In this document: piece after piece, positions 1 to 19,984 of the stretch
How positions within the stretch are numbered: the first letter of the stretch is position 1
Layout: the number at the start of each line of letters is the position of its first letter
Program-made: the position numbers and the translations under genes
Notes under the pieces: model-generated
Seen by the model: the letters and a program-made list of their open reading frames with translations, nothing else
Databases searched by the model: none
Told to the model about the DNA's origin: nothing
Assembly: GCA_048882385.1 (NCBI GenBank)
Contig: JBHLRQ010000039.1
Coordinates: forward strand, 2,687 to 22,670
Origin: Candidatus Thorarchaeota archaeon
Lineage (GTDB): Archaea > Asgardarchaeota > Thorarchaeia > Thorarchaeales > Thorarchaeaceae
Length of the DNA: 19,984 nucleotides
Direction of reading: 5' to 3'

Positions 1-2087
1 ATTCCAGCATCGCTCATTGCGAGAGCCAGAGCATCGTTGACACCATCTCCGGTCATAGCTACAACACGTTTCTGGTCCTGGTATCTCTCAACAATCACCT
101 GTTTGTGATCAGGATTTACCCTCGCGAACACATTGGTTCTAGCAAAATCATCATCACTGATTGATTCAATCTCAGTGCCCTCAACGGCGATTGAGTTCTC
201 TCCGAAGATTCCAAGATCCTGTGCAATTGTCTTGGCTGTAGCAGAAGCATCGCCAGTAATCATTATCACATTGATTCCTGCGCTGTGGCAATCTTTTACA
301 GCCTCTCGAACACCTTCTCGCGGGGGATCAACAATACAAGCGAATCCGAGGTAAATGAGGTTTTGCTCTGTCTTCTCACGAGCATCCTTACCTGTGGGTA
401 CACTATCTAAATGACGATAAGCAAGGGATATCACACGGTATCCCTTAGCGGCAAATTCAGTAGTCATTGTTCTTACTCGATTTACAACATCAGTGGTTAT
501 TTTCGTGGGTGTGTCCTTCCCGTCAACAAATGCGCATTTTGGTAATAGAACCTCGGTTGCACCCTTGCTAAATGCAACGAATTTCTTTCCATCTTTGCAT
601 ATTTTTGACATCCGTTTCAGTTCTGATTCAAACGGGAACTCGTGCACAATCTCATACTTCTTCAGTATTGCATCTTCATCCAAGCCACTCTTTCTGAAAA
701 GAGTCAAGAGTGCGGCATCAGTTGGGTCACCCAATGGTCTCCAGATTGTACCCTGATCAGGAAGTTCTTCCTTGACAATCTCTGAGTCATTGTTTATACC
801 TCCGCACACAACGAGACGGTAGAGACCTTTCCAAGAAAATATGTCCTTTACTTCATCTTCTTCAACCTTGAGAGTAACAACATCGTCTACACCTTTCAAC
901 AAGTAAATGCCACCGACTGGGTCATAGCCATCACCTTTCACAGAATACAGATTATGCGTGTCCCAACAATACTTGACAGTCATTTGATTTCTTGTCATAG
1001 TTCCAGTCTTGTCACTACAGATCACACTGACTCGTCCAAGACTCTCAACTGCAGATAAATCGCGGATGATGACTCCCTTCTTTGCCATCGCGAGAACTCC
1101 AGTGAGGAGGACAATGGTTGTCAATAGAGGGATGTTGATGGGCATTATTGTCATAGCGCGAGTAATTCCTTCTTGAGCACGTGCCATTATGAAATCAATA
1201 CTAAGATCAACCACTCCAGTTCCATTTACAATTGGATAGAGGAACACTTGCCAAATGAGTGACACAGCCATGAGAACGATGGCAGCAATTCCTAGGTATT
1301 TCGCTAGCAGATTGGTTTTCCTTCGAAGAGGTATATCTCCTGTGTTTAACTCTCCCAGAGTTCCTTGAATCTTTCCGATCTCTGTTCGACCTCCGGTGGC
1401 AGTGGCAACAACAGTAGCCATTCCCGTCGACACATAGGAACCGAAGAAAACCATGTTTCGCATGTCAGTTAGAGGTGCATCAGCATGGACAGTAGATGCA
1501 CTATCCTTCATTGCAGGTACACTCTCACCGGTCATTGAGGCTTCATCAGTTGTGAGATTAGAACAAGTAATTATTCTCGCATCTACAGGAATCCGATCAC
1601 CCTGTTCGAGAATTACCACATCCCCAGGAACCATTCCCATTGGCGGGATGCTCTTCTCATTTCCGTCTCTAATAACACGGGCTTCGCCAGCAGATAACTG
1701 TTCTAGAGCTTCCAATTTCTTTTGAGCGCGATATTGTTGAACAATTGCTACTAACGCATTTACTGCTACCACTCCAAGCCACACAAGTGCTTGAGCCATT
1801 TCGTTCTCATCTGATGGAAATAAGTAAGCGATGAAGATCAAGGCAAAAGAGCTGATGATGTATATAGTGATTAACCAGTTTAGAATTGGGGCGATGTAAA
1901 CCTTCCAAAAGGGTCCACGAACTTTGGGGATGGTGTTTTCACCGTGTTTACTGAGTCTCGATTTTACTTCATCACTGGACAGACCTCTCTTTGGGTCAAC
2001 CTGAAGCGCCCCGTAGACTTCATCGAGAGGTATAGAATGATACGGTCGAACGGAATTATCCTGTGTGATGGCGTCTTCTTCCGACAA
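1..2087 (-). CDS. P-type ATPase with a P2-like (Ca2+/cation-ATPase) scaffold and an atypical M4 motif; 3' end truncated by the window edge
   Basis: Not in the ORF track; translated by hand. TTG start at 2087 with GAGGT upstream (2095-2099). Motifs in one frame: N-terminal GLSSDEVKSRLSKHGEN, actuator DEASMTGES, phosphorylation site CSDKTGT (DKTGT 999-1013), EFPFESELKRMS, FSKGATE, VDPPR, MITGD, FARVNPDHK and AMTGDGVND near the window start. M4 reads MPINIP (PINIP 1128-1142). Confidence 0.95.
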   Translation of the reverse strand, partial: MSEEDAITQDNSVRPYHSIPLDEVYGALQVDPKRGLSSDEVKSRLSKHGENTIPKVRGPFWKVYIAPILNWLITIYIISSFALIFIAYLFPSDENEMAQALVWLGVVAVNALVAIVQQYRAQKKLEALEQLSAGEARVIRDGNEKSIPPMGMVPGDVVILEQGDRIPVDARIITCSNLTTDEASMTGESVPAMKDSASTVHADAPLTDMRNMVFFGSYVSTGMATVVATATGGRTEIGKIQGTLGELNTGDIPLRRKTNLLAKYLGIAAIVLMAVSLIWQVFLYPIVNGTGVVDLSIDFIMARAQEGITRAMTIMPINIPLLTTIVLLTGVLAMAKKGVIIRDLSAVESLGRVSVICSDKTGTMTRNQMTVKYCWDTHNLYSVKGDGYDPVGGIYLLKGVDDVVTLKVEEDEVKDIFSWKGLYRLVVCGGINNDSEIVKEELPDQGTIWRPLGDPTDAALLTLFRKSGLDEDAILKKYEIVHEFPFESELKRMSKICKDGKKFVAFSKGATEVLLPKCAFVDGKDTPTKITTDVVNRVRTMTTEFAAKGYRVISLAYRHLDSVPTGKDAREKTEQNLIYLGFACIVDPPREGVREAVKDCHSAGINVIMITGDASATAKTIAQDLGIFGENSIAVEGTEIESISDDDFARTNVFARVNPDHKQVIVERYQDQKRVVAMTGDGVNDALALAMSDAG

Positions 2088-2115
2088 AGCTGCTACCTCT
2101 CTAAGGTTATTATTG

Positions 2116-2132
2116 CTGTAGAAAGACTACAG
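2116..2132. promoter_or_regulatory. Inverted repeat CTGTAG-N5-CTACAG just upstream of the ATPase RBS; possible operator or small hairpin
   Basis: Perfect 6-bp arms with a 5-nt spacer, about 30 bp upstream of the ATPase start in a divergent intergenic region. Function is inferred. Confidence 0.3.
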
Positions 2133-2150
2133 ATAAATCAAACTCGAATG

Positions 2151-2298
2151 GTCCTTCCCTCAAGTCCGATAATAGCTCGTTGAGTTGAGGAACCTTTTGA
2201 AGGTTTCCGGTTTGGTTTTTGCATTGCATTACCGGTGCCGATAGGTTCATCTGGACTTATGAGGCGTGGGACGTGCCGCACTCTGAAGAAACTCAACG
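2151..2298. other. Candidate structured RNA or leader in the divergent ATPase/protease intergenic region
   Basis: Nested complementary blocks: GTCC 2151-54/GGAC 2269-72, CCTCA 2158-62/TGAGG 2260-64, AGTCC 2163-67/GGACT 2253-57 and GAT 2168-70/ATC 2249-51. Internal hairpin AACCTT-TTG-AAGGTT at 2191-2205. A perfect 9-bp pair CGTTGAGTT 2178-86/AACTCAACG 2290-98. Confidence 0.3.
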
Positions 2299-2307
2299 GT
2301 GCAGATT

Positions 2308-4269
2308 ATGGATTATTATTGGCAAACCACCTCCTCTAAAGAGTCAAAAACTGATGGGACCAAGATTATTGCAGCGATCATCATTTTGATGATTGTAATA
2401 TCCACAGGTCTTGTCTTTGTTTTTCAAGTTGGACCATTTGGAAGAAGTGGAAATAATAGCCCAGTCAGAGTCGCGGTATTGGATTCTGGGATCAACCAAG
2501 ACTTCACATTACAAGGAAGAGTTGTAGCTGAGAAGAGTTTCATAGAAACTCAATACGGCTACGATGTAGCGGATTTGGCAGTTACTGATTCAGAACCAGA
2601 GAATGTTCCTCATGGCACATTGGTTGCCAAGCTAGTAGCTGAAACCTATAATGCACTGATTGTCAATGGAAAGGTCTTGAGTTCAGATGGAACTGCGACT
2701 TCAATAGCTCTAGTAGAAGCCATTTACTGGGCTGTAGAACAGAACTGTAGTGTCATCTCAATGAGCCTTGGTGCGGACCCAGTCTTTGGAGATCCCCTTG
2801 AAGCTGCTGTCGATTGGGCGTTCTCACAAGGCGTTGTTGTTGTTTCATCAGCAGGAAACGAAGGTGAAGGAGGACTGATTGGGACAAGCATCTCTTCACC
2901 AAGTTTGTATGATCGCTGTATTTCTGTAGCAGCTGTATACGAAAATGGCGAACCCACAGAGTTTTCATCAACTGGTCCAACATATGAGAGATTCATGAAG
3001 CCAGACATCACTGCAAATGGATGGGCAACTGATTCAGGAGGGCGTTACTATGGAACCAGTTTCGCATCACCAAGAGTTGCAGGAGCAGCTGCAGATCTCA
3101 TAGGATACTGCGAAGCCAACAATATCACTTACACTGCTGGAACAATCATAACTGCTCTCCTTAAGGGAGCTACTCCAATGGATGAGTATCCAAGCTATGT
3201 TGTCGGTACAGGGTTGCTTAATGTTCAAAACTCACTGAATCTTATAATCGAAAATTCGGAAGAGGGCGAGCTTCCAGCAGTCAGCTTGGCGTTTCCAAGC
3301 ACTCTACCGCTGGATTATGAGAGAATATTCTTGGGCGATACCTATGTATTCTACATTCGTCTGTTCACATCAGGATACACGACATTTGATGTCAGCGTTG
3401 ATAGTGCTACACCAGAGATTTTTGATATTCCTTCAACCCTGGAGGTGAATCAGACTCTTCTATTTCCTCTAACTATAGACATACCTAGTACTGGGTTATC
3501 TGTTGTTAGTGCTACAATAGAATTTTCTTCATCTGATTTTGGCGACACTGAACTTCAGATGTCTTTTGATGTTGCAGATCCAATCGCGAGAGTAGCATTT
3601 GATATTAGTCATTCAACATGGTCAATTGATTCATACTATGGCCAGTTTCGTGAGTTCTACAAAGATTTGGCTGCTAATGATATCTCTGTAACTGAAATAC
3701 GAAACAGTTCTGCAACAACACCATCGTTCCTGCAGGAATTCGACTCTGTTGTTATTCTAGATCCATGTGTCTATGATTTGAATGAAACCAATCCATATGA
3801 TCCAACCTACTACTCGTTGCCCTTCTCAAACAATGAAAAACAAGCATATCAGGACTACTTTGATTCAGGCGGGGGCATTTTCCTTGTGGGTCTTTCTTCT
3901 GAAACAACAAATGTCACTCAAGTAAACGATTTTCTCAGTTGGTCTGGATTCTCACTCACAAATTTGGAAGTGCCCTCTGGCTCTAGTCCGGAGCTCGTTG
4001 ACAATCTCGACTCACATATCATCACGTCAGGAGTGTCAGGATTTCATTACTTAGGAGCAACAATCCAAATACCTACAGACGGTCATCGTCTAGCAAGATA
4101 TGGAGGAATGCCAATTTTGGGTTACAAGGAAGGTGGAGGTGGAGGAAAGATTGTTGTCACCGGAAGTAACTACTTTGTGGATAACTATGCTTTCTTGGGA
4201 GAGTATGGAGCAGGTGACGATGCTTTAATTGCACTTCGAATTGTGGCATGGACAGCTGGAGTGTTGTAA
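2308..4269 (+). CDS. Membrane-anchored S8 (subtilisin-family) serine protease, SKI-1/S1P-like, with a C-terminal alpha/beta (DUF4350/GATase-like) domain
   Basis: Catalytic motifs VRVAVLDSG (Asp), HGTLVA (His), SAGNEG (oxyanion Asn) and GTSFASPRVAGA (Ser codon 3058-3060). N-terminal hydrophobic helix IIAAIIILMIVISTGLVFVF. The track starts at GTG 2299; ATG 2308, preceded by GGTG, is the likelier start. Confidence 0.92.
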   Translation: MDYYWQTTSSKESKTDGTKIIAAIIILMIVISTGLVFVFQVGPFGRSGNNSPVRVAVLDSGINQDFTLQGRVVAEKSFIETQYGYDVADLAVTDSEPENVPHGTLVAKLVAETYNALIVNGKVLSSDGTATSIALVEAIYWAVEQNCSVISMSLGADPVFGDPLEAAVDWAFSQGVVVVSSAGNEGEGGLIGTSISSPSLYDRCISVAAVYENGEPTEFSSTGPTYERFMKPDITANGWATDSGGRYYGTSFASPRVAGAAADLIGYCEANNITYTAGTIITALLKGATPMDEYPSYVVGTGLLNVQNSLNLIIENSEEGELPAVSLAFPSTLPLDYERIFLGDTYVFYIRLFTSGYTTFDVSVDSATPEIFDIPSTLEVNQTLLFPLTIDIPSTGLSVVSATIEFSSSDFGDTELQMSFDVADPIARVAFDISHSTWSIDSYYGQFREFYKDLAANDISVTEIRNSSATTPSFLQEFDSVVILDPCVYDLNETNPYDPTYYSLPFSNNEKQAYQDYFDSGGGIFLVGLSSETTNVTQVNDFLSWSGFSLTNLEVPSGSSPELVDNLDSHIITSGVSGFHYLGATIQIPTDGHRLARYGGMPILGYKEGGGGGKIVVTGSNYFVDNYAFLGEYGAGDDALIALRIVAWTAGVL

Positions 4270-4278
4270 TACTAGCTA

Positions 4279-4296
4279 AGTGTATCTCGATACACT
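4279..4296. promoter_or_regulatory. Palindrome AGTGTATC-TC-GATACACT; possible transcription-factor operator
   Basis: Perfect 8-bp arms with a 2-nt spacer, about 22 bp upstream of a TATA-like element. Confidence 0.4.
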
Positions 4297-4318
4297 ATGA
4301 TTGCCGGAATATTGTTTC

Positions 4319-4328
4319 TTTAAATATA
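4319..4328 (+). promoter_or_regulatory. Archaeal TATA-like box (TTTAAATATA)
   Basis: Matches the TTTAWATA consensus and lies in the intergenic region upstream of a hairpin cluster and the MFS gene. Confidence 0.45.
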
Positions 4329-4342
4329 AGAAGTAGTTAATT

Positions 4343-4431
4343 GGAGATACTAACAACCTTTCCGAGTCGAAGTCGGAACATGCCGGTGACTCAGGTTCGT
4401 CCTTGGTCGCCGGCTCACCGACGCTTTTTTT
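4343..4431 (+). ncRNA. Candidate small RNA or attenuator-type 5' leader with two hairpins and a T7 tract; family unrecognised
   Basis: Hairpin TTCCGA 4360-65/TCGGAA 4373-78. Hairpin GCCGGTGAC 4382-90/GTCGCCGGC 4406-14 (one G-U pair on the + strand) with an inner AGG-TTCGT-CCT. T7 at 4425-4431. The stretch is GC-rich relative to its flanks. The 5' end is estimated from the TATA position. Confidence 0.45.
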
Positions 4432-4501
4432 CTTGTCACTACCAGCAGGCTTAACATAAGCATAGTATGGCACATTTCAAACTTGGAAGTGATATTGAGA
4501 T

Positions 4502-5743
4502 TTGTCAAGAGCCACGAAAGCGTCCTACTCTGTGTTAATTGCAGTAACGCTGGCGCATTTCTTGAACCATGTATACACTGGAGCGCTGTCCCCTTTCCTT
4601 CCACTCATCCAAGCTGAACTATTCCTAAATTATACCCAAGTAGGAATAATAACTAGTGCGGCAGTCGTAGCAATGACAATATCTCACTTTATAGTTGGCT
4701 ATCTTGGTGACAGAGGAGCTCGCTGGCGGGATACGTTCATCGCGAGTAGTATTCTGGCAAGTGCTTTGACAATGATACTCACGAGCTATTCTCCTGGGTT
4801 CGTGGTCCTTGCTGTGTTTCAGCTCTTCCTAGGGATTGGAGCGTCAGGATATCATCCCAGTGTCTTCCCAGCTCTTGCAGAGAAGTTTCCACAGAAGGAC
4901 TTAGCCAAGGCGACAGGAATACAAGCCATGGGTGGACTCATTGGCATGGCAGTAATTCCATTTCTTGGTGTGACTCTCCTAATTTGGCTTGGTGGATGGA
5001 GACCTTCACTGATTGCTCTGGGACTGATGGGTTTCATCATCTTCGTACCTTTCATCCTTCTAATGAGGAAGTCCAACATTGGATATACAGAGGGATTCAT
5101 CAACAAAGAAGACGAGTGTGAAGGTGCAGACGGATGGACTAGGAATTACTACCTTGGTCTATTATTAATGGGTCTTAGAGGAATGTCATTCAGATGTACA
5201 TCACTCCTGATGCCGCTTTACCTCGTTGAAACATATCCGGTTGATCTGGTATGGGCGGGATATCTTACAACAATAATGCTGAGTGCTGGGCTAGTCGGAG
5301 AGATAGCAGCATCAATTCTCTCAGACAGGATGCACAAAAGAGTACTATTCCTTATCCTATCAACTGGATTTGTTACTCCTGCATTACTTCTACTAAATTA
5401 TTCGCTAAGTGAAGGTGTATTGATACTGATGCTGATAGTCATTGGATTCTTCTTCTATCTAGGTGTACCAGCTAACACAGCATTTCTGACAGAAGTGAGT
5501 CCAAAAGAGTCCAGAGGGCTTGCATTTGGACTGTTGTTCTCAGTAGGCGCAATCCCTGGAGCTGTATCACCAATCATTTTCGGAATCATTGGTGACAATT
5601 ATGGACTACCTGCATCAATCCTGTTTCTCGTTATAACAACGATATTAGCAACAATCGTTGCACTATTCTTGAAGGATGTAAAACCAAACAACCGATTTGT
5701 AGAAGCAAAGCAATTTCTGGATGGCCCCCATAGTTTGGAATAG
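4502..5743 (+). CDS. Major facilitator superfamily transporter (Fsr-like)
   Basis: 413 aa with about 12 hydrophobic segments in two halves. Motif-A-like GYLGDRG and SILSDRMHKR. N-terminal LAHFLNHVY and GYHP resemble Fsr-type MFS proteins. TTG start. Confidence 0.9.
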   Translation: MSRATKASYSVLIAVTLAHFLNHVYTGALSPFLPLIQAELFLNYTQVGIITSAAVVAMTISHFIVGYLGDRGARWRDTFIASSILASALTMILTSYSPGFVVLAVFQLFLGIGASGYHPSVFPALAEKFPQKDLAKATGIQAMGGLIGMAVIPFLGVTLLIWLGGWRPSLIALGLMGFIIFVPFILLMRKSNIGYTEGFINKEDECEGADGWTRNYYLGLLLMGLRGMSFRCTSLLMPLYLVETYPVDLVWAGYLTTIMLSAGLVGEIAASILSDRMHKRVLFLILSTGFVTPALLLLNYSLSEGVLILMLIVIGFFFYLGVPANTAFLTEVSPKESRGLAFGLLFSVGAIPGAVSPIIFGIIGDNYGLPASILFLVITTILATIVALFLKDVKPNNRFVEAKQFLDGPHSLE

Positions 5744-5798
5744 CACAGTATTTCACCTGTAGACAATCTGATATAGGGATTCAATCGGAGAGACTTCA

Positions 5799-6662
5799 AT
5801 GTTCGACTATCATATACATCCAAATTACTCAATTGATGCAGAAGGTGAAATTGATGAATTTTGTAGATCAGCCATTGAGGTCGGACTGAAAGAGATAGCT
5901 TTCACCACTCATTTTGATACTGATCGTGTAGCAGACGACTGTTATGTCAATGTCAAAGGAAAGAGAGTGGACATTGCATCGAGTGTTTGGTTTGAAGAGT
6001 ATGAGTCTGAGATTAGAAATGCTGGTGAGAAGTTTTCTGACTCTGGCTTGGAGGTTTTACTAGGAGTTGAGATAGACTGTTTCCCGGGGGTTGAGTCAAA
6101 TCTCCCGGAGAAGTTCTACTCTACTGATTTCGATTTAGTCCTTGGTTCAGTTCATCTCATAGATCACATAGCCATTTCGTCAGGAGGAAGAGCAGAGGAG
6201 GCAATGAGGAAATACTCATTGGAGGAGATAGGAGAGAAGTATTTCACAGTAATGCTGGATTCGATTGATTTGGGTATTTTTGATGTTCTTGCTCACATCG
6301 ACCTCTACCGTAGATTTGGTGAAGCGTATTATGGCAAGGCAATCAACAATTTATGGAAGCCATACTTGAAAGAATTAGCTGGCAAAATGAACAGAAAGGG
6401 AGTGGGTTTTGAGATTAACACGTCTTCATTGCGGAGAGGTATGACGCAACCAATGCCAAACGAACAAATTGTCAAAGCACTGAAACGAGAAGGCGTTGAA
6501 ACTGTGACCATTGGTTCAGATGCTCACGCACCCAGCGAAGTAGGGCAGGGAATAGAGAGAGCTCTGAAGATTGTCAAAGATGCAGGTTTCAAAGGACCTT
6601 CAACATATAGAAAGAGAGTCCCATCAATATGGAGCCTTTCGAATCTGCAGAAACAGAATTAA
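5799..6662 (+). CDS. PHP-domain phosphoesterase, histidinol-phosphatase (HisJ/HisK) family
   Basis: Metal-binding PHP motifs DYHIHPNYS, FTTH, GVEID, GSVH, LAHIDL, EINTSSLR and TIGSDAH. The actual substrate is uncertain because no other his genes are adjacent. Confidence 0.85.
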   Translation: MFDYHIHPNYSIDAEGEIDEFCRSAIEVGLKEIAFTTHFDTDRVADDCYVNVKGKRVDIASSVWFEEYESEIRNAGEKFSDSGLEVLLGVEIDCFPGVESNLPEKFYSTDFDLVLGSVHLIDHIAISSGGRAEEAMRKYSLEEIGEKYFTVMLDSIDLGIFDVLAHIDLYRRFGEAYYGKAINNLWKPYLKELAGKMNRKGVGFEINTSSLRRGMTQPMPNEQIVKALKREGVETVTIGSDAHAPSEVGQGIERALKIVKDAGFKGPSTYRKRVPSIWSLSNLQKQN

Positions 6663-6694
6663 GCTAGTACTCGTACCGATTTTATGGTGTTCAC

Positions 6695-7117
6695 ATGAGG
6701 AACGGAGTACCAATTATACTTGCTCTCATTGGAGGGTTCCTACTCTTCCAAGTCGGATGGGTTGGTAGTATTGGATTCATTGATGATATTGCATCCTACG
6801 CACTAGTATACTTCCCAACTATGGCGGACATAGTAACACTGATTCTCACAATACTACTATACATTGCATCAATGGGTGGTATTGCTGTTATTATTGGAGG
6901 AATTGTGATTGCAATAGACAGGATAAGCTTCGGTAAATTCATCATTGGACTAGGAGCAGGAATCGGACTTATCGGTCTGATTATCATGCTTGCTGAGGCT
7001 GTGATGGCAGGTGGAATTGATGCACTACTTGATGTGTTAACAATAATCTCACAGTCACTAGCATGGATTGGTGTAATACTCTCAATCATGGCACGACGAC
7101 TGACAACTGCTGAGTGA
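6695..7117 (+). CDS. Hypothetical integral membrane protein (about 4 TM helices, Gly-rich)
   Basis: 140 aa, almost entirely hydrophobic. Its stop overlaps the next gene's GTG start (GTGA at 7114-7117). Confidence 0.75.
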   Translation: MRNGVPIILALIGGFLLFQVGWVGSIGFIDDIASYALVYFPTMADIVTLILTILLYIASMGGIAVIIGGIVIAIDRISFGKFIIGLGAGIGLIGLIIMLAEAVMAGGIDALLDVLTIISQSLAWIGVILSIMARRLTTAE

Positions 7118-7749
7118 AAGTCACATTGACTGATAATAACAATGAACGGTTACAAGAAGCTATTCAGCTCTTAGAATCAGGGACAATATCAGAAGCCATT
7201 CAGCTATTGAGAGAGCTAGTCAAAGAAAAACCTGACAAGATTGAAGCATGGTATAATCTCGGATATGCTCTATCAGAGAAAGAAGAATACGAAGAAGCTA
7301 TCAAAGCATATGATGAGGCACTTGCAATTGATAACTTCATCTTTGAGATTTGGTTTAACAAAGGCAATACTCTCTATGCTATGAGGGATTTTGAAAGCGC
7401 CCGAGAATGCTATGAGGAAGCTTTGGAAATCAATCCTGATGATGCGGAAGCCTGGAACAACATCGGCAACTGCCACTCACGACTTTCTGATGGGAGAGCT
7501 GCCATAGAAGCATATACTCGAGCAGTCGCATTGAAGCCTGACTATGCTGAGGCGTTCTATAACAAAGCCAATGCCCATTTCATTGAGGAAGAGGACGAGA
7601 AAGCTATAGCTTATGGAGAACATGCGATACGACTTGATCCGTCTCTTGCAGAAATGGTGGGAAAGTGGATTAATGTAGCCAAGAACAGAATTGCTTCCAA
7701 AAAGGAAGATGAGGAGTACAAAAAACGCCAACAAGGTCAGAGTGAATAA
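7114..7749 (+). CDS. Tetratricopeptide-repeat protein (about 5 TPRs)
   Basis: 34-aa periodic units AWYNLGYAL..A..YDEAL, IWFNKGNTL..A..YEEAL..NP, AWNNIGNC..A..YTRAV..KP and AFYNKANA. Confidence 0.92.
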   Translation: MKVTLTDNNNERLQEAIQLLESGTISEAIQLLRELVKEKPDKIEAWYNLGYALSEKEEYEEAIKAYDEALAIDNFIFEIWFNKGNTLYAMRDFESARECYEEALEINPDDAEAWNNIGNCHSRLSDGRAAIEAYTRAVALKPDYAEAFYNKANAHFIEEEDEKAIAYGEHAIRLDPSLAEMVGKWINVAKNRIASKKEDEEYKKRQQGQSE

Positions 7750-7796
7750 TTGATTGATTCATCAGACCTAAAAGGAATTCGAACACCATATCGCCT

Positions 7797-8342
7797 ATGA
7801 TGCCTCTCAACCCTGACCAAGCAGAGTCCCAATGGAGTATGCCAGCTCCCAAATATATCGTAGTATTCACAGTCATTCTAATAATGGGTGGAATAATCTC
7901 TGCGTGGTTAGCAGGATTGGGATATCTGCCACTGGATCCAGGAATGGTCTTCGGTATGAGCATTCTTCTAGCTACAATAATCATATGTTGCAGCTCAACA
8001 CTCATGATTGGTTCCTTTGCGCAAAAGGTACCTGAATACGGAGATTTGGAAATCAGGTTCGAAGAAGGAAAGATGCGATTTGATAATGAGGAATGGGAAT
8101 ACGCACTCGAGATATTCAAAACCCTTGCAGGTCCGAAGTTAGATCATAAAAGAGCTCTATACTATGGAGCAAGGTGCTATGAGGAATTGAGTGATTGGGA
8201 GAACATGAAGATATTCTGTAAAGCATATTTGGAAATGACACCCAAGGACAAAGAAGTCTGGGAGATGCTGAACCGTGCTCACAAAAGGCTCTTTGAGTAT
8301 GATGAAGCAGAAAAGGCTCTTGATAGAGCAAATGAGCTCTAA
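7797..8342 (+). CDS. Membrane protein with 2 N-terminal TM helices and a C-terminal TPR-like region
   Basis: Two hydrophobic helices (about aa 20-43 and 50-73), then TPR-like helices RFEEGKMRFDNEEWEYALEIF, ALYYGARCYEELSDWE and VWEMLNRAHKRLFEYDEAEKAL. Confidence 0.75.
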   Translation: MMPLNPDQAESQWSMPAPKYIVVFTVILIMGGIISAWLAGLGYLPLDPGMVFGMSILLATIIICCSSTLMIGSFAQKVPEYGDLEIRFEEGKMRFDNEEWEYALEIFKTLAGPKLDHKRALYYGARCYEELSDWENMKIFCKAYLEMTPKDKEVWEMLNRAHKRLFEYDEAEKALDRANEL

Positions 8343-8352
8343 TATATCAGCA

Positions 8353-9258
8353 CTATTTTTTCACAGCATTTCTTAGGTACCCAATCCGTTCGATGAATAA
8401 TTCAACTTGATCCCCAGGTTTTAAGAACTCGGGAGGTTCCCTTACAAAACCTACTCCAGAGGGTGTGCCAGTTGCTATGACATCTCCTGGTTCTAGTATG
8501 AAGGATTTTGAAAGAAAGGATACAATCTGGGGAACATTGAACATTAACTTCGATGTCGATGATTCTTGCTTGATAACATCATTTACCTTCGTACGCATCT
8601 TCAAATTTGATGCATCTCCTAACTCGTCCTGAGTTACGATGCAAGGTCCCATAGGACAGAAAGTATCCAGAGACTTCCCACGAATCCATTGTCCATCGTT
8701 CATCTGAAGGTCACGCGCGGACACATCATTAATCACAGTGTAGCCAGCAACATAATCGAGAGATTGCTTCTCAGGGACATCTTTGCATATTTTTCCAATC
8801 ACGACGCCAAGTTCTACTTCCCAATCAATCATCGATGACACCTGTGGAATCACTATTGGATCATCAGGTCCGATAACACTAGATGGAAACTTAGCAAAGA
8901 TGACAGGAAATTCAGGAACATCAGAGCTTGTTTCCTCCACATGATCTAGGTAGTTCTTGCCCAAGGCTACAATCTTTCCAGGACGAGGTATCGGAGCCTC
9001 AAGTATGACAGATTTACTCGGATGGGTCATCAATCGTTCTCCTTCAGGAGTACTTTCATACCTCTCAACAATTTGGTGTACAACATTGATTCCAGCAGGC
9101 CATTGAAGAAGATCAAGCATCGTTGTAGGGAAACTATGACCCCTCACATGATACTTTCTACCAAAATGAGAAGCAGCATCTGGGATGTCAAGTATTCCAT
9201 CGTCGAGCTCTACACCGATTGAGGGTACGCCCATCCTGGAATAGGTTACAAGTCGCAT
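8353..9258 (-). CDS. Fumarylacetoacetate hydrolase (FAH) family protein
   Basis: Motifs KIVALGKNYLDH, FAKFPSS, DWEVELGVVIGK, NDVSARDLQ, WIRGKSLDTFCPMGP and PGDVIATGTPSGVG. Confidence 0.93.
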   Translation of the reverse strand: MRLVTYSRMGVPSIGVELDDGILDIPDAASHFGRKYHVRGHSFPTTMLDLLQWPAGINVVHQIVERYESTPEGERLMTHPSKSVILEAPIPRPGKIVALGKNYLDHVEETSSDVPEFPVIFAKFPSSVIGPDDPIVIPQVSSMIDWEVELGVVIGKICKDVPEKQSLDYVAGYTVINDVSARDLQMNDGQWIRGKSLDTFCPMGPCIVTQDELGDASNLKMRTKVNDVIKQESSTSKLMFNVPQIVSFLSKSFILEPGDVIATGTPSGVGFVREPPEFLKPGDQVELFIERIGYLRNAVKK

Positions 9259-9322
9259 ATCGAGAAAAGGTATACCATCTCATTTATCCGTACTGGTGTC
9301 AAATCGAATTCTGGTGTAGCAT

Positions 9323-9646
9323 TTGAGTGACAATCCCACATTGGACGAACTACCTGATCGAGTGTTTGTTTCGCTTGGAAGAAGAGGAATGGAACCACTG
9401 CCCTTGAAGGAGTGTACGTACGATTGTGACGGAAAAGAATTGAACCTGATAGAAGTTCACAAAGATCCGGTAGGTGGAAAAGGACTCGAAGAAGTTGAAG
9501 AGAATTGGTTAGTTGAATGCACTAAATGTAATAGACGGTTTACAATTCAGTGCATAGTACGATATAATGATGGAGAAAGAATAGATACAAGAGTGAATTT
9601 GATAGACGATACAGGAAAGAATCTTGGTTGGTTAGGAAGCTATTAG
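9323..9646 (+). CDS. Hypothetical small protein with CxxxC and CxxC pairs (putative Zn ribbon)
   Basis: 107 aa with ECTYDC and ECTKC. TTG start preceded by GGTG. Ends 10 bp before the leuB-like gene. Confidence 0.7.
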   Translation: MSDNPTLDELPDRVFVSLGRRGMEPLPLKECTYDCDGKELNLIEVHKDPVGGKGLEEVEENWLVECTKCNRRFTIQCIVRYNDGERIDTRVNLIDDTGKNLGWLGSY

Positions 9647-9656
9647 GTGAAGCAGA

Positions 9657-10796
9657 GTGGCCCGAAAGTACAAGATTGCAGTTCTTCCAGGTGATGGAAT
9701 AGGAAGAGAGGTCATTCCTGAGGCTGTACAGGTCTTGAACGAAGCGGCTTCTGTTGAAGGCTTGAATCTTGAAATGCATGAATTCGAATGTGGGGGACAA
9801 TACTACCTCAAGAATAAGAGAGAATGGTCTGAAGAGGCTGAAATGTTCACAAAGACCGAAGCTGACGCCATCTTACTAGGCGGCGTTGGAGCAATGGACT
9901 CAGTTGGCAATATGGTCAGATTGTCAGATGGAAATATGGCAGGATACAATATCGTAATTGGACTGAGACAAGAACTTGAACTCTATGCCAATGTCAGACC
10001 AGTGAAATTGTTCAGCGGTGTTCCATCGCCCCTAGCTAATAAGGAACCAAAGGATATTGACATGGTGATTGTGCGAGAAAACACTGAAGGGCTCTATACT
10101 CCTGCAAGGGGAAGAGTTTCAGAATCTGATAGAAATTTGGCATTCGACCTTCGATTAATCACAGCAGAGGCCTCAGAACGTATTTCTAGATATGCATTTG
10201 AGCTTGCCATGAAGCGGGATGGTGCTCCAATTGATGGCAAAAAGCGAGTCACATGTGTTGACAAGAGTAACCTTCTTGCAGGCTGCAAGCTATTCAGAGA
10301 ATCATTTGACAAAATTGGTTCTGAATTCAAGACAGTTTCCAAGGATTATGCATATGTTGACGCGTGGACACTCTTGGCTCTAAGACAGCCAGAATTCTAT
10401 GATGTTGTTGTAGCACCGAACGAATTTGGTGATATCATCAGCGATCTAGGAGGAGGAATTCAAGGAGGCTTGGGTGTCGCGCCTTCAGGAAATATCGGAG
10501 ATAATCATGGTATGTTTGAGCCCGTACATGGCTCCGCACCAGATATTGCAGGAACAGGAAAAGCAAATCCAATTGCAGCTATTCTTTCAGCATCTATGAT
10601 GTTGGAATGGCTGGGAAATAGATCAAATGATAGAGGTCCAGTCGAAGCAGCCAATTTGATTAGAAATTCCGTTGAAGAAGTACTTCATGAAGGGCAGGTT
10701 CGTACGAACGATTTATGTCTTGGAAGATGGGAGAAAGTTAAGCCATCGACAACTCTTGAAGTTGCAGTAGCAGTCATCAAGAGAATGATGAGGTGA
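9657..10796 (+). CDS. Isocitrate/isopropylmalate dehydrogenase family beta-decarboxylating dehydrogenase (LeuB, homoisocitrate or tartrate/D-malate type)
   Basis: Motifs [45 protein letters not shown] and [19 protein letters not shown] start with a GGTGA SD. Confidence 0.93.
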
Positions 10797-10800
10797 GAGG

Positions 10801-12066
10801 TTGGGAAAAACTTTAGCTGAGAAGATACTGGCAAGCCACACCAACGACGGGAAAGCTAGTGCTGGGGAAATAATTGAAGCACGTATCGATCTTCTAATGG
10901 TGCATGAAGTTCTGGGATCGAGAATAATGCCTATTCTAAATGAAATGGGTTTTAAGAAAGTCTGGAATCCAAACAGAGTTCTTGTCGTCAACGATCATTG
11001 GGCACCTGCTTCAGACATTAATGCAGCCGAAATTCACAGAAGAAACAGGAATTTCGTAAAAGAACAAGGCATCACAAACTTCTGTGATGTGGACTGTGGA
11101 ATATCACACCAAGTTCTCCCTGAGAGAGGTTTGGTTGTTCCTGGAGCGCTAATAGTTGGTAGTGATTCGCATTCAACAACATATGGAGCATTCAATGCCT
11201 TTTCAACAGGGCTAGCAGCCACTGACTCAGCATTGATTCTAGCTACTGGAGAGTGCTGGTTCAGAGTGCCAGAAACTCTCAAGATCGTCGTGGTTGGCGA
11301 ACTACCAAATCGGGTCATGAGTAAAGATCTGATACTCAAGATAATCAGCGAGTTGGGGCCTGATGGAGCGAACTACCAGTCCATGGAGTTCCAGGGCTCA
11401 ACCATCAATTCCATGAGTGTTGGCGAAAGAATGACTATGTGCAACATGACTGTGGAGGCAGGAGCGAAATGTGCTCCAATGCCTATCAATCAAAATGTCA
11501 GGTTCTGGATGGAAGATTATGCTCCAAGAAAGAAATGGAAGGAAGTTACAATTGATTCTGATGCTGAGTACGCAGATGAACGTAAGTATGACCTCTCTGA
11601 TGAACCACTGGAACCAATAGTTGCTCCTCCAGATCTTCCCACAAATGGAAAACCTGTCGCTGAGGTTGCAGGAGTCCCAGTTGATCAAGCATTCATAGGT
11701 TCCTGTACAAATGGAAGGATAGGGGACTTGATAACTGCTGCAGAGATTCTGAAAGGCAGAAAGGTGCACGATGGAGTTCGGCTCATTATAACTCCAGCAA
11801 GTAAAGCAACATTCATGGAGGCTTTGGAGAGGGGAATAATCAAGATTCTAATGGATGCAGGAGGGATCGTCACAAACTCCACATGTGGAGCTTGTGTGGG
11901 CGGGCATCTAGGAGTCCTCGGGGCAGGAGAAGTGTGCATTTCAAGTACAAATCGCAATTTTAGAGGACGCATGGGACATCAGGACTCACGAATCTATCTT
12001 GCATCTCCTGCAACAGTAGCTGCGAGCGCTCTCAAGGGCGTAATAACAGACCCACGGAGTGTGTGA
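10801..12066 (+). CDS. leuC: 3-isopropylmalate dehydratase/homoaconitase family large subunit
   Basis: Motifs TLAEKIL, NDHWAP, GISHQV and GSDSHSTTYGA, the [4Fe-4S] Cys motifs GSCTNGR and CGACVG, and STNRNFRGRMG..YLASP. Whether this is LeuC or HacA is not resolved. Confidence 0.9.
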   Translation: MGKTLAEKILASHTNDGKASAGEIIEARIDLLMVHEVLGSRIMPILNEMGFKKVWNPNRVLVVNDHWAPASDINAAEIHRRNRNFVKEQGITNFCDVDCGISHQVLPERGLVVPGALIVGSDSHSTTYGAFNAFSTGLAATDSALILATGECWFRVPETLKIVVVGELPNRVMSKDLILKIISELGPDGANYQSMEFQGSTINSMSVGERMTMCNMTVEAGAKCAPMPINQNVRFWMEDYAPRKKWKEVTIDSDAEYADERKYDLSDEPLEPIVAPPDLPTNGKPVAEVAGVPVDQAFIGSCTNGRIGDLITAAEILKGRKVHDGVRLIITPASKATFMEALERGIIKILMDAGGIVTNSTCGACVGGHLGVLGAGEVCISSTNRNFRGRMGHQDSRIYLASPATVAASALKGVITDPRSV

Positions 12067-12069
12067 ATA

Positions 12070-12573
12070 ATGCCTAAAGACTTTGGGAACATAACTGGTC
12101 GCGCCTGGGTTTTCGGAAACAACATCAATACGGACCAGATAATCCAAGGGCAGTATCTCACCCTACTTGACTACAATGAGATGGCGAAACATACATTCGA
12201 AATCCCAAGACCAGTCTTTGCGTCAAAGGTGAAAGAAAACGATATCGTGATTGCGGGACGTAATTTCGGGGGCGGATCATCTCGAGAGGAAGCTCCAAAG
12301 GTCCTTTTGCATAGTGGCGTGGGCTGCGTTGTCGCAGAGTCTTTCGCACGGATATTCTATAGAAATTCATTCAATGTCGGTCTCCCTCTTATGATAATCC
12401 GAAACATCGGGAAATTGGTCAAGGATGGCAAAATAGTGACAGTGGATCTCTGGAAAGGCACACTATCAATAAAGGGTGATGGAGCTGTCTTGCATGGTCA
12501 ACCACTTCCTGAAAAAATGGTAGAAATACTTCGTGCAGGTGGGGCAGTTCCCTGGTTCAAAAAGCATTATTGA
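12070..12573 (+). CDS. leuD: 3-isopropylmalate dehydratase/homoaconitase family small subunit
   Basis: Motifs GRAWVFGNNINTDQII, AGRNFGGGSSRE, AESFARIFYRNSFNVGL and ILRAGG. Follows leuC after 3 bp. Confidence 0.9.
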   Translation: MPKDFGNITGRAWVFGNNINTDQIIQGQYLTLLDYNEMAKHTFEIPRPVFASKVKENDIVIAGRNFGGGSSREEAPKVLLHSGVGCVVAESFARIFYRNSFNVGLPLMIIRNIGKLVKDGKIVTVDLWKGTLSIKGDGAVLHGQPLPEKMVEILRAGGAVPWFKKHY

Positions 12574-12656
12574 TGGGCTGACGTTAAACCGGTTGGAAAA
12601 CACTAAAAGGAGTAACGCTGACAATCGTTCAGATATTTTCTTTGTGAGGAAACTGG

Positions 12657-14441
12657 ATGAACGTAATCGTCTTTTTACTAATCAGTTTGGTACTTCATGC
12701 AATACCTATTCCTTTCAGGAGTAGTATGCTTAGACCAAATAATCTCATCAGATGGCTACCGTTACGTCTTATTTGGGGAACAGTTGCATGGGTAGTCATC
12801 TGTCTTGTGATGGTTTCAACTCTTCCGTGGGCTCTACTTTCACTAGTACTCAGCCTTGGAGCACTATTGGTCTTCTCAAGTGGATTTCGTGGAGGAGCTA
12901 TTGAAGAGGTACTTCAAGGAATTCGCGTTCCACTTACCTGTGTTGGATTACTAATTATTATTCTGATACCAACATTCTCAGGTTTCATCAGCTGGACTGC
13001 AGATGTTTCCAATGCACAATACTTTGATAGTAAAATCATCGAAACTGACGAAGATTTGTTCAACACATCAATTCCTGACAATATGGTCCGGTTAGTTACA
13101 GAGGAGTACGCAATCTATGTTGCGCGTCAACATCTCTCACCTTTTGGGTCCAACGTATACGTAGCAGCGGCACATATCACAACTAAGAATGATAAGCTAG
13201 TATGGGTGTGTACTATTGTATCAACCAATGTACTGGCTGAAAATTTCATCAAAGGATTCATTGTAGTTGATGCGAATGATCCGCAATCGGAAACTCCCGA
13301 GCTAATTCAAGAAACGACAATACCAGTTGGAGAGGGTCTGTTCTGGGATCGCAACATTCAGTTTGGAAACTATTTGAACGATATGACAGCAAGCTATCAG
13401 TACGCATATCCTACATGGGACCCATCAGGAGACATGGTATATGTCCAGACTAGAACTCCACTTGGATTTGACTTTGTAGAGCGAGCTATTGGTCCTATAA
13501 TCTATTATGAGAATGGCTCAATATTTAGCTATGCTACTATCGAGGAAACGCCAGATTGGGTAACGCAAGCTTATGGAGAGGAGTACCTAGAACGTCAGAT
13601 CTCAAGATGGGGCGGATACCGACGTGGAGAGGGATTTGACCTCTTTGCTGGAGGTCTGCTCTGGTTTATTCCTCCATCAAACAATCGATTGGAGATTCAC
13701 GAGGACACTCGATACATCATTAATCCTGATACAAATAGAGTTGAAGCATTCATAGCTGTCCATCCTGTTACTGCAACGAGAACACTTGCAGGTGTATTCA
13801 GAGCAACGAAGGATGCAGTCTATTATCATGACCTTAGTGAAGAAGGGTATGTTAGCGGAGATGCTGCTGCAGCGAATGTAGTCGCAGATATTGGTGCTCC
13901 AGCTAGTGGAGTCTATTATGGAGCGATGCCATTACTCTATCCGGTCGTGATAAACTCTACCTTGACAAAATGGACGTGGTATGCTCCTATATACTGGGCG
14001 GATTATGTCTATGACGCAGATCTTGATACATACACTGCCACTAACATGCGACTTCACGCATTGGGTCTTGTTGATGCATCAAACATCGATCGATTTGTTT
14101 GGCAACCACTTGGAGGAACTATCTCAGGAGAAGAGTTGGTTCATGCTGTACGATCTGAATATGTGGCACTCTTCGGAGGTTCAATTGAACCCGAACCAGC
14201 AGGGACTTTCAATATGACAGCAACTGTAGTCAACAAGACATCGTATGTTGACAGTGGTGACACACACATTGTGCTAAAGACTGACAATGCCACATATCCG
14301 TTCATCGAAGGAGCTCGAGATTGGATGAATTTGACAGATTGGTACACACTGCTGAACGATATTGGAGTTGGTGATAACTTCACAGCTACACTCCAGATTT
14401 TAGGTGATATGTTCAGAATCATTGCAATATTCAAGAATTAA
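12657..14441 (+). CDS. Uncharacterised membrane-anchored protein (about 4 N-terminal TM helices plus a large extracytoplasmic region)
   Basis: 594-aa ORF with a hydrophobic N-terminal ~110 aa followed by a beta-rich soluble region carrying 8 N-X-S/T sequons. GAGG lies upstream of the ATG. Confidence 0.8.
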   Translation: MNVIVFLLISLVLHAIPIPFRSSMLRPNNLIRWLPLRLIWGTVAWVVICLVMVSTLPWALLSLVLSLGALLVFSSGFRGGAIEEVLQGIRVPLTCVGLLIIILIPTFSGFISWTADVSNAQYFDSKIIETDEDLFNTSIPDNMVRLVTEEYAIYVARQHLSPFGSNVYVAAAHITTKNDKLVWVCTIVSTNVLAENFIKGFIVVDANDPQSETPELIQETTIPVGEGLFWDRNIQFGNYLNDMTASYQYAYPTWDPSGDMVYVQTRTPLGFDFVERAIGPIIYYENGSIFSYATIEETPDWVTQAYGEEYLERQISRWGGYRRGEGFDLFAGGLLWFIPPSNNRLEIHEDTRYIINPDTNRVEAFIAVHPVTATRTLAGVFRATKDAVYYHDLSEEGYVSGDAAAANVVADIGAPASGVYYGAMPLLYPVVINSTLTKWTWYAPIYWADYVYDADLDTYTATNMRLHALGLVDASNIDRFVWQPLGGTISGEELVHAVRSEYVALFGGSIEPEPAGTFNMTATVVNKTSYVDSGDTHIVLKTDNATYPFIEGARDWMNLTDWYTLLNDIGVGDNFTATLQILGDMFRIIAIFKN

Positions 14442-14445
14442 TTTA

Positions 14446-14477
14446 GGGAAGGGTAACCGCCCCTCCCATTCTTTTTT
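14446..14477 (+). terminator. Stem-loop plus T-tract terminator between convergent genes
   Basis: GGGAAGGG-TAACCG-CCCCTCCC (one mismatch) followed by ATTCTTTTTT, immediately after the 14441 stop. Confidence 0.6.
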
Positions 14478-14487
14478 CAGAATGAAC

Positions 14488-15657
14488 TTACATAGGGAAG
14501 AAATCCTTGAAGATTTCTCTTTGAATCAAGAATCGTAGAATCTCTGCTGTTCCACCGCCAATTGTCATTAGACGTGCGTCTCTCATAAACCTCTCAACAG
14601 GATAGTCAGTGGTATAACCCATACCACCCAATATCTGAATTGCGTCATTTGTGATTTGAACTGCGGCCTCAGTTGTAAACAGCTTGGCGATTGATGCTTG
14701 TTTAGTAATCTGTTCACCACGGTCATACATTCTTGCTGCTGTGAGTGTCAGCGCACGTCCTGCTTCGAGTTTCATATACATATCAGACAGTTTGAAACTA
14801 ATACCTTCGAATGCACGAATAGGTCGGCCAAATTGGTGACGCTCGTTTGCATATTTAACAGCAATCTCATATGGAGTTCGAGCGTATCCAATTGCCTCTC
14901 CAGCAATAGCAGTTCGTTCACTGTCAAGCTCATCCATGAGAATGTGAAATCCCTCTCCAGGCTTTCCAAGCAACATGTCTCCTGGAACTCTAACATCTTC
15001 AAGTTTAAGCCATGAAACTCTAGCAGATTTCATTCCTAGTAGTTCATGGTCTTGTACAACAGTGAATCCATCCGCGTTTGTATCGACAATGAAAGCGGAC
15101 ATTCCATGTTTTGATTTGACATTTGGGTCAGTGATAGCAAATGCACACATGAAATCAGCTTGACTACCATTTGTAATGAACCGCTTCTCCCCATTGAGAA
15201 TCCAATCATCCCCATCTTTTACAGCGGTTGTCTTCATCCCTGCTGTGTCACTTCCAACATCCGGTTCTGTGATTCCGATACAACCAATTTTGTCGCCTGA
15301 AACTACTGGTTTCAGATACTTCTTCTTCTGCTCAGGTGTTCCAAAACGAGTGAGCGGCATACCGTAGAGAGTCGTGGAGGCCATTCTTGCCATATCGAGA
15401 CCACCATTGACAGCAGAGATCTCTTCAGCAACAATGATTTCATATGAAAGGCCACGCTCAGTTCCGCCTACAGATTTGTCATGGTGAACTCCCATGTACC
15501 CTGCTTTCCCAATTTTACTCAGTAACTCCCTCGGATACGGACCTTTGTCAATCTCATCAGCAATCGGTGCTATCTCTTTTGCACAGAACTCTTGAACCTC
15601 TTTCCTGAAAGCAATCTCATCATCAGTCCATAGTACATTTGCAAGATAGTCAACCAT
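14488..15657 (-). CDS. Acyl-CoA dehydrogenase (isovaleryl-CoA/LCAD-type catalytic Glu placement)
   Basis: Motifs GITEPDVGSD, LNGEKRFITNG, RHQFGRPI, QILGGMGY..DYPVERFMRDAR and IGGGT. The track starts at 15687; ATG 15657 (MVDYLANVLW) is likelier. Confidence 0.93.
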   Translation of the reverse strand: MVDYLANVLWTDDEIAFRKEVQEFCAKEIAPIADEIDKGPYPRELLSKIGKAGYMGVHHDKSVGGTERGLSYEIIVAEEISAVNGGLDMARMASTTLYGMPLTRFGTPEQKKKYLKPVVSGDKIGCIGITEPDVGSDTAGMKTTAVKDGDDWILNGEKRFITNGSQADFMCAFAITDPNVKSKHGMSAFIVDTNADGFTVVQDHELLGMKSARVSWLKLEDVRVPGDMLLGKPGEGFHILMDELDSERTAIAGEAIGYARTPYEIAVKYANERHQFGRPIRAFEGISFKLSDMYMKLEAGRALTLTAARMYDRGEQITKQASIAKLFTTEAAVQITNDAIQILGGMGYTTDYPVERFMRDARLMTIGGGTAEILRFLIQREIFKDFFPM

Positions 15658-15721
15658 CTTTGAAACCCAGGTTTGGGAGGAGAACACTTGCTTAAATCAA
15701 TTGGTGCCAATGCATGAGTTT

Positions 15722-16051
15722 TCACTTAATAGGATGATATTGAAAACGACCATCAGAATCAATCGTAATCTCAACATGGTCACCGATTTTGACAAGAGAG
15801 TCTTTGTTTCTAGCCAAACAAAGAATCAAAGCGCGATATTCAAGCTCAACAAGAGCCATCATGAGAGGGGCTTCAAATCCTTCAGGGGGCATCATAAGAG
15901 TAGTATAACTTAGAACTATTCCTTCATTGTGTAATTCCTGGATTTCCATGGAGCCTGCGTTTATTCCACAATAAGGACAGGTATTCCTTGGAGGAACAAT
16001 CACCCTTCCGCATTTCTTGCAGAAAGAGCCTTCTATTGCCAATCCAGACAT
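15722..16051 (-). CDS. DUF35-family Zn-ribbon/OB-fold protein
   Basis: CKKCG....PPR..CPYC followed by G.VLSYT...PP.GF..P..ALVEL and IGD.V, the typical DUF35_N plus OB_aCoA_assoc pattern. Confidence 0.88.
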   Translation of the reverse strand: MSGLAIEGSFCKKCGRVIVPPRNTCPYCGINAGSMEIQELHNEGIVLSYTTLMMPPEGFEAPLMMALVELEYRALILCLARNKDSLVKIGDHVEITIDSDGRFQYHPIK

Positions 16052-16100
16052 GATGTAGATGTCCTGTTCGTTCCTGATGAAAAGGTTTTGTACTCGCTTG

Positions 16101-16126
16101 AGGGAGGCGAAAATACTTGGCTCCCT
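16101..16126 (-). terminator. Possible hairpin downstream of the surface-protein stop
   Basis: AGGGAG 16101-06/CTCCCT 16121-26 inverted repeat, 12 bp past the stop. There is no adjacent strong T-tract. Confidence 0.3.
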
Positions 16127-16138
16127 TGTGGTATTACT

Positions 16139-19100
16139 CTACTCATCAACTTCTTGGAACGATTCAACTAAGCTTATCAATTCACTCTTAGTAAGCCTCT
16201 TGAGTTCAGATGGAGAAGTAGAGACCTTTATGTCATCAGGAATGAGATCGAGAAGTTCCTTTTTGGTCAACTTGGACAGATCTACAACTGGCTCGGGTTC
16301 GATGAACTCCTCAGGAATGTAATCTTCGACCACAGGTTCAATTTCTGGTTCGACAGGCTCCTCGATCAATTCATCAACTTCTGCTTCCTCAGCCACCTCT
16401 GGTTCAGTTTCGACGATTTCCTCAGAAATTTGATCATCTGGCTCGAGCATTTCAGGTTCTTCGACCTCGACTTCGATCTCCGGTTCAATTGTTGTTTCAT
16501 CTAGTATTTCAGATTCGGTTTCTATTTCGAATTCCTCGACCTCAGTAAGCTCTTCCTCCATAGGAGGTAATTCGACCTCTTCAGGTTCAAGTTCAACAGG
16601 TTCTTCAACCATAGCTGATTCCACTTCTGTATCCTCAACCTCAGCTTCAACAGATACCTCAGGCTCTGAAGGTTCAATTTTCTCAGGTTCTACCTCTGGT
16701 TCAGGAATTGGTTCTTCCTCGGTTTCAACAGAAAATGGTTCTTCAGGAGGCACTTCTTCGGCAACTTCTGGCATTCCAGGAACACTGGTATCAATCTCAC
16801 TTACATCAACAGATACGACACCGCGTCTTCTTCGAGAAACAATAATTGCAGCTCCTATGAGTGCGATACCTGCCCCTCCACCAACAAGCATTAGGGTCAT
16901 TGTGTCTGGCACAAATCCAGGAACTCCTACCCATTCGATTTCAGCGCTCAGACCATCTGTGTTCACAGTAGTTACTCCATGAGTATTTCCAGACACACTA
17001 TCTAGAGTAAACGTGTAGTTACCAGCCACAGTCTGGCCTACAGATGCTGTCCAATATCCTGCAGAGTTGTATGTCATTGCGATTGGACCATTGTTCAGAT
17101 AGACAGTACCATCTATGACAGGAGTGCTATCGAACTCATAGACAAGTGTAACACGAATTTCAACTGACACACCAGTATCAACCGAGGGAGTCGTGGTTGT
17201 GATTGAAGTTAGTTTGACTCTGTCCCAGATAACAGTTGCATCAGCAGAAGTCTGAATGAATTGGTCAATCTCACCAAGTGATGCAGAAGTGATGCTGTAT
17301 GTAACACTACCTACAGAGGATTGTGATACTGAAGCAGTGTAGACACCGCCAGATGGAATGCAGACAATGTCGCCTGTCATAGATACAACTATTCCAGTCA
17401 GAATGTCAACTCCAGCATTCTCAAGACGAGCACTCCATTGGATCTCTGCTGAAGAACCGATATTGACTCTTCCATCATCAACAGACACCGAATAGAACTC
17501 AATTCTATCCCAGTATACTGTGACAGCATTACTGTCCATGTTGTATTCACTAATTCCATGGAGTGTTGCATCGCAGGATGTGAGATCGTCAAAGTCGATA
17601 TCTGAGTATGAACCTATAGTTACTAAGACCTCCCATATTCCAGATCCTGCATGAGTTAATGAGTACCCTGCGATGTCAAATGCACCTGCAAGTACTGGTG
17701 TATTATCGAACTCATACTCAAGCTCAACTGTGATCATTGCGTTATCACCGGGGTCATGATAACGTTCATCCACTGTAACTGATACTACAAGAACTCTGTC
17801 CCAGATACAGAATGTAGCATCATTGGTCTGGATTTCGGATATTCCATGAGTGTCTCCAGACACTGCTGATACTGTGTACCATTGAATCTGAGGTGATGCA
17901 TATTGGTAGTTTGTGTTGTTCAGAGTGAAGCTTCCGTCAAACACTGTACTATCGAATGCGTAGACTGCACTCACAATGATGCCTGTTGCATTTGTACCAA
18001 CATTGACCCTCTGGTCAGAGGGATTAATGATACTGATAATCAACGCATCCCAAATCACCCGTTGAGCAGAAGTTGTTGCAAACCACTCAGTCAGGCCATA
18101 GGTTGACTCACTTGCAGAAGCTACATCAAACCATGCTGATGAAGGACTGACTGAAGTTTCTTGCCATCTCCAATAGAGACCACCAGCATACCAAATGAGA
18201 GTTCTTGAACCATTGAGATCTAGTATCAATCCACTCTGGATTGGAGTATTGTCATACTCGTATCTGGCTCTCCACCAAACGTCGCAATCGGAGTTGATAT
18301 TGATTCGCCCATCAACTACACCAGCCTCATAGATCTCTATCCTGTCAGTGATGAAAGTATCATTCAGACTTGTCGTGTGGTACAGGTCAGTTCCTCCAAA
18401 GCCACTTCCTTCAGTAACAACCTTGAATGTGTAATTGTTTAATCCAGTTGTTGCGGGAGAACCAATACTTGAGATACTGAAACTACCTGCACTTAGATCT
18501 CCACTCCAAGCTTCAACACCATCCCGTACAACCCAGACATCCGTTTCGTTTGCTAGAGGACTATGACTTGAACCATAATACGTGACGGAACCACTACCAA
18601 TCAAGTCTGAAGTGTTGATATTTCCACGGTCATCAGACAGATATGGTGGAGTGGAGTAGTCAAGGCGAGTTTCTACGTTCCAATTGGACTCATAGAAATC
18701 TGAATCATTATCAGTTCCATCAGTTACAAATTGTTGGATGTCAATATTGATGACATATGGGTGGTCCCAGCCGATCTTGATATACCAGGTCACCGTCAGA
18801 GTATCTCCAACACTAACAGCATTTGACATCGCCCCAATCGTGACAACTGAACCACCAAACTCAACTGAAAACGTGTCTGTTGCTCTTGTGTATCGAATTG
18901 TCCAATATAGAATTGGGAAATCATCAGGGAAGAGCGATAACTGAACATAACTGATGTCTGCGTATCCATCAGGATCACTCACAGAAGTGGTGACAATGTA
19001 GTAACGATAACGTGCGTATAGAAAGTCTGTGTCATCACCGTTTGTCAACACTGGACCAGAATCGTTGACAGGATTCTCATTTGGAGCTAGTGACCAGGTC

Positions 19101-19984
19101 ACTTGTTGCGTGTTCGTTGTGAATGAAGTGATACCGTATGTGGATTCTGATGTCACCACAAATACAGTGTAGGTGTATGAGTTGTCAGAGTTTGTATCAA
19201 CAAATGATGACTTGTTTGCATCAGTAAATGAGTGCCACCAAGTCCCATTTCTATAGACCACAATCTGGTAGGATGTGCATGCTGTATCGTCGTAGTCAAA
19301 GAGGACTGCAAGAGTGAAGTTTGCTTGAATTCCATTAAGTGGAGTAGAATCATCAACACCAATCGTGATAACTAGTTGATCCCATATCATGTAGGTTTCA
19401 TCATTGGAACTTATTATTGTGATACCATAAGTATCGCCTGATGCACTGTCGACGGTGTATCCCCATTTAACAACAGTTCCATCTCCATCAAAATCTGTTT
19501 GATTAAGTGTGAGTACACCATCAAATACTGCGCCATCATAATCGTAGACTGCACTCAAAACGATGCCTGATGCATTGGCATTGATGCCTTGTCTGTTGTC
19601 TGTGGGACCAGTTACGCTGATAGTAAGTGAGTCCCAGATCATGAAGGTCTCATCGTTCGAACTTATTGAAGTTATACCAAAAGAGCCTCCAGAAACACCT
19701 AGAACAGTGTAGCCCCACTTGATGGCTGTTCCATCTCCATCAAAGTCAGTATTGTTCAAGGTGAAGGTTCCATCAAACACTGAACCATCATAGTCATAGA
19801 CTGCTGACACGATGATACCTGAAGCATTGGCATTCAAGTTCTGCCTGTTGTCCGTTGGATCAGTGATGGTAATAGTCACTGAATCCCAGATCATGTAAGT
19901 GACATCATTCGAACTTATGGCGGTTATATCGAAGGTGTCTCCAGAAGCGTCAAGAACGGTGTATCCCCACCTGACAGCTGTCCC
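16139..19984 (-). CDS. Very large cell-surface protein (5' end beyond the window): tandem beta-rich repeats, a single TM helix, an acidic cytoplasmic tail and a terminal HEH-like motif
   Basis: The frame stays open upstream of the track's Met at 19894 to the window edge (GTAVRWGYTVLDASGDTFDITAISSNDVTY-MIWD), so the protein is at least 1281 aa. TM LMLVGGGAGIALIGAAIIVS (about 16835-16894) is followed by RRRR (16823-16834). Many N-X-S/T sequons precede the TM. Confidence 0.9.
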   Translation of the reverse strand, partial: GTAVRWGYTVLDASGDTFDITAISSNDVTYMIWDSVTITITDPTDNRQNLNANASGIIVSAVYDYDGSVFDGTFTLNNTDFDGDGTAIKWGYTVLGVSGGSFGITSISSNDETFMIWDSLTISVTGPTDNRQGINANASGIVLSAVYDYDGAVFDGVLTLNQTDFDGDGTVVKWGYTVDSASGDTYGITIISSNDETYMIWDQLVITIGVDDSTPLNGIQANFTLAVLFDYDDTACTSYQIVVYRNGTWWHSFTDANKSSFVDTNSDNSYTYTVFVVTSESTYGITSFTTNTQQVTWSLAPNENPVNDSGPVLTNGDDTDFLYARYRYYIVTTSVSDPDGYADISYVQLSLFPDDFPILYWTIRYTRATDTFSVEFGGSVVTIGAMSNAVSVGDTLTVTWYIKIGWDHPYVINIDIQQFVTDGTDNDSDFYESNWNVETRLDYSTPPYLSDDRGNINTSDLIGSGSVTYYGSSHSPLANETDVWVVRDGVEAWSGDLSAGSFSISSIGSPATTGLNNYTFKVVTEGSGFGGTDLYHTTSLNDTFITDRIEIYEAGVVDGRININSDCDVWWRARYEYDNTPIQSGLILDLNGSRTLIWYAGGLYWRWQETSVSPSSAWFDVASASESTYGLTEWFATTSAQRVIWDALIISIINPSDQRVNVGTNATGIIVSAVYAFDSTVFDGSFTLNNTNYQYASPQIQWYTVSAVSGDTHGISEIQTNDATFCIWDRVLVVSVTVDERYHDPGDNAMITVELEYEFDNTPVLAGAFDIAGYSLTHAGSGIWEVLVTIGSYSDIDFDDLTSCDATLHGISEYNMDSNAVTVYWDRIEFYSVSVDDGRVNIGSSAEIQWSARLENAGVDILTGIVVSMTGDIVCIPSGGVYTASVSQSSVGSVTYSITSASLGEIDQFIQTSADATVIWDRVKLTSITTTTPSVDTGVSVEIRVTLVYEFDSTPVIDGTVYLNNGPIAMTYNSAGYWTASVGQTVAGNYTFTLDSVSGNTHGVTTVNTDGLSAEIEWVGVPGFVPDTMTLMLVGGGAGIALIGAAIIVSRRRRGVVSVDVSEIDTSVPGMPEVAEEVPPEEPFSVETEEEPIPEPEVEPEKIEPSEPEVSVEAEVEDTEVESAMVEEPVELEPEEVELPPMEEELTEVEEFEIETESEILDETTIEPEIEVEVEEPEMLEPDDQISEEIVETEPEVAEEAEVDELIEEPVEPEIEPVVEDYIPEEFIEPEPVVDLSKLTKKELLDLIPDDIKVSTSPSELKRLTKSELISLVESFQEVDE
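19391..19984 (-). repeat. Intragenic tandem repeat with a 252-bp (84-aa) period: two full copies plus part of a third
   Basis: The Met codons of successive MIWD motifs start at 19894, 19642 and 19390, exactly 252 bp apart. The units share TDNRQ..NANASGI..SAVYDYDG.VFDG..TLN.TDFDGDGT..KWGYTV...SG...GIT.ISSNDET. Confidence 0.92.

Follow-up and report, generated by a model that had tools for sequence, protein, structure and literature searches.

The locus discussed here raises the question of what is transported by a P-type ATPase whose fourth membrane helix (M4) reads PINIP where canonical ion pumps carry PEGLP. The gene lies at the start of a 19,984-nucleotide stretch of DNA from a Candidatus Thorarchaeota archaeon, the whole of which is called the window, and a sequence-only reading had described the product as a P2-type pump with a flippase-like M4. 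Most likely, the pump transports some small cation, but not calcium, and is no lipid flippase; a His-liganded divalent metal is the leading guess for the substrate.

The only long open reading frame (ORF) over positions 999 to 1160 is found on the minus strand, at 3..2087 of the window, with a TTG start at 2087. It encodes 695 amino acids, including EGITRAMTIMPINIPLLTTIVLLTGVLAMAKKGVIIRDLSAVESLGRVSVICSDKTGT, and corresponds to residues 1 to 695 of a 970-residue P-type ATPase according to its translation, its Pfam matches (E1-E2_ATPase, Cation_ATPase, Hydrolase, and Cation_ATPase_N), and its identity with P0001, a 970-residue protein from another assembly for which PF00689 is also recorded. The 3' part of the gene extends past the start of the window, where the scaffold is interrupted by a run of 100 N (G000:C39:2587-2686). 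Since the window begins directly past this gap, helices M5 to M7 are absent from it; M8 to M10 resume at G000:C39:2200-2586, outside the window. P0001 spans the gap, which by comparison with it takes the place of about 146 codons, and is identical to all 695 residues of the window ORF and, by inspection of both sequences, to the 129 post-gap residues. The M5 to M7 residues of the Thorarchaeote pump were read from P0001 and those of M8 also from contig C39 past the gap. The gene had been missing from the ORF track, as remarked at the time, because it runs off the window start and open-ended ORFs are unlisted by default.

The interruption of the gene by the 100-N gap in this assembly might suggest a Ca2+ pump copy that has degenerated, lost its activity, or been mis-sequenced. 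Against this, the gap is a scaffolding convention, runs of 100 N being found 19 times in the genome, and the identical protein exists in uninterrupted form. The catalytic motifs are all intact, and a deep clade shares the family signature. Two runs belonging to separate studies yielded contigs (X3 record 3, positions 673-1292; X6 records 16-18, positions 406-1292) that cover the stretch from the PINIP motif of M4 to DKTGT and agree letter for letter. A defective copy is thus scarcely credible, and, to the extent that sequence is informative, this explanation is refuted.

By its motifs, the protein is a P-type (HAD-IC) ATPase with an intact catalytic core, and all of the motifs listed in the sequence-only reading were located on the minus strand. 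The TGES motif of the actuator domain (residues 186 to 189; 1521..1532) has the form TGE[SA] in 68 of the 73 family ORFs that are full-length. The phosphorylation motif DKTGT (residues 359 to 363, with D359 as the phosphorylated Asp; 999..1013) is followed by the nucleotide-binding motif KGA (residues 508 to 510; 558..566) and by DPPR (residues 587 to 590; 318..329). The TGD motif of the P-domain, contained in the translation MITGDA (residues 611 to 613; 249..257), consists of the residues T611, G612, and D613, which are invariant in the family alignment A1, and GDGVNDALALAM covers residues 680 to 691 (15..50). The PINIP motif itself extends from P316 to P320 (1128..1142), with P316 located 43 residues before D359 as had been claimed; the same spacing separates P308 from D351 in SERCA. 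Two further deviations noted earlier proved to be real and family-wide: Gln at position 118 (M2 Q117-Q118; 1734..1739) replaces the Glu of canonical pumps and is found in 66 of 72 family sequences, compared with Glu in 100 of 102 canonical ones, and L687, which turns APAL into ALAL, stands at 90% in the family in place of the usual Pro (96% of canonical pumps). The Arg noticed within M4, R310, is likewise real but not conserved in the family (T in 14, L in 13, S in 13, and R in 12 of 72).

The fold and the catalytic motifs show the protein to be a P2 pump with ten membrane helices, on which hydropathy and the helices of the AF2 model agree. This model (mean pLDDT, 82.8; pTM, 0.73) shows the M4 helix broken or unwound at residues 315 to 318, and the best 50 Foldseek matches comprise only SPCA1, SERCA, LMCA1, and Na,K- or H,K-ATPases. 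SERCA1/2 and SPCA1/PMR1 are the best structural matches (TM, 0.6 to 0.78), and the best match among solved structures is LMCA1, the P2A pump of Listeria (PDB 9euq/6zhf/6zhh; E = 2.2e-125, 422.9 bits). LMCA1 has the domain set, the catalytic motifs, and the ten-helix layout in common with the PINIP protein at about 35 to 40% identity, and the prokaryotic P2A pumps form its sister clade. A search of the ESM Atlas returned generic P-type clusters only. Among the NCBIfam profiles, the generic P-type model TIGR01494 is matched far above its cut-off (259.8 versus 62.3 bits), but the subfamily cut-offs are all missed by wide margins, with 405.2 versus 703.4 bits for TIGR01116, 451.1 versus 798.3 for TIGR01522, and 228 versus 346.25 for the P1B model TIGR01525. 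The M4 motif contains no Cys, and CPx/SPC is absent.

The transport site was mapped through HMMER alignments to LMCA1 and SERCA1/2. These place I317 at SERCA E309, N318 at G310, N747 at N768, E750 at E771, V777 at N796, T780 at T799, H781 at D800, and E875 at E908. The comparison with the SERCA ligands, proposed in the sequence-only reading, therefore gives a divided picture: N768, E771, T799, and E908 are retained, but the equivalents of E309, N796, and D800 are gone, with Val and His at the last two. Judged from these residues, the site should not be able to work like that of SERCA, in line with the earlier suggestion that the pump does not transport ions in the canonical way. The same alterations are found throughout the family. 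The M4 Glu position is hydrophobic in 72 of 72 family leaves of the tree described below, compared with Glu in 101 of 102 canonical sisters, and the N796 position holds Phe, Tyr, Ser, Val, or similar residues but never Asn. Such replacements of the capping Glu and of the M6 Asn show, at the level of sequence, that calcium site II is abolished. Asp is never found at the D800 position in the family, where 71 of 72 leaves have His; among the canonical sisters, 97 of 102 have Asp and the other 5 Glu or Asn, and His occurs in none of these 102 sequences and in none of the 4 P3A sequences of the tree sample. The alignments thus show a bridging M6 Asp exchanged for His, with the site-I residues of M5 (Glu in 72 and Asn in 64 of 72 leaves) and M8 (Glu in 68 of 72; Gln in 59 and Glu in 38 of the 102 sisters) retained and a new Asn added in M4 (68 of 72). 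Compared with LMCA1, the changes amount to Glu to Ile and Gly to Asn in M4 and N..ND to V..TH in M6, besides an additional residue in the outer part of M4 (position 307). Site II is kept by LMCA1-type pumps; the PINIP family has instead preserved the site-I residues.

The PINIP motif is no one-off degeneration; the homologues support it as a conserved mark of a distinct clade. It is found in 120 of the 120 best database homologues (66 to 100% identity), and a pattern for the M6 His motif matches 113 of them, some of the 120 being partial proteins; the other 7 are unmatched by the pattern. Together with the agreement of contigs from two studies, this sets aside the earlier concern about an isolated sequence error. 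The family marks are M4 P-hydrophobic-N-hydrophobic-[PV], M5 Glu, M6 His, M8 Glu, and GDGVNDALAL; all of them are present in the Thorarchaeote protein. Of the best 150 representatives of 50% identity clusters, 40 carry the family marks. In the phylogenetic tree, which contains Asgard P3A pumps scoring above the curated cut-off in place of named P2B/C/D, P3B, P4, and P5 references, 72 nonredundant family sequences form a single clade (support, 1.0; stem length, 0.37). This clade is the sister of 102 PEGLP leaves (support, 0.90), and the Asgard P3A pumps fall outside both. Of the two alternatives proposed earlier, a P2-to-P4 intermediate or a new subtype, the first fails on TGES, the TIGR01652 score, the buried Glu residues, and the lack of a conserved partner gene in 29 loci.

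Members of the family are mostly Asgard archaeal, including the cultured Promethearchaeum syntrophicum, and occur in about 90 of 151 sampled Asgard genomes (∼60%), often as two to five paralogues. Family membership was set by the score gap between 1,097 and 914 bits, as profile A1 at an E value of ≤1e-170 is unselective, canonical pumps reaching ∼900 bits and matches being obtained in 140 of the 151 genomes. Public annotation, through automatic naming, lists members as Ca2+-transporting ATPases. No publication describing the PINIP/His family was found in main article texts on P-type ATPases and on Asgard archaea, and the clade seems not to have been characterized. The accessible part of PMC7997004 gives for Asgard only a putative Ca2+ ATPase (TC 3.A.3.2.21), the word "Asgard" does not occur in the accessible part of PMC10654040, and an Asgard search for Spf1 is called "not informative" by its authors in the accessible part of PMC10456885. 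The family apparently constitutes a large and undescribed branch, found mostly in Asgard archaea, whose sister group is the prokaryotic P2A calcium pumps.

P4 flippases carry PISL in M4 and DGET in the actuator domain. The Ile directly past the M4 Pro is common to both groups, and the resemblance of P-I-x-[IL] to PISL could point to a lipid or another organic substrate, as in P4 or P5 pumps, with the Ile as a hydrophobic gate. In one locus (L020), an ORF with a weak match to the VTT/DedA domain (33.6 bits versus a cut-off of 33.9) lies between two tandem pump copies, which would fit such a substrate. The PINIP protein differs from the flippases in its TGES actuator motif, in the P2-type GDGVND and TGD motifs of its P-domain, and in its acidic pocket, where two buried Glu residues and an Asn are retained; the P4-like M5 Lys is absent from the alignments to LMCA1 and SERCA1/2. 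Its score with the P4 model TIGR01652 is 101.5 bits against a cut-off of 431.25 (97 to 117 bits for other family members) and that with TIGR01657 is 206.7 bits, values not above the level of the canonical paralogues (92 bits, for a PEGLP pump of the same genome, and 82 bits; 230 bits). The best 50 fold matches include neither a P4 nor a P5 structure, and in 29 loci of many lineages the genes next to the ATPase comprise no conserved partner, CDC50-like or other. A lipid or organic substrate is thus very improbable, and nothing found points to the lipid or anion proposed at first. Nor is the Ile peculiar to P4 pumps: Asgard P3A pumps carry PVALP or PAALP. The finding does not help to explain how the eukaryotic P4 or P5 pumps originated.

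The hydrophobic M4 residue of the Asgard P3A pumps, together with a single-site logic common to both groups, leads to a second possibility, a proton or H+-coupled pump with E750, H781, and E875 as carriers and the M4 residue sealing the site as in P3A. Both His and Glu serve well as proton carriers, and Gln stands in for the acidic Glu of M2. The P3A pattern is nevertheless the opposite one, with the M6 Asp retained and the M5 and M8 Glu lost (signature T,V; A,N,D; G/A). The P3A model TIGR01647 gives 318.8 bits for the PINIP protein, well short of the cut-off of 615.5, compared with 706 to 1077 bits for true Asgard P3A pumps, and the family lies outside P3A in the tree. In addition, a true P3A pump is encoded in 25 Asgard genomes, 19 of which also carry a family member. 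A role in proton transport is therefore unlikely.

A classical hard-cation pump for Ca2+, Mg2+, Na+, or K+, working with N747, E750, T780, and E875 alone and with H781 as a neutral ligand or counter-ion, is conceivable but doubtful. Whether compared by sequence, profile, or fold, the protein is closest to Ca2+ pumps, the site-I oxygen ligands are retained, and members are annotated, though automatically, as Ca2+-transporting ATPases. In other single-site pumps, a Lys or Arg acts as a built-in counter-ion, and H781 could do so as well instead of serving as a ligand. The Asp at the D800 position, kept by nearly all canonical sisters and never by the family, speaks against this explanation; in SERCA, Ca2+ is no longer bound once D800 is lost. 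The PINIP protein also departs from SERCA and PMR1 in the PEGL Glu, the M6 Asn/Asp, the equivalog cut-offs, and the placement in the PEGLP clade, and it misses all NCBIfam subfamily cut-offs widely. Finally, the Thorarchaeote genome encodes a canonical PEGLP pump with the ligand set N/E, N/T/D, and E as well as a PEGLI pump. As canonical and P3A pumps coexist with the family, a plain Ca2+ or H+ role would duplicate other pumps.

The reading preferred here, though tentatively, is that the gene encodes a working E1/E2 pump of the Asgard family next to P2A and that its likeliest substrate is a divalent transition metal. One small cation per cycle would be bound in a pocket formed by N318, N747, E750, H781, and E875 and moved out of the cytoplasm. 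A transition metal is placed first because imidazole is foreign to Ca2+, Mg2+, Na+, and K+ sites. It is a usual ligand in transporters of Zn2+, Fe2+, Co2+, Ni2+, and sometimes Mn2+, and metal sites built from His and carboxylates occur in CDF proteins of the YiiP/ZnT type, ZIPs, and P1B-4 pumps. Of the five residues in the pocket, four supply oxygen ligands, which makes binding of Ca2+, Mg2+, Na+, or H+ in one pocket resembling site I conceivable. The membrane sites of P1B-4, CDF/YiiP, and ZIP proteins likewise combine His with Glu/Asp and Asn/Gln, but the analogy is purely functional; beyond the P-type core there is no homology of the membrane domain, and CPx/SPC is absent from the PINIP protein, in which neither a metal-binding domain nor a His/Cys-rich tail was noted. 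The genome also encodes a P1B-2 (Cd/Zn-type) pump (TIGR01512, 479.6 bits versus a cut-off of 313.5), a Cu-type P1B (P1B-1) pump, and a CDF protein, and the argument from nonredundancy consequently cuts against Zn2+ too.

Few transport residues of P2 and P3 pumps are as conserved as the M4 Glu and the M6 Asp, and both are replaced in a deep and well-conserved family that is routinely misannotated as Ca2+-ATPase. If the substrate were identified, a textbook enzyme family would gain a new specificity class, and models of transport and ion homeostasis in the archaeal relatives of eukaryotes would improve. It is possible, though on balance less likely than not, that an Asgard family of P2 architecture has converted its calcium site into a His-containing single site pumping Mn2+, Fe2+, Co2+, Ni2+, or Zn2+. 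Ten-helix P2-type pumps would then have acquired a new class of substrate, independently of the heavy-metal pumps of type P1B. The transition-metal reading is reachable by experiment through the homologue of the cultured Promethearchaeum syntrophicum.

Synteny around the ATPase gene is kept within lineages only. Subtilase and PanB genes are the neighbors in the Thorarchaeote relatives, and TFIIB and two unknown ORFs are those in Loki-type loci. Molybdopterin-oxidoreductase and tungsten AOR genes lie nearby in two lineages, which was judged to be probable chance. Weakly in favor of a metal substrate, metal-uptake genes are located within about 4 kb in 4 of the 29 loci: ZIP in L018, ZnuA with ABC-3 in L021 and L194, and ABC-3 in L180. 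These metal-transporter neighbors are few, lineage-bound, and nonadjacent, and L021 and L194 represent one synteny block.

Positions 999-1160 of the window fall within a single long open reading frame on the minus strand (3..2087; TTG start, 695 codons, open 3' end), which encodes a P-type ATPase with the Pfam domains Cation_ATPase_N, E1-E2_ATPase, Cation_ATPase and Hydrolase. The translation confirms the PINIP pump described in the sequence-only reading. M4 contains GITRAMTIM-PINIP-LLTT, and exactly 43 residues separate the first proline of PINIP (1128-1142, minus strand) from the aspartate of DKTGT (999-1013, minus strand). The catalytic motifs TGES, KGA, DPPR, TGD and GDGVND are all found, as are the M2 QQ and GDGVNDALALAM.

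The gene was indeed missed by the ORF track, its frame running open-ended into 100 consecutive N (C39:2587-2686 of the source contig) immediately ahead of the window (C39:2687-22670). This run and a second one directly following the window (C39:22671-22770) are scaffold gaps; the source genome contains 19 runs of 100 N and three of 10 N. The ATPase enters the gap after ...GDGVNDALALAMSDAG, and M8 to M10 resume at C39:2586-2200. The gap conceals ∼146 residues, and this assembly lacks M5 to M7 together with the last part of the P domain. M5 to M7 were taken from P0001, an uninterrupted 970-residue protein of another assembly that is identical across all 695 window residues and, read by eye from both sequences, over the 129 residues beyond the gap. 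Contigs X3 (covering 673-1292) and X6 (406-1292), from runs of different studies, show no differing letter from the window, and two contigs from other public runs extend past its start.

Site equivalences were obtained through HMMER alignments to Listeria LMCA1 and SERCA1/2, with N768 and E771 counted directly in SERCA chain numbering. I317 corresponds to E309, N318 to G310 and E875 to E908, and, with residues from P0001, N747 corresponds to N768, E750 to E771, V777 to N796, T780 to T799 and H781 to D800. Of the SERCA ligands, N768, E771, T799 and E908 are kept, whereas E309, N796 and D800 are lost. With residue roles that we take from textbook knowledge, every side-chain ligand peculiar to site II is lost and the aspartate bridging both sites is replaced by histidine, while the other site-I ligands are retained. 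The AF2 model (pLDDT, 82.8; pTM, 0.73) shows M4 unwound at residues 315 to 318. The P2-type motor is intact and site II is filled in; a single small cation would be bound per cycle at the site-I-like pocket.

The flippase-like reading of M4 is not supported. The actuator domain carries TGES, and the aligned M5 contains no P4-like lysine. P0001 scores below the cut-offs of all NCBIfam models compared: PMR1 type (451 bits), ENA type (409), SERCA type (405), PMCA type (394), P3A (319), P5 (207) and P4 (101.5). Four other family members reach 97 to 117 with the P4 model and 237 to 254 with the P5 model. The canonical PEGLP paralogue of the source genome (P4, 92; P5, 230) and its PEGLI paralogue (82 and 252) score comparably, so the family shows no particular closeness to P4 or P5 pumps. 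The best 50 PDB matches of the AF2 model are all P2 pumps (SPCA1, SERCA, LMCA1, and Na,K- and H,K-ATPases), and the 29 loci compared, which span many lineages, share no conserved neighbor gene. The Asgard P3A pumps are likewise hydrophobic at the Glu position. A lipid or organic substrate is considered highly improbable.

Judged from its homologues, PINIP is no one-off degeneration. It occurs in all of the best 120 homologues (66 to 100% identity; many named Thorarchaeota or Promethearchaeota), some of them partial proteins, and the M6 histidine motif was matched in 113 of these, with 7 lacking a pattern match. An orthologue is found in 24/24 same-genus genomes, mostly at 71 to 87% identity, although a few best matches are incomplete or considerably weaker. 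Elsewhere in the phylum, other families contain copies at 42 to 51% identity with the M6 histidine and PINIP, PLNIP, PFNLP or PITIP in M4. Among 87,027 representatives of 50% identity clusters, 40 of the best 150 show the hallmarks of the family; almost all of the remainder have a PEGLP-type M4, with N..TD in M6 where the pattern matched.

The phylogenetic analysis combined cluster representatives of 800 to 1,100 residues, family ORFs of at least 900 residues from a pattern scan, the paralogues of the source genome and the Asgard P3A pumps above the TIGR01647 cut-off. After thinning at 70% identity (222 to 179 sequences), the set was aligned with MAFFT, and the FastTree phylogeny (LG+gamma) was rooted on the P1B pump of the source genome. 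The PINIP/His family forms a single 72-leaf clade (support, 1.0; stem, 0.37). Its sister is a group of 102 PEGLP leaves (support, 0.90), with the P3A pumps outside both, a relation valid only within this sample, which holds no named P2B/C/D, P3B, P4 or P5 sequences. The pocket of N318, N747, E750, H781 and E875 is conserved over this deep clade: the M4 asparagine is found in 68/72 leaves, the M5 glutamate in 72/72 and asparagine in 64/72, the M6 histidine in 71/72 (the exception, P0143, has PVSIP and Phe) and the M8 glutamate in 68/72. The Glu position is hydrophobic in every leaf, and the N796 position is never Asn (Phe in 25, Tyr in 16, Ser in 10, Val in 8, and others). Further family-specific features are Q118 for E, P67 for Q, I252 for T, L687 for P, R884 and an additional residue in outer M4. 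We regard the family as a genuine and conserved but uncharacterised subfamily whose site has been rewritten. No description of the clade was found in the portion of the literature on P-type ATPases and Asgard archaea that was available, and its members appear in public records under generic names or as Ca2+-ATPases.

The pattern scan (P-h-N-h-P, 38 residues, DKTGT; one genome per species) returned at least 133 stretches. Among the 80 loci listed, 65 belong to named Asgard lineages (Ca. Harpocratesius and the cultured Promethearchaeum syntrophicum MK-D1 are among them), 11 to unclassified archaea, 2 to Nitrososphaeria and 1 to Methanomethylicus; Korarchaeota, Odin- and Helarchaeota were added by cluster look-ups. 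The sole bacterial record among the 80, L052 (NJBP01000013.1, a Candidatus Aerophobetes MAG), adjoins the Promethearchaeia sequence L047 on short branches, which suggests mis-binning or recent transfer. By score alone, ∼90 of 151 sampled Asgard genomes, counted by hand from the rows whose best E is 0, reach 1,097 bits or more in a full-length match to the family profile; the next listed full-length matches, at 914 bits or less, are canonical pumps. The family copies in the source genome and in genome G020 are cut.

A transition metal is tentatively placed first among the candidate substrates, at less than even odds. A borderline metal is favored because of the pocket histidine, by analogy with the His-containing metal sites of CDF, ZIP and P1B-4 proteins. 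Weak context comes from 4/29 loci, no more than three of which are independent, with ZIP or ZnuA/ABC-3 genes within ∼4 kb. Zn2+ is less plausible since the source genome already encodes a CDF and two P1B pumps, one of P1B-2 type and one of Cu type. A classical cation is rather doubtful; against plain Ca2+, canonical PEGLP and PEGLI pumps coexist in the same genome. H+ transport is unlikely; against plain H+, true P3A pumps coexist with the family in 19 of the 25 P3A-bearing genomes.

Contigs C19, C67, C6, C64 and C66 of the source genome encode four further P-type pumps (canonical PEGLP, PEGLI, Cu-type P1B and Cd/Zn-type P1B) and one CDF; the search recovered no P3A pump scoring over the cut-off in this genome. 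Pumps above the curated cut-off of TIGR01647, the plasma-membrane-type H+-ATPase model, occur in 25/151 Asgard genomes (706 to 1,077 bits; loci L171-L176), some of which have several copies.

Many Loki-, Hod- and Hermod-type genomes contain a tandem pair of family paralogues (L032/L033, L042/L043, L053/L054, L076/L077, L097/L098, L099/L100, L091/L092, L079/L101, L041/L082 and L089/L090; also L020 and L177-L183). In at least 9 of 10 checked pairs, one copy reads 'RxMNIM-PINLP...ALK' and the other 'SA[LM]D[LI][LM]-P[IL]NIP...ALALNM'; in the tenth, L053/L054, the first-match pattern took another site in L053, whose M4 is RALNIM-PINLP. Some pairs enclose a gene of ∼270 residues, which at L020 weakly matches a VTT/DedA domain (33.6 bits; cut-off, 33.9).

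In the window, the ATPase gene is divergent from a 656-residue subtilase (2299-4269, plus strand), followed by an MFS transporter (4502-5743, plus) and a PHP-domain protein (5799-6662, plus); a 1,251-residue ORF lies at the far end (16139-19894, minus). Downstream, past the gap, lies PanB, the ketopantoate hydroxymethyltransferase (C39:1241-2098, minus), and related Thorarchaeote genomes likewise show the orthologue flanked by subtilase and PanB. In the Thorarchaeote loci L192 (9925-11907) and L191, a ∼660-residue protein, which the window's locus lacks at the corresponding place, stands directly between ATPase and PanB and weakly matches PF09743, a eukaryotic E3 UFM1-protein ligase domain (E, 1.5e-10). 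In genome G029, a 208-residue ORF (L018:2963-3589, plus strand) that corresponds solely to the HAD hydrolase portion of a P-type ATPase is located ∼850 bases from the full-length family gene and may be a gene fragment.
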